NCBI GenBank assembly: GCA_038527375.1
Contig: JBCBFU010000003.1
Coordinates: 10,318 to 74,317 of the forward strand
Direction: 5' to 3'
DNA from: Pseudomonadota bacterium
GTDB taxonomy: Bacteria; Pseudomonadota; Alphaproteobacteria; Rhodobacterales; Rhodobacteraceae
DNA length: 64,000 nucleotides
Shown here: positions 1-64,000 of the stretch, one piece after another
How positions within the stretch are numbered: position 1 is the first letter of the stretch
Layout: each line of letters begins with the position of its first letter
Position numbers and translations under genes: made by a program
Notes under the pieces: generated by a model
Databases searched by the model: none
What the model saw: the letters and a program-made list of their open reading frames with translations, nothing else
What the model was told of the DNA's origin: nothing

Positions 1-1
1 C

Positions 2-289
2 GACACCGACATCAACAAGGTCCCGGCGATCATCGAGGCCGCCGTCGCCACCCACCCCGAGGTGCTCGATGCGCCATACCCGCCCGATTGCGAGTTGCGC
101 GGGTTCGGCGACAGCGGCGTCGATTTTGCCGTGGAATTCTGGGTCAACGGGATCGACGACGGCCCCAACAAATACACCTCGGACGTGCTGTTTCTGATCT
201 GGAATGCGCTCAAGGAGAACGGCATCGAAATTCCCTACCCGCACCGCACGGTCGAATTGCGGGGCGAACTGCGCACACGGGCCAAGTGA
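2..289 (+). CDS. Mechanosensitive ion channel (MscS family) protein, C-terminal fragment; the 5' end lies outside the window
   Basis: The frame is open from the window edge. The tail ...GDSGVDFAVEFWV...NGIEIPYPHRTVELRG resembles the MscS C-terminal domain. Confidence 0.7.
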   Translation, partial: DTDINKVPAIIEAAVATHPEVLDAPYPPDCELRGFGDSGVDFAVEFWVNGIDDGPNKYTSDVLFLIWNALKENGIEIPYPHRTVELRGELRTRAK

Positions 290-1434
290 CAGATGTCGAC
301 GTCCTGATCGTCGGCGCAGGCCCCGCAGGTCTTGCGGCTGCCGAGGCTGCGTCGGACGCCGGGGCGCGGGTGCTGGTGGCGGAACAGATGCCATCGGTCG
401 GGCGCAAATTCCTGATGGCCGGAAAGTCTGGCCTGAACATCACCAAAGACACGGATTTGGCCGGTCTCATGTCGGCCATTGATGAACCCCGCATGGAACC
501 GATGCTCGCGGCCTTTGACGCAGCGCGGGTGAAATCCTGGGCCGAAGGGTTGGGGCAGAGCGTTTTTACCGGATCGTCTGGCCGCGTCTTTCCCCATGCG
601 ATGAAAGCCTCGCCCCTGCTGCGGGCATGGCTCGCGCGGCTTGCGGACCGGGGCGTTGCGTTTCGCACCCGCTGGACATGGGAGGGCGATGGCTTTGCCA
701 CGCCCGGTGGCCCCGTTCCGGTCAAGGCGCGCACGACGGTCCTTGCCATGGGAGGTGCAAGCTGGGCGCGGTTGGGATCAGACGGGCGCTGGCGCGCGGT
801 GCTGGACGCGTGGGGCATCCCGACCGAGCCGTTCGCCCCCGCCAATATGGGGTTCAACGTGACATGGTCGGATCACATGACCCGCTGGTTTGGGCACCCC
901 GTCAAAGGGGTCACCTTGCATGCGGGCGACCTGAGCGTTCCCGGGGAGTTCGTGATCTCCCGCAGCGGGGTTGAAGGATCGGCGATCTATGCGGTTTCCA
1001 AGGCCCTGCGCGAAGGCGCGCCTTTGACCGTCGACCTGAGGCCCGGTGTCGCGCTGTCGGACCTGCGCGACAGGTGGGCCGGGATGCCCCGAAAACTGAC
1101 CGCAACCGCGCGTCTGAAACGACTGGGCTTGTCGGGTGTGCAGATAGTGCTGGTGCAGGAGTTTGCGCGACCACTGTCGGCTGATCCCGCACCGGTGATC
1201 AAGGCGCTGCCCATTCCCCACACCGGACCGCGCCCGATGGACGAGGCGATCTCGACCGCCGGCGGCGTCCGTTGGGACGCGCTGGATGACAGCCTGATGC
1301 TGCACGCCCGACCGGGTGTGTTTTGTGCGGGTGAGATGCTGGATTGGGAGGCGCCGACAGGCGGCTACCTAATCACGGGATGCCTTGCGACCGGCGCCTG
1401 GGCCGGGGCGGCGGCGGCGCGCTACGCCGCTTGA
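286..1434 (+). CDS. HI0933/BaiN-like NAD(FAD)-utilising flavoprotein
   Basis: A GTG start overlaps the upstream TGA (GTGA). The N-terminus VLIVGAGPAGLAAA is a Rossmann motif, followed by GRKFLMAGKSGLNITK, typical of the HI0933 family. The track ORF from 88 is an upstream over-extension. Confidence 0.75.
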   Translation: MTDVDVLIVGAGPAGLAAAEAASDAGARVLVAEQMPSVGRKFLMAGKSGLNITKDTDLAGLMSAIDEPRMEPMLAAFDAARVKSWAEGLGQSVFTGSSGRVFPHAMKASPLLRAWLARLADRGVAFRTRWTWEGDGFATPGGPVPVKARTTVLAMGGASWARLGSDGRWRAVLDAWGIPTEPFAPANMGFNVTWSDHMTRWFGHPVKGVTLHAGDLSVPGEFVISRSGVEGSAIYAVSKALREGAPLTVDLRPGVALSDLRDRWAGMPRKLTATARLKRLGLSGVQIVLVQEFARPLSADPAPVIKALPIPHTGPRPMDEAISTAGGVRWDALDDSLMLHARPGVFCAGEMLDWEAPTGGYLITGCLATGAWAGAAAARYAA

Positions 1435-2027
1435 CCCGACGACTGCGCGGCCTTGTAAGCCGCCCGTGCGCGCAGCGGTTTGGCGTACTCCTTCAGCGCG
1501 GGTCGATCCATCGGGAACTTCGCCACGATGGCCCAGCCCAAACAATGCACGGCAAGGATATCTGCAATCGTCATCTGATCGCCCATCAGGAACGGGCCCT
1601 CGATCCGGTTCTCCAGCCGCTCGGCTGAAATGCGGAATTCCTCGCGCACCGCGTCCTTGATCGCCGGGACGCGCAGGCCCTCAGGCAGACCAAAGGAATG
1701 CTTGGCCACCGTCCAAAGAAGGCTGTCGATTTCATCGAGAATAAACCCCGTATGCGCGTCCTGCCGTGCACGCTCGACCGTGCCCGCCGGGTAGGTCAAC
1801 GCACCGTGTTTGTCGGCCAGATAGGTCATGATCGCGGTTGAATCCGTTAACACCTGACCCTCGGTGACCAGCACCGGGACTTTGCCTAACGGGTTCAGGG
1901 CCATGATCTCCGCGCTGCGCGGCTTGGTGGCGTGGTGGGTATAGTCCACGCCCAACTCCTCCAGCAGCCAGAGGACCCGAAAGGCCCGCGATCGGGCTGA
2001 TCCATGGAGTTCGTACATGTGGGTCAC
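1422..2027 (-). CDS. Glutathione S-transferase
   Basis: 201 aa. The N-terminal thioredoxin-like fold has SRAFRVLWLLEELG and NPLGKVPVL motifs. Confidence 0.8.
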   Translation of the reverse strand: MTHMYELHGSARSRAFRVLWLLEELGVDYTHHATKPRSAEIMALNPLGKVPVLVTEGQVLTDSTAIMTYLADKHGALTYPAGTVERARQDAHTGFILDEIDSLLWTVAKHSFGLPEGLRVPAIKDAVREEFRISAERLENRIEGPFLMGDQMTIADILAVHCLGWAIVAKFPMDRPALKEYAKPLRARAAYKAAQSSGQAA

Positions 2028-3046
2028 CTGCGTTTTGTCATGGCCAGACGGATCAGGGCGCGTTCCATCACGGCCATCTGAGGCGCGGTCTGGTTCGCGG
2101 ACCGGAGCGTCAGATCCGTCTCTGTCAGGGTCGCTAGCGCCTTTTCGGTGCCGTCGCGGCCCAGCCGCCCGGCCTGCCGCTGCATCCGGTCGCGCCGGGG
2201 GCCAAAGACCGGGGGCCGCACGCGCGCGATCCCTTGGCTCACCCCGCTGGGATCAGCGGCGGCCGCGTGCAGCGTCTTGAAATGCCGCATCGCCTGAATG
2301 CAGATCGTCACTGGGGTGACACCTTGCGCCTCGAGCCTGCGCAGCACCGGTCCCAACTCCTCGGTCCGGGCCTCGGCAACGATGTTGAGAAGATCGTCCA
2401 CCTCCGCCTCGGTCGAGGCAGGCGAACAGGCGTCGATATCCGCCACGGTGACCTGATCCGCACCAAGGCAATAAAGCGCCACCTTCTCCACTGTCTGCGC
2501 AAAATCCCCGGGATCGAGCGTGCGCGACAGGGCGGTGAACGCATCCATCGCCTCGCGGTCCAAAGGCGGCATCCCGGACTTCTTCAGGATCGTCTCGATC
2601 TCCGCCCGTGACGGCGGATCGTCATAAATCGCGGCGGCATAGGCATTGGGATGCCCTTCGAACGCCTTGCGCAGTTTGGATGTGGCGCGCAGCTGGCCTG
2701 CGGTCACCACGATCTGTGCATCTCCGTCGGCCCATTCGCTCAATGCCGCGTCGATGCCTGCAAAACAGGTGTCGCTCGCCTCTTCCACAAAGGCGACCCG
2801 GGGGCCGGGAAAGAAGCCCACCGCCTTGATCGCATCCAGCAAACGTGACGGCTCCTTGCGCAACTCCGCCCCGGACATGCGGGTCAGGCGCATCTCTTCC
2901 TCGCCCTGCGGGCCAACAAGGGCCGCGATGGCCGCCTGCCTTTTCAGCGCCACGCGCATCGCGTCAGGCCCGTAGATCAACAGGCCCGTCCGGTTGGGGT
3001 CCGGGCGTTCGAAATACGCAGGCGCGTCGCGCCCCGACAGCTTCAT
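2024..3046 (-). CDS. holA: DNA polymerase III subunit delta
   Basis: 340 aa. It sits downstream of leuS-lptE in the conserved synteny and has a GLLIYGPD N-terminal motif. Confidence 0.8.
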   Translation of the reverse strand: MKLSGRDAPAYFERPDPNRTGLLIYGPDAMRVALKRQAAIAALVGPQGEEEMRLTRMSGAELRKEPSRLLDAIKAVGFFPGPRVAFVEEASDTCFAGIDAALSEWADGDAQIVVTAGQLRATSKLRKAFEGHPNAYAAAIYDDPPSRAEIETILKKSGMPPLDREAMDAFTALSRTLDPGDFAQTVEKVALYCLGADQVTVADIDACSPASTEAEVDDLLNIVAEARTEELGPVLRRLEAQGVTPVTICIQAMRHFKTLHAAAADPSGVSQGIARVRPPVFGPRRDRMQRQAGRLGRDGTEKALATLTETDLTLRSANQTAPQMAVMERALIRLAMTKRR

Positions 3047-3540
3047 GGGGTGGCCGCGATCAGCCGCGCCACGATCTGATCGGCCAAAATGACCATCAAG
3101 CGTTCATAGGCGTCGTCGCGCGCGGCATCCGTGGCGATGGTCGTGCCCGTGTTCGAATAGCCCACAACGCCCCGCACCACGCCCGTGTCGACGGACGCCC
3201 CAGAGGTCGCATCGGTCAGCGCATATTGCGCGGTCCCGATCAGGTTGAACCGGCTTGTTGTCTGGGTCGAGGTGATGCCCACCCCGTCGCTGTCCACATT
3301 CAGACTGAAATCGAGCGTATAGGCCACCGCCTCTGGCTGGCCCAAACGCTGTTCCAGACGCGTGACGAGCGCAAATTGCGCGCTTGTGTCGGGTTCTGCG
3401 ACCTGCACGCTGTTGCGCAAGGCGCCTGCGCCGCCAGACGGCCCGTAGGCCGGGGTGAACCCGCATCCCGCGAGGACCGCGAGGCCCCCGATGGCGAGGG
3501 CCCCTGCTTTCAGGACAGTTCTGCGATCATACGACGACAT
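3043..3540 (-). CDS. lptE: LPS-assembly lipoprotein LptE
   Basis: 165 aa with a signal peptide and LAGC lipobox. It lies between leuS and holA, and both junctions overlap. Confidence 0.75.
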
Positions 3541-6076
3541 TCACGATCCTGCCGGGCACCACGATAAGCTTCTTGGGCTGCCCCCCATCGAGCGCCCTTT
3601 GCACAGCATCGTTGGCCAGCACGATCTTTTCAACCTCGTCCTTTGGCATGTCGGCGGGCACCGTGATCTCGTCCCGGCGCTTGCCGTTGATCTGGATGGG
3701 CAGCGTGACCGAGGCCTCGACCAGCATGGCCTCATCCGCGACGGGCCACGGCGCCGCGACGACCAGACCTGCGCCACCCTGATGGGCCCAGATGTCTTCG
3801 GCCAGATGCGGGGTCATGGGTGCCATCAATTGTGCCAGCGTCATCACCGCCGTGCGTTGGGTCGCATGCGCGGCCTTGGATTTCGCGAGCGTCGCGGTAA
3901 AGCCATAGAGCTTGGCGATGGCCGCGTTAAAGCCAAAGCTTTCGACGCCCAGCGTCACGTCGCGAATGGTCTTGTGCATCTCGCGCAGCAACTCCTCGTC
4001 GCCTTGGCCCTTGGCATCCCGGTCCATCTGGCCGATCCGGTCGCAGATGTTCCACACCCGTGACAGATGCTTGTACGCGGCCTCTGCACCCGATGCCGTC
4101 CATTCCACATCGCGTTCGGGCGGGCTGTCGGACAGGACAAACCACCGCGCGGTGTCCGCGCCATAGGCATCCACGATGGCCTGCGGATCGACGACGTTGT
4201 TCTTGGATTTCGACATCTTGGCAGAGGGGACGATGTCCACCTCGGTCCCGTCCTTCAGAAAGCCCGAGCCATCGCGCAGGTCCACGTCTTGCGGGTAGTG
4301 ATAGACCGGGCGCCCGTTTGCATCGGTCGTCTTGTAGATCGCGTGGGTGACCATGCCTTGAGTAAAGAGCGCGTCAAACGGCTCGGCCGCGCTTTCGGGC
4401 AAGTGGCCGGTCTTGATCATCGCCCGCGCGAAGAAGCGCGAATAGAGCAGGTGCAGGATCGCGTGCTCAATCCCGCCGATATACTGATCGACATTCATCC
4501 AATAGGCCGCGTCGTCTGCATCGGTCGGCGTCTCGGCCCGGGGCGAGGTGAAGCGCGCGAAATACCAGGAGGAATCCACGAAGGTGTCCATCGTGTCCGT
4601 CTCACGCGTGGCATCCCCCCCGCATTTGGGGCAGGTCGTCTTGCGCCACGTCAAATGCCGATCCAGCGGGTTCCCCGGCGTCGAAAAGCTCACGTCATAG
4701 GGCAGCTCGACCGGCAGGTTCTCTTTCTTTTCCGGCACGACGCCACAGGTGTCGCAATGGATCACTGGGATCGGGCACCCCCAATAGCGTTGGCGGCTCA
4801 GCCCCCAGTCGCGCAGGCGGAACCGCGTCTGCCCTTGGCCCAGCCCGTGTTCCTCGAAGTAGTCGATCGTGGCGTCGATGGCCTCTTGGCTCGTGACTTC
4901 TGTGATCCCGGCGAAATGGTCGATGAAGACGACGGGTTCGGATTTGGCAGGCACCAGGGCCTCGTCGCCGACCTCGGTCTGATCGCCGGGCATATAGAAT
5001 GCGTTCTGGACGGGCAGGTCGTATTTACGCGCGAAATCGAGGTCGCGCTGGTCGTGCGCGGGGCAGCCAAAGACTGCGCCTGTGCCGTAGTCCATCAGGA
5101 CAAAGTTGCCGATCCAGACGGGCAGGTCCTGATCGGGATAGACGGGGTGCTGCACGGTCAGGCCCGTGTCGATGCCCTTCTTTTCCGCCTTTTCCATGGC
5201 GGCCTCGGTCGTGTCCATCTTGCGGCATTCGTCGATGAAGGCGGCAAGATCGGGACGCTCGGCCTCCAACGCCTTGGACACCGGGTGATCCGGCGCCACC
5301 GCGATGAAGGAGGCACCGCGCATCGTGTCCGGGCGCGTGGAATAGCAAACGATGGGCTCGCCCCCGTCGCGGCGCTGAAACGGAATTTCGATACCGCGCG
5401 ATTTCCCGATCCAGTTCTCTTGCATCAGGCGCACTTTGGCGGGCCAGTTCTCCAACCCGTCCAGCGCGTCCAACAGCTCCTCCGCCATGGAGGAGATGTC
5501 AAAGAACCACTGCGTAAGCTCGCGCTTTTCCACATCCGCGCCGGACCGCCAGCCCTTGCCGTCGATCACCTGCTCGTTGGCCAGCACGGTCATGTCGACA
5601 GGGTCCCAGTTCACGACTGCGTTCTTGCGGTAGACCAACCCGGCCTCGAGCATGTCGAGGAACAGCGCCTGTTGCTGACCGTAATATTCGGGGTCGCATG
5701 TCGCGAACATCCGGCTCCAGTCGATGGAGTTGCCCAAGGGCTTCATCTGTTCGACCATCGCGTCGATATTGTCGTAGGTCCAATCCTTGGGGTGGCCGTT
5801 CGACGCCATCGCGGCGTTTTCGGCGGGCATGCCAAAGGCGTCAAAGCCCATCGGGTGCAGGACGTTATGGCCGGTCGCGATCTTGTGGCGCGCGACCACG
5901 TCACCCATCGTGTAGTTGCGCACATGGCCCATGTGCAGCTTGCCCGACGGATAGGGGAACATCTCGAGCACGTAGTATTTCGGCTTGGACGGGTCGCGTT
6001 CGGCTTTGAAGATACCGGCCTTGTCCCAGGCGGCTTGCCATTTGGCTTCGATCTCGGACGGGGTGTAGCGGGTCAT
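3527..6076 (-). CDS. leuS: Leucine--tRNA ligase
   Basis: About 849 aa. Class I HMGH motif ([11 protein letters not shown]) and KMSKS present. Start chosen at [14 protein letters not shown]; an alternative ATG lies at 6088. Confidence 0.95.
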
Positions 6077-6177
6077 GTGGGGCCTCATCTGCGCATGTCG
6101 CGCGGGTCTGCGGATCGCGAGCGGTGTATCCGTCGCGTTGTCAGGGGTCTAGGGGCAGGGTGGTGCCGGACTGTGGG

Positions 6178-6621
6178 TTATAGTCGCCCGTCGCCGACGC
6201 GCAGTTGGCGCGCGCGCGTCAGGATCGCGTCTTCAACCGCGCGCGTGGTGGCGGGGCTTGCGGGTCCCGACCGTGTCACCAGCGACACCTTGAGCGACCG
6301 CGCGTCCAGTGCGGGGTCCTGCACCAGAACGGTCGCACGGTATGCGCGCCCACCGCCGGGCGGCGTGCCAAAGCCCGTAACGATAACACCCGTGAACGGA
6401 TCGACCGATTGAATGGGCAGGAAGCTGAGGACATCAAGGGACGCACGCCAAAGGTAGCGGTTCACCGCGACCGTGTCCCCACCGCGCACGCGCGATGCCT
6501 GCTGTGTGGGGGGCGCGTCGTTCTTTGCCCCGCCAAAGGGGTTCAGGTTCCCGAGCGTGCTGCATCCTGGAAGGGCCAGTACAGCCACGGCGACAGTGGC
6601 GCGAAACAAGTTGGCAATCAT
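6178..6621 (-). CDS. DUF3576-like lipoprotein
   Basis: 147 aa with a signal peptide and LPGC lipobox. The NRYLWRASLDVLSFLP segment is typical of this alphaproteobacterial family. Confidence 0.6.
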   Translation of the reverse strand: MIANLFRATVAVAVLALPGCSTLGNLNPFGGAKNDAPPTQQASRVRGGDTVAVNRYLWRASLDVLSFLPIQSVDPFTGVIVTGFGTPPGGGRAYRATVLVQDPALDARSLKVSLVTRSGPASPATTRAVEDAILTRARQLRVGDGRL

Positions 6622-6721
6622 CGGTAACCCCTTCCCATTGCGGCAGGTTTAGCGAAGCGATGCCAAGGTGCCAAGCCTTGTAGGTGATTTGGAGCGTGGG
6701 ATCCTGGCTCTGGCCACACTC

Positions 6722-6754
6722 CAAAAAGAAAGAGCGGCCCCGAAGGACCGCTCT
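6722..6754 (-). terminator. Rho-independent terminator of the porin gene
   Basis: On the minus strand: hairpin AGAGCGGTCC-TTCG-GGGCCGCTCT followed by TTCTTTTTG. Confidence 0.75.
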
Positions 6755-6778
6755 GACTTAGACTTTGAAGCGTTCGAC

Positions 6779-7933
6779 TTAGAACGAGAACGACAGGGAC
6801 AGCGTGGTGCCGATCGCGTCGTCGTCGCCGAAGTACTCGTTGTCCGAGTTGATCGCGTCTGCTTCGACGTGGACCAGGCGAACTTCTGCGCCGCTACCCA
6901 GGTCGTATGCACCACCGATGTAGAAGCCTTGGTCGGAACCGTCGCCGTCACCGATACCTGCGAACAGCGTTGCGCCGTTGCCCAGGTCGTAGTCAACGTC
7001 AACACCGTAGTCTTCGTTGGCTTGCTCTTGGTTGTAGAACACGCCGACCGACAGCGGGCCGGAGGTGTAGTCAACCGACACACCGTAGTTGTCGTCGCCA
7101 ACCGATTCCGACACGTAGTACGCGCCGAGCGTGACTGCGTCACCGATCGGGTATGCGATTTCGATACCGGTCGAGTTTGCGTTTTCGGTTTCGTTCGATG
7201 CGTAGGCGAAGGTCACGTCTGCACCACCGAAGGAACCGGAAACTGCCAGACCGAACACTTCGTCAGCGTCCAGATCGCCACCAACGGCGTCGCCGGAGTT
7301 GGTGATGGCATAGGTTTCGGAAGTTGCGGTCGTCGTCGTGGTGATGCCGCCTTCGATTTCTTCTTGGTACGCCACAACAACGGTGACTGCGCCAAGCTCA
7401 GCAGCAAGACCCAGCGACAGCTGGTCCAGCTCGTTCGAAGCTTCGTCGTAGAAGTACGAAACCGATGCGTCGACTGCGCCGAAGCTCACGTCGCCGCGCA
7501 GAACCATTTCGCCATCTTCGCCGGAGAAGTCGTCTGCTTCCATGTCGCCGGCTGCGGTCCAGTGCGTGTCAGCAGCGAACGCGGTGTCGCCGAAGAACAG
7601 GCCTGCGGTGTCCGATTCCAGACCCAGCGTGAAGTCTTTCGACTCCAGGTTCTGACCTTGGCCGTTGCCGCCGTCTGCGAATTCAAAGCCGAAGTCTGCC
7701 GATGCGGTCAGGCCGTTGTCCAGGGCTTGCGAGAAGTTCACGTCGAACTCGCCGTCCCAGTCAAAGCTGCCGTCGCTGGTGCCGGCGGTGCCGAGGTTGT
7801 CAACGGTGTCGCCACCGCTGTTGTACTCCATGCTCACCGAGCCGGAGAAGGTGATGGATTCTGCGTGGCCGTCTGCCGCCGCAACGCCAGCGAAGGCAAC
7901 CAGTGCCGTCGAAGCGAGAAGGATGCGTTTCAT
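6779..7933 (-). CDS. Outer-membrane porin (Rhodobacter-type general porin)
   Basis: 384 aa with signal peptide MKRILLASTALVAFAGVAAA. Acidic and Gly/Asp/Ser-rich with alternating beta-strand pattern and a C-terminal ...LSLSFSF. Codon usage differs from neighbours in the way expected for a highly expressed gene. Confidence 0.85.
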   Translation of the reverse strand: MKRILLASTALVAFAGVAAADGHAESITFSGSVSMEYNSGGDTVDNLGTAGTSDGSFDWDGEFDVNFSQALDNGLTASADFGFEFADGGNGQGQNLESKDFTLGLESDTAGLFFGDTAFAADTHWTAAGDMEADDFSGEDGEMVLRGDVSFGAVDASVSYFYDEASNELDQLSLGLAAELGAVTVVVAYQEEIEGGITTTTTATSETYAITNSGDAVGGDLDADEVFGLAVSGSFGGADVTFAYASNETENANSTGIEIAYPIGDAVTLGAYYVSESVGDDNYGVSVDYTSGPLSVGVFYNQEQANEDYGVDVDYDLGNGATLFAGIGDGDGSDQGFYIGGAYDLGSGAEVRLVHVEADAINSDNEYFGDDDAIGTTLSLSFSF

Positions 7934-8177
7934 GATTTTTTCCCTCGTGTTTGCATTCTCGAGTCAGCTGTACCCGAGAACGGGTCTTAGCATGCGAGTG
8001 TATTGGCGTCTGAGAGGGGTGAGGGTCAACAAAAGCACGGAACCTGCGCCGCGCTTGCCGTTCAATTGATGCAATGTGGTCACACACCTGTTGCCCGCCT
8101 GCGGAGCACGGGCTAGCTGTCGGCTCGGTTGTTGCCGGGCCTCTCGTGCGCCCTTTGACAAAAAGTGAAAGGTTTCC

Positions 8178-8888
8178 ATGTCGTTAACCGATATCCAATC
8201 GCGTATGGCCAATGCCGCAAGGGAAGCAGGCCGGGACGTGGAGGACGTGGAACTGATCGCGGTTTCCAAAGTACAGCCGCGCGACCGAATTGTGGCGGTA
8301 TTGGGGCAGGGCCATCGCGTCTTTGGCGAGAATCGCGTTCAGGAGGCCCAAGGCCGCTGGCCCGAACTCAGGGATTCTTTCCCGGATGTGAAGCTCCACC
8401 TCCTCGGGCCGCTGCAATCCAACAAGGTGCGTCCGGCCCTGGCTCTCTTTGACACCATCCATTCCGTGGACCGCCCCAAGCTCGCCCGCGCGATTGCCCG
8501 CGTCGCGCAGGAGGAGGGTCGATGCCCCGACGTGTTCCTGCAGGTCAACACGGGCGAAGAGCCGCAAAAGGCGGGCGTCCTGCCCGGCGATGTCGACGCT
8601 TTCGTGGCCGAGGCGCGGGCGCTTGATTTGCCGGTGGCCGGGTTGATGTGCCTGCCCCCGGTGGATGAGGAGCCGGCCCTGCATTTTGCGCTGCTGGCCA
8701 AAATGGCGGCGCGCAACGGGCTATCGGGCCTGTCCATGGGGATGAGCGCGGATTTTGAGACAGCGGTGCGATTGGGCGCCACGCATATCCGGGTGGGATC
8801 TGCAATCTTTGGGGCGCGGGTCAGCGCACCACAAGACGGCTCTGATGCCGGATCCGGGGCAGAAGCCACCGCAGGTGATCGCGCCTGA
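8178..8888 (+). CDS. yggS: YggS-family pyridoxal-phosphate homeostasis protein
   Basis: 236 aa. LIAVSKVQP carries the PLP lysine; GHRVFGENRVQE and HIRVGSAIFG motifs present. Confidence 0.85.
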   Translation: MSLTDIQSRMANAAREAGRDVEDVELIAVSKVQPRDRIVAVLGQGHRVFGENRVQEAQGRWPELRDSFPDVKLHLLGPLQSNKVRPALALFDTIHSVDRPKLARAIARVAQEEGRCPDVFLQVNTGEEPQKAGVLPGDVDAFVAEARALDLPVAGLMCLPPVDEEPALHFALLAKMAARNGLSGLSMGMSADFETAVRLGATHIRVGSAIFGARVSAPQDGSDAGSGAEATAGDRA

Positions 8889-9315
8889 AGGCGATGCAGC
8901 CTTCTGTCGGATACCCGGGCCTGCGCCACTGGTGCAGGAAGATGGCCGATCCCCGCCCTTTGACCGCGTAGGGCCAATTCCAGTCCGTCAGGATCACGAC
9001 ATCATAGAGCGGGTCCGCGCGCATCAGACGTTCATGGCTGGGCGCGTAGGGCGCGCGCACCATCATATTATAGTCGATGTCGCTGGGATCATCGGACCAC
9101 AAATCCCCGGGCCGGATCGGACGCGCCCAATCTGCGGGCCGAGCCATGCGATCCGGACGATAGAGCATCCCGACAATGCGGTGCACCCCCTTGGGCGTCG
9201 CGCCGTCGCCCTCGCGCTTGCGATCACTCAGGCCGCCTTTGCCAATCGTGCAGGGCAGCCGCCTGCCAAAGGCGCGCAACCCCATGGGGGTCAGGACAAG
9301 GTCGGTGGGTGTCAT
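8821..9315 (-). CDS. L,D-transpeptidase (YkuD) catalytic-domain protein with no evident signal peptide
   Basis: 164 aa from MTPTDLVL. The active-site-like motif is GSAIFLH...PTEGCIAF. The track ORF up to 9750 over-extends across the next gene. Confidence 0.65.
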   Translation of the reverse strand: MTPTDLVLTPMGLRAFGRRLPCTIGKGGLSDRKREGDGATPKGVHRIVGMLYRPDRMARPADWARPIRPGDLWSDDPSDIDYNMMVRAPYAPSHERLMRADPLYDVVILTDWNWPYAVKGRGSAIFLHQWRRPGYPTEGCIAFRRDHLRWLLPRIRHQSRLVVR

Positions 9316-9716
9316 TGCGGCAACCCGTCGAACTGCGGAACGCCATCGGCCACGCAGTGGAACGCCTGCGCCTCGGACATGTGGATGGCGGCCTTGGGCG
9401 CGCCAAAGACAGACGGGTCGTCCAAGGTCCCCACACGCAGGACAACCATCCCGAGGTCGGCGCGCTCGGTGCAAACCTGCGTGCCACAGGTGGGACAGAA
9501 AACACGCGTGACCGGGTTTTCCAGATCGGCGCGCGCAAAGCGTTGGGCGGTGCCTGTGATTGCAACGCCGCTCGCAGGGATCAGCATAAAGTAGTTGGGG
9601 CCGCCCCCCGATGCGTACTGGCAGGGCCTGCAATGGCACTGCGCCTTGAAGACTGGCTTGGCCGTCACCGCGTAGCGCAGCGCGCCGCAGTAACATCCGC
9701 CCCGCCCCGCACTCAT
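9312..9716 (-). CDS. GFA (glutathione-dependent formaldehyde-activating/CENP-V) family protein
   Basis: 134 aa with Cys clusters [10 protein letters not shown]...CHCRPC...FCPTCG. Confidence 0.8.
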
Positions 9717-10765
9717 AACAAATGCCCCGACTTGGCAGCCTTGGTATCAAGGTAGCCCGTATTGATGGCGTTGCGGCCCACTTTCAGCGGCACGCGCTCC
9801 ACGACCTCGATCCCCTGATCTTCCAGCCGGGCGACCTTGGCCGGGTTGTTCGTCAACAGCCGCGCCTGCCCAAAGCCCAGTTTGCGCAGGATCTCGGCCC
9901 CGATCCGGAAATCGCGCTCGTCATCCTCGAACCCCAGACGGTGGTTGGCCTCGACCGTGTCGAACCCTTGATCTTGCAGCGCATAGGCCCGCATCTTGTT
10001 GGCCAGGCCGATGCCGCGCCCCTCCTGATTCAGATAGAGCAGCACACCCGCCCCCTCGCGGCCCATCTGCGCCAGCGCCCCATGCAACTGCGGGCCGCAA
10101 TCGCATTTGAGGCTGCCCAAGACATCCCCGGTGAAACAGGCCGAATGCAGCCGCGTCAGGACGGGGGCCGCCCGGTCAGGGGTGCCGATCTCGACGGCAT
10201 AATGCTCCTCGCCGCCATCATCGGGGCGAAAGATATGCAGACGCCCTGCATCCGACACCTCGATCGGCAACCGGGCCGAGATGACATCGGCCAAGGGTGA
10301 TGCGCCGGGCGGCAGCAGTGGCAATGTCGTCAGATCCAGCGCGACGATGGGTGGTGCAGGCGCGACAAGAACCGCAGGCAGCAATCGCGCCGCCTTGGCC
10401 AGCGCGACTGCCGCGCGGTGCGGGGCGGTGTCACCGCCGCGTTCAGTCTCGAAAGGGCCTTTCATGGGGTGGCGCAGGTCATCTGTCGGGTCCGCCACCG
10501 CATGTACCCATGGCAAGGCCGCCGCTTTCGGCAGTTTGATCCGGGCAAGCCCTTCATCATAGGCGCGCGCCTTCAACGTGTGGGCCCGCCAATTCGTGAC
10601 CACCATCACCGCACCCGCCGCCTGCATCGCAGACAATCGCGCGGGTGTGAGCGTTTCAACCGCCGCCACAAGGGCCCCGCCCAACACGACCGGAACCCCC
10701 ATCCGCAGGTCATTGCGGGCGCGGGCGTAAAGCTCGGACAGGGTGGGGCTCAGGGCGTCGGTCAT
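9713..10765 (-). CDS. ribA: GTP cyclohydrolase II (long form)
   Basis: 350 aa from MTDALSP. The C-terminal [23 protein letters not shown]...NQEGRGIGL...DERDF motifs are typical of RibA. Confidence 0.85.
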
Positions 10766-10926
10766 CCGCCCCGATATAGGCGGGCCTGCGCGGAATGAGA
10801 AACGGAATTGAAACAATCCAGCCCCCTGCCTGACGGTTGCGTGAGAGAAATGTTGCAAACCTTGCTCCCCCCACCGCTCGCGCCAATGTGACCGGAAAGG
10901 ACGAAACCAAACCCGGAGAGCCCGAC

Positions 10927-11613
10927 ATGGCACAGCTCAAAAAGATCCTGCTCATCGACGATGACGAGGACCTGCGCGAGGCGCTGGGCGAACAGCTCAT
11001 CATGACCGAAGACTTCGACGTTTTCGAAGGCGGCTCGGGGTCAGAGGCGATGGAAAAGGTCAAGGAGACGATCTACGACCTCATCATCCTCGACGTGGGC
11101 CTGCCTGACACCGATGGGCGCGAATTGTGCCGTCTGATGCGCAAACAGGGCGTGAAAAGCCCGGTCCTGATGCTGACGGGCCATGACACCGACGCGGACA
11201 CGATCCTGGGTCTTGACGCGGGTGCCAATGACTACGTCACCAAACCCTTCAAATTCCCGGTCCTTCTGGCCCGCATCCGCGCGCAGCTGCGCCAGCACGA
11301 ACAATCCGAGGACGCGGTGTTCCAGCTTGGGCCGTATACGTTCAAGCCGTCGATGAAGCTGCTGGTCACCGAAGACGAACGCAAGGTTCGCCTGACCGAG
11401 AAAGAGACCAACATCCTCAAATTCCTGTACCGCGCATCCGAGGGCGTCGTCGCCCGCGACGTGCTGCTGCACGAGGTCTGGGGCTACAATGCCGGCGTCA
11501 CGACCCACACGCTTGAGACCCACATTTATCGCCTGCGCCAGAAAATTGAGCCAGATCCGTCAAATGCGCGCCTTCTTGTTACGGAAAGTGGTGGATACCG
11601 CCTCGTCGCGTAG
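10927..11613 (+). CDS. OmpR-family response regulator transcription factor (CenR-like)
   Basis: 228 aa. The receiver domain has DDD...D(54)VGLPD...K; the winged-helix C-terminus reads [15 protein letters not shown]...GGYRL. A GGAGAG Shine-Dalgarno precedes the ATG. Confidence 0.85.
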
Positions 11614-11649
11614 AAACGGATCGGGCCATGGTTTTTTTGGGAACCAACT

Positions 11650-11755
11650 GCCCGGGCCGCGCGTAGTACAGGTACTTAGCATCCCTTCGTAGATCGGGGT
11701 TATGATCTACACCTCCCTGTTGGACTTGCCCGGGCCTTGTGCCCGGGTTTTTTTT
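11650..11755 (+). ncRNA. Candidate small RNA with an exposed CCUCCC motif and its own intrinsic terminator (5' end not defined)
   Basis: The stretch is non-coding and lies downstream of a first T-run at 11631-11638. It has a small hairpin AGATC-N8-GATCT, single-stranded CCTCCC at 11712-11717, and then a GC hairpin followed by T8. Confidence 0.35.
11729..11755 (+). terminator. Rho-independent terminator
   Basis: CCCGGGC-CTTGT-GCCCGGG followed by TTTTTTTT. Confidence 0.8.
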
Positions 11756-11797
11756 CGTCCCATGCTGCGGCACGCAAAGCGGCAGGGGGAACACGCC

Positions 11798-12904
11798 ATG
11801 TATATCGAGCCGTTCGGGGTAGAGCAGTGGATGAACCGCTACGAGACGCGGTGCGAATTCAATCTGGCCGAAACCTGTGTCGCCTCGCTGAGCCTGTCCC
11901 AGCTTTTTGATCTCGTGGGTGCCAATGACCCGTGGTCGCCCATCATGGACCGCGCGATGACCTATGGCGACATCACCGGGTCGGCGCGCCTGCGGGGGCG
12001 GGTCGCCGCGCTCTTTGCCGATCAGGCGCCCGAGAATGTGCTGATTGCCCACGGGACAATCGGGGCCAATGCGCTGGTCTATCAAACGCTGGTGGAACCG
12101 GGTGATCGCGTGGTGTCGGTGGTGCCGACCTACCAACAGCACGTGTCGATGCCCGAAAGTCTGGGTGCCGATGTGGTGCAGGTGCGGTTGTCGGCAGAGG
12201 CCGATTATGCGTTGGACATGGACGCGTTGGCCCAAGCTGCCAAGGGCGCGAAACTGATCGCTTTGGTGAACCCCAACAATCCAACGGGGGCCGTTCTGGA
12301 CCACGCCGCGCTGACCCGGTTGGCCCAGATCGCGCGCGAAAACGATGCCTGGGTGCTGTGCGATGAGGTCTATCGCGGGACCGAGCAAGGTGCGCCCGTG
12401 CCGTCGATCCGCGATGTCTACGACAAATCGATCTCGACCGGGTCGATGTCCAAGGCCTTTGCGTTGGCGGGGTTGCGGTTGGGCTGGATCGTGGCGGCAC
12501 CCGAGGTTTTGACGGCAATCGAACTGCACCGCGATTACACCACGATCAGCGTGGGCATCGTGGACGATCATCTGGCCGCACTCGCGCTCGAGGCGTCTGA
12601 TCTGATCCTCGCGCGCAGCCGCCAGATGGTACGCGACAACGCGGCCACGGTTGCCGCTTGGGTGGCCGAACACGACGGGGTTGATTGGGTCGCGCCGCAG
12701 GCGGGCACGACCGCTTTGCTGCACTATCGCGGCGACCGCCCGTCCTACGAGGTGGCCGAGGCGATCCTGCGTGACACCGGGGTGTTGCTGACGCCCGGCG
12801 GTGTGTTGGGGGCCGAGGGAACCTTGCGGATCGGATATGCGAACCATGCGCCGATCCTTAAGGCCGGGTTAGCGCGATTGGGGCCGTGGCTGGACTCGCT
12901 CTAA
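11798..12904 (+). CDS. Class I/II PLP-dependent aminotransferase
   Basis: 368 aa from MYIEPFGVEQWMN. NPNNPTG and the SMSKAF PLP-lysine motif present. The start at 11702 is rejected because it would read through the terminator. Confidence 0.8.
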   Translation: MYIEPFGVEQWMNRYETRCEFNLAETCVASLSLSQLFDLVGANDPWSPIMDRAMTYGDITGSARLRGRVAALFADQAPENVLIAHGTIGANALVYQTLVEPGDRVVSVVPTYQQHVSMPESLGADVVQVRLSAEADYALDMDALAQAAKGAKLIALVNPNNPTGAVLDHAALTRLAQIARENDAWVLCDEVYRGTEQGAPVPSIRDVYDKSISTGSMSKAFALAGLRLGWIVAAPEVLTAIELHRDYTTISVGIVDDHLAALALEASDLILARSRQMVRDNAATVAAWVAEHDGVDWVAPQAGTTALLHYRGDRPSYEVAEAILRDTGVLLTPGGVLGAEGTLRIGYANHAPILKAGLARLGPWLDSL

Positions 12905-13467
12905 CCTTCGGTCACGACGGTGAAAAGCGAGATGGGGATGGCCAGTGCAATGGCCATCGAACACAGACCCGCCAGCGTTATCAGCCCGTCTCGCGTCAAA
13001 ACTGAAAGCGCGATCAGCGCCACCGATCCGCCGAGGATCGAACTGCTGAACGGTACGAATTCCATAAACGGAAAGAGCAACCCAACCGTCGCGCAGACGG
13101 TCATCAACAGGCGCGCGGCAGGCGGGGAGGTCATGAACGACAACCGCTCGGTCGAGATCGAGTCGAGCCACCGTCCGGCGGATTTCAGGAACTCGACCAT
13201 GCGCACGACACGCCCCCCGTTCATGGGGCGGCACAGCAGGAATTCAGGCAGCCAAAGCGCGTCTCGGCCAAGCGCGCCTTGGGCGGCTGTCAGGAAGATT
13301 CCGATGCCAATTGCACTTGAAAACAAGGGGATACCGGATAGTGGCGAGACCAGCATCAAGCCGAGCAACAGCAATACCGGGTAAAAGGATTGGCGCCCGT
13401 AATCCGCAAGCAGATCGCGCAGGGTCAGCTCCGGCGCGCGCGCATGGGTTTCGGCCATGTCGAGCAT
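12901..13467 (-). CDS. Exopolysaccharide synthesis ExoD-family membrane protein
   Basis: About 188 aa. Its hydrophobic segments match the ExoD pattern (SFYPVLLLLGLMLVSPLSGIP...). The start is uncertain (13467 or 13458). Confidence 0.7.
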   Translation of the reverse strand: MLDMAETHARAPELTLRDLLADYGRQSFYPVLLLLGLMLVSPLSGIPLFSSAIGIGIFLTAAQGALGRDALWLPEFLLCRPMNGGRVVRMVEFLKSAGRWLDSISTERLSFMTSPPAARLLMTVCATVGLLFPFMEFVPFSSSILGGSVALIALSVLTRDGLITLAGLCSMAIALAIPISLFTVVTEG

Positions 13468-13633
13468 GTCCGTCACGACAGTTTCGGGGTTTTCCTCGGG
13501 ATTAAACACTTCGCGCCTCGCCAGATGGAGGGGCAACGCGCAGGCCACGTGATCCGTTCCGCAAAAGTCGGGTGGCCCCTCGCCGTCTTGCGGCCTATGC
13601 AGGTGGCCAACTCGCCTGACTGTGGAGACACCC

Positions 13634-14422
13634 ATGCCCTTTACGCTCGCCACCTGGAACATCAACTCGGTCCGCTTGCGCGCAGGGCTGGTGGAGCGGC
13701 TGATGCGGGAGGAAGCGCCCGATGTGCTGTGCCTGCAGGAGTGCAAAAGCCCCGTCGACAAAATCCCCGTCGAGGGGTTCGAGGCGCTGGGCTACACCCA
13801 CATGGTCGCGCGCGGGCAGAAGGGGTACAACGGCGTGGCGATCCTGTCCAAGCTGCCGCTGGAAGAGGTCGAAGCCCTTGATCTTGCTAGCCTAGGCCAC
13901 GCACGCCACATCGCGGCGCGCCTGCCCAACGGGGTTGTCATCCACAATCATTACGTCCCCGCGGGCGGCGATGTGCCGGACCGCGAAAAGAACGAGAAGT
14001 TTGGCCAGAAACTCGATTACCTGACGGAGTTGCGGGACATCTTTGCCGGGCAGAAGCCCGCGCGGTCGATCCTCGTGGGCGACCTCAATATCGCGCCGCG
14101 CGAAGATGATGTGTGGAGCCACAAGCAGCTGTTGAAAATCGTCAGCCACACCCCGATCGAGGTCGATCACCTGAACGATGTGATGGCGGCGGGCGACTGG
14201 GTGGATGTGACGCGACAGGATATCCCCGACGGGCTTTTGTACAGTTGGTGGAGCTACCGGGCCAAGGATTGGGATGCCGCCGACAAGGGCCGCAGGCTCG
14301 ATCACATTTGGGCCACGTCGGATATCGCGGGGCAGGCGTCGGGCAGCCGGATTTTGCGCGACGTTCGGGGGTGGGAGCAGCCGTCGGATCACGCGCCGGT
14401 CTTTGCGACATTCGACCTCTGA
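13634..14422 (+). CDS. xthA: Exodeoxyribonuclease III
   Basis: 262 aa. MPFTLATWNINSVR, LQE, GDLNIAP and SDHAPV motifs present. A GGAGA Shine-Dalgarno lies 5 nt upstream. Confidence 0.9.
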   Translation: MPFTLATWNINSVRLRAGLVERLMREEAPDVLCLQECKSPVDKIPVEGFEALGYTHMVARGQKGYNGVAILSKLPLEEVEALDLASLGHARHIAARLPNGVVIHNHYVPAGGDVPDREKNEKFGQKLDYLTELRDIFAGQKPARSILVGDLNIAPREDDVWSHKQLLKIVSHTPIEVDHLNDVMAAGDWVDVTRQDIPDGLLYSWWSYRAKDWDAADKGRRLDHIWATSDIAGQASGSRILRDVRGWEQPSDHAPVFATFDL

Positions 14423-14451
14423 CACCCCCCCCCAAATCAAGGGGGCACAAT

Positions 14452-14492
14452 CGGTACACCAAGCGTACACATTGCGTACACACGGCGTACAT
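14452..14492. repeat. Four octamers (CGGTACAC, GCGTACAC, GCGTACAC, GCGTACAT) spaced exactly 11 bp apart
   Basis: Copies start at 14452, 14463, 14474 and 14485. Related GCGCACAT words occur at 14502 and 14541. Confidence 0.85.
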
Positions 14493-14676
14493 ACGCAAGG
14501 CGCGCACATCGCGGGGTGATCTGGCTGCCTTTGGTGCGTCGGCGCACATGATCCGGGTCTCCGTTGGAACTGCGTCGACCCTTGGCAACACGCCCTCTGA
14601 CACGCATATAGCGGGCAACGCGACCGGCCCGTTTTAAAGCGGTCGCACAGAATGCCAGACGGATTGGACGTACAGC

Positions 14677-15585
14677 ATGTTGGAATTGAACGCAGGCCCG
14701 AACGCAGATGAGCTGATCAAGGACAGCTCGGAAGCGACCTTTATGGAAGATGTGGTCGAGACCTCGCAAACCGTGCCGGTCATCGTCGATTTCTGGGCGC
14801 CGTGGTGCGGCCCGTGCAAGACGTTGGGGCCCGCGCTGGAGGCGGCGGTGACCAAGGCCAAAGGCGCGGTCAAGATGGTCAAGATCGACGTCGATCAAAA
14901 CCAGGCCATCGCGGCGCAGTTGCGCATTCAGTCGATCCCCACGGTCTATGCCTTCTATCAGGGCCAACCTGTCGACGGCTTCCAAGGGGCGGTGCCGGGA
15001 TCCGAGATCGACGCCTTTGTCGAGCGTGTCGCGGCGCTGGCCGGTGGATCCGCCGATGGCGGTCTGGGCGAAGCTGTCGAGGCGGCCGAGGCGATGCTGG
15101 CGGAAGGCGCTGCCGAAGATGCGGCGCAGACGTTTGCGGCCATTCTGGGCGAAGATCCCAACCACGCCGAGGCCTATGGCGGTTTGGTCCGTGCGCATCT
15201 GGCCATGGATGATGTGGATCAGGCCGAGGCCATCCTGAACGGCGCACCGGCCGAGATCGCGGATGCGGCCCCGCTGGAGGCCGCGCGTGCGCAATTGGAA
15301 CTGGCCAAGCAGGCCGCCGATGTGGGGCCGGTGGCCGAGTTGCGCGCCACGGTCGAGGCCAATGCAGACGATCATCAGGCGCGGTTCGATCTGGCCGGTG
15401 CCCTGCAGGCGTCGGGCGATGCCGAAGGTGCGGTGGCCGAGTTGCTGGAACTGTTCCGTCGCGACCGCGAATGGAATGACGGCGCGGCCAAGACGCAGCT
15501 CTTTACGATCTTTGATGCGCTCAAGCCAAACGATCCGGTTGTGCTGAACGGGCGCCGCAAGCTGTCGTCGATGATTTTTGTCTGA
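14677..15585 (+). CDS. Thioredoxin-domain plus TPR co-chaperone (YbbN/CnoX-like)
   Basis: 302 aa. The N-terminus has FWAPWCGPCK; the C-terminal half is Ala-rich and TPR-like. Confidence 0.8.
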   Translation: MLELNAGPNADELIKDSSEATFMEDVVETSQTVPVIVDFWAPWCGPCKTLGPALEAAVTKAKGAVKMVKIDVDQNQAIAAQLRIQSIPTVYAFYQGQPVDGFQGAVPGSEIDAFVERVAALAGGSADGGLGEAVEAAEAMLAEGAAEDAAQTFAAILGEDPNHAEAYGGLVRAHLAMDDVDQAEAILNGAPAEIADAAPLEAARAQLELAKQAADVGPVAELRATVEANADDHQARFDLAGALQASGDAEGAVAELLELFRRDREWNDGAAKTQLFTIFDALKPNDPVVLNGRRKLSSMIFV

Positions 15586-15654
15586 TTGAGGGTGCGGGGC
15601 GCTTTTGTGGGCCCGGCGATTGCCTGAGCCCACGCAGCGCCTAGGTTGTGTTTT

Positions 15655-16296
15655 ATGACATGGTCCGGTGATCTTCCCGAAACGATTGCGATTTTCCCGT
15701 TGCCGGGGGCGTTGCTATTGCCGCGTTCTCCGCTCCCGCTGCACATTTTTGAGCCGCGCTATCTGGCGATGCTGGATGACTGCCTGAAGACGCCGCATCG
15801 GTTGATCGGGATGGTCCAGCCGTTTGAAGGGCCGGGCGGCGAGGCCAAGCTGCATTCCATTGGATGTGCCGGGCGGCTGACCGCCTTTTCCGAAACCGAA
15901 GACGGGCGCTACATGATCACTCTGTCCGGGGTATCGCGGTTCCGCGTGGCCCAAGAGGTGTCGGGCTTCACGCCCTATCGCCGGTGCGACGTGACGTGGG
16001 ATGGGTTCGAGCGGGACCGGGGCAAGGTCGAGCGGGACGCAGGCTTTGATCGCCCGGAGTTTCTGGGTCTGCTCAAGCGGTATTTCTCAGCTCAGCAGTT
16101 GTCGACGGATTGGGATTCTTTGTCGGATGCCGAAGACGAGTTGCTGATAAATTCGCTGTCGATGCTGTGCCCGTTCGAGCCCGAGGACAAACAGGCGCTG
16201 CTTGAAGCGCCGTCCCTGGCCACGCGGCGCGAGACGTTGGTGACCTTGATCGAGTTCGCCTTGCGCGGCGGTCAGGCCGATGAGGTGATGCAATGA
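15655..16296 (+). CDS. LON peptidase N-terminal substrate-binding domain protein
   Basis: 213 aa. [27 protein letters not shown] is the typical Lon N-terminal domain signature. Confidence 0.8.
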
Positions 16297-16466
16297 GCGA
16301 TTTTGACCCCAAGATGCTGGAGGCGCTGGTGTGTCCGCAGACGCGGCAGCAGCTGGTCTATGACGCCGATCGGCAGGAGTTGGTGTCGAAGGCGGCGCAT
16401 CTGGCCTATCCGATCCGCGACGGCATCCCCGTGATGCTGGCCGATGAGGCGCGTCAGCTGGATTGA
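16293..16466 (+). CDS. Trm112/YcaR (UPF0434) family small protein
   Basis: 57 aa, [24 protein letters not shown]...[20 protein letters not shown]. The ATG overlaps the upstream stop (ATGA). It is below the length cut-off of the ORF track. Confidence 0.8.
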
Positions 16467-16526
16467 GGTCTGGCTGGTGACGTGCGCCTTTGGCGACACC
16501 CCACCCGCCATCCCTGAGGCGCGCGA

Positions 16527-17753
16527 CTATAGGCGCTGGCCCTGCATCAGTTTCGGGATATCGCCCGACAGTCCGGCGGCCTCTCGCTGAAACGTGCGGC
16601 GCAGGCCGGGCATGGCCTGAACCGCGCCCATTCCGAGGTCGCGCAGCCCGCGCAGGAGGCTGCTGTTGTTGGAAAAGAGCCGGTTGAAGCCGTCCGTGGC
16701 GAGCGCGAGCGTCGCCGTATCGAAGCGGCGCCACTGCTGGTAGCGGTCGAGGACTGTGGGCGCGCCGATATCCTCGCCACGTGCACGCGCATCGACGAGG
16801 GTTTCGACCATCGCCGCCACATCCTTCATCCCCGCATTCAGGCCTTGGCCCGCGATGGGGTGGATGCCATGGGCCGCGTCCCCCACCAGCGCCACCCGGT
16901 CGCCCGTGAAGCGATGCGCGAGGCTGAGCGAAAGCGGGAAGGTGAAGCGGTCGCCCGCAAGTTCGATCCGGCCGAGGAAGTCGCCGAAAAGCGGACGCAG
17001 CACGTTCATGTAGCCCGCGTCGTCCAGCGCCTGAACGCGGTTCGCCTGTTCGGTGCGTTCCGTCCAGACCACGCCCACGCGGTTGTTGGTCAGGGGCAGG
17101 ATCGCCAGAGGTCCGGCGGGTAGGAACAGTTGGTGAGCCACGCCGCCATGGGGGCGTTCGACGTGGAGCGCGCAGACGAGCGAGCTTTGCCCGTAATCCC
17201 ATCCGGTGCGTTTGATGCCGGCGCGCTCTGCGGTGCCCGAGCCGCGCCCGTCGCAGCCGATGAGGAGGGGGGCGCTGTGCACATCGCCCGAGGCGGTCTC
17301 GATCGTGATGCGGCCGGGTTCGACTGTTTGGGAGACCACCGTTTCCTTGGCGATGTGGCTGAGGTTGGGCTGCTCGCGCTCGGCCTCGAGCAGGGCCACG
17401 CGGGCGTGGCGGTCTTCGACCATATAGCCCATGGGATCGGGGCCCAGATCGGCGTGATCGAAGTGGAGGAAGAAGGGCGATGGGCGTTGGCCCGGTTTGC
17501 CGTCCGCGACCTTGATATCGAGGATGGGTTGGGCATCGGGGTCCAGACGCGGCCAAAGGTCGAGTGCGGCCAGCATCCGCTGGGTCGACAGCGCCATGGC
17601 GTAGCTGCGCCCGTCAAAGCCGCGTTTGCGGCGGGTGGCCTTGGGTAGGGCGTCGATCATCGTCGTTCGGAAGCCCTGTTGGGCGAGGGCCACCGCGAGG
17701 GTGGATCCCACCAGCCCGCCCCCGGTGATCAGGATATCTGCCGTGTGCGTCAT
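16527..17753 (-). CDS. UbiH/UbiF/VisC/COQ6-family FAD-dependent ubiquinone-biosynthesis hydroxylase
   Basis: 408 aa from MTHTADILITGGGLVGSTLA (Rossmann motif), with GDAAHGIHPIAGQGLN. The remainder of the 908-aa track ORF is antisense to the amidase gene. Confidence 0.85.
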   Translation of the reverse strand: MTHTADILITGGGLVGSTLAVALAQQGFRTTMIDALPKATRRKRGFDGRSYAMALSTQRMLAALDLWPRLDPDAQPILDIKVADGKPGQRPSPFFLHFDHADLGPDPMGYMVEDRHARVALLEAEREQPNLSHIAKETVVSQTVEPGRITIETASGDVHSAPLLIGCDGRGSGTAERAGIKRTGWDYGQSSLVCALHVERPHGGVAHQLFLPAGPLAILPLTNNRVGVVWTERTEQANRVQALDDAGYMNVLRPLFGDFLGRIELAGDRFTFPLSLSLAHRFTGDRVALVGDAAHGIHPIAGQGLNAGMKDVAAMVETLVDARARGEDIGAPTVLDRYQQWRRFDTATLALATDGFNRLFSNNSSLLRGLRDLGMGAVQAMPGLRRTFQREAAGLSGDIPKLMQGQRL

Positions 17754-17837
17754 ACCCCGACATATGAGGGCGGGGGCGGGATTGTCCATGTCGGTGCGCG
17801 GCGCTAGCACTGTGACATCGTGTCGGGAGGTGGGCAG

Positions 17838-19160
17838 ATGGATGAGTGGCGGTTCAAGAGCGCGTTGGAACAGGGCGCGGCCATCGGTGCGGGGGCAGTG
17901 GACCCCGTCGCGCTGACGCAGGCCTATCTGGATGCCATCGCGGCCCATCCCCATGGCAGCCGCATCTATGCGCGGACGACGCCCGGGCGGGCGCTGGCCG
18001 AGGCCGCCGCGGCGCGCGACCGCGCGCGTGACGGCGTCCGGCGCGGGCCGCTCGACGGGGTGGCGGTGTCGTGGAAGGACCTCTTTGACACGGCGGGCAC
18101 CGCGACCGAGGCCGGATCGGCGCTCTTGGCGGGGCGGGTGCCGGATGCGGATGCCGACGTGCTGGCTGCGGCCTCTGCGGCGGGGCTGGTGTGTCTGGGC
18201 AAGACGCATATGAGCGAGCTGGCCTTTTCCGGGCTGGGCTATAATCCCGTCACCGCGACGCCGCCTTGCGTGAACGACGAGGCCGCTATTGCGGGTGGCT
18301 CGTCTTCGGGGGCGGCGGCCTCGGTCGCCTTTGGGTTGGCTGCGGCAGCCGTTGGGTCGGATACGGGCGGATCGGTGCGGATCCCTGCGGCGTGGAACGA
18401 TCTGGTGGGGTTCAAGACGACGATCGGGTCGCTGCCGATGGGCGGGGTTGTTCCACTCTGTGCAAGGTTCGATACGTTGGGTCCGTTGACGCGCACGGTT
18501 GCAGATGCGGCTGCTGTTTGGTCTGCGATAGGCGGGCAAGACGTCGATTTGGGGGCTGTGTCGCTGGCGGGGCGGCGATTTGCCGTTGTCGAGGATGTCG
18601 CGCTGGAAGACCTGGAACCCGTTGTTCAGTCGGCCTTTGAAGAGAGCCTCACGCGGATTGAGGCCGCGGGGGCGAAGGTCGATCGGGTGTCGCTGCCCGA
18701 AGTCAGTGCGCTGATCGCGTTGGCACCGCTGCTCTACGCGCCTGAAGCGTACGGCGCATGGAAAGACGTTATCGAGGCGGCGCCAGACAAGATGTTTGCT
18801 GAAATCCGCGAGCGGTTCCGGGGCGGGGCGGATGTGTCCGCGCCCGATTACGTGGCCGCCTTGCAGGAGATGGCGCGGTTGAGAGACGCAATCTGGGCGC
18901 AGCTTGGCGGCTATGACGCGATGCTGGTTCCGGCCTCGCCCATCCTGCCGCCCAAGATGGCGGATGTGGAGGATGGCGGGGATGTCTACAAACGCGCCAA
19001 CCTGATGGCGCTGCGCAACACGCGGATTGGGAACATGACGGACGCGGCCTCGGTCACGGTGCCGTCCGGCGTTGCCTCTTGCGGGGTGATGCTGATCGGG
19101 CCGGGTGGGTCGGATGCCCGGATGCTGCGGCTGGCCGCCGCTCTGGAGGCGGCCTTCTAA
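17838..19160 (+). CDS. Amidase (amidase-signature family)
   Basis: 440 aa. KDLFDTAG and GGSSSGAAASV...GSDTGGSVRIPA signatures present. A GGGAGG Shine-Dalgarno lies upstream of the ATG at 17838. Confidence 0.85.
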   Translation: MDEWRFKSALEQGAAIGAGAVDPVALTQAYLDAIAAHPHGSRIYARTTPGRALAEAAAARDRARDGVRRGPLDGVAVSWKDLFDTAGTATEAGSALLAGRVPDADADVLAAASAAGLVCLGKTHMSELAFSGLGYNPVTATPPCVNDEAAIAGGSSSGAAASVAFGLAAAAVGSDTGGSVRIPAAWNDLVGFKTTIGSLPMGGVVPLCARFDTLGPLTRTVADAAAVWSAIGGQDVDLGAVSLAGRRFAVVEDVALEDLEPVVQSAFEESLTRIEAAGAKVDRVSLPEVSALIALAPLLYAPEAYGAWKDVIEAAPDKMFAEIRERFRGGADVSAPDYVAALQEMARLRDAIWAQLGGYDAMLVPASPILPPKMADVEDGGDVYKRANLMALRNTRIGNMTDAASVTVPSGVASCGVMLIGPGGSDARMLRLAAALEAAF

Positions 19161-19197
19161 GTGGGGGCTTTGCCCCCCGGCCTGTGGCCTCCCCCCA

Positions 19198-19261
19198 GAG
19201 TTCTTGCGGACCATCGAAAGGGGGCGGCCGGCTCTGCCCTTTCGAGGGTCCAAAAATACTC
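19198..19261 (+). repeat. REP-like palindromic intergenic element, copy A
   Basis: GAGTTCTTGC-GGACCATCGAAAGGG...CCCTTTCGAGGGTCC-AAAAATACTC lies directly after the amidase stop codon. It is homologous to 24466-24531. Confidence 0.8.
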
Positions 19262-19366
19262 AATTCACCTCGCCCGCCACATGGTGCTTGCCCGCGAGGA
19301 TTCGCGTCGGTTACACTGCGCCTTAACGGGACGCGTAACGATCCCGATCTGAGGCAGTGCTGGTAG

Positions 19367-20578
19367 ATGACACCCGAGAGGTTCCAAACCCTCCCCGAGG
19401 CGACGTGGCCGCGTTTGCGTGGCTTGCTGGATGTGGACGCACCCGCGGCAGTTGAGGGCCGTACGGGGCCGATCAACATGACCATTGGCGAACCGAAGCA
19501 CCCGTTTCCCGACTGGCTGCCCGACCTCATGGCGCGGCATTCCGGCGGCTGGGGGAAGTATCCCGATAACAATGGTTTGCCAGTCCTGCGGGAGGCCATC
19601 GCCGCGTGGATCCTGCGCCGCTACGGCGTTTCGGTCGATCCCGATACCCAAGTCATGGCCTTGAACGGGACCCGCGAGGGGCTGTTCGGTGCGGCGCTTG
19701 CCCTGTGTCCCGACGACAAGGGTGGACGACGGCCCAAGGTCCTGATCCCAAACCCGTTTTACCCGGTCTATGGTGTAGCCTCGCTCGCTGTGCGCGCCGA
19801 GCCTGTCTATGTTGCGGCCACCCGCGAGACAGGGTTTTTGCCAGACTACGCGAGCCTGTCTGAGGACGTGCTGCGCGATACGGCGATCTGCTATATCTGT
19901 TCGCCCGCGAACCCGCAGGGCACGGTGGCGGATGAGGCCTATTGGAGGCGCCTGTTCGAATTGGCGGAGCGGTATGATTTCCGCATCTTCTCGGACGAGT
20001 GCTATTCCGAGATCTACCGCCACGCCCCGCCGCCGGGCGCGCTGGAGATGGCGCATAAGCTGGGCGCCGATCCCGAACGCGTGGTGATTTTCCATTCGCT
20101 GTCCAAGCGGTCGAACCTGCCGGGGCTGCGGTCAGGCTTTGTGGCCGGTGGGCCGCGCAGCATGGCCGAAATCAAGCGCTTGCGCGCCACCGCGGGCGCG
20201 CCGCTGCCGAACCCCATTCAGGAGGTCAGCGCGGCAGTTTGGGCGGACGAGGCCCATGTTGTGACCAACCGGCAACAATATTTCGACAAATTTGAGGTCG
20301 CTGACCACATTTTTGCCGGGTTTGAGGGCTACCACAGCCCAGACGCGGGATTTTTCCTGTGGCTTCCCGTGACGCCCTATGGCGGTGACGGCGAAGCAAC
20401 GGCCAGTGCCCTGTGGCGACAGGCGGGTGTGCGCACCCTGCCCGGGGCGTATCTGGCGCGAGAGGTGGACGGGAAAAATCCCGGCGCCGACTATATCCGG
20501 GTGGCCTTGGTTGCCCCAAAAGACGAGATGGCACAGGGTCTGCAATTGATCCGTGACCATCTGAAAAACGACACGTGA
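19367..20578 (+). CDS. Class I/II aminotransferase (DapC/succinyldiaminopimelate transaminase-like)
   Basis: 403 aa. MTIGEPKHPFP, NPANPQG and SLSKRSN motifs present. Confidence 0.7.
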   Translation: MTPERFQTLPEATWPRLRGLLDVDAPAAVEGRTGPINMTIGEPKHPFPDWLPDLMARHSGGWGKYPDNNGLPVLREAIAAWILRRYGVSVDPDTQVMALNGTREGLFGAALALCPDDKGGRRPKVLIPNPFYPVYGVASLAVRAEPVYVAATRETGFLPDYASLSEDVLRDTAICYICSPANPQGTVADEAYWRRLFELAERYDFRIFSDECYSEIYRHAPPPGALEMAHKLGADPERVVIFHSLSKRSNLPGLRSGFVAGGPRSMAEIKRLRATAGAPLPNPIQEVSAAVWADEAHVVTNRQQYFDKFEVADHIFAGFEGYHSPDAGFFLWLPVTPYGGDGEATASALWRQAGVRTLPGAYLAREVDGKNPGADYIRVALVAPKDEMAQGLQLIRDHLKNDT

Positions 20579-20587
20579 GGCGAGCAG

Positions 20588-23686
<3,099 letters not shown>

Positions 23687-23819
23687 CGGCGCGACGCCGG
23701 AACCTGAACTGCCGGACACTCGTTAAGACCTGCGCATTTGGGCGGGTTTAGCGGGGCTGCTATCGCATATCACAGCGTGGCTCCCTACGTTCAGCGTAAC
23801 GAGTAGGAAAGGACAGGAC

Positions 23820-24434
23820 ATGTCTGTCACGAGACGCAAGCTTTTGGCCGGGGCGGCCGCATTCGGGGTCGCAGCGCCCTTTGCCGGGGCAGCGCAGGCG
23901 CAGGCCAAGGTGCCACTGGCCGCGCTGAGCCAATACCTCAATCAACTGAGCACGGCGCAAGGCGCGTTCACGCAGGTCAACCCGGACGGGTCGATCACGA
24001 CGGGCACGATTTATATCAAGCGCCCGGGCCGGGTGCGGTTCGAATACAACCCGCCCGAACGTGCGATGGTCATTGCGGGCGGTGGGCAGTTGGCGGTGTT
24101 TGATCCCCGCTCGGACGAGCCGACGCGCTACCCCCTGAACCAGACGCCCCTGTCGATCATTCTGGCCCGCAATGTCGATCTGACGCGGGCGCGCATGGTG
24201 ACCGCGCACACGTCGGACGGGACAACCACGACCGTGCGGGCCCAAGACCCTGACAACCCCGAATACGGGTCGATTGATCTGGTCTTCACGGCCGCCCCGA
24301 TCGAGCTGCGCCAATGGGTGATCAACGAGAACGGGTCGTCCACGACGGTGATCCTGGGCGATCTGCAGAGCGGCGTGACCGTGCGGGAGCGGTTGTTCAA
24401 CATCCAGGCTGAAATGCGCGATTGGGCGGGGTGA
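23820..24434 (+). CDS. lolA: LolA-family outer-membrane lipoprotein carrier protein
   Basis: 204 aa with a Tat-like signal (RRKLLAGAAAF). It follows ftsK in the conserved synteny, and FTQVNPDGS...IKRPGRVRFEY resembles LolA. Confidence 0.7.
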   Translation: MSVTRRKLLAGAAAFGVAAPFAGAAQAQAKVPLAALSQYLNQLSTAQGAFTQVNPDGSITTGTIYIKRPGRVRFEYNPPERAMVIAGGGQLAVFDPRSDEPTRYPLNQTPLSIILARNVDLTRARMVTAHTSDGTTTTVRAQDPDNPEYGSIDLVFTAAPIELRQWVINENGSSTTVILGDLQSGVTVRERLFNIQAEMRDWAG

Positions 24435-24465
24435 GAGGCCCGCGCCCTTTGATTGCCTCCGGCGG

Positions 24466-24531
24466 GAGTTTTTGAGGACCATCGAGAGGGGCGCGCGCCG
24501 CCCTGTGCTTTTCGATGGTCCCAAAATACTC
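24466..24531 (+). repeat. REP-like palindromic intergenic element, copy B
   Basis: GAGTTTTTGA-GGACCATCGAGAGGGG...CTTTTCGATGGTCC-CAAAATACTC lies directly after the lolA stop codon. Confidence 0.8.
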
Positions 24532-24546
24532 GGAAATGTCCCGGCC

Positions 24547-25137
24547 TTAGATTTTGCGGCAGCGCTGGAGTTGCTGGTGATACATCACCGAGCGGTCGCC
24601 GACCTCGCGCGCGACGCGCATCAGCCACGCTTTCTTGAGGTAGGTGCCACGGCGATAACCGGTACGGCCATCGTGGTAGGCGAGGTATTGGTTGGTGGCG
24701 TCGGTCAATGGGATGCCAAGCTCCCGGTTTGACTGTGCCATGTACCAGCCCATGAAGTCGGTCGCGTCGCGGATGTTGTCGCGGCGGGCTCGGGGTTTGC
24801 CTTCGAGGCGCTTGTATTCCTCCCACGTCGCATCCAGCGCCTGGCTGTAGCCAAAGGCCGAGGATTGCCGCCCGATGGGGATCACGCCCAGCTTGTACTG
24901 GAACGGCGTCCGCGCGTCGGAAATGAATTTGCTCTCTTGGTAGATCGTGGCCATCTGCACCGCGACCGGAACGCCGTAACGCCGTTCGGCCGTTTTGAAC
25001 GCGCGCAGGTAACCCGCGCGTTCGTTCACGATGGCGCAGGCGTTATCCAGCTCGCGCGGGGCCTTGCCCGAGCCGCCGCCACCCGCGCAAGAGCCCAGGA
25101 TCATCAGTGCCAAGAGGGCGAAGATTGGTCTGCTCAT
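24547..25137 (-). CDS. Transglycosylase SLT-domain lipoprotein
   Basis: 196 aa with an LGSC lipobox. The IYQESKF segment contains a catalytic-Glu-like motif, and GYSQAL is present. Confidence 0.6.
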   Translation of the reverse strand: MSRPIFALLALMILGSCAGGGGSGKAPRELDNACAIVNERAGYLRAFKTAERRYGVPVAVQMATIYQESKFISDARTPFQYKLGVIPIGRQSSAFGYSQALDATWEEYKRLEGKPRARRDNIRDATDFMGWYMAQSNRELGIPLTDATNQYLAYHDGRTGYRRGTYLKKAWLMRVAREVGDRSVMYHQQLQRCRKI

Positions 25138-25214
25138 CTGCCTGCCCGTTTTTCGTTTATTTTCAGGCAGTATACCCCAAAATCACCCCGCGTGGAAATC
25201 ACGAAATCGCCGGG

Positions 25215-26096
25215 TCACAGCACCAGGGCAAGAATGAGCGGAAGTATGATCACCGACAGGAGCGTCGACATGACGACGAGGCCCGCGACGGCCTGCGCGT
25301 CGGCCTTGTATTTGACCGCGATGAGGTAGCTGGTCACCGCTGCGGGGGCCGCGATCTGCAGCACGAGGATGCCGAAGGCGGTGGGCGGCAGCGCGAAGGC
25401 AGTAGCGATGCCCCAGCCCACCGCGATGCAGAGCGCGGCCTTGGCCAGCGCGACGGCGGTCGCCACGCGAATATTGGCAGGTGTCAGTCGGGCAACGGCT
25501 GTGCCCAGTGTGATCAGCATCAAGGGGATCGCGAGCTGGCCGAGAAGCGAGAGCGTGTTGGTTACCACCGTGGGCGTCTCCCACCCCTGCCAAAGGAAGA
25601 GCGCGCCCAGCACCGTGGCCCAGATCATCGGTTCGCGCAGCATGGGGCGCAGAGAGGACGCGCCCGCCACCATCCACACACCGAAGGTGAAGGCGTAGAT
25701 GACGGAGACCGCAAAGACCACAACCGCAAAGCCGAGGCCGGTATCGCCATAGGCAAAGACCGCCAGCGGCAGGCCGATATTGCCCGTGTTTCCCATGCCA
25801 AGCGGGGCGAGGTAGGTGCGCAGGTCAAGCCCCGCGAGGCGCGCGATGCCAAAGGCCCCTGCCGTGACCACGAGGTACGCGCAGGCCGCCGCAACCGCGA
25901 TCCGCGACAGCGCATCGAGCGCAATGTCGGTCTGCATCAGCGCCACAAAGATCAGCGCGGGCACGCCCAGCGTCATCGCCAGACGGGTCACGAACTCCGT
26001 TGGATAATCATAGCCCAGACGCACCCAGACATAGCCGATTGCGGCCAGTGCAAAGACCGGGGCCGTGATCTCGAGCACTGTCAGGGCAAGGTTCAC
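25215..26096 (-). CDS. AEC (auxin efflux carrier) family transporter
   Basis: 293 aa, polytopic membrane protein with an AEC-like pattern (GNTGNIGLPLA). Confidence 0.75.
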   Translation of the reverse strand: MNLALTVLEITAPVFALAAIGYVWVRLGYDYPTEFVTRLAMTLGVPALIFVALMQTDIALDALSRIAVAAACAYLVVTAGAFGIARLAGLDLRTYLAPLGMGNTGNIGLPLAVFAYGDTGLGFAVVVFAVSVIYAFTFGVWMVAGASSLRPMLREPMIWATVLGALFLWQGWETPTVVTNTLSLLGQLAIPLMLITLGTAVARLTPANIRVATAVALAKAALCIAVGWGIATAFALPPTAFGILVLQIAAPAAVTSYLIAVKYKADAQAVAGLVVMSTLLSVIILPLILALVL

Positions 26097-26173
26097 AGAC
26101 TGTTTCCTTGGGTTTTAGAGGCGAATCATCGACATTGGTCCGACTGGGAGCGTAGTAAGCGCGTCGGAGGCCC

Positions 26174-26506
26174 ATGCCTATGTTGAAACAGCGCGCCAAA
26201 TATCATCTCGGTCAGGTCGTCCGCCACAAGAAGCACCCGTTTCGCGGTGTTGTCTTTGATGTGGACCCTGAGTTTTCGAACACCGAAGAATGGTATGACG
26301 CAATCCCCGAGGACAGTCGTCCCCGCAAGGAGCAGCCGTTTTACCACCTGCTGGCCGAGAACGATCAGAGCTATTACGTGGCCTATGTGTCCGAGCAGAA
26401 CCTTGTCGCGGATTATTCGGGCGAGCCTGTGGACCACCCCGATATCCCAGACCTGTTTGGCCCGTTCCACGATGGCGCCTACCCGCTGCAGTTCCAGTTG
26501 AACTGA
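26174..26506 (+). CDS. hspQ: Heat-shock protein HspQ (hemimethylated-DNA-binding YccV family)
   Basis: 110 aa. KYHLGQVVRHKKHPFRGVVFDVDPEF...QPFYHLLAEN present. Confidence 0.85.
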   Translation: MPMLKQRAKYHLGQVVRHKKHPFRGVVFDVDPEFSNTEEWYDAIPEDSRPRKEQPFYHLLAENDQSYYVAYVSEQNLVADYSGEPVDHPDIPDLFGPFHDGAYPLQFQLN

Positions 26507-26545
26507 CGGGTGGGGCGGACGCCCAACCTTTGCAATTTGCCGCGA

Positions 26546-28123
26546 TTAGTAGCCGAGGGCGCAGCCGTCCTTGCGCGGGTCTGAGGCACCTTCGAGAACG
26601 CCGTCGTCCCGCATGAGGATGGCTTGGGCGCCGCCGATGGCGGTGTCGGGGATGGTGACGTCGTGGCCCATATCCGTCAGTTCGGCGCGCACGGCGTCGC
26701 TGTAGCCGCGTTCGACTTTCATTACGCCTGCGTCCGAGAAGGCGCGGGGTGCGTCGATCACATCCTGCGGCGACATGCCGAAATCCGTCATATTCGTGAC
26801 GAAACGTGCATGACCATTGGGTTGATAGGCACCGCCCATCACGCCGAAGGGCATGATCGTCTTGCCTTTGCTGCGCAGCATTCCAGGGATGATCGTGTGC
26901 ATGGGGCGCTTGCCGCCCATGGCCTCGTTGGGGTGCCCGGCCTCGAGCGTGAAGCCCGCGCCGCGGTTTTGGAAGAGGATGCCGAATTTGTCTGACGCGA
27001 TGCCCGAGCCGAAAGAATGGAAGACCGAGTAGATCAGCGACACCGACATGCGGTTTGCGTCGACTACGGTGATATAGATCGTGTCCTTGTGCACGGCCTC
27101 GGACACCGAAGACGGGTTGGCCATCGCGCGTTTGGGGTCGATCAGTGCTGCCAGCCGATCGGCGGTCACGGGGTCGAGCATGTGGGCCAGCCGCGCGGTG
27201 TGGTCGGGATCGGCCAGAATGCGGTTGCGGGCGTCATAGGCAAGCTTGGCCGCCTCGGCCTCGATATGGGCGCGCTGGGTGCCCCAGGGATCCATGGCCG
27301 AGATGTCGAAATGCGCCAGGATGTTGAGCATCAGGATCGCGGTTGCGCCTTGGCCGTTTGGCGGATGCTCGACCAGTTCGATGTCCTTGTAGGTGCCGCT
27401 GATGGGCGCGTCATAGGTCGATGCGGTCGCCGCGAAGTCCTCCAGTGTATGGAGGCCGCCCGCCGCGCGCAGGCTGTTCACCATATCCTCGGCGATTTCG
27501 CCTTCGTAGAAGGCTTCGCGCCCGTCCATGGCGATGCGGCGCAGAACCTCGGCCTGGTCGGGGCAGCGGAAGATTTGCCCCGGGGTGGGGGCCGCGCCGC
27601 CAAAGCTGTAGCGGCTGGTGGCGGAAGGGTGCAGGTCGCCCACCGCCTCGGCCCAGTCGAAGGCCACACGGGGGGCCACGGGGATGCCGGCCTCGGCGTA
27701 GTGGATCGCAGGCGCGAGGATCGTGGCGAGGCCCAGTTTGCCGTGATCGGCGGACAGGCGGCAGATGGCGTCGATGGCGCCCGGCACCGTCACGGCGTGG
27801 GCGGCATGGGTGGGCATCGTGGTCAGCCCTTGGTCGCGCAGGTCTGCGGCGGACAGGGCTGCGGGCGCGCGGCCCGATCCGTTCATCGCGATGATGTCGG
27901 CGTTCTGGTCGGGGGCGATCAGGGCAAAGAGGTCGCCGCCGATCCCGGTCATCTGCGGTTCGGCCAGACCCAGCAGGACAGCCCCGGCGAGGGCAGCGTC
28001 CATGGCGTTGCCGCCTGATTCCAGCATTTGAACGGCGACTTTGGCCGCCAGCGGGTGGGAGGTCGCGCACATGCCATTGGTAGCGAGGACGGGGGACCGC
28101 CCGGGAAGGTGAAAGTCGCGCAT
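26546..28123 (-). CDS. Gamma-glutamyltransferase family protein
   Basis: 525 aa with the family pattern GGNAMDAALA...GIGGD...DTIYITVVD...MGG. Confidence 0.85.
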   Translation of the reverse strand: MRDFHLPGRSPVLATNGMCATSHPLAAKVAVQMLESGGNAMDAALAGAVLLGLAEPQMTGIGGDLFALIAPDQNADIIAMNGSGRAPAALSAADLRDQGLTTMPTHAAHAVTVPGAIDAICRLSADHGKLGLATILAPAIHYAEAGIPVAPRVAFDWAEAVGDLHPSATSRYSFGGAAPTPGQIFRCPDQAEVLRRIAMDGREAFYEGEIAEDMVNSLRAAGGLHTLEDFAATASTYDAPISGTYKDIELVEHPPNGQGATAILMLNILAHFDISAMDPWGTQRAHIEAEAAKLAYDARNRILADPDHTARLAHMLDPVTADRLAALIDPKRAMANPSSVSEAVHKDTIYITVVDANRMSVSLIYSVFHSFGSGIASDKFGILFQNRGAGFTLEAGHPNEAMGGKRPMHTIIPGMLRSKGKTIMPFGVMGGAYQPNGHARFVTNMTDFGMSPQDVIDAPRAFSDAGVMKVERGYSDAVRAELTDMGHDVTIPDTAIGGAQAILMRDDGVLEGASDPRKDGCALGY

Positions 28124-28260
28124 GATGTCTCCCTAGATCTTCGTGCGCCTGTTCGTGGCAGGCGTTGTCTTGCTGGGCACGGGGTCGCGTGCCTGCGGGA
28201 GCCTAAGCCGCGTGGCGTCAGGTTCAAGGGATGGCGGTATCGCTTGGGAGGTAAATGGCG

Positions 28261-28328
28261 GCTCAAAGCCTCCGCCGCTGCGCACTGGGTGGGGGCTGTT
28301 AACGCAGCGGCGGAGTGAAGCTTTGAGC
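28261..28328. repeat. Long imperfect inverted repeat (22-bp stem, 4-nt bulge, 20-nt loop)
   Basis: 28261-28282 GCTCAAAGCCTCCGCCGCTGCG pairs with 28303-28328 CGCAGCGGCGGAG(TGAA)GCTTTGAGC. Confidence 0.85.
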
Positions 28329-28408
28329 AGCTCTGCGGGCGGTATGACCGTGGAGGGCGGCGCATCGCGGGCGGGGATGTGGCAAAGCTGTGGCCCTTGC
28401 GCGCAAGT

Positions 28409-28506
28409 TGGAAACAGTTCGGTTGGCCCGTGGAAACAGTTTGGGAAACAGCTGGGGAATAGACAGGGGTGCTTGGGGATACAGTCAGAGACACGGTTGG
28501 GGACCC
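28409..28506. repeat. Degenerate phased repeats with TGG(G)(G)AWACAG-like units
   Basis: Units start at 28409, 28431, 28442, 28453, 28474 and 28498. Spacings are 22, 11, 11, 21 and 24 bp. GAGACACGG also occurs twice, at about 28488 and about 28521. Confidence 0.6.
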
Positions 28507-28647
28507 CGGTCGACACCGCGTGAGACACGGTGCGCAAAAGGATGACCCGGCCGCAACAGCGCGGCGGGGCACATGCCGGCGTGGTGGGCCGGGTGGCCCC
28601 GATTGGGAGGATCACGCGTGAGGGATCATGCGACGCAGTTCGACGCG

Positions 28648-29097
28648 TCAGCCTTCGCCCAGAATCATCCGAAAGCTCAGGTGGTTTTGCGTATCGCGCC
28701 GCTCGTAGACGAGGTCGCGGGCAAGTTCCCCGATCAGGAACCAGCCAAACCCGCCTTCGGGCAGGTCATTGACCTCGACATCCAGATTGGCGGGCATGCC
28801 CAGCGGGGTCTGCCCGTCGGGCATCGGTTTACCGTCATCCACAAGCGCAAAGGTCATGCCGCCGGGGATGTAGGTGGCATCGAGCGCGATGGCCCCGTCG
28901 CCCCGTTCTTCATAAGCGTGTTCGGCGATGTTGTTGAGCACTTCGGCCAGGACCAGTTCGACCGTCCCCCGCTCCTCCGGCAGGAAATTGCGGCCCTCCA
29001 TATCGTCGATGAGGGCCTGAAGGGAATGGCGAACCTCGAATGTGTCCGACAGGCAGCGGATGGTAAACGCGTTGGCGTGAGAGGCTGTTTCGATCAT
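28648..29097 (-). CDS. Anti-sigma regulatory factor serine kinase (RsbW/SpoIIAB-like, HATPase_c_2)
   Basis: 149 aa from MIETASH. VLAEVLNNIAEHAY (N-box) and DDGKPM...GGFGWFLI (G-boxes) present. Confidence 0.75.
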   Translation of the reverse strand: MIETASHANAFTIRCLSDTFEVRHSLQALIDDMEGRNFLPEERGTVELVLAEVLNNIAEHAYEERGDGAIALDATYIPGGMTFALVDDGKPMPDGQTPLGMPANLDVEVNDLPEGGFGWFLIGELARDLVYERRDTQNHLSFRMILGEG

Positions 29098-29110
29098 GGT
29101 GCAGCCCCCG

Positions 29111-29452
29111 TCACGATGCTTGCGCCGGGGGAAAGGCCGCGGCGACGTCTGCGTGGATTTTGAACACCGTGTCCATCCGCGTGAGTTTGAACACCTTGGC
29201 CACAACCGGTGTCAGGCAGGCCAATTCCAGCACGTGATCGCCGTTCAGCAGTTTCATACCGGCCACCACGGCACCCAATCCTGAGCTGTCGATAAAGGTC
29301 ACATCCGACAAATCCAGCACGACGCGGTGCGGGCCGCCTTGGGTGACGGCGCGCAGCGTATCCTTGAACTGGATCGCGACCGCGGCGTCGATCCGGCTGT
29401 CGATAACCTTGACGAGACGCGCGTCCGCGATATCCGTGGTTGTCATATCCAT
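29111..29452 (-). CDS. STAS-domain anti-sigma-factor antagonist (RsbV/SpoIIAA-like)
   Basis: 113 aa from MDMTTTD. DLSDVTFIDSSGLGAVV contains the phosphorylatable serine motif. Confidence 0.8.
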   Translation of the reverse strand: MDMTTTDIADARLVKVIDSRIDAAVAIQFKDTLRAVTQGGPHRVVLDLSDVTFIDSSGLGAVVAGMKLLNGDHVLELACLTPVVAKVFKLTRMDTVFKIHADVAAAFPPAQAS

Positions 29453-29568
29453 TTGGCTGTCCTGTCCGCTCTGTCTGTTGTCGGGGCACGGTAGGGCCGG
29501 AAGGTTACCAAAGGCTTTGCGTCCGCGCGTCCAAAGGCGCAACGCGGCATTAAAAGGGGGACAGCGCC

Positions 29569-30723
29569 ATGCGCGACGTATTCATCCACGGGGCAACCCG
29601 CACACCCATGGGCGGCCTACAGGGGAGCCTTTCGGGCGCGACGGCAGCTGAATTGGGCGGGACCGCGATTCGCGCCGCCATGGATGGCGCGGGGATGGAG
29701 ACCGTGGACGAGGTTCTGATGGGCTGCGTCCTGCCCGCCGGTCAGGGTCAGGCCCCTGCGCGGCAGGCGGGGTTTACGGCTGGGCTGGGCGAGGAGGTTC
29801 CGGCCACGACGCTCAACAAGATGTGTGGGTCGGGCATGAAGGCCGCGATGATGGCCTTTGACCAGATCGCGCTGGGCCACGCCGACACTATGGTCGCCGG
29901 CGGGATGGAGAGCATGACAAACGCCCCCTACCTGTTGCCCAAGATGCGCGGCGGCGCGCGGCTGGGCCACGGGGCGGTGCAGGATTCCATGTTCCTCGAC
30001 GGGTTGGAGGATGCCTATGACAAGGGCCGCCTGATGGGCACCTTTGCCGAAGACTGCGCCGAGACCTACCAGTTCACGCGCGAGGATCAGGACGCCTATG
30101 CGCTGGGGTCGCTCGACAACGCCTTGGCCGCGCAGGCCAGCGGGGCGTTCGGGGTCGAGATCGCGCCGGTCACCCTGCGCACCCGCAAGGGAGAGGTGGT
30201 CGTCGACACGGATGAGCAGCCCGGCAATGCGCGACCCGAGAAGATCCCGCATCTGAAACCGGCCTTTCGCGAGGGGGGCACAGTGACCCCGGCCAATGCG
30301 TCGTCCATCAGCGATGGGGCAGCGGCGCTGATCCTTGGGGCCAGTGCAGAGGGCGCAAGGGCGCGGATTGTGGGTCATGCGAGCCACGCTCAGGCGCCCG
30401 GGTGGTTCACGACCGCGCCGGTGCCTGCGGCCCGCAACCTGTTGGACCGGATCGGATGGTCGGTCGAGGATGTCGACCTGTGGGAGGTGAACGAGGCCTT
30501 TGCCGTCGTGCCCATGGCCTTCATGCATGAAATGGGCCTGCCCCGGGACAAGGTGAACGTGAACGGCGGGGCCTGCGCGCTGGGCCATCCCATTGGTGCG
30601 TCGGGTGCGCGGATCATGGTGACGCTGCTTCACGCGCTCGAGGCGCGGGGATTGCAACGCGGGGTGGCGGCCATTTGCATCGGCGGCGGCGAAGGCACCG
30701 CCATCGCGATCGAGCGTGTGTGA
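29569..30723 (+). CDS. Acetyl-CoA C-acyltransferase (thiolase)
   Basis: 384 aa. NKMCGSGMKA holds the active-site Cys; NVNGGACALGHPIGASGAR and ICIGGGEG present. Confidence 0.9.
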   Translation: MRDVFIHGATRTPMGGLQGSLSGATAAELGGTAIRAAMDGAGMETVDEVLMGCVLPAGQGQAPARQAGFTAGLGEEVPATTLNKMCGSGMKAAMMAFDQIALGHADTMVAGGMESMTNAPYLLPKMRGGARLGHGAVQDSMFLDGLEDAYDKGRLMGTFAEDCAETYQFTREDQDAYALGSLDNALAAQASGAFGVEIAPVTLRTRKGEVVVDTDEQPGNARPEKIPHLKPAFREGGTVTPANASSISDGAAALILGASAEGARARIVGHASHAQAPGWFTTAPVPAARNLLDRIGWSVEDVDLWEVNEAFAVVPMAFMHEMGLPRDKVNVNGGACALGHPIGASGARIMVTLLHALEARGLQRGVAAICIGGGEGTAIAIERV

Positions 30724-31202
30724 TGCGTGTGGACTATGACCATCTGGCGGCCACCATCGCTGCCCTAACCGAGGGCGAGACCGACATTGTCGCGCTGATG
30801 GCGACCGTCGCGTGCGAGGTGCACCAGTCCGACAACCGGTTCAACTGGACGGGGTTTTACCGCGTGGTGGCGCCTGAGTTGCTCAAGATCGGGCCGTACC
30901 AAGGTGGGCATGGCTGTCTGGTCATTCCGTTCTCGCGCGGGGTGTGCGGCGCCGCGGCGCGCACGGGCGAGGTTCAGCTTGTGCCGGATGTGGATGCGTT
31001 TCCCGGCCATATCGCTTGCGCGTCCTCCACGCGGTCCGAGCTTGTCCTGCCGGTCTGGGACGGCGCGGGCGATCTGCTCGGCGTGTTTGATCTGGACAGC
31101 GATCAGCCCGACGCCTTTGACGCGTCGGATGCGGCTGCTTTGACACGCATTCTGGCCGCGGCGTTTTCGGGCACGGTTCGCGGGCCTTTGCCTGCCACCT
31201 GA
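30723..31202 (+). CDS. GAF-domain protein (free methionine-R-sulfoxide reductase MsrC/YebR-like)
   Basis: 159 aa. WTGFYR...GPYQGGHGCLVIPFSRGVCG...GHIACASSTRSELVLP present. The ATG overlaps the thiolase TGA. Confidence 0.75.
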   Translation: MRVDYDHLAATIAALTEGETDIVALMATVACEVHQSDNRFNWTGFYRVVAPELLKIGPYQGGHGCLVIPFSRGVCGAAARTGEVQLVPDVDAFPGHIACASSTRSELVLPVWDGAGDLLGVFDLDSDQPDAFDASDAAALTRILAAAFSGTVRGPLPAT

Positions 31203-31338
31203 GCGCTCCTTGAGTACGGCGTCGATTGATGTGGGGCGGCCTTGGGCCGACCCCGCCGCGCGAAGCGCGGCCGCCCCCCCCAAATCGCCCAGAAAATGCC
31301 CCGGGGTAATCCTGCGGGAAGAATTCGGTCGCCAGCTC

Positions 31339-31414
31339 GTGAAAAATTCTTGCGAAATTTCATTTTGGAGTCATGAATGATTTTCGAAGTGAAAAAATCG
31401 CATCGGATTTCACG
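31339..31414 (+). promoter_or_regulatory. AT-rich promoter/operator region upstream of the XRE-cupin regulator
   Basis: GTGAAAAA direct repeats at 31339 and 31389. An inverted copy TTTCAC at 31408-31413. An imperfect inverted repeat pairs CGAAATTTCATT (31353-31364) with AATGATTTTCG (31376-31386). Confidence 0.4.
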
Positions 31415-31419
31415 CGACC

Positions 31420-31992
31420 ATGGACCTAAGCCCCTCTGCCCTGTCTTCCAGCCTTGGCGCTGACTTGCGCGCCCTGCGCAAGGCGCGGGGGCTGACCTTG
31501 CAGGACCTCGCGGATGTTCTGGATCGGTCTGTCGGTTGGCTCAGCCAGGTTGAACGCGACATCACCGAACCCTCGATCACAGACCTCAGGCATCTGGCGC
31601 GGGCGCTGGATGTGTCGGTGTCGTCGCTCTTTCGGACAGACGCGGCCAATGCGGACGAGGCGGGATATATCGTGCGCGCCGCGGCGCGCCGCCCCATCGG
31701 CAGCCGGGCCGCGGGCTTGGTCGAAGAGTTGCTGTCACCGGACCTGACCGATGATTTCGAGGTGGTGCATTCCACGTTCGAACCGCGATCAGAGATTACC
31801 GAGGCCGTGACACGCCCAACCCAAGAGGTGGGCTTCATCCTGTCGGGCCGGATGCAGCTGTGGATTGCGGGCACGCTTCACACGTTGGAGACCGGCGACA
31901 GCTTTCGCATTCGGGGCGAGGCGTTCCGGTGGCTCAACCCCTTTGACACCCCCTGCGTTGCGATCTGGGTGATCGCACCGCCGGTGTATTGA
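31420..31992 (+). CDS. XRE-family HTH plus cupin-domain transcriptional regulator
   Basis: 190 aa. The N-terminal HTH reads LRALRKARGLTLQDLADVLDRSVGWLSQVERD; the C-terminus is a cupin fold. Confidence 0.85.
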   Translation: MDLSPSALSSSLGADLRALRKARGLTLQDLADVLDRSVGWLSQVERDITEPSITDLRHLARALDVSVSSLFRTDAANADEAGYIVRAAARRPIGSRAAGLVEELLSPDLTDDFEVVHSTFEPRSEITEAVTRPTQEVGFILSGRMQLWIAGTLHTLETGDSFRIRGEAFRWLNPFDTPCVAIWVIAPPVY

Positions 31993-32005
31993 AGGGGCGC
32001 GACGC

Positions 32006-32416
32006 ATGTCCGAGACCGCAAACCCGACTGATCCCCAAACCGTCACGACAGGATCATGTCTGTGTGGTGCGGTGCAGTACCGGGCCAAGGGCCCGCTGGG
32101 TGCGCCTGCGGCCTGCCATTGCACCCAATGCCGCAAGCAATCGGGGCATGTCTGGGCGTCGTCTTATGTCGATCACGACAAGCTCGAAATCGAGGGCGAG
32201 GTCCGGTGGTATCAATCCTCGGACAAGGCCCAACGCGGGTTTTGCCCCGTATGCGGCGCGGCGCTGTTCTGGCGGCACGCCGATGATCCGTTCACCTGCT
32301 TTTCCATGGGGTCGATTGACGGGCTAACGGGCCTGACCCTGCGGGGCCATATCCATACCGCCACCAAAGGCGACTATTACGAGATCGCGGCCCATGAGCC
32401 GCAGAGGGAGACCTGA
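32006..32416 (+). CDS. GFA family protein (second copy in the window)
   Basis: 136 aa with GSCLCGAVQY...CHCTQC...FCPVCG. Confidence 0.8.
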   Translation: MSETANPTDPQTVTTGSCLCGAVQYRAKGPLGAPAACHCTQCRKQSGHVWASSYVDHDKLEIEGEVRWYQSSDKAQRGFCPVCGAALFWRHADDPFTCFSMGSIDGLTGLTLRGHIHTATKGDYYEIAAHEPQRET

Positions 32417-32417
32417 A

Positions 32418-34862
32418 ATGTCTGATTTTCCGACGACTGCAAAAGTTGTGATCATTGGTGGTGGGGCCGTCGGTGTCTCGGCGCTCTATCACCTGGCCAA
32501 GCGCGGCTGGACCGACTGCGTCCTGCTGGAGAAGAACGAGTTGACGGCGGGCTCCACGTGGCACGCGGCGGGTAACTGTCCCAACTTCTCGACCTCGTGG
32601 GCGGTGCTGAACATGCAGCGCTACAGCCTCGAGATGTACCGCACGCTGGCCGAGGATGTGGACTACCCCATGAACTACCACGTCACCGGGTCGATCCGGT
32701 TGGCGCACACCAAGGAGCGGGTGCAGGAGTTCGAACGCTTTGTGGAGATGGGGCGCTATCAGGGTCTGGAATTGACCATGATGACGCCGGAGGAGGCCAA
32801 GGAGCTCTATCCCTTCCTTGAAACCCATGATCTGGCTGGCGTGCTCTATGACCCGATGGACGGGGATATCGACCCCGCGCAGCTGACGCAGGCGATGGCC
32901 AAGGGCGCGCGCGATCTGGGCGCCAACATTCAGCGGTTCTGCCCGGCGACGGGTGTGACGCAGGATGGCGACGGCTGGATCGTTCACACCGACAAGGGGG
33001 ATATTCGCTGCGAGAAGGTCGTGAACGCCGCGGGCTATTACGCCGCGCGCGTGGGCGAGTGGTTCAAACCCTTTGGCGGGCGCGATGTGCCCATGGCCGT
33101 GATGAGCCATCAATATTTCCTCACCGAGGAAATCGATGAGATCAAGGACTGGACCGAAGCGCATGGGCACAAGCTGCCGATGATCCGCGACGTCGATAGC
33201 AGCTATTACCTGCGGCAGGACAAGAACGGCCTGAACCTGGGTCCCTATGAGCGCAACTGCAAGGCGCATTGGGTGACCGAGGATGACCCGATGCCGGACG
33301 ATTTCAGCTTCCAGCTGTATCCCGACGATCTTGAGCGGCTGGAGTGGTATATCGAGGACGCGATGGCGCGTGTGCCGCTCTTGGGCACCGGCGGCGTGGG
33401 CCGCAACATCAACGGTCCGATCCCCTACGCGCCCGATGGACTGCCGATGATCGGGCCGATGCCGGGCGTGAAGAACGCGTTCGAAGCGCATTCGTTCACC
33501 TTTGGCATCGTGCAGGGTGGTGGCGCCGGCAAGGTCATCTCCGAATGGATCATCGACGGCTACACCGAATGGGACATGTGGGCCGTGGACCCGCGCCGCT
33601 ACACCGCCTGCGCGGACGAGGATTACTGCCTGCAAAAGGCGCTGGAAACCTACGGCCACGAATACGCCATGCACTTCCCCCAGCACGAGTGGCCTGCGGG
33701 CCGCGACAAGCGGCTGTCGGCTAACCATGACCGGATCGTGGCCGATGGTGGCGTGATGGGTGCCTATAACGGATGGGAGCGGGCCAACTGGTTCGCGAAA
33801 CCGGGCGATGACACGTCGGAAGAGGCGACGCAGACCTGGAGCCGCAAGGGCCCCTGGCAGCCGCGCGTTCAGGAGGAATGCGAGGCGGTGCGCGACGGCG
33901 TGGGCGTCATCGATATGTGCGGCTTCTCGCGCTACCGGTTGTCGGGCGAAGGTGCCGCCGAATGGCTGCGCGGCACGATCACCGGGGGGTTGCCCAAGGT
34001 TGGGCGGATGAACCTGGCCTATTTTGCGGATGAGCGCGGGCGGGTTGTGACCGAGATGTCGGTGATCCGCCACGGCGAGGATGATTTCACGCTGATGACC
34101 GCCGCGGTGGCGCAGTGGCATGACTGGGAATTGCTCTGGCGCAAGCTGCCTGAGGGTTTGAGCCTGCGGGACGTGTCCGAAGAGATGACGACAATGCTGG
34201 TCACGGGGCCCAAGTCGCGGGATCTGTTCGCGGGCATTGCCGAGTATGATCTGGAGGCCGGGTGGCTGACCCATGGGACCGCCAAGATCGCGGGGCAGGA
34301 CTGCGCCATGGCGCGGGTGTCCTTCTGTGGCGAATTGGGGTGGGAGGTGCATTGCCCCCGCGCCAATGCGCCTGCGATCTATGCCGCGATCCGGGATGCC
34401 GGGGCCACGCCGTTCGGGATGTATGCGCTGAATTCCCTGAGGATCGAGAAGGGCTACCGAACCTGGAAGGGTGATCTGTCGACGGATTACTCGATGTACG
34501 AGGCGGGCCTGCACCGGTTCGTGCGCTTGGACAAAACCCATGACTTCCCCGGCAAGGCGGCTTTGCAACGCGAGATGCAGCAGGGATCGAAGAAGGCCTT
34601 TGTGCAGCTTGTGGTCGAGAATGACGACTATGACGCGCCCTACATGTCGACGCTGTGGCATGACGGCGAGGTCGTGGGCGAGACCACATCGGGCGCCTAT
34701 GGCTACCGCGTGGGCAAGGCAATCGCGTTGGCGATGGTCAAGCCCGAGCTGGCGGCACCCGGCACCGAGCTGGAGGTCAAGATCTTTGGCGAGACCTGCA
34801 AGGCGATCGTGCAATCGGACGCGCCGTTGTGGGATGCGGGAAACGAGCGGATCCGGGCCTAA
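32418..34862 (+). CDS. FAD-dependent oxidoreductase with a GcvT-type folate-binding domain (dimethylglycine/sarcosine dehydrogenase-like)
   Basis: 814 aa. VVIIGGGAVGVSALYHL is an N-terminal DAO Rossmann motif, and the C-terminus is a GcvT aminomethyltransferase domain. An AGAGGGAG Shine-Dalgarno lies upstream. Confidence 0.85.
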   Translation: MSDFPTTAKVVIIGGGAVGVSALYHLAKRGWTDCVLLEKNELTAGSTWHAAGNCPNFSTSWAVLNMQRYSLEMYRTLAEDVDYPMNYHVTGSIRLAHTKERVQEFERFVEMGRYQGLELTMMTPEEAKELYPFLETHDLAGVLYDPMDGDIDPAQLTQAMAKGARDLGANIQRFCPATGVTQDGDGWIVHTDKGDIRCEKVVNAAGYYAARVGEWFKPFGGRDVPMAVMSHQYFLTEEIDEIKDWTEAHGHKLPMIRDVDSSYYLRQDKNGLNLGPYERNCKAHWVTEDDPMPDDFSFQLYPDDLERLEWYIEDAMARVPLLGTGGVGRNINGPIPYAPDGLPMIGPMPGVKNAFEAHSFTFGIVQGGGAGKVISEWIIDGYTEWDMWAVDPRRYTACADEDYCLQKALETYGHEYAMHFPQHEWPAGRDKRLSANHDRIVADGGVMGAYNGWERANWFAKPGDDTSEEATQTWSRKGPWQPRVQEECEAVRDGVGVIDMCGFSRYRLSGEGAAEWLRGTITGGLPKVGRMNLAYFADERGRVVTEMSVIRHGEDDFTLMTAAVAQWHDWELLWRKLPEGLSLRDVSEEMTTMLVTGPKSRDLFAGIAEYDLEAGWLTHGTAKIAGQDCAMARVSFCGELGWEVHCPRANAPAIYAAIRDAGATPFGMYALNSLRIEKGYRTWKGDLSTDYSMYEAGLHRFVRLDKTHDFPGKAALQREMQQGSKKAFVQLVVENDDYDAPYMSTLWHDGEVVGETTSGAYGYRVGKAIALAMVKPELAAPGTELEVKIFGETCKAIVQSDAPLWDAGNERIRA

Positions 34863-34957
34863 GTTCACATCCCGGGGTCCGGTCGCGCGCTGCGGGCCGG
34901 ACTTATTCCGGGGCTCTGCCCCGGACCCCGAGGTATTGAACGCAAAAGGAAAACGAG

Positions 34958-35839
34958 ATGGGTATCACCGTTCTGGATGGTGGATTGGGACAGGAATTGG
35001 TGCGGCGCGCGGGCCGCGCCACGTCGCTGTGGTCTGTGCAGGCATTGCTGGATGCGCCGGAGATCGTGCGCGCGGTGCATGACGACTACTTTGCTGCGGG
35101 CGCGGACGTCGTGACCACCAATACCTATTCCGTGCGCCCGGATCGTCTGAACCATCACGGGTTGGGCGACCGGTTCGCGGAGTTGCAGGTGCTGGCCTGC
35201 GAATTGGCGGCGCAGTCGCGCGATGCCCACGGGCGTGGCCTCGTGCTGGGTGGCATGGCGCCGTTGGGGTTCTCCTATCGGCCCGAACTGGCCCCGCCGT
35301 CCGAGCGGGCGGCCGAGATTTTCGCTGAGATGGCGCGCCTGCAGGCGCCGTTCGTGGATGTCTATATCCTGGAGACCATGGGGTCCGTGGACGAGGCGCG
35401 CGGCGCCTTGATGGGCACGACCGGCCACGGGAAGCCCGTCTGGTGCGCGGTGTCCGTCTCTGACGAAGACGGTACCAAGCTGCGGTCGGGCGAGCCGCTC
35501 ACAGACATCATCCCGCTGATCGCGGAATACGGTGCCGATGCGCTGTGCATCAACTGTTCCATTCCTGAGGCGGTTTCGCAGGCCTTGGCCGCGCTCAAGG
35601 ACGCTCCGGTCACGCTGGGGGCCTATGCCAACGGGTTCACCGGGATCGTGGATGCGTTCAACAACGATGACGCCACAGTCGACATGCTGTCGGCGCGCAC
35701 GGATCTGGGGCCTGAGGCCTATCTGGATTTTGCCAAGGGGTGGGCCGATCAGGGGGCCACGTTGATAGGTGGCTGCTGTGAGGTCGGTCCCGATCACATC
35801 CGCGCCCTGTCGGGTCATTTCGCGAAGGTGGCCGCCTGA
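34958..35839 (+). CDS. Homocysteine S-methyltransferase family protein (betaine- or S-methylmethionine-dependent type)
   Basis: 293 aa. LDGGLGQEL...TNTY...INC...GGCCEV includes zinc-binding cysteines. Confidence 0.8.
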   Translation: MGITVLDGGLGQELVRRAGRATSLWSVQALLDAPEIVRAVHDDYFAAGADVVTTNTYSVRPDRLNHHGLGDRFAELQVLACELAAQSRDAHGRGLVLGGMAPLGFSYRPELAPPSERAAEIFAEMARLQAPFVDVYILETMGSVDEARGALMGTTGHGKPVWCAVSVSDEDGTKLRSGEPLTDIIPLIAEYGADALCINCSIPEAVSQALAALKDAPVTLGAYANGFTGIVDAFNNDDATVDMLSARTDLGPEAYLDFAKGWADQGATLIGGCCEVGPDHIRALSGHFAKVAA

Positions 35840-36270
35840 TGGCGCGCGCCGCTGTCCTTCCCCCCGTGCTTCCATTGCGGCCCGTGATGGCGGCCTACGC
35901 GGCCTACATCGCGCTGGCTGTCGTTCTGCACGCGATGGCGGGGCCCGAGGGCGTCTGGACGGCGGCGGCGGTGCTGTTGGTGCTGATGACCGTGACCTAT
36001 CCGGTCGAGGCATTGGCCCGGGGGGAGGGTCTGCCGGGCGAGTTGGCCTTTGCGGCCGGTTTGTCCCTTGTGGCGCTGATCGGGCTTGCGGTGCAGCCCC
36101 TGTTCATCATTGCGGCGATCGTGGCCCACGGGGCGCTCGACATCGCAAAACATCGCGGCTTGGGTGTGCCCTTTCACCCGCAATATCTGTTCGCCTGCGC
36201 GGGCTTTGATTTTGCCTATGGTGCCGCGCTTCTTGCCTATTTCATTGCAACTTCTGGGGGTGCGGTATGA
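35839..36270 (+). CDS. Hypothetical integral membrane protein
   Basis: 143 aa with about 4 hydrophobic segments. The start overlaps the upstream stop (TGATG) and the stop overlaps the downstream start (ATGA). I recognise no family. Confidence 0.5.
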   Translation: MARAAVLPPVLPLRPVMAAYAAYIALAVVLHAMAGPEGVWTAAAVLLVLMTVTYPVEALARGEGLPGELAFAAGLSLVALIGLAVQPLFIIAAIVAHGALDIAKHRGLGVPFHPQYLFACAGFDFAYGAALLAYFIATSGGAV

Positions 36271-38711
36271 GCGTTCCAACACAGGCCCGTGTGGTCATCA
36301 TCGGCGGTGGGGTCATCGGGTGTTCGGTGGCCTATCACCTGACCAAGCTCGGCTGGACGGATGTGGTCCTGTTGGAGCGCAAGCAGTTGACCAGTGGCAC
36401 GACGTGGCACGCGGCGGGTCTGATCGCGCAGTTGCGCGCAACGCAGAACATGACGCGCCTCGCGAAGTACAGCCAAGAGCTCTATGGCACGCTGGAAGAT
36501 GAGACGGGTGTGGCGACGGGGTTCAAACGGTGCGGGTCGATCACGGTCGCCCTGACCGAGGAGCGGCGCGAGGAGATCTTCCGGCAGGCAGCCATGGCGC
36601 GGGCCTTTGGCGTCGAGGTCGAGGAGATCACGCCAGACGAGGTCAAGGCGAAGTACGAGCATCTGAATATCGAGGGCGTGACCGCGGGGGTCTATCTGCC
36701 CTTGGACGGGCAGGGTGATCCGGCAAACATTGCGCTGGCACTTGCCAAGGGTGCCCGCCAGCGCGGGGCCAAGGTGATCGAGCGCACAAAGGCCACGAGC
36801 GTGACCCGCGACGGGCGGCGTATCACGGCGGTGCAGTGGGAAAACGAGGCGGGCGAGGCGGGAGAGATCGCCTGCGATCACGTGGTGAACTGCGGCGGCA
36901 TGTGGGGTCGTGAGGTGGGCAAGATGCTCAGCACGAATGTGCCGCTCCATGCCTGCGAGCATTTCTACATCGTGACCGAGGCCATTGAGGGTCTGACGCA
37001 ACAGCCTGTTCTGCGCGTGCCGGATGAATGCGCTTACTACAAGGAAGACGCAGGCAAGATGCTGTTGGGGGCGTTTGAACCCAAGGCCAAGCCATGGGCG
37101 ATGGACGGTATCCCGGCGGATTTCGAGTTTGACCAGTTGCCCGAGGATTTCGATCATTTCGAGCCGATCCTGGAGGCTGCCGTGAACCGGCTGCCCATGC
37201 TGGGCGAGGCGGGCATCCACACGTTCTTTAACGGGCCCGAGAGCTTTACCCCCGACGATGCGTATCATCTGGGTCTGTGCCCCGAGATGGACAATGTCTG
37301 GGTCGCGGCGGGCTTCAACTCCATCGGTATCCAGTCGGCGGGTGGCGCGGGCATGGCGCTGGCGCAGTGGATGGATGAGGGCGCCAAGCCGTTCGATCTG
37401 GGCGATGTGGATATCGCTCGGATGCAGCCGTTTCAGGGCAACAAGACCTATCTGTATGAACGGTCGACCGAGACGCTGGGCCTGCTCTATGCCGATCACT
37501 TCCCCTATCTGCAGAAGGCCACGGCACGCGGCGTGCGGCGCACGCCCTTCCACCAGCACCTGCTGGATCGCGGCGCGGTGATGGGCGAGCTGGCGGGGTG
37601 GGAACGGGCCAACTGGTTCGCGCGCGGCAGCCAGGAGGCTGAGTATCGCTATTCCTGGAAGCGGCAGAATTTCTTTGAAAACGTCCGGGAAGAGCACATG
37701 GCCGTGCGGACCGGGGTGGGGATGTATGACATGTCCTCCTTCGGGAAGATCCGCGTGGAGGGGCCGGATGCCGTGGCCTTCCTGAACCATGTGGGCGGCG
37801 GTCAGTACGACGTGCCCGTGGGCAAGATCGTCTACACCCAGTTCCTGAACGAGCGCGGCGGGATCGAGGCCGATGTGACGGTCACGCGCCTGTCGGAGAC
37901 CGCGTTCATCGTGGTGACACCGGCGGCGACGCGTCAGGCCGATCAGGTCTGGATGGAGCGGCATGTGGGCGATTTCCGCGTGATGATTGCCGATGTGACG
38001 GCAGGTGAAGGAGTTCTGGCCGTGATGGGGCCGAAATCGCGGGAGCTGCTCGAGGCCGTGTCGCCTGCCGATTTCTCGAACGCAGTGAACCCCTTTGGCA
38101 CCGCCCAGGAGATCGAGATCGGGATGGGCCTCGCCCGCGTGCACCGGGTGACCTATGTGGGCGAGCTTGGCTGGGAGGTCTATGTGTCGTCCGACATGGC
38201 GGGCCACGTGTTCGAGGCGCTGGCCGAGGCGGGCGAGGGCATGGGGATGCGTCTGTGCGGGATGCACATGATGGACACCTGCCGCATCGAAAAGGGCTTC
38301 CGCCACTTTGGCCACGACATCACGTCCGAGGATCACGTGCTGGAGGCCGGGCTGGGCTTTGCCGTCAAGACCGACAAGCCCGCCTTCATCGGGCGCGATG
38401 CTGTGCTGGCCAAGAAGGAGGCCGGGCTCGAGAACCGTCTGGTGCAGTTCAAGCTGACCGATCCTGAGCCGCTGCTCTACCACAATGAACCCGTCATCCG
38501 GGATGGAGAGATCGTGGGTTATCTGTCGTCGGGGGCCTATGGCCATGCCGAAGGTGCGGCGATGGGCATGGGATACGTGCCTTGCGCGGGCGAAACCGTG
38601 GCCGAGCTGTTGGCGTCGACCTACGAGATCGACGTGATGGGAGCCCGTATCCGGGCCGAGGCGCAGTTGAAACCGTTCTACGATCCGAAATCCGAACGCG
38701 TAAAAGCCTAA
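36267..38711 (+). CDS. FAD-dependent oxidoreductase with a GcvT-type domain (dimethylglycine/sarcosine dehydrogenase-like), paralogue 2
   Basis: 814 aa. VVIIGGGVIGCSVAYHL present. It has the same architecture and length as 32418-34862. Confidence 0.85.
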   Translation: MSVPTQARVVIIGGGVIGCSVAYHLTKLGWTDVVLLERKQLTSGTTWHAAGLIAQLRATQNMTRLAKYSQELYGTLEDETGVATGFKRCGSITVALTEERREEIFRQAAMARAFGVEVEEITPDEVKAKYEHLNIEGVTAGVYLPLDGQGDPANIALALAKGARQRGAKVIERTKATSVTRDGRRITAVQWENEAGEAGEIACDHVVNCGGMWGREVGKMLSTNVPLHACEHFYIVTEAIEGLTQQPVLRVPDECAYYKEDAGKMLLGAFEPKAKPWAMDGIPADFEFDQLPEDFDHFEPILEAAVNRLPMLGEAGIHTFFNGPESFTPDDAYHLGLCPEMDNVWVAAGFNSIGIQSAGGAGMALAQWMDEGAKPFDLGDVDIARMQPFQGNKTYLYERSTETLGLLYADHFPYLQKATARGVRRTPFHQHLLDRGAVMGELAGWERANWFARGSQEAEYRYSWKRQNFFENVREEHMAVRTGVGMYDMSSFGKIRVEGPDAVAFLNHVGGGQYDVPVGKIVYTQFLNERGGIEADVTVTRLSETAFIVVTPAATRQADQVWMERHVGDFRVMIADVTAGEGVLAVMGPKSRELLEAVSPADFSNAVNPFGTAQEIEIGMGLARVHRVTYVGELGWEVYVSSDMAGHVFEALAEAGEGMGMRLCGMHMMDTCRIEKGFRHFGHDITSEDHVLEAGLGFAVKTDKPAFIGRDAVLAKKEAGLENRLVQFKLTDPEPLLYHNEPVIRDGEIVGYLSSGAYGHAEGAAMGMGYVPCAGETVAELLASTYEIDVMGARIRAEAQLKPFYDPKSERVKA

Positions 38712-38752
38712 AATGGCTGGCCCCGCCCCGGCGTGCAGCCTAGGGGTGGGGC

Positions 38753-39637
38753 ATGTCAGATACACGCGATACGGGCGATAGCGCCGCTGGTTTGGGCTTT
38801 GCGTTCAGCGCCTATTTCCTGTGGGGGTTTCTGCCGATCTACCTGAAATGGCTCGAACCGATCGGGCCGATCGAGATCGTGGCCCACCGGATCATCTGGT
38901 CGGTGCCCGTGGCCGGGGCCGTGCTGGTCGTGCTGGGGCGCACGAACACGTTGCGCGCGGCGCTGCGGTCGCCTGCCACGCTGGGCATGGCGGCCGTGAC
39001 GGCGGGGCTGATCACGATCAACTGGTCGATCTATGTCTATGCAGTGTCCGTCGATCGCGCGCTGGATGCCGCGCTGGGCTACTACATCAACCCGCTCTTT
39101 AGCGTGTTTGTGGGCGCGGTCTTTCTCGGCGAGCGGCTCGACAGGCTTCAATGGGCGGCCATCGCGCTCGCTGCGGGGGCGGTTGTCGTGTTGACGGTCT
39201 ACGCCGGGCGCGTGCCGATCCTGGCGATTGGCCTGACGCTCAGTTGGGGCTTTTACGCGCTGGCCAAGAAGCAGCTGCCCATCGGCCCCAATCAGGGGTT
39301 CCTGCTGGAGGTGCTGATCCTGTCGATCCCGGCCGGTCTGTTCATTGTCTGGACCGAGGCGCAGGGCACTGGGGCCTTTGCCACCGCGCCGCTGCTGTTG
39401 ATGGGCTGCGGGATCGTCACGGCGGTGCCGCTGCTGCTCTATGCCAACGGGGCCAAACGGCTGAAACTGTCGACCATCGGCATCCTGCAATACGTTGCGC
39501 CCACGCTGATCATGTTGGTGGCGCTTTTCGTCTTTGGCGAACCGTTTGGACCGGCCCGCGCCATCGCCTTTCCGATGATCTGGGCTGCGCTCGCGCTCTA
39601 TTCCGTGTCTCTGTTCCGGCAGGTGCGCCATGGATAG
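38753..39637 (+). CDS. rarD: EamA-family transporter RarD
   Basis: 294 aa with about 10 transmembrane segments. FSAYFLWGFLPIYLK...HRIIWS...GYYINPL is the RarD pattern. Confidence 0.8.
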   Translation: MSDTRDTGDSAAGLGFAFSAYFLWGFLPIYLKWLEPIGPIEIVAHRIIWSVPVAGAVLVVLGRTNTLRAALRSPATLGMAAVTAGLITINWSIYVYAVSVDRALDAALGYYINPLFSVFVGAVFLGERLDRLQWAAIALAAGAVVVLTVYAGRVPILAIGLTLSWGFYALAKKQLPIGPNQGFLLEVLILSIPAGLFIVWTEAQGTGAFATAPLLLMGCGIVTAVPLLLYANGAKRLKLSTIGILQYVAPTLIMLVALFVFGEPFGPARAIAFPMIWAALALYSVSLFRQVRHG

Positions 39638-40289
39638 GACCCCGGATGACTACCGCCCGCCACAGGACCCGCTGCGCGTCTTGCACGAGGATGACCAGAT
39701 CATCATCGTGGACAAACCCTCCGGACTGTTGTCCGTGCCGGGGAAAGGCCCGCAACTGGCCGATTGCCTGCTGACGCGCGTGCAGGCCGCGTTCCCGACA
39801 GCCTTGCTCGTCCACCGTCTGGATCGGGACACCAGCGGCGTGATGGTCTTTGCCGCTAGCCCCCATGCCCAGCGGCATTTGGGCCTGCAATTCGAGAAGC
39901 GGCAGGTGAAAAAGACCTACGTGGCCGAGGTCTGGGGGCAGCTGGAACCGCGCACGGGGGTGGTCGACCTGCCCTTGATCGTGGACTGGCCCAACCGCCC
40001 GCGTCAGATGGTCTGCCAGGAGACAGGCAAACCCGCCCAGACCGAGTGGCGTGTCAAACGGTCGGGCGACACATCGACCCGCGTGGAACTGATGCCTAAG
40101 ACCGGACGCTCGCACCAGTTGCGCGTGCACATGCTGGCGCTGGGCCACCCCATTCTGGGCGATCCGTTTTATGCCGAAGGCGACGCGTTGCGAGCCGCGG
40201 ACCGGCTCATGCTGCATTCATGGAAATTGCGGCTCCGCCACCCGGACGGGGGCAAGGGCCTCCAGTTTCAGGCCCCTGTCCCGTTCTGA
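39630..40289 (+). CDS. RluA-family pseudouridine synthase
   Basis: 219 aa. HRLDRDTSGVMVFA holds the catalytic Asp; GRSHQLRVH present. Confidence 0.85.
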   Translation: MDRTPDDYRPPQDPLRVLHEDDQIIIVDKPSGLLSVPGKGPQLADCLLTRVQAAFPTALLVHRLDRDTSGVMVFAASPHAQRHLGLQFEKRQVKKTYVAEVWGQLEPRTGVVDLPLIVDWPNRPRQMVCQETGKPAQTEWRVKRSGDTSTRVELMPKTGRSHQLRVHMLALGHPILGDPFYAEGDALRAADRLMLHSWKLRLRHPDGGKGLQFQAPVPF

Positions 40290-40333
40290 TCCGCAGGATG
40301 TGAACAGGGCGGGCGAGAAGTAGGGACGCCCTT

Positions 40334-40358
40334 CCCCTTCGATGGTCCTCAAAAACTC
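40334..40358 (-). repeat. REP-like element, half copy C in inverted orientation
   Basis: CCCCTTCGATGGTCCTCAAAAACTC is the reverse complement of the left arm of copies A and B. It lies 45 bp after the rluA-family stop codon. Confidence 0.7.
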
Positions 40359-40397
40359 CGGGGTGAGGCCGCAAGGCCGAGGGGCAGCGCCCCTAAT

Positions 40398-40439
40398 CGC
40401 GCCGAAGGCGCGTTAAAGTAGACCCGCGCCGAAGGCGCG
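40398..40439. repeat. Two identical 15-nt hairpin units CGCGCCGAAGGCGCG
   Basis: Copies at 40398-40412 and 40425-40439, between convergent genes. A related GCCGCGCGAAGCGCGGC hairpin sits near 31255. Confidence 0.8.
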
Positions 40440-40629
40440 CCCCCGGATGTCGAGGCTAGGGCAGAAACACAAAATCTCGTATCCCGTCACCCTGCCTGAA
40501 CCCTGCGGGTTCAACGGGTCACGGAATGCATGATTGCATTCTGGTTTGTGTTTCGCCCGACAGCCCGAAGAGGGAGGCGGGTGGCCCGCCGCTGGACCAA
40601 AGCGCGGCGGCGGGGTTTGACGTGCAGGG

Positions 40630-42060
40630 TCAGCAGCCAGAGATGGCTTTGACCTCGGTGAACTCTTCGATACCAAAGACACCGCCCTCGCGACCGTTGC
40701 CAGACTGCTTCATGCCGCCAAAGGGGGAGCCTTGGGCAAAGCCTGTGCCATTGGTTTCGATCATGCCCGCCCGCAACTGCCGCGCCATGCGCAGGCGGCG
40801 GGTGTCGTCAGTGGTCTGCACGTAATTCGTCAGGCCGTAGGGGGTGTCATTCGCGATGGCGATGGCCTCCTCCTCGGAGTCGAAGGGGATGATCGACAGG
40901 ACGGGGCCAAAAATCTCCTCCTTGGCGATGGTCATCTCGTTCGTGACATCCGCGAATACGGTGGGCCGCACATAGTAGCCGCGGTTCAGCCCGTCGGGGC
41001 GGCCCGTGCCACCGGCCACGAGGCGGGCGCCTTCGTCGATGCCCTGCTGGATCAGGCCCTGGATCTTGTCGAACTGCACCTCGGAAACGACGGGGCCGAT
41101 GTGGCGCCCGGTCTCGTGGGCGCTGGCGACCTTGGTTTTCTGGGCGGTTTCGGCGGCTTGGGCCACGGCTTCGTCATAGCGCGCGCGTTCGACAAGCATC
41201 CGCGTGGGCGCGTTGCAGGATTGACCCGTGTTCGACATGCAGTGGCGCACGCCCCGGATCACGGCCTTTTCATCGGCATCCGCAAAGATCACGTTGGCGC
41301 CTTTGCCGCCCAGTTCGAGGCTGACGCGTTTCAGGTTGGACACGGAGGCCGCCGTAATCAGGCGACCCGCGCGGGTCGAGCCGGTGAAAGATAGCATGTC
41401 CACATCCATATGCGCCGACAGCTGTTGGCCCACGCCGGGACCGTCGCCGTTGACCATGTTGTAGACCCCCGCCGGACAGCCCGCGGCATCCATGATCTCG
41501 GACCACACAACAGACGACAGGGGCGCGATCTCTGACGGTTTCAGAACCATGGTGCAGCCTGCGGCAAGCGCCGGAATGACCTTGAGCGTGACCTGGTTCA
41601 TCGGCCAGTTCCACGGTGTAATCATGCCCACGACGCCGATGGCCTCGCGGCGGATGATCTCGCCCGGGGCGTGGTCGCCCAAGGGGCGTTCCCAGTCGAT
41701 GCTGTCAAAGGTCTTGAGAAACCCCTCGATATGCCAGGAGCCCGCGCCGACCTGGCTGGAGCGGGCGAAGTCGATGGGCGCGCCCATCTCGAGGCTCATC
41801 GCCTTGGCCATGTCGTCCGCGCGGTCATTGTAGACCTCGAGCACCTTTTCGATCAGCGCCTTTCGCTCTGCGGGGGCGGTCGCCATCCAGCCCGGAAGGG
41901 CCGCGCGCGCAGCGGCGACGGCGGCGTCGGTATCGCCCTGATCGCCCAGCGAGATCACGGCGCAGGTTTCTTCGGTCGACGGGTCGATCACGGGGAAATC
42001 ATGGGCCTTGGCCGGGTCGACCCAGGCCCCGTTGATGTAGAATTGGCGCTTTTCGATCAT
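40630..42060 (-). CDS. NAD(P)-dependent aldehyde dehydrogenase
   Basis: 476 aa from MIEKRQFYINGAWVD. LELGGKGA and SNTGQSCNAPTR (catalytic Cys region) present. Confidence 0.9.
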   Translation of the reverse strand: MIEKRQFYINGAWVDPAKAHDFPVIDPSTEETCAVISLGDQGDTDAAVAAARAALPGWMATAPAERKALIEKVLEVYNDRADDMAKAMSLEMGAPIDFARSSQVGAGSWHIEGFLKTFDSIDWERPLGDHAPGEIIRREAIGVVGMITPWNWPMNQVTLKVIPALAAGCTMVLKPSEIAPLSSVVWSEIMDAAGCPAGVYNMVNGDGPGVGQQLSAHMDVDMLSFTGSTRAGRLITAASVSNLKRVSLELGGKGANVIFADADEKAVIRGVRHCMSNTGQSCNAPTRMLVERARYDEAVAQAAETAQKTKVASAHETGRHIGPVVSEVQFDKIQGLIQQGIDEGARLVAGGTGRPDGLNRGYYVRPTVFADVTNEMTIAKEEIFGPVLSIIPFDSEEEAIAIANDTPYGLTNYVQTTDDTRRLRMARQLRAGMIETNGTGFAQGSPFGGMKQSGNGREGGVFGIEEFTEVKAISGC

Positions 42061-42278
42061 GGCACACCTCTTGGGTTTCCCCCGGGGCTTTCCGGAGATT
42101 TCCGCCGGACACTGGCAGTGCCGATAGGCGTCGGCAAGTTCTGATTGGCGCCCCATGTTCCCTGACGTAGCGACGGTGATAGGGCAGGGATGTCGGCTGC
42201 GACGCTGTGGGCGGCGCTTTCGGGATGACTCGCCCCTGTGCTTGGCCTAGGACTTGCGCAATGTCTAAAGGAGATGAC

Positions 42279-43322
42279 ATGATGGCTGTTTTCCCGTCCG
42301 TGCGCCCCGCTATGTGTACCGCTGCCCTTGCCCTGTTGGCTGGCCCCTTGGCCGCGCAGGAAGTGACGCTGAAGCTGCACGAATTTCTACCCGCCGGGTC
42401 CACGGTCCCGCGCGAGATCGTGCATGTTTGGGCCGACAAGATCGAAGAAGAGAGCCAGAATCGCATCAAGATCGACCGCTTCAGCGGCATGGCGCTGGGT
42501 GGTGCCCCGCCCGAGTTGATGGATCAGACCATCGACGGTGTCACCGATATCGCGTGGACGGTTGTGGGCTATACCCCCGGTCGTTTCCCGCAAACCGAGG
42601 TGTTCGAACTGCCGTTCCAGTTGCGTGATGGGGCCGAAGCCTCCTGCGCGTTTTGGACCATGTATGAAGAGCACATGACCGAGGATTTCGCGGATGTGAA
42701 GGTTCTGGGAACCTGGGTGCATGGTCCGGGCGTGATCCACTCTGCCGAGCCGGTCGAGACGCCCGCCGATCTGGACGGCCTCAAGGTGCGCGGCGGATCG
42801 CGCATCGTGAACGAGGTGCTGGAAGCTGCGGGTGCCACACCCGTCGGCATGCCTGTCCCTGCCGTGCCCGAGGCGCTGTCGAAGGGTGTGATCGATGCCA
42901 CGACAATCCCGTGGGAGGTGACCGGGTCGCTCAAGACCTCGGACCTTGTGGAATACCACACGGAGTTCGAGGGTGAGTGGCTCTATACCCTGACCTTCGT
43001 GATGGTGATGAACAAGGACGTGTTCGCGGGTCTGCCCGCCGATCTGCAGGCGGTGATCGAAGAGAACTCGGGCCTCGATTTCTCGATCTTTGCGGGCAAG
43101 ACGCAACAAGCCTTTGACGCGCCGGAGCGTGAGGTCGCCGTCGAAAACGGGAACGAGATTTTCCTTGTGACCGAGACCGGCCCGTGGACCGCAGCCGTGA
43201 CGCCCATCATCGCCGACTGGGTGGCGGATATGTCCGAGATCGGTGTGGACGGTCAGGCACTGATCGACCAGTCGCAGGCGCTGATGGCCGGGCAATGCGC
43301 CGGGGCTGACGCCGACCTGTAA
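42279..43322 (+). CDS. TRAP transporter substrate-binding protein (DctP family)
   Basis: 347 aa with a signal peptide. An AAGGAG Shine-Dalgarno lies upstream of the ATG at 42279. It is followed by the small and large permease genes. Confidence 0.8.
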   Translation: MMAVFPSVRPAMCTAALALLAGPLAAQEVTLKLHEFLPAGSTVPREIVHVWADKIEEESQNRIKIDRFSGMALGGAPPELMDQTIDGVTDIAWTVVGYTPGRFPQTEVFELPFQLRDGAEASCAFWTMYEEHMTEDFADVKVLGTWVHGPGVIHSAEPVETPADLDGLKVRGGSRIVNEVLEAAGATPVGMPVPAVPEALSKGVIDATTIPWEVTGSLKTSDLVEYHTEFEGEWLYTLTFVMVMNKDVFAGLPADLQAVIEENSGLDFSIFAGKTQQAFDAPEREVAVENGNEIFLVTETGPWTAAVTPIIADWVADMSEIGVDGQALIDQSQALMAGQCAGADADL

Positions 43323-43333
43323 CGGCGGCGGGC

Positions 43334-43840
43334 GTGTATCCGTTGATGGACCGCCTTGCACGCGCGATGGCGTGGTTGGGCGGTCTTGTCCTGACGGGTC
43401 TGATCGTGATGACCTGCCTGTCTGTGCTGGGGCGCGGCATCGGATTGGGGCCGATTGAGGGGGATTTCGAGATCGTGGAGGCCGGGATGGCCTTTGTGAT
43501 CTTTGCGTTCCTGCCGATCTGTCAGCTGACTGCGGGGCACGCCACGGTGGATGTCTTTACCAACGGGTTGCCGGGTGGCGCGCAACGGGGCCTGCGCGCG
43601 GGGATCGACGTGGTCTTTGCGGCAGTGCTAATCGTGATCGCGGTGCAGCTTTGGGCCGGGCTGATGAGCAAGTTTGCCAGCGGTCAGGTGTCCTTCATCC
43701 TCGGCTTTCCGGTGTGGTGGGGCTACGCAGGTGCGATGCTGGGCGCGCTCGCGTCTTCGGCCGTGGCGATCTATGTGGCCGTCCTGCGTGTGGCCGGTGT
43801 CGCGCTGGGCCGCGATCTGTTGCCGGAGCCTGAGGGATGA
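43334..43840 (+). CDS. TRAP transporter small permease (DctQ family)
   Basis: About 165 aa with 4 transmembrane segments. Start is either GTG 43334 or ATG 43346. The stop overlaps the dctM-like start. Confidence 0.8.
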   Translation: MYPLMDRLARAMAWLGGLVLTGLIVMTCLSVLGRGIGLGPIEGDFEIVEAGMAFVIFAFLPICQLTAGHATVDVFTNGLPGGAQRGLRAGIDVVFAAVLIVIAVQLWAGLMSKFASGQVSFILGFPVWWGYAGAMLGALASSAVAIYVAVLRVAGVALGRDLLPEPEG

Positions 43841-45333
43841 GCGATTTGGCGATTGGCGCCTTGTCGTTTCCGGCGCTTCTGCTTCTGATTTTTGCGCGGG
43901 TGCCCATCGGGCTTGCCATGTTCCTGACCGGGGCGGTGGGGCTCGTTCTGGTGACGGGCGACTGGTCGCTGCCGCTGGCGCGCTTGAAGTCCGAGACCTA
44001 CACGACCTTTTCGAATTACTCGCTGTCGATCGTGCCGATGTTCCTGCTGATGGGGTATTTCGCGACGCTGGGCGGGATGAGCCAAGCGCTGTTCAAAGCG
44101 GCGGAGGGGTTTCTGGGTCACCGCAAGGGCGGTGTGGCCATGGCCGCGGTCGGGGCCTGTGCCGGGTTCGGGGCGATCTGCGGGTCGTCGCTGGCCACCG
44201 CGGCGACCATGGGGCGGGTCGCCCTGCCGGAGTTGCGCCGGCACGGCTATGCGGGCGGGTTTTCAACCGCCACGCTGGCGGCGGGGGGCACGCTGGGCAT
44301 CCTGATCCCGCCATCGGTGGTGTTGGTGATTTATGCGATCCTGACGGAGCAGAACATCGCCAAGCTGTTCCTGGCTGCTTTCATCCCCGGGGCGCTGGCC
44401 GCGTTGGGGTACATGCTGGCCATTGCGATCTACGCGCGGCTGCACCCGGATGAGGTGGGCGTGAAGGCGCGGGTCGGATGGGGCACGCGGCTGCGCTTGC
44501 TGGCGGCTGTCTGGCCAGTTTTGGCGGTGTTCGCGCTGGTCGTGGGCGGCATCTATGCGGGGTGGTTCACCCCGACCGAAGGCGCGGCCGTGGGCGCATT
44601 GGGGACCGGGCTGATCGCCATGGTGCAGGGCGGGCTGACATGGGCCACGCTGGGCGAAAGCTTCCGATCGACCGCGCGGGCCACGGGCATGATCTTTTTC
44701 ATCGTGCTGGGGGCCGCGTTCTACAACGGGTTTCTGGCGCTGACGCAGGTGCCGCAAGAGGCGGCCGCATGGGTGGGTGGGCAGGGTTTTGCGCCTTACA
44801 CGGTGCTGATCGTGATCCTGATCTTCTATCTGCTCTTGGGCTGCCTGATGGATTCGCTGTCGATGATCCTGTTGACCGTGCCGATCTTCTGGCCGGTGGT
44901 GCAGGGGCTCGATTTCGGGTTTGTGACGATGGTCGAGTTGCAGTCGGCGCGGTTGGAGGCGCTGGTGGCCTCGGGCGCCGAGATTGCGGCGGGCACCTTG
45001 GTCGAGGCGCGGGGGATGTTGGCGGCGGGTGAGGAGTTGACGCGCGAGTTGCGCCGCGAGCTGGGCCTGCGTGGGGTGTCGAACGGTGTTCTGGCTCGCA
45101 TCAACACGGAACAGGTCGCGATCTGGTTCGGGATCATGGTGCTGATCGTGGTCGAGGTCGGGTTGATCACGCCGCCGGTTGGGATGAACCTCTTTGTCAT
45201 CAACGCGATGGACCGGGCGACACCGATCACGGCGACCTACCGGGCGGTGCTGTATTTCGTGGCCTCGGATCTGATCCGGGTCGCGATCCTGCTTGCGTTT
45301 CCGGTGATCACGCTGATTTTGGTGCCTTGGTAG
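43837..45333 (+). CDS. TRAP transporter large permease (DctM family) with an internal insertion of about 65 aa
   Basis: 498 aa. The DctM pattern includes GLITPPVGMNLFV. Residues about 361-427 are a hydrophilic insertion. Confidence 0.85.
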   Translation: MSDLAIGALSFPALLLLIFARVPIGLAMFLTGAVGLVLVTGDWSLPLARLKSETYTTFSNYSLSIVPMFLLMGYFATLGGMSQALFKAAEGFLGHRKGGVAMAAVGACAGFGAICGSSLATAATMGRVALPELRRHGYAGGFSTATLAAGGTLGILIPPSVVLVIYAILTEQNIAKLFLAAFIPGALAALGYMLAIAIYARLHPDEVGVKARVGWGTRLRLLAAVWPVLAVFALVVGGIYAGWFTPTEGAAVGALGTGLIAMVQGGLTWATLGESFRSTARATGMIFFIVLGAAFYNGFLALTQVPQEAAAWVGGQGFAPYTVLIVILIFYLLLGCLMDSLSMILLTVPIFWPVVQGLDFGFVTMVELQSARLEALVASGAEIAAGTLVEARGMLAAGEELTRELRRELGLRGVSNGVLARINTEQVAIWFGIMVLIVVEVGLITPPVGMNLFVINAMDRATPITATYRAVLYFVASDLIRVAILLAFPVITLILVPW

Positions 45334-45348
45334 TCTCGGGAGGGCGGA

Positions 45349-46107
45349 ATGCAGATTGACGGACAGGTAGCGATTGTCACGGGCGGCGCGCGGGGCCTTG
45401 GCGGGGCGACGGCGGCGCATCTGGCCGCGCTAGGCGCAAAGGTCGCCGTGCTGGACTACGACGCCGAGGGGGCGCAGGCCGCAGCGGACAAAATCGGCGG
45501 GGCCGGGTTCGGCGTAGATGTGCGGGATGCCGCGGCTGTTGAGGCTGTCGTGGATCAGGTGGCCGATACGCTGGGCGCTGCGCGGGTTGTCGTGAACTGC
45601 GCAGGCATCGCGGATGCGGCGCGGATCGTGGGGCGCGACGGTGCAACCTCGGTCGATCTGTTTCGGCGTGTGATCGAGGTGAACCTGATCGGGTCATACA
45701 CCGTGGCGAGTTTCGCGGTGAAGCACATGATGGATCTGGAGCCCTTGGACGGTGAGCGCGGGGTGGTCATCAACACATCTTCGGTCGCCTATGAAGACGG
45801 GCAAATGGGGCAGAGCGCCTATGCGGCCTCGAAGGGCGGGATCGCAGGCATGACGTTGCCGCTGGCGCGGGAACTGGCGCGGCCCGGTATCAGGGTGATG
45901 GCGATTGCGCCGGGGCTCTTTCGCACGCCGATGATGGAGAGCCTGCCCGATGAGGTGACCGAGAAGATCACGGCAAATATCCCGTTCCCGGCCCGGTTGG
46001 GCGACCCGAACGAGTTTGCCCGTTTGGCGGCGGATATTGTCGGCAACTCCTATCTGAACGGGTCGGTCATCCGGCTGGACGGGGCGGTGCGTCTGCCGCC
46101 CAAGTAG
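45349..46107 (+). CDS. SDR-family oxidoreductase (3-hydroxyacyl-CoA dehydrogenase type-2-like)
   Basis: 252 aa. TGGARGLG and YAASKGG motifs present. Confidence 0.85.
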   Translation: MQIDGQVAIVTGGARGLGGATAAHLAALGAKVAVLDYDAEGAQAAADKIGGAGFGVDVRDAAAVEAVVDQVADTLGAARVVVNCAGIADAARIVGRDGATSVDLFRRVIEVNLIGSYTVASFAVKHMMDLEPLDGERGVVINTSSVAYEDGQMGQSAYAASKGGIAGMTLPLARELARPGIRVMAIAPGLFRTPMMESLPDEVTEKITANIPFPARLGDPNEFARLAADIVGNSYLNGSVIRLDGAVRLPPK

Positions 46108-46229
46108 GGGACGCCCGTCCTTGCCCCGGGGTCCGGGGTGGAACGAATGGTCTTTCCGATGCGGTTCCCCCTCTACAAACGAGGACAGGATCACTAGGTT
46201 GGCCTCAACGTTACTGAGGAGGCGAACTG

Positions 46230-46877
46230 ATGCGCATCAATGACACTATTCCCGACCTGACCGTCACGACCGACAAGGGCGAGATTTCGCTGCACGACTG
46301 GATCGGTGACAGCTGGGCGATCATCTTCTCGCACCCCAAGGACTTTACCCCCGTCTGCACGACCGAGTTTTCGGCGGTGGCGCAGCTGGCGTCGGAATGG
46401 GCCGCGCGCAATACCAAGGTTCTGGGCGTGTCCGTGGACGGCGTGGAAGATCACGTGAAGTGGAAGGCCGACATCGAGTCGGTGGGCGGTGCCAAGCCTG
46501 ACTTTGCCATCGTGGCCGATGACGGGCTGGAAATGGCCAAAGCGTTTGACATGCTGCCCGCAGAAGCCGTGCTGCCCGATGGGCGTACGCCTGCGGATTC
46601 CGCGACCGTGCGGTCGGTGTTCATTGTCGGCCCCGACAAGGGTCTGAAACTGTCGATGACCTATCCCATGACGGTTGGGCGCAACTTCTCGGAGATCTTG
46701 CGCGCGCTGGATGCCTTGCAGACCTCGGCCAAGGAAGGTGTCGCGACGCCGGCGAACTGGGAGATCGGTCAGGACATCGTTGTGCCTGTCGCGGTGAGCG
46801 ATGAGGATGCGATTGCCAAATACGGCGCGATCGACACCAAGCTGCCCTATCTGCGGATGGCGAAGCTTCCGTCGTAA
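46230..46877 (+). CDS. 1-Cys peroxiredoxin (Prx6-type)
   Basis: 215 aa with FSHPKDFTPVCTTE. Confidence 0.9.
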   Translation: MRINDTIPDLTVTTDKGEISLHDWIGDSWAIIFSHPKDFTPVCTTEFSAVAQLASEWAARNTKVLGVSVDGVEDHVKWKADIESVGGAKPDFAIVADDGLEMAKAFDMLPAEAVLPDGRTPADSATVRSVFIVGPDKGLKLSMTYPMTVGRNFSEILRALDALQTSAKEGVATPANWEIGQDIVVPVAVSDEDAIAKYGAIDTKLPYLRMAKLPS

Positions 46878-46947
46878 GTCGGGGCTGCTCTGTTTGGGTC
46901 CTGAACGGACCCAAAGGCGCCCACCCTCCGACCCAGCGTGACAAGAA

Positions 46948-46977
46948 AGGCCGCCTCACATCCGTGGGCGGCCTTTT
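46948..46977. terminator. Bidirectional hairpin terminator between convergent genes
   Basis: AGGCCGCCTCAC-ATCC-GTGGGCGGCCT, flanked by A-rich sequence upstream and TTTT downstream. Confidence 0.6.
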
Positions 46978-46995
46978 GCGTGGATTGAGGGGACG

Positions 46996-47568
46996 TTAGC
47001 CCAGAACGACGCGCGCGCCGCGGGGCACGCGTTGGTAGAGGTCCGCCACATGCGCGTTAACCATCCGCACGCAGCCGTTGGAGTTGCGTGTGCGCATGGA
47101 CCACGGCACCGGCGTTCCGTGGATGCGTAGGAAGGTGTCGCGGCCCCCGTCAAAGAGATAGAGCGCGCGTGAGCCCAACGGGTTTTCCGGCCCGCCCTCC
47201 ATGCCGTCCTCGTGCTGTTTGTAGATTTCGGGTTCGCGTTCGATCATCGCGGCGGTGGGCGTCCAGCGCGGCCATTCCTTTTTCGCGCCGACGCGGAAGG
47301 TCCCGCTTTCATAGAGACCCGGACGACCGATACCGACGATATACTTGATTGCGCGGCCTTCAGGCAGGGTCCAGTAGAGCGCGAATTCGGATGGAACAAC
47401 CTGAATTTCGCCCGCTGCCCAGCCGCGATCGAGCTGCACCAAGGTGGGCATGTTTTCCTGCGGCACGTTGTAGTTGAACTGGGTCGTCTGGGCGATTGCC
47501 GGTGCAGCAAGCGCGGCAGCGCCGGTTGCGATGAGGGCGCGGCGGGTAAAAGATCGGGTGGGGGTCAT
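46996..47568 (-). CDS. L,D-transpeptidase (YkuD domain) with a Tat-type signal peptide
   Basis: 190 aa. RRALIATGAAALAAPAIAQ is the signal; RIHGT...SNGCVRM is the active site. Confidence 0.85.
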   Translation of the reverse strand: MTPTRSFTRRALIATGAAALAAPAIAQTTQFNYNVPQENMPTLVQLDRGWAAGEIQVVPSEFALYWTLPEGRAIKYIVGIGRPGLYESGTFRVGAKKEWPRWTPTAAMIEREPEIYKQHEDGMEGGPENPLGSRALYLFDGGRDTFLRIHGTPVPWSMRTRNSNGCVRMVNAHVADLYQRVPRGARVVLG

Positions 47569-47700
47569 GGCAGCCTCCGGAAACTGGTCTTCGATACGCT
47601 AACGGGTGAGCGGCGGCTAAGTTGCTCACGTTTAGGTCAACGGTGTCTGATTACCGCAGTTGATGCGGGGGGGCCACAGTGGTTGGGGAGGATGAAGTGG

Positions 47701-47820
47701 ATTTACCCAGTGGTACCCGGTGATACTCAGTCGTACCCAGTGATACCCGGTCGTACTCAGTGAAACTTGGACTTACCCGGTGATACCCGGCTGTACCTGG
47801 TGATACCCGAACTTACACGT
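47701..47820. repeat. Twelve tandem 10-bp units (consensus TGATACCCGG), or six 20-bp super-units
   Basis: Units: atttacccag, tggtacccgg, tgatactcag, tcgtacccag, tgatacccgg, tcgtactcag, tgaaacttgg, acttacccgg, tgatacccgg, ctgtacctgg, tgatacccga, acttacacgt. The period is exactly 10 bp. The last unit overlaps the stop codon of the ATPase gene. Confidence 0.9.
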
Positions 47821-49024
47821 CATCGAGGGTTTTCAACCACGCGGCAAAGGCGTTGGTGGGAAGACGATATAAGCCCGGCTTGTCGGGATGGGCTTCGAGC
47901 GCATCAGATGTCTTCATCTTCCTCAGCGCATTGGCGACATTGTCGGGCGAAACGGGTTCCGCGGCCTTGGTGATCTGTTGCCGCGTCAGCCAGTCGGTCC
48001 CATGGTCGGCCATGGCGCGCAGGACAGCCTTGTAGTTGTCTGACGTCGCGGCGGATTTGTAGACTCCATCAAAGAAGTCTGCGCCGATATCTCGGGTTGC
48101 CGCCGGAAATGCAGTCTCTACGGCCTCAGCATCGACGGGTCCTGTTCCGGCCTGATCGAAGGCTGCATAGGCGTATGTTTGCAAGAAGAACGGGTATCCT
48201 TCAGACAAATCTGAAAGCAGATCTTCGGCGTCGTCGGTCATGTCGCGGGGCTGGTTTGCCGTGGCGTTTGCAAGGCGCATTCCCGTCCTCAGGATCTCAC
48301 GCCGTTCGAGATCTGCGAGGGGCGTCAAAGTCATGCTTTTGAAAATTCGTAAGACAGACTGATGATTGTCATAGAGATGGGCACGCAAGATCGGTTGCCC
48401 CGCGACAAGCATCAGGAGCTTGGCGACTTTCTGACGTTGGAGCCGCTCTGTAAAGTCTTTGAGCCACGTTGCGAGGCCAGCATCTGGGGGTGGGGCGTCG
48501 GCCTCGTCAAAGGTTATGAAGACCCCTTGGAAGAAGCCCAACCGTTCCACCTCGGCCAGTTTGTCGACGAGGGTGCCGAGTGCCTGATTATGGGATACCG
48601 GCGTTTCAGGGCGATGATAGTGGACGCCCAAAATCTCCCAATTCAGCAGGAAGTCGACGATCGCCCTCAAACCGGGGCTCGCGACGTTGCGGGTGTCGAG
48701 GGCAAGCTTGAGGTGATCAGCCACGCGGCGGGTGATCTCGAACATGTCGCTCACCCCAGCCAGAGAGACTGAGACCACAAGGAAATCGAAGTCTGTCGTT
48801 TCGCCGGGCAGATCGTCCGCGGCCATCAGCTCGCAAAATTGGAGCAATGATGACTTGCCGATGCCGCGCTCGCCCATCAGCAAAATATGCTTCACCGGAT
48901 CGCCGTGGTAGGCAGCGCTGAGGCTTTGGGCCACGGCGTCAATCTCCGATGCCCGACCGCGAAAGATGTCAGGCGTTGCAGGTTGCGCTGGGCGAAACGG
49001 ATTTCTGGATCTGTTCAACCTCAT
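47813..49024 (-). CDS. P-loop ATPase (Orc1/Cdc6- or Arch_ATPase-like AAA+) with a C-terminal winged-helix domain
   Basis: 403 aa. NPFRPAQPATPDIFRGRASE leader; Walker A LMGERGIGKSSL; Walker B VFITFDEAD. The C-terminal YKAVLRAMADHG..WLTRQQI...ALRKM...LYRL is wHTH-like. Third codon positions are much richer in A/T than in neighbouring genes. Confidence 0.7.
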   Translation of the reverse strand: MRLNRSRNPFRPAQPATPDIFRGRASEIDAVAQSLSAAYHGDPVKHILLMGERGIGKSSLLQFCELMAADDLPGETTDFDFLVVSVSLAGVSDMFEITRRVADHLKLALDTRNVASPGLRAIVDFLLNWEILGVHYHRPETPVSHNQALGTLVDKLAEVERLGFFQGVFITFDEADAPPPDAGLATWLKDFTERLQRQKVAKLLMLVAGQPILRAHLYDNHQSVLRIFKSMTLTPLADLERREILRTGMRLANATANQPRDMTDDAEDLLSDLSEGYPFFLQTYAYAAFDQAGTGPVDAEAVETAFPAATRDIGADFFDGVYKSAATSDNYKAVLRAMADHGTDWLTRQQITKAAEPVSPDNVANALRKMKTSDALEAHPDKPGLYRLPTNAFAAWLKTLDDV

Positions 49025-49033
49025 GGTGCACCG

Positions 49034-49061
49034 AGGTTATCGGTTCGTCGAACGTGGTCAA
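49034..49061 (-). promoter_or_regulatory. Candidate sigma-70 promoter of the ATPase gene, implying a near-leaderless mRNA
   Basis: On the minus strand, TTGACC-16 nt-TAACCT ends 9 nt before the ATG. There is no Shine-Dalgarno in between. Confidence 0.35.
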
Positions 49062-49071
49062 AGGCATCGAA

Positions 49072-49103
49072 ACAAAAAAGCCCCGGGTGTGATACCCGGG
49101 GCT
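49072..49103 (-). terminator. Rho-independent terminator of pnp
   Basis: On the minus strand: AGCCCCGGGT-ATCAC-ACCCGGGGCT followed by TTTTTTG. Confidence 0.85.
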
Positions 49104-49128
49104 TTCGTGTTTCGAGGGGAGGTAAGGC

Positions 49129-51261
<2,133 letters not shown>

Positions 51262-51568
51262 CATCGTATCCTGTCTGGAGGCACTCCCGACCCCTGCCGG
51301 GTCCTCCGATTTCATGGTGGCCCCATTGCCACCGACCCCTGTTCCTTAGCCGAACGCCGGGGTCCACTGCGTTCCGTCTCAGATAGCGGGGCGCATACAG
51401 TGTTTTGGCGGGAATTGGAAATGGAAGTTCGACGGTCCGCGTCATGGCCTTTCCGGCGATGTCAGATCGATGGACTTTTTTGCAACCTGCCGCGGCGGAA
51501 ATGCGTTGTTCGCGCGTTGAACTGCGCGTGCCTGCATTCTTGGCGCGCTCGATTTTAGGAGATTAACG

Positions 51569-52537
51569 ATGACCGCACGCGCCCTGTTTGCGTTGCCCGC
51601 GCTGCTGCTTTTACCCCTTCAGGCAACAGCCCATAACATGACTGTTGATGGGGCGAGCACCCTGTTTGACACGGCCCAGTTGGTGGGCGAGCCGAAGATG
51701 GTGGATTGCACTCTGTCTGGCGGGGCGGAAACGACCTGTGTTTCGATCACGGTCAAGCCCGCGCCGACCGCGTATGAGCCCGGACCGTGGTGCCCGTCCA
51801 ATATCTCGGACGGCGCGGATGCGGGCGGGATCTGGCTCGAAGGGGGCGAAGTCTATGACGTGGACGGTGCGTTCATCGCGAACCTCGCCGAATTCTATGA
51901 CGATCCGAACTGGCAGCTCTTCGACCCCGAAACCGGCGAGATCAACGTGACCGAAACGCTTGAGGCGTTCGAGGCCGCGGCCCGTCCCGATGTGGCGGAG
52001 GAATACCAGAACTACTGCGTCGAAGGGCAAATGAGCTTTGTCGATGACGCGCTGACCATGACCTATGTGATCCCGCTAGAGCCTGTGGCGGCCGACAGCC
52101 CCAGCACCCGGCAGGACAATGCGGGCGTCGCGTTCAATGGCGTGCGTCTGGATGCCCCCGCACCGACCGAGGCGATCCTGGGCGCCTATACAATCGCGGC
52201 CTTTGACGATTGCGGCGGCCATGTGAACCCGTTTGTGGGCTATCATTACCACGCGGTGACCGACTGTCAGGAGCAGGCGCATGGCGGCGACCACGCGGCG
52301 CTGATTGGTGTGGCGATGGACGGTTATCTGATTTACGCGCACGAGCTGGCGGATGGCTCGGCCCCCGCAGATCTGGATGCGTGCTACGGGCACGAGACCG
52401 ATGCCGAAGGCTATCACTATCACGCAGGCGCGGCGGGCTCGAACCAGATCCTCGGGTGTCACAGGGCGCAGGTGGGCTGTTCGTCGACCGACCCGGATGC
52501 CGTGTGCGACGCCACCGCGCGGCGCGGTCGTCCCTGA
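51569..52537 (+). CDS. Secreted YHYH-domain protein
   Basis: 322 aa with a signal peptide. GYHYHAV and GYHYHAG motifs and many cysteines. A TAGGAG Shine-Dalgarno lies upstream. Confidence 0.65.
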   Translation: MTARALFALPALLLLPLQATAHNMTVDGASTLFDTAQLVGEPKMVDCTLSGGAETTCVSITVKPAPTAYEPGPWCPSNISDGADAGGIWLEGGEVYDVDGAFIANLAEFYDDPNWQLFDPETGEINVTETLEAFEAAARPDVAEEYQNYCVEGQMSFVDDALTMTYVIPLEPVAADSPSTRQDNAGVAFNGVRLDAPAPTEAILGAYTIAAFDDCGGHVNPFVGYHYHAVTDCQEQAHGGDHAALIGVAMDGYLIYAHELADGSAPADLDACYGHETDAEGYHYHAGAAGSNQILGCHRAQVGCSSTDPDAVCDATARRGRP

Positions 52538-52561
52538 TCGACGGCGTCTCTGGACGGGGTC

Positions 52562-53437
52562 CTAGAACACCGCGTGGGCGCCGCGATCATCGGTGATCTG
52601 ACCGCGCACAAGGGCGCGGTAGTGGTCGGCAAGCGTGTCTTGGCCGAACTCTGGCGTGGCGTCCGCGTCATAGCGGGTGCCATCCCAAACCAGCATGCTT
52701 TCGGTGGCGTAATAATGCCCGATGCGGGCCAGTTGTGACTTGGTGCGCAGGCCGATGAGGCCGAGGCCGGTGGCGATAGTGGTCAGAAGGCGGGGCGGGA
52801 CGTGTTTTATGGGGACGTCTTGGCCCAGTGCCTCCGATAACATCGCGGCTTGGTCGAGCGGGGTGATCGCGGGGCCGGGGCCGCCGATGGGCAAGATGCG
52901 ACCCTGCATCGCGGGGTCGTCCAGCGCGCGCACGAGGTAGGAACCAAGGTCGCGGTCGCTGATGGGTTTGCACGCCGTCAGCGTGCCATCGCCGAAGACG
53001 AGGAACGGTTTGCCTGCGCGCACGCGGTCGATCTGGCCCGACAGGCTTTTGAAGAAGGCCGTCGGGCGGATGATGGAGTAGGTGAGGCCGGAGGATTGAA
53101 GCTCGGCCTCGAAGGCGAGCTTGGCCTGTTGGAAGGCGAGTTTGGGCTTCTGCACGCAGATGGCGGAAAGAAGGACAAATTGGCCGACGCCCGCATCCTG
53201 CGCCGCTGTCAGTGCCGCGCTGTTGAGCGCATGGTCCACATGCCACGCGTCTTTGGGCGTTCCGGTGCGCGAGGCGAGGCACGAGATTACGGCATCCGCG
53301 CCTGACATGTGCGGTGCTAGATCCGCAAACGCCGCACGATCTGGCGTTCTTACCGCATAGCCCGCGCTGCGCAGGGCCTGCGCGGTAGCTTTTCCGATGG
53401 TTCCAGAGGCCCCGAGAAGCGTGATCGTTGACGTCAT
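52562..53437 (-). CDS. NAD(P)H-binding (NmrA/atypical SDR-like) protein
   Basis: 291 aa with LLGASGTIGKA, an N-terminal Rossmann motif. Confidence 0.75.
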   Translation of the reverse strand: MTSTITLLGASGTIGKATAQALRSAGYAVRTPDRAAFADLAPHMSGADAVISCLASRTGTPKDAWHVDHALNSAALTAAQDAGVGQFVLLSAICVQKPKLAFQQAKLAFEAELQSSGLTYSIIRPTAFFKSLSGQIDRVRAGKPFLVFGDGTLTACKPISDRDLGSYLVRALDDPAMQGRILPIGGPGPAITPLDQAAMLSEALGQDVPIKHVPPRLLTTIATGLGLIGLRTKSQLARIGHYYATESMLVWDGTRYDADATPEFGQDTLADHYRALVRGQITDDRGAHAVF

Positions 53438-53575
53438 CCTGTCAGACTAGGCGGACATTTCGGGCGCGGAAAGGCGGGGGTGCCGTTTTGCATGAGAAAA
53501 AATGAAGAAAAAAATCATTCAAAAACAAGGCGATAAATAGTTCTCGCGATTTTCTAGGAATTTTTATCCCGCAGA

Positions 53576-53602
53576 TGTCGATTGAAGCCCTCCCGGTTCG
53601 TC
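53576..53602 (+). promoter_or_regulatory. Candidate ECF42-type promoter (TGTCGA-17 nt-CGTC)
   Basis: TGTCGA at 53576-53581 and CGTC at 53599-53602, about 55 bp upstream of the SRPBCC-DGPF-sigma operon. Confidence 0.5.
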
Positions 53603-53656
53603 ATGGGGGTGAAGGCGCTAAGGACCTTCGCAACCGGACACAGAGGAGACAGTCCA

Positions 53657-54169
53657 ATGACCATCGCAACCACAGCCGCCATCGCCGCAGGTGTTATCGC
53701 TCTCGCCGCCGCAGGCACCCAGTTCTTGCCCCGCAACGTCGAAGTCGAACGCACCGCCCACGTGGCGCTGAGCCCCGAACAGGTTCTGGAAATGGCCGCA
53801 TCGACCGACGGCTACCAAGCCTTCAACCCCTACGCGTCCACCGATGCGAACCTGCAGATCGACCCGTTTGGCCCCGCCGCTGGCGTGGGATCGGGTTTCG
53901 CCTTCAAGGGCAAGGACGGCAAAGGCACGCAGACGGTGGCCGCAGTGACCGCCGACATGGTGACCTATCACATCGACATGGGCGCGTTGGGCAAACCCGT
54001 ACAGACGATCAAGGCCGTTCCTGCCGAAGGCGGCGCGACCGTGACCTGGACCGTCTACAGCGACATGGGCGTGAACCCGGTCTTCCGTGTGTTCGGCCTG
54101 TTTATGGACGGGATGATGGGCAAGGTCTTTGAACAAGGTCTTGCAAACATGAACGAAACCGCCGTCTGA
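53657..54169 (+). CDS. SRPBCC (polyketide cyclase/dehydrase-like) family protein with an N-terminal hydrophobic segment
   Basis: 170 aa from MTIATTAAIAAGVIALAAAG. An AGGAGA Shine-Dalgarno lies upstream. Confidence 0.6.
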   Translation: MTIATTAAIAAGVIALAAAGTQFLPRNVEVERTAHVALSPEQVLEMAASTDGYQAFNPYASTDANLQIDPFGPAAGVGSGFAFKGKDGKGTQTVAAVTADMVTYHIDMGALGKPVQTIKAVPAEGGATVTWTVYSDMGVNPVFRVFGLFMDGMMGKVFEQGLANMNETAV

Positions 54170-54196
54170 TCGGCTTAGTGAAGAGGAGTTCACACC

Positions 54197-54553
54197 ATGC
54201 AATATACTTTCTTGCTTTATTCCAACCCCGCCGACTTTGCACATATGGGCCCCGAAGACTGGGCGCGCGAGCAACAAGCCTATCAAGCCTATATTGGCGC
54301 GTTGCAGGAGGCCGGGGTCTTTGTCGCAACCGATTGGCTGCAACCGGCGCAGACGGCCACGACGCTGACATTGAAGGGCGGCGAGAAGCAGATCCAGGAC
54401 GGTCCGTTCGCCGAGACCAAGGAAACGCTGGGCGGGTCCTTCACCATCAAGGTGGCTGATCTGGATGCCGCGCTGGAATGGGCCGAGAAATGCCCGGCGG
54501 CCCGGCTGGGCAAGGTCGAAATCCGCGCTTCGGCCATGCCTGAAGATGGCTGA
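54197..54553 (+). CDS. YciI-related DGPF-domain protein
   Basis: 118 aa containing the literal DGPF motif (IQDGPFAETKE). An AGAGGAG Shine-Dalgarno lies upstream. Confidence 0.85.
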   Translation: MQYTFLLYSNPADFAHMGPEDWAREQQAYQAYIGALQEAGVFVATDWLQPAQTATTLTLKGGEKQIQDGPFAETKETLGGSFTIKVADLDAALEWAEKCPAARLGKVEIRASAMPEDG

Positions 54554-55754
54554 GACCCAACAAGCGGCGCGCGCCGAAGATGTTGCGCGCGCCGCCTATG
54601 GCAAGCTTCTCGCCATCCTCGCCAAGCGCGGGGGTGGCGACATCATGGCTGCCGAAGATGCGCTTGCGGATGCTTTTGAGAAGGCCCTGACGCTCTGGCC
54701 CCGCGATGGCGTTCCGCAAAACCCGACAGCATGGCTGTTGACCGTTGCCAAGAACCGCCAGACCGACGTGGCCCGGCGTGGCGCGCGAATGGTCGCCGCT
54801 GATGAGGTCCCCGAGATGGAAGCCCCCGACACCACCCAAGAGGACATCCCCGACGACCGCCTGCGTCTGATGTTCGTCTGTGCCCACCCGGCCATTGATG
54901 CAGGCGTCCACACTCCGTTGATGTTGCAGACCGTGCTGGGGCTGGAGGCGGACGCGATTGCCCGCGCCTTCCTCGTGTCGCCTTCGGCCATGGCCCAGCG
55001 GTTGGTGCGGGCCAAGACCAAGATCAAGGCGGCGGGCATCCCGTTTGTCCTGCCCGACGAAACGGACCTGCCCGCACGATCGGGCGCCGTGCGCGAGGCG
55101 ATTTATGGTGCGTTTTCGGTCGATTGGCTGGAAGACGCCGCCGACCTGACGCGGGAGGCGCTGTTTCTGGCCGCGACCCTCGTGGACCTGAACCCGGGCG
55201 ACCCAGAGGCCAAGGGCCTTGCCGCGCTGATCGCGTTTTCCGCATCGCGGGCCGAGGCCCGTGTGGTGGATGGCGCGTTGGTCCCGGTCCACGAACAGGA
55301 CACAGGCCGCTGGAACCAGACGCTGGTGGACCGCGCCGCGCGCTGGCTGACCGAGGCCGCCGAGGCGCGCCAGCTCGGCCGGTTTCAGTTGGAGGCCGCG
55401 ATCCAGGCCGTGCACGCCGCGCGGTCCGTGACCGGTCGGACCGACTGGCGCGCGCTCTCGCAGCTATATGTGGGGCTGACCGCGCTTGCCCCGTCCATCG
55501 GGGCTGCTGTCGCGCAGGCGGCGGTGGTGGCCGAAGATGCAGGGCCCCAGCAGGGTCTGGCTATGCTCGCGCGGATCGCGCCGGATGACATCGCGACATT
55601 CCAACCGGCATGGGCCGTGCGGGCGCATTGCCTTGCGGGGATGGGTGACACGCAAGGGGCCTTTGCGGCCTATGACAAGGCGATCTCGCTGGCCACGTAT
55701 CCGCCCGCCCGCGTGTTTTTGGAGCGCAAACGGGCGGCGCTGCCCCTGAGTTGA
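54546..55754 (+). CDS. ECF-type RNA polymerase sigma factor with a long C-terminal extension (ECF42-like)
   Basis: 402 aa. The sigma2/sigma4 regions occupy the first 180 aa or so (PTAWLLTVAKNRQTD). An Ala-rich helical extension of about 220 aa follows. The start overlaps the DGPF gene. Confidence 0.8.
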   Translation: MAETQQAARAEDVARAAYGKLLAILAKRGGGDIMAAEDALADAFEKALTLWPRDGVPQNPTAWLLTVAKNRQTDVARRGARMVAADEVPEMEAPDTTQEDIPDDRLRLMFVCAHPAIDAGVHTPLMLQTVLGLEADAIARAFLVSPSAMAQRLVRAKTKIKAAGIPFVLPDETDLPARSGAVREAIYGAFSVDWLEDAADLTREALFLAATLVDLNPGDPEAKGLAALIAFSASRAEARVVDGALVPVHEQDTGRWNQTLVDRAARWLTEAAEARQLGRFQLEAAIQAVHAARSVTGRTDWRALSQLYVGLTALAPSIGAAVAQAAVVAEDAGPQQGLAMLARIAPDDIATFQPAWAVRAHCLAGMGDTQGAFAAYDKAISLATYPPARVFLERKRAALPLS

Positions 55755-55760
55755 AAGGGT

Positions 55761-56474
55761 TTAGCCCGCGCGCCGGGGCATCTTGGTGATGCCAAAGGCC
55801 TTGCGTGCGGTCACAAGGCGCAGGTCCTCGGGGTCCATCCCCATCGACAGGATTGTCTGCGGATCATAGCGGTCCTTGGCGGCGTCGCGGTCATAGGGCG
55901 TGCCCATCAGGCGGTCGATCCACCCCATGCCAAAGCTCACGTGAAAGACGCTGTCATGATCGTTGAAGTGGTGGCGCAGGTGGCTTTGCGTGACGCGCTT
56001 GCCGAACCACCCCTTGGGCACGTTCAGATGGGCCAGGGTGTGGCAGTATTCATAGAAGGTGAAGGCCGAGACCGAGCCGACAAAGATTGCCACGGCAGGA
56101 AAGATGAGGGCGCTTTGTAACCCCACGAGGGGCCACAGGATGACCGCGTGCAGGGCCAGCGAGGTCAGCCCGAAGCGCACGGCATACCAGTGATCGCCCC
56201 CGGTAAAGAACTCGGGGTCCGCGGGAAATTCGTGGTGACCGATATGGGAGCGGTAGAGCTCGTTAAAGGTCCCTTGATCGGTCGGAGGCTCCCGGTGCAG
56301 CAGGAACCGGTGCATCAGGTATTCGACAAAAAATTGCAGGATGACGCCGTAGGCCAGCGCGAGGAGCATCCAAGGGCTCCAAAACATCCCCATCAAAACG
56401 AGACCGGCCAGCCAGAAGGGCAAGAGGCGGTGCAGGCTGCCCATGTTCATCAGGACGCGCAGGGTTGCGATCAT
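55761..56474 (-). CDS. Fatty acid hydroxylase/sterol desaturase family membrane protein
   Basis: 237 aa with histidine boxes HRFLLH, HIGHH and HLRHH. Confidence 0.8.
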   Translation of the reverse strand: MIATLRVLMNMGSLHRLLPFWLAGLVLMGMFWSPWMLLALAYGVILQFFVEYLMHRFLLHREPPTDQGTFNELYRSHIGHHEFPADPEFFTGGDHWYAVRFGLTSLALHAVILWPLVGLQSALIFPAVAIFVGSVSAFTFYEYCHTLAHLNVPKGWFGKRVTQSHLRHHFNDHDSVFHVSFGMGWIDRLMGTPYDRDAAKDRYDPQTILSMGMDPEDLRLVTARKAFGITKMPRRAG

Positions 56475-56497
56475 GGTGGTCTCCTTTTGGCGCAATG

Positions 56498-57394
56498 CTA
56501 GGCCATCGTGGCGGCGTCGGGCAAATGGGACGCTGCGGCATCCAGCAGGTCTGCCAGCACGGGATGCGGGAAGCTGCGACGTTTGGTGATGGCATAAAAC
56601 CTCTCGCGCACGCCCAGATCGAAGGGAGCGGTGACAATGCGGCCCGATGCGATTTCGTCCGCCAGAACAACCGCGGGGGCCAGCGCCACGCCCGCATCTT
56701 CGCGGGTCAAAAGGCGCACCATGGCCATATCGTCGACCTCGGCCAGGATCGTGGGCGTGACGTTCAACCGGTCCGCCAGCGCCGCGAGGGCGGATTTGAG
56801 CGCGGGATCACTGGGCAGGATGAGCGGCTGGGACCGGAGCAGCGCCGCAAGGTCGGGGTGGTCCATACGGGATGGGGCGCCATGCAGCGCCACGGCCTGT
56901 TCGGCCACCCGGCGCGAGACGAGGTCGCCCGTCGCATCAACCACGGGTTCCGTGGTCAGCACGATGTCGAGGTTGAGGTCGCGCAGGTCCGACAACAGGT
57001 CCGTGGCCAGACCGGACCGCAGCACGACCTGCAGGCCATCCTGCGCCAAGGCGGGGCGCAGCATGCGCATCTGAAAGTTGCGCGATAGGGTCGATTGCGC
57101 GCCCGCGCGCAGGGGTGGCATCGCCTCGGTCTGGCCGTTCAGGACGGCGAGCAGGTCATCCCCGGTCTCAAAAATCCGGTCCGCGTGATCAAGCGCGATG
57201 CGCCCCACCTCGGTCAGTTCCAACCGGCGTCCGATGCGGTTGAACAGCGGATGGCCCAGCCGCGCCTCGAGCTGTTTGATTTGCGAGGACAGTGCCGATT
57301 GCGACAGGTTCAACTGCTCCGCCGCGCGGGTCAGGTGCCCGGTATGGGCGACCTCGCGAAAGTATCTCAGATGGTGGTAGTTCAGGCTGCTCAT
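56498..57394 (-). CDS. LysR-family transcriptional regulator
   Basis: 298 aa. N-terminal HTH LNYHHLRYFREVAHTGHLTRAAEQLNLSQSALSSQIKQLE. Confidence 0.9.
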   Translation of the reverse strand: MSSLNYHHLRYFREVAHTGHLTRAAEQLNLSQSALSSQIKQLEARLGHPLFNRIGRRLELTEVGRIALDHADRIFETGDDLLAVLNGQTEAMPPLRAGAQSTLSRNFQMRMLRPALAQDGLQVVLRSGLATDLLSDLRDLNLDIVLTTEPVVDATGDLVSRRVAEQAVALHGAPSRMDHPDLAALLRSQPLILPSDPALKSALAALADRLNVTPTILAEVDDMAMVRLLTREDAGVALAPAVVLADEIASGRIVTAPFDLGVRERFYAITKRRSFPHPVLADLLDAAASHLPDAATMA

Positions 57395-57489
57395 GTTCGA
57401 TTATTTAGAACGGTTTGTGAGAATACTACTATTTTTCATCTCAATTTGGCGCGCCTAAGTCCCCTTGCAGATTCAAGGCGGAGGCGAAG

Positions 57490-58542
57490 ATGGACCTGAT
57501 GATCGAGATTGCCACGACCCTCGTGGCGCAGCTGCAAAAGCCGACGCTGGCCTTTCTGATCGGGGGTATGGTCTTGGCGGCCGTAGGCTCCAAGTTCGAA
57601 GTACCCGAACCCGTCTACAAGTTCATCGTGATCGTGCTGCTCTTGAAGGTGGGGATCGGTGCGGGCATTTCGGTGCGCGAGGCCGAGTTTGCGGAATTGG
57701 TGGTTCCTGCCCTTGCAGCCATGGGTGTGGGGGTGGGGATCGTGGCGCTGGGTGCTGTGACCTTGGCGCGGTTGCCGGGTGTGGGCGCGACGGATGGTTT
57801 GGCGACGGCGGGTCTCTTTGGTGCTGTGTCGGCCTCGACGCTTGCGGCGGCGATGGCTGTGCTGGACGGCGAGGGGATCGCCTATGAGGGCTTCATCGGG
57901 GCGCTTTATCCGTTCATGGACGTGGCGGCCTTGGTCATGGCGATTGTCCTTGCCCGGCTGGCGCAGGCGCGCAAGGCCGCGGTGCCTGCGGCGGGTGGGA
58001 CACTGACGATGGGGCGCGGGGCCGCGGCGCCGGTGCTCACCCGGGGTTTGGTGCGCGGGATCATGGTCGACACGCTGCGGAGCCCTGCGATTTCCGCGCT
58101 GCTTCTGGGGCTGGCGCTGGGCCTCTTTGCGCGGCCCGATGCGGTTTACGAGACGTTCTATGAGCCGCTCTATCGGGGTCTGTTATCGATCCTGATGCTG
58201 ATCATGGGGATGGAGGCGTGGTCGCGCCTGTCCGAGTTGAAGGGCGTGGCCCATGCCTATTTGATCTATGGTCTGACCGCGCCGCTGGTGCACGGGATGC
58301 TGGGCTTTGGGGCGGGGCTGGTGGCCCATCACGTCACGGGGTTTTCGGCCGGTGGTGTGGTTCTGCTGGCGGTGATGGCCGCGTCGAGTTCGGACATCTC
58401 AGGGCCGCCGACGATGCGGGCCGCAGTGCCCGAGGCCAACCCGTCCGCCTATGTGGGGGCCTCCACCGGGCTGGGCACGCCCATCGCGATCCTGTCGATC
58501 CCCTTGTGGATGGCGCTGGCGGATCGCTTCATCGGGCTATGA
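57490..58542 (+). CDS. Sodium-dependent bicarbonate transporter family permease (SbtA/DUF897-like)
   Basis: 350 aa, polytopic, divergent from the LysR gene. The N-terminus PTLAFLIGGMVLAAVGS...LLLKVGIGAG resembles the SbtA family. Confidence 0.65.
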   Translation: MDLMIEIATTLVAQLQKPTLAFLIGGMVLAAVGSKFEVPEPVYKFIVIVLLLKVGIGAGISVREAEFAELVVPALAAMGVGVGIVALGAVTLARLPGVGATDGLATAGLFGAVSASTLAAAMAVLDGEGIAYEGFIGALYPFMDVAALVMAIVLARLAQARKAAVPAAGGTLTMGRGAAAPVLTRGLVRGIMVDTLRSPAISALLLGLALGLFARPDAVYETFYEPLYRGLLSILMLIMGMEAWSRLSELKGVAHAYLIYGLTAPLVHGMLGFGAGLVAHHVTGFSAGGVVLLAVMAASSSDISGPPTMRAAVPEANPSAYVGASTGLGTPIAILSIPLWMALADRFIGL

Positions 58543-58556
58543 GTGTGAGCGGACAT

Positions 58557-58590
58557 GAAAAAGGCCGCGTCAGATGTGACGCGGCCTTTT
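58557..58590. terminator. Bidirectional rho-independent terminator (SbtA-like gene / rpsO)
   Basis: AAAAAA-GGCCGCGTCA-GATG-TGACGCGGCC-TTTT. Confidence 0.85.
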
Positions 58591-58611
58591 CTAGGTCTCT
58601 GGTGCGCTGAC

Positions 58612-58881
58612 TTAGCGGCGCAGGCCCAGACGCTTGATGAGGTCTTGGTAGCGCGCCTCATCCTTGGCTTTGGTGTAGTCCAGCAGCTTGCGGCGCTGGG
58701 CGACCATTTTCAGAAGGCCACGGCGACCGTGGTTGTCCTTCTTGTGGGTCTTGAAGTGTTCGGTCAGCGTCGCGATGCGCGAGCTGAGGATGGCAACCTG
58801 AACTTCGGGCGAACCGGTGTCGCCTTCTTTGGTGCCATATTCCTTGATCAGACGATCTTTTTCTTCGGGCGTAATCGACAT
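58612..58881 (-). CDS. rpsO: 30S ribosomal protein S15
   Basis: 89 aa, [33 protein letters not shown]...[12 protein letters not shown]. Confidence 0.97.
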
Positions 58882-59098
58882 CGGGGTCTCCTAAGGTTGA
58901 AGGTGATGGCGCAGGCCGGGATGTCGTCCAGCAAGGCCCATGGAGGGTTCCGCAGCATCTGCTACGTGAAGCGCGCGTATACGCGCCGTTTCCGCGTTTG
59001 AAAAGCCCAAAGGCAAAGCGTCTGCCCAGCAGCGCGCATAGGTGGCACAGGGCCGGCGTTCGCTGCCCGTGTTTGGCGCGCGCGGCAGCGGTCTGGCG

Positions 59099-60583
59099 TC
59101 AGGCGGACATGTCGTAGGCCTGCGATTGCCCGATCAGGGTGATGTCGTCGGCGGTCAGGGCGCCCGCGTTCTGGAGGGACAGAATCGTTTCGCCGCCGAG
59201 CGACACATGGGTCACACCGGGCAGATTCGGGTCCTCGGCGATTTCCACGGACGGGTCTTCCAGCGCTGCATCGTCATAGACCACGACCAACTTATCCTCG
59301 GCCATGTCGAAATCCTGCACGATCGCAGCCCCTTGCATCCAGTGGCCCACGACCAGCGTATCCTCGCCCTCGCCCAGTGTGATGTGGTCATAGCTGCCCG
59401 CGATAACGCCATCGTCCCCGTCCCCGGCATTCAGGAAATCGCCGGTATCAGTGTCGATCCCGTCTGCCGACAGGGTGGTGCCCACAAGGATATCATCGCC
59501 TGTGCCCGCAAACAGCGTGTCCTGCCCGGCCCCGCCGATCAGCACGTCATTACCGGCCCCGCCCTGCAGCCCGTCATTGCCGTCGCCGCCAAAGAGGGTG
59601 TCGTCGCCAGAGCCGCCGTTCAACAGGTCGCTGCCCGCGCCACCGGTCAGCTGGTCATTGCCCAGATGACCAAAGAGCGCGTCGTTCCCGATGCCCCCAT
59701 CGGCGCTGTCGTTTCCGTTTTCGCCGTGGAGTTCGTCATTGCCGCTATCGCCCAGCAGGGTGTCGTCACCGTCGCCGCCAAAGGCAAAATCGTCGCCCGC
59801 GCCCGCGTCGATCAGGTCATCGCCGCCGCCACCGCCCAGTTCATCAACGCCGCCGAGGCCCAGAAGGTTGTCGTCACCGTCGCCGCCCACCAGACGCTCG
59901 CCCGACGCGTCGCCGATGATCGTCGTTCCGGTGGCTGTGTCCGCCTCTGCGTCTGTGTCTTGTGGAACACCACCCGATTGCGCGCCTGCGTCCATGCCGG
60001 GTCCCGCGTCAGCGAGGGACACGCCCGTGGACAGATCAAAGCCCTGCCCGTCGGCACCCCCCGGAGCATCGCCCGGAGCAACAGATGGACCCGCGCCCAG
60101 ATCAAGGCCCACATCGGGACCCTCGCCGCCAGTGGCCAGAGTGTCGAGGTCGGCAAGCGCGTCGAGATCATCCAGAAGATCATCCGCGCTCGATCCCGTG
60201 ACTTCCTCCGTGTCATCGAGAAGCCCCGCGCCCGCGTCCATCCCCAGATCAGCAGCGCCGTCCAAGGTGCCGCTGGCCATGTCCTGTACGTCACCGGCCA
60301 CATCCGCAGCCAGATCGACAACGCCCGCATCGCCAATCAGGCTGCCGGTCGTCGGATCGTCGATGGCGGGGACACCCGCGTTGCCTTCGCCGTCCGTCCC
60401 ATCGTCGCTGTCGTCAAACAGGGCATCGAGCGACGCAAAGCCGGGCGCGGAGCTGGCGTCGCTGTCAAACGCGTCGTCCGCGTGTCCCGCGTCCTCATCC
60501 TCGCCGCCCTCGTCGGACCCCAGTGGGCCAACAAAGGCTGCGCCCATCATCATGACGCCCAGAAGGCTTGCCAACATCAACAT
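59099..60583 (-). CDS. Highly acidic calcium-binding RTX-repeat (hemolysin-type) protein
   Basis: About 494 aa from [19 protein letters not shown]. About 15 GGxGxD nonapeptide repeats ([24 protein letters not shown]), preceded by an Asp/Gly/Ala-rich region of about 230 aa. Confidence 0.8.
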
Positions 60584-60697
60584 ACGTGCACCTACGAAAC
60601 CCAAACGTTCCCGCCGGGCTATACCGCAGGGCACATGAACAATCGCTGAACATCGCAAGGTATGGTTAACGCAGGCGGCCCCGTTCGACGGCAGGGC

Positions 60698-61204
60698 TCA
60701 GGTCCACGGCACCGGCTGCTGGCTGTAGCTGATGTACAGCGGGTGCTTGGGATGGCCGTCCTTGGACAGGCCCAGATGAAACAGCGGGCAGCCGGTGCCG
60801 CGCAAGAGCGCCTCGACCTGCGGGCCGCGGTTTAGATGCGCGCCGTGGGTGCCCCAGGCTGCAACCACATCGTCGGCCCATCGGGCGGCCTCGGTGATCG
60901 CGGCGTCGTTGGCAGGGCCGATGGGTTCGGCCGCCGCGCGCATCTTGCGCGGGTCGGTATCGCGCCACGCGAAGATGTTGCAAACGCGGAAGGCGCCATA
61001 GCCCAAGGCGCGGGCGCGGCGTTCGCAGCGTTCGACCGTTGGGTCGTTCTGCACCTCGGTCGCGGTGGACGGGTTCAGCATGACAAAGGCCACCTTGCGC
61101 CCGTCCGGGTCCCAGACGCGGGTCAGGGCATAACGGTAGCGTTCGCAGGGGGAATAGGTCGCAACAGACGGCGCATCGCCCTTGGTGTGGCTGCGGGTGA
61201 TCAC
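60698..61204 (-). CDS. DUF1643-domain protein
   Basis: 168 aa from a GTG that overlaps the truB stop (GTGA). [10 protein letters not shown]...[11 protein letters not shown]...HPLY is the family pattern. The ATG at 61285 would overlap truB by 85 bp. Confidence 0.65.
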
Positions 61205-62112
61205 CGCACGAAAACGCGTGTGGGGTGGAGTTCTGACCCGCGCAAGGTGCCGACGGCAACGGCCGCCCCATCGAGGGAGGCCCAAGCCTCGTCACCATAC
61301 TGCGCCTCACCGGGATAGACGATCCCGGGATTGCCGTTGCGCAGGCGCGTGGCCCCTTCGGGTGTCGTGCGCAGTTCCGGCAGATCGGCCAGCCCGACCT
61401 CGAGCGGTTGCAGGTGGGCGTCCAGCGCCGGGTCGCGGGCGAGCTCTTCGACCTGTTCCATGCTCAGACCACCCGCGGCATCAAAGGGACCCGACCAGAT
61501 GCGGCGCAGGGACAGGACATGGCCGTGACAGCCAAGGGCCGCCCCCAGATCGCGCGCGATCGACCGCACATAGCCACCCTTGCCGCAGGTCATTTCCAGC
61601 GTCACGTGATCTGCATCGGGGCGGTCAGTCATCACCAACTCTTCGACCCAGAGCGGGCGGGCGGCCAGCGTGACGTCATCGCCGTCGCGGGCCTTCTTGT
61701 AGGCGCGCACGCCGTCGATCTTGACGGCGGAGAAGGCGGGCGGGACCTGCTGGATGTCGCCGACGAATTGGCCAAGGGCGGCCTTGATGTCATCATCTGA
61801 GGGCCGTGCATCGGACTGCGCCGTGACCTCGCCTTCGGCGTCGTCGGTGTTGGTGGCCTGCCCCAGACGCACGGTGAACTGATAGGCCTTCAACGCGTCG
61901 GTGATGTAGGGGACGGTCTTCGTCGCCTCGCCCAGTGCGACGGCCAGAACGCCCGTGGCCGCAGGATCGAGCGTGCCCGCATGGCCCGCCTTGCGCGCAT
62001 TCAGCGCCCAGCGCACCTTGTTGACCACCGCCGTGGAGGTGGGGCCCGCGGGTTTGTCGATGATCAGCCAGCCCGAGATATCGCGGCCTTTGCGGGTGCG
62101 CCCCATGGTCAA
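61201..62112 (-). CDS. truB: tRNA pseudouridine(55) synthase
   Basis: 303 aa. [13 protein letters not shown]...[14 protein letters not shown] holds the catalytic Asp. Confidence 0.95.
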
Positions 62113-62182
62113 ATTCCTATGTTCCGAGGGTCGGCGGGGTATCGCGGAGACCTTGGTCCGTCAACCGCGGACAATCGGGGCG

Positions 62183-62920
62183 TCAATCGGTGACGGCGAG
62201 GATCGGACCCATGCGCGGGCCGCCATCCAGACGCGGCCCCCCGGCCACGTCGTCGCGGATATAAAGCCGCGAGATCGAGCCATCGAGGAAGAGCGCCTGA
62301 TCGGCGCCCAAGTGATCGCGAAAGAGGCTGCCGAATGCGTGGAACGTCACCGCATTGTCGGTGATCGCCATCCAGAGCGTCGCGCCATCGGGCGACATAC
62401 CCACGCCATTGCGGCGTTTGCGGCTGTCGGAGTCGGGGAGGAAGCGCGGGTGGAGTTCACCGTCGATCACGAGCATTGGCCCGGATTGCGTGGCGTAGCG
62501 GCAGGCGGGGGCCTCCTCCACATAGCGCAGGGTCTCAACGACCCGGGCGGACCCGTCGTTCAGGCACAGGACCCCGTTTGGCAGAAGCCCGAAATTGCCC
62601 GGGCCCGCGTTCGGGATCACCCGCATGACCGTATCGCCGTCTTCCACATAGTGGCCCACGGGGCGGCGGTCTTCGTGATACATGCCGCCGTTCATGGCGA
62701 TCTGGACGGTATCGGGCAGGGCGGAAAAGGAGCCGTAGGGCTGCGCGGTTTCAGGATCGTTCAGGAACAAACGGACCGTGTCGGTGGCAACATCCACGCG
62801 GCAGATCGTGTAGCGGTTGCCGTCCACCCTCTCGGCCGCGCATTCGGCGGCGCTGGCGGCGTGCGGCACGCCCATCCAGAGCGCGCAGAGAAGCGCGGTG
62901 GCGCTAATCCTCGAGATCAC
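62183..62920 (-). CDS. Phosphodiester glycosidase (DUF2233) family secreted protein
   Basis: 245 aa with a GTG start and a signal peptide. NGGMY...QSGPMLV...RNGVG...LDGSIS pattern present. Confidence 0.65.
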
Positions 62921-63299
62921 GCCGCACCTCGTCCGAGTTCAGGAGCGCGCGGGTTTCGTCCATCTTGTCGAAGGTCTCGTCGATGCGAAAGCGCAGGTCG
63001 GGCGTGTATTTCAGGTTGGAACTGCGCCCGATCATGCGGCGCAATTCGCCTTTGTTTCGGGCCAGTGCCTCGATGGCCTCGGCATGGCCGCGACCGCCCA
63101 GCGGCATCACATAGGCCGTCGCGATCTTGAGATCGGGCGATGTGCGCACCTCGGTCACGGTGATGGACATGCGGCCCAGATCGGGATCATGTAGATCCCC
63201 GCGCGCGAGCACATCCGACAGGGTACGCCGGATCAATTCCGCCACGCGCAACTGGCGCTGACTGGGGCCGGGGCCGTCATGAAAGGTGTTCTTTGCCAT
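62904..63299 (-). CDS. rbfA: Ribosome-binding factor A
   Basis: 131 aa. [14 protein letters not shown]...[19 protein letters not shown]...TPDLRF present. Confidence 0.9.
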
Positions 63300-63395
63300 G
63301 GCGCACAGATACGGGTGCCGCGCGCCTTTTCCAAGCGGGGTTTGCAACATCCGGCCTGCGCAGGCAGAAAGGCGCGAAATCAGGGAGAGATGGCC

Positions 63396-64000
63396 ATGAC
63401 GGACCTGCCGGGAATTGTTGTCACAGGGGCCTCGGGGCGCATGGGGCAGATGTTGGTGCGCGTGATCACCGACAGCCCGGCGGCGCGTCTGGTGGGCTGT
63501 ATCGAACGGTCGGGCCACGAGTGGGTCGGGCGTGATATTGGGGCGGCCATGGGCGGGGCCGATCTGGGCGTGGTGGTCAGTGATGACCCGCTGGAGGCTT
63601 TTGCCAAGGCGCAGGCGGTCATCGACTTTACAGCGCCGGAGGCCACGCTGGAATTCGCCGCGCTGGCCGCACAGGCGCGCGCCGTTCACGTGATCGGGAC
63701 CACCGGCATGACGGATGATCAGATTGCCGCGCTGGAACCGGCGAGCCGTCACGCGACCATCGTGCGTGCGGGCAATATGAGCCTGGGTGTGAACCTCTTG
63801 GTGCAGTTGACCAAGCAGGTGGCCGCGGCGCTGGACGAGGATTTCGATATCGAGGTGATCGAGGCGCATCACCACCACAAGGTCGACGCACCGTCCGGCA
63901 CCGCCCTGATGCTGGGCGAGGCCGCCGCCGAAGGGCGCGGCGTGACCTTGGCCGATGTGAAGGATGCGGCCCGCGACGGGATCACCGGCGCGCGCGAACG
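63396..64000 (+). CDS. dapB: 4-hydroxy-tetrahydrodipicolinate reductase, N-terminal part (continues past the window end)
   Basis: The frame stays open to the window end. [18 protein letters not shown] and [15 protein letters not shown] motifs present. It is absent from the ORF track because no stop is reached. Confidence 0.9.

Follow-up and report, generated by a model that had tools for sequence, protein, structure and literature searches.

What is an exact row of twelve decamers doing at the 3′ end of a gene for an Orc1-like ATPase on a bacterial chromosome? Proteins of the Orc1/Cdc6 type are regarded as the replication initiators of archaea and eukaryotes, while bacteria use DnaA. No description of a bacterial Orc1-like protein paired with a decamer array was found in the full-text literature (subscription-only papers lay outside the scope of the search), in agreement with the initial annotation of the locus, which knew of no such system. 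Comparison of the locus, which lies within a 64-kb stretch of DNA (‘the window’), with its relatives makes it likely that the 120-bp array serves the adjacent ATPase as a private cis-acting binding platform, gene and array together forming a self-contained, horizontally portable two-part module. This conclusion is drawn from sequence comparison, and there are no experimental binding data.

Direct reading of positions 47701–47820 gives twelve gap-free direct repeats of exactly 10 bp, assigned to neither strand and without indels, just as first annotated. Units 1–6 are, in order, ATTTACCCAG, TGGTACCCGG, TGATACTCAG, TCGTACCCAG, TGATACCCGG and TCGTACTCAG, and units 7–12 are TGAAACTTGG, ACTTACCCGG, TGATACCCGG, CTGTACCTGG, TGATACCCGA and ACTTACACGT. 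The column consensus is TGATACCCGG on the plus strand (CCGGGTATCA on the gene strand), built on a core of T-A-C at unit positions 4–6 (T4 in 11/12 units, A5 and C6 in 12/12) that is invariant apart from the single departure at T4; units 7 and 12 are degenerate. TRF recovered the array over 47704–47809, both at period 10 (10.6 copies, 65% matches, score 70) and at period 20 (5.3 copies, 76% matches, score 107), and found no other period-10 array of ≥4 copies in the window. A two-unit 16-mer matched five times in the 64 kb, always within the array, against 0.28 matches expected. The proposed resemblance between alternate units, giving a 20-bp pattern, is real, if modest: mean identity was 6.9/10 for odd-odd and 6.3/10 for even-even pairs of units, compared with 6.0/10 for odd-even pairs. 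The TGA stop codon of the minus-strand ORF at 47813..49024 (tca on the plus strand, 47813–47815) does sit inside unit 12. The claim that every unit occupies the same face of the helix holds only approximately, as simple arithmetic against 10.5 bp per turn gives a drift of ~17° per unit, or ~200° over twelve units. Being contiguous and without spacers, the units fail the criterion for a CRISPR array, and a hairpin or other structured RNA was likewise rejected, the RNA fold being non-significant (z-score 0.59) and no Rfam covariance model matching in overlap with 47701–47820 at E ≤ 1; both exclusions had been anticipated. Nor was the criterion for a REP or dispersed satellite met, the double unit being confined to the array within the 64 kb (the rest of the genome was outside the scope of this search) and 669 kb of homologous loci yielding no additional array of period 10.

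The ORF encodes a 403-aa AAA+ ATPase with a C-terminal winged helix, and its reading as Orc1/Cdc6-like is borne out by structure. Membership of Pfam AAA_16 (PF13191) was met over residues 21–192 (35.7 bits, gathering cut-off 32.6). The AF2 model (pLDDT 89.8) returned 2v1u, 1fnn, 2qby and 2fna as top Foldseek matches, the first three aligning over the full length (~400 columns, E ~1e-9), and the three-part Orc1/Cdc6 architecture of AAA+ base, lid and C-terminal winged helix is present. The curated Orc1/Cdc6 families, in contrast, scored below their cut-offs (TIGR02928, 25.6 vs 181.3 bits; NF001625, 17.5 vs 501), with alignment restricted to the P-loop region, and a sequence-profile search of the PDB reached only one entry, 2fna (E 0.0015). 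From the fold match and established classification, and without a direct test, the protein may be placed in the same broad initiator grouping as DnaA and Orc1/Cdc6.

All features of the protein are encoded on the minus strand. The Walker A P-loop (G51-ERGIGK-S58; 48851..48874) and Walker B motif (D173-E174-A-D176; 48497..48508, at the end of a modelled strand spanning 167–173) are invariant in the alignment of homologues, and these motifs, H221 and R226 are invariant in all 78 aligned locus proteins; R226 is a candidate arginine finger. A further motif with invariant alignment columns, W129-E-x-L-G-V-x-Y136 (48617..48640), lies in a low-confidence loop (pLDDT < 50 for residues 132–138) behind a two-helix insertion (94–128) that is itself placed after strand 2 and ahead of Walker B. 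The motif is a candidate for a DNA or oligomer contact resembling the initiator-specific motif, a role that is inferred only. The winged-helix domain (residues 329–399; 47828..48040) was delimited by model secondary structure, by its match to Orc1/Cdc6 winged helices and by invariant columns. It contains a wing motif, G384-x-Y-R-L-P-T390 (G-L-Y-R-L-P-T in the window), and a recognition helix predicted from model and alignment at residues 360–372 (PDNVANALRKMKT; 47909..47947). Within this helix N365-A366-L367 is invariant, the window protein reading V-A-N-A-L, and the residue before it, 364 (Ala here; codon 47933–47935), is the position at which specificity covaries, as detailed below.

The ATPase is not the ‘orphan’ it was first taken to be. 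At least 586 homologues were found, and the family amounts to ~350 clusters at 50% identity, with at least 461 matches among 185,579 species genomes, an accessory and patchy distribution. Its loci sit on chromosomes or long contigs. A plasmid or phage origin for the family was rejected, as plasmids yielded only relatives of 24–26% identity (16 records), phages a single ORC1 relative from an archaeal virus, and 2.9 million viral contigs just five full-length relatives; the only PHROG match was to a P-loop region, in a family whose function is unknown. The module is accessory at the scale of the locus as well: it is absent from close roseobacter relatives, its GC3 is low (0.67, against 0.76–0.87 in neighbouring genes) and its protein diverges fast, ATPase identity being just 57% and 41% where pnp is 90% identical. 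The pnp–prx interval in which it lies is variable, and carries other cargo in relatives with 90–92% identical pnp. Tandem paralogues with arrays of their own were considered and rejected, the cases proving to be genes split by a frameshift (L050, L055) or one distant paralogue (L034).

In a comparison set of 81 loci from several phyla (669 kb in total), 34 of the 35 period-10 or period-20 arrays detected by TRF lay ≤200 bp from an ATPase gene end, a zone making up 4.9% of the sequence, and no other repeat period was enriched there. Arrays of ≥45 bp were present in 30/33 loci whose protein shared ≥35% identity with that of the window, and a 31st candidate (L011) is N-masked exactly where its array is expected; overall, 44 loci had an array within ~170 bp of the ATPase gene. 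In all three of the nearest relatives with usable surroundings (64, 57 and 56% identity), a 10-bp array follows the stop codon directly. Throughout the family the arrays are strict 10-bp tandem direct repeats of 3–25 units, and the 20-bp super-period of the window recurs in L002, L021, L047 and L053. Relatives of ≤34% identity (Acidobacteriota, Gammaproteobacteria and others) mostly lack a detectable adjacent array, and no other repeat was consistent among these loci except ACGGCAA, present three times upstream in three acidobacterial loci; the array is thus not obligatory for the wider family. ATPase genes without repeats had been named in advance as grounds for refuting the association, and that condition is partly fulfilled, by these distant relatives.

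The array may precede or follow the gene and may point either way, a variability that fits recognition of double-stranded DNA and not of RNA. In Alphaproteobacteria it lies downstream, in both orientations, while in Bacteroidota, Bdellovibrionota and Formivibrio it stops 6–75 bp short of the start codon, within promoter or 5′ sequence. No intrinsic terminator was found between gene and array in a crude scan of 30 loci, so that a downstream array is probably co-transcribed. Clustering of ORFs within ±4 kb of the 81 loci gave no conserved neighbour besides pnp within Rhodobacterales: no helicase, MCM, primase, integrase, partition NTPase or defence gene was conserved. The features proposed to define the module (an x-N-A-L helix, a G-x-Y-R-L-P-T wing and an array with a T-A-(G/C) core ≤200 bp away) are all present in the window.

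Linkage is accompanied by covariation. The units of the 44 loci align to c-A-T-T-A-g-c; their sequences vary among genomes and the T-A-(G/C) core is kept across phyla. Where residue 364 is N, ‘AT’ precedes the TA core (ATTA) in 17/19 loci, compared with 0/9 where it is D (hypergeometric p ~8e-6, uncorrected for phylogeny), and D364 arose in at least four separate clades of the protein tree. In a Fertoeibacter pair D364 goes with CAGTAG, and in a Marinibacterium pair N364 goes with CATTAC. Among the three nearest relatives, GGGTA-type units occur in L267 and L002 and CATTAC in L001, the pairings observed within the clade of the window protein being N364 with CATTAC (L001), S364 with GGGTA(A/G) (L002) and A364 with GGGTA (the window and L267, whose recognition helices are identical). 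Which way round the window unit aligns to the family consensus is ambiguous, the two orientations scoring −0.93 and −0.85. It would appear, shared ancestry being ignored, that a single residue of the helix follows the pair of bases on the 5′ side of the T-A core, a simple and testable recognition rule obtained from comparison alone. Linkage and covariation together make the array most likely a private cooperative platform for the ATPase beside it; the early proposal of cooperative sites for a winged-helix protein is upheld by every comparative test applied, among them the fold, the recurrence and residue 364, still without experimental evidence of binding.

On such a platform the winged-helix domain would read each decamer, N365-A366-L367 and the G-x-Y-R-L-P-T wing contacting the invariant T-A-(C/G) core and residue 364 the variable bases immediately 5′ of it. 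Strict 10-bp spacing would allow adjoining protomers to touch via their AAA+ domains, and the ATP-bound protein could form a cooperative polymer on the array, in the manner of DnaA on close boxes and of Orc1 on origin recognition boxes. With a spacing of 10.0 bp, less than the 10.5-bp helical repeat, the filament would either spiral gently around the DNA or overtwist or wrap it. Hydrolysis of ATP, for which Walker A and B are intact and R226 is the candidate arginine finger, would reset the complex. Binding, filament formation and DNA remodelling all remain inferences. One 45-kDa protomer every 34 Å is a tight fit sterically. Given the recurrent 20-bp super-period, one protomer or dimer may cover two units.

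DnaA, whose ATP form polymerises cooperatively at roughly one protomer per helical turn, shares with this protein an AAA+ module with a separate DNA-binding domain and, in its low-affinity oriC, datA and DARS clusters, short, close sites. However, DnaA is essential and universal and reads 9-mers at an 11-bp period through the helix-turn-helix of domain IV, whereas the present ATPase is accessory and rare, and combines a winged helix with an exact 10-bp period. The same layout of AAA+ module and C-terminal winged helix is found in Sulfolobus SSO1545 (2fna; PF01637, ‘archaeal ATPase’), the function of which is unknown; we know of no repeat array reported for it.

What the platform does for the cell is less clear, and the outputs considered next are all compatible with the binding model. 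One is regulatory: the array would be an operator and the ATPase the transcription factor or roadblock that occupies it, together forming a locus-specific nucleoprotein switch that autoregulates where the array overlaps the promoter, or insulates, much like STAND-type regulators. The arrays 6–75 bp ahead of start codons in Bacteroidota, Bdellovibrionota and Formivibrio suit this reading, as does the window array, which is separated from the next gene (YkuD) by ~130 bp and lies upstream of it; a further copy of a unit sits in the terminator ahead of the ATPase gene. There is also precedent in Orc1-2 of Sulfolobales (AAA+, initiator-specific motif, winged helix), a non-initiator Orc1 paralogue that regulates the response to DNA damage, and so an instance of Orc1 architecture used beyond replication initiation; Orc1-2 is, however, reported to be a global regulator of DNA-damage-responsive expression, not one acting at a single private array by its own gene (PMC9738581). 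The downstream arrays of Alphaproteobacteria, in either orientation, are awkward for an operator, and what lies beyond the array changes from genome to genome: the window has YkuD there, L001 a short-chain dehydrogenase and L002 a glycosyltransferase family 25 gene. Nor is it evident what output a regulator would have if its own flank were the one target conserved. Regulation is accordingly retained as a possibility, though an unlikely one.

Equally unlikely, and equally not to be discarded, is a conflict or defence system in which the Orc-like ATPase is held or armed on its private array and senses invading DNA or a phage factor. The patchy distribution, the variable pnp–prx interval with its alternative cargo, the low GC3 and the fast divergence of the protein relative to pnp would all suit such a role, and STAND, CED-4 and NLR modules are among the structural neighbours returned by Foldseek. 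Yet no family of PADLOC-DB 2.0.0 matched at E ≤ 0.01, the modelled 403 aa comprise AAA+ module, lid and winged helix only, leaving no effector domain, and defence genes are not conserved nearby. To our knowledge no defence system has a tandem decamer array.

The fold itself invites a third reading, that of an Orc1/Cdc6-type initiator with iterons, marking either a secondary origin on the chromosome or an integrated replicon so far unrecognised, where origin-like initiation or DNA melting takes place. The best whole-chain structural matches are archaeal Orc1/Cdc6 proteins (Aeropyrum pernix ORC1 with DNA, 2v1u; Sulfolobus, 2qby), archaeal orc1/cdc6 genes generally adjoin their cognate origin repeats, just as the present gene, its ATPase motifs intact, adjoins an array, and initiator and repeat specificity co-diversify here as they do in iteron plasmids. 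But this protein is bacterial and far below the TIGR02928 cut-off, and archaeal origins carry a few longer, inverted boxes around an AT-rich unwinding region rather than 10-bp tandem direct repeats. GC skew is positive throughout the window with no inversion at 47.7 kb, on which ground a replication origin or terminus at this point was rejected. Reading the sequence next to the array reveals no evident AT-rich unwinding element, no MCM gene or other conserved replication partner emerged within ±4 kb of the 81 loci, and the scarcity of plasmid and viral relatives tells against a replicon. Iteron plasmids (RepA, RepE, pi) resemble the module in the winged-helix reading of gene-adjacent direct repeats and in a private, co-evolving specificity. 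Their Rep proteins, however, have no AAA+ module, their iterons of 17–22 bp are about twice as long, and they are autonomous replicons in which the iterons lie beside DnaA boxes and an AT-rich region; of the iteron-type criteria, repeats adjacent to the gene of their (putative) binder are present, whereas residence on an autonomous replicon is not met by the ATPase family. An origin is improbable on this evidence.

A centromere-like partition or anchor site, with the ATPase as centromere binder, is harder still to credit. Phased tandem repeats of 10–12 bp beside the gene of a binder with fast-diverging specificity groups are, in general, the hallmark of parC/ParR and tubC/TubR, and to that extent the criteria are met. 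In those systems cooperative binding forms a filament or superhelix, a likeness that for the array ATPase is inferred only. ParR and TubR are nevertheless small proteins, ribbon-helix-helix or winged helix only, that serve plasmids or phages together with an actin- or tubulin-like motor, whereas this locus is chromosomal and single, its only protein is an AAA+ ATPase rather than a small adaptor, and neither a ParM, ParA or TubZ-type motor nor any other conserved partner lies nearby. The iteron and centromere labels offered initially thus find no support, in the absence of replicon context, partner motor and GC-skew inversion.

It could also be supposed that the array is no platform at all, merely a generic slippage-prone repeat (VNTR, REP or satellite) beside the ATPase by chance. 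Some family arrays are near-perfect (for example L016, L027, L063 and L065), implying recent slippage or expansion, and decamer arrays are common elsewhere. A scan for ATTAGC repeated four times at a 10-bp period picked out 19 contigs of viral and at least 120 of metagenomic origin, and a family ATPase lay beside the array in 0/19 (tblastn) and 3/120, respectively; the family HMM matched no ORF near 14 of the 19 viral arrays, and these ATTAGC arrays had no conserved neighbouring gene. The sequence of an array is therefore not enough to predict the protein. Such abundance of similar-core arrays without the ATPase had also been specified as a potential refutation, and the abundance is genuine, but two hexamers of matching composition, run as controls, had 39 and 4 viral matches, which identifies the ATTAGC matches as the background of decamer tandem repeats and leaves the forward association untouched. 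Chance proximity is in any case at odds with 34/35 arrays near the gene in 669 kb and with arrays in 30/33 close relatives, with a period that never departs from 10 or 20, with a T-A-(G/C) core kept across phyla, with units that covary with the recognition helix and with the uniqueness of the unit in the 64-kb window. A generic repeat is disfavoured, and very improbable. Barely tenable, finally, is an array acting as RNA, either a repeat-rich 3′ UTR or a small RNA sponging an RNA-binding factor, for although no intrinsic terminator precedes the downstream array in any of the 30 loci crudely scanned, there is neither a significant fold nor an Rfam family, the two orientations relative to the gene would yield unrelated RNAs, and the units covary with the recognition helix of a winged helix, a domain that typically reads double-stranded DNA.

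For the private platform, the four cellular outputs discussed above leave the greater part of our expectation unassigned, and that remainder goes to something not yet imagined. Tentatively, and somewhat short of an even chance, gene and array constitute an unrecognised class of bacterial chromosomal element, in which an ORC-type AAA+ protein polymerises on private, rapidly co-evolving decamers beside its own gene for none of the textbook purposes (replication origin, plasmid partition, CRISPR, classical operator). Such an element could, for example, be a self-identifying nucleoprotein ‘barcode’ or switch in genetic conflict, local DNA topology or replication-fork passage. Whatever its purpose, there is a bacterial family of this size with the Orc1 fold, many members of which, especially those ≥35% identical to the window protein, have an array of their own. 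If binding is confirmed, the module would provide a compact natural system for initiator-like AAA+ polymerisation on phased sites, orthogonal protein–DNA pairs for synthetic biology, and a new accessory function that awaits discovery among its carriers, namely roseobacters, rhizobia, sphingomonads, Bacteroidota and Bdellovibrionota. Carriers that can be cultivated include Marinibacterium anthonyi, Rhodopseudomonas palustris BisB18, Qipengyuania and Devosia alba.

The unit copy upstream of the ATPase gene is an exact match to an 11-mer, CCGGGTATCAC, that covers one array unit. It lies on the minus strand at 49089..49099, within the pnp terminator hairpin (49076–49106) and 65 bp upstream of the ATPase start. 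The copy is not conserved in L002 or L267, and a solitary far-side unit was rejected as a general feature, a PWM scan of the 44 loci finding none upstream of genes with downstream arrays. It is the only match to the 11-mer outside the array in the 64 kb, and could represent either an additional binding site or mere coincidence.

The array adjoining the ATPase gene (47701–47820) consists of twelve 10-bp units lying head-to-tail without a single indel (column consensus TGATACCCGG), as the initial annotation had read it without database searches, and is the sole period-10 array of four or more copies found by TRF in the 64-kb window. T4 is present in 11/12 units, and A5 and C6 in 12/12 each; units 7 and 12 are degenerate. 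A 16-mer spanning two units had five matches in the 64 kb, all within the array, against 0.28 expected. The likeness of alternate units that had suggested 20-bp super-units was upheld, if slight (mean identities of 6.9 and 6.3 out of 10, versus 6.0 for neighbouring units), TRF scoring period 20 above period 10 (107 and 70, respectively). All but the final 8 bp of the array is intergenic; the ATPase gene (minus-strand ORF 47813..49024) has its stop codon in unit 12, as annotated. No Rfam match was found over the array and no significant RNA structure (fold z 0.59), the latter in keeping with the view that it is not a hairpin.

The 403-aa ATPase passes the Pfam AAA_16 cut-off (35.7 bits against 32.6) but reaches only 25.6 bits with the Orc1/Cdc6 model TIGR02928 (cut-off 181). 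In the PDB, its AlphaFold2 model (32 homologues as input; pLDDT 89.8, pTM 0.84) is best matched over the whole chain by Orc1/Cdc6 proteins of archaea, among them two solved with DNA (2v1u and 2qby), and by 2fna, an AAA+ protein from Sulfolobus that is uncharacterised and was also the sole PDB entry reached with the sequence profile; eukaryotic ORC, CED-4/NLR, TnsC and RFC rank next. The description of an Orc1/Cdc6-like ATPase with a C-terminal winged helix holds at the level of fold. Alignments show invariant Walker A (G51-ERGIGK-S58) and Walker B (D173-E174) motifs and an invariant H221/R226. Model and alignments together place the winged helix at residues 329–399, its wing bearing the motif G-x-Y-R-L-P-T, and the predicted recognition helix (residues 360–372) carries an invariant N365-A366-L367. 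The protein is no ‘orphan’, as it had been called: there are at least 586 homologues, at least 461 species genomes contain a relative, and the family comprises 351 clusters at 50% identity (E 1e-30 or better), nearly all members being stand-alone proteins of ~400–430 aa.

Gene and array are linked across genomes. All three of the closest relatives with usable context have an array directly 3′ of the stop codon: at least 25 GGGTA units at 10 bp in locus L267 (64% identity), ~17 GGGTA(A/G) units at 10 bp in L002 (57%), and six CATTAC/CATTGC units and a further cluster in L001 from Marinibacterium anthonyi (56%). Among 80 further loci from genomes of many phyla, together with the window (669 kb), 34/35 period-10/20 arrays detected by TRF lay within 200 bp of gene ends, flanks amounting to 4.9% of the total; these flanks were enriched in no other repeat period. 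A lag-10 autocorrelation scan with extraction recovered arrays of ≥45 bp (4–25 units) in 44 loci. The co-occurrence that the initial annotation had proposed looking for in relatives was seen in 30/33 loci with ≥35% identity to the window ATPase, and in 7/21 at 32–34%, 5/19 at 29–31% and 1/8 at ≤28%; one of the three array-less loci in the top class (L011) is N-masked exactly at the expected site. The array lies 3′ of the gene in Alphaproteobacteria, and ends 6–75 bp upstream of the start codon in Bacteroidota, Bdellovibrionota, Marinimicrobia and Formivibrio. ORF clustering revealed no other conserved neighbour except pnp, which lies upstream in eight loci from Rhodobacterales (seven by clustering, including the window, and L001). 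The conserved unit is gene plus array. In two loci (L050 3989–5257 and L055 3983–5246) the ATPase gene carries a frameshift that breaks it in two, reflecting either a pseudogene or an assembly error, and the downstream decamer array is kept.

Aligned in register, on either strand, the units of the 44 loci give c-A-T-T-A-g-c as their consensus, with T (0.86) and A (0.75) the best-conserved positions, and the window's invariant T-A-C coincides with this core. The pair of bases 5′ of the core varies with the helix residue just before N365-A366-L367 (position 364): N364 accompanied ‘AT’ in 17/19 loci and D364 in 0/9, with AG, CT, AC, TG and CC seen instead (hypergeometric p ~8e-6, without correction for phylogeny). 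On the protein tree D364 turns up in four or more separate clades, and in one clade a D/N switch is seen alongside a change from CC(C/T)TAGC to CCATTAGC. The pattern extends to the window's own clade: N364 is found with CATTAC (L001), S364 with GGGTA(A/G) (L002), and A364 with GGGTA in L267 and in the window, which have identical helices. Both orientations of array relative to gene were found, which fits recognition of duplex DNA and counts against a role at the RNA level; that of the window array with respect to the family consensus is ambiguous. Arrays lying upstream would suit action as an operator or roadblock; those lying downstream, in no fixed orientation, would not.

The pairing was to be considered refuted were the array found widely without the ATPase. 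ATTAGC repeated four times at 10-bp spacing does occur in 19 viral and at least 120 metagenome contigs, with a family ATPase beside 0/19 viral (tblastn) and 3/120 metagenome matches, and no common neighbour of such arrays was found. However, two arbitrary hexamers of equal base composition gave 39 and 4 viral matches, indicating that tandem decamers are a common background whatever their sequence; occurrence of the motif without the ATPase thus says nothing about the module, the evidence for which is the forward association and the covariation. Two viral arrays of ATTAGC-core decamers (L096 10692–10727 and L101 2872–2907) adjoin ORFs that we take to resemble primase-polymerase or helicase genes, without a domain-database check, and might be origin iterons of phages. 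In L096 the unit is GTCCATTAGC, identical to the decamer beside the Methylopila henanensis ATPase gene (L055), a match that could be due to chance.

The array, the protein's fold, the linkage and the covariation are observed, whereas binding is inferred: with considerable confidence, the array is taken to be the cognate site of the adjacent ATPase, and the best-supported reading is that it forms a private, cooperative binding platform for that protein. Each decamer would be read by the winged helix, through contacts of the conserved N-A-L and of the wing with the conserved T-A-(G/C), and of residue 364 with the variable bases 5′ of it. Exact 10-bp spacing would allow the AAA+ modules of neighbouring protomers to touch and so to polymerise in an ATP-dependent manner, as proposed here by likeness to DnaA on closely spaced boxes and Orc1 on origin boxes; filament formation remains an inference. 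Since 10.0 bp falls short of the 10.5-bp helical repeat, phase drifts by ~17 degrees per unit, from which it may be inferred that the filament spirals shallowly or that the DNA is overtwisted or wrapped, a kind of bending that phased TA steps would favour. The 20-bp super-period recurs in the window, L002, L021, L047 and L053, and may represent one protomer or dimer over two units.

The window derives from a MAG of the roseobacter group. A ‘Pseudomonadota bacterium’ MAG has a pnp 100% identical to the window's, and in Shimia and Tateyamaria the identity of pnp to it is 90–92%. In Tateyamaria omphalii and another MAG (pnp 90–92% identical) the pnp–peroxiredoxin interval holds glycosyltransferases and no ATPase, making the module accessory cargo in a variable interval. 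This pnp-to-1-Cys peroxiredoxin interval is a variable cargo site in roseobacters (L268 7131–10035, L269 7137–8077, window 46878–49128), occupied by ATPase, array and YkuD in the window and by ATPase, array and GT25 in L002. In L005 and L006, pnp is 90% identical yet the ATPase only 57% and 41%, and GC3 of the window ATPase gene is 0.67 versus 0.76–0.87 in its neighbours. A patchy, fast-evolving, hotspot-located and compositionally atypical module would suit a conflict-type system, but the ATPase lacks an effector domain and matches no known system (none in PADLOC). A replication origin is disfavoured by the absence of GC-skew inversion at the array (skew is positive across the whole window), of an evident unwinding element, of a helicase partner and of replicon context, the family being essentially absent from phages and from plasmids (only 24–26% identical relatives). 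A centromere is disfavoured, there being no motor gene. The module works like an initiator with iterons or a parC-type centromere, but the iteron and centromere labels first offered are not favoured, since features that define each are missing: the ATPase does not reach the cut-off of the Orc1/Cdc6 HMM, and the module sits neither at an origin nor on a replicon and has no partition motor. Full-text literature searches found no description of it, consistent with the initial annotation, which knew of no described system pairing this ATPase type with such an array. It is regarded as a variation on a known kind, an AAA+ DNA-binding ATPase with adjacent cognate repeats, and there is a considerable chance that the biology behind it is novel.

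Other repeats were also seen. The pnp intrinsic terminator hairpin (49076–49106, minus strand; GAAAGCCCCGGGTATCACACCCGGGGCTTTT) contains an exact 11-mer copy of an array unit, CCGGGTATCAC, at 49089–49099, 65 bp upstream of the ATPase start and the only non-array match in 64 kb; the equivalent terminators of L002 and L267 lack it. Four intergenic GTACA(C/T) motifs with an 11-bp period (14454–14497), between exonuclease III-like (13622–14422, plus strand) and thioredoxin-domain (14677–15585, plus strand) genes, look like another small phased binding array; their core is similar to the main array's GTAC(C/T)C units, though the period is not the same. The 24- and 27-bp TRF repeats at 59526–59863 are due to the many GGxGxD nonapeptide (RTX-type calcium-binding) repeats of a 519-aa ORF (59099–60658, minus strand). 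Short 7-bp tandem arrays, the unit differing per genome, lie ~30–250 bp from the ATPase gene (L014 3912–3942 and 5240–5274; L025 1736–1760; L026 5312–5374; L027 2134–2162; L034 212–301; L039 5440–5469), mostly in loci with an upstream 10-bp array, L039 having none. These could represent a further cis element, or merely heptamer repeats of the kind common in those phyla. M. anthonyi has, in addition to its downstream CATTAC decamers, a 12-bp repeat (GGGCACACGAGG, 4.2 copies; L001 5907–5956) 45 bp upstream of the ATPase start. Three array-less acidobacterial relatives (L052, L061 and L083) each have three dispersed ACGGCAA copies at ~−340 to −56 from the gene start, spaced 60–150 bp apart (~140 bp in L052 and L083), perhaps the binding site in non-tandem form.
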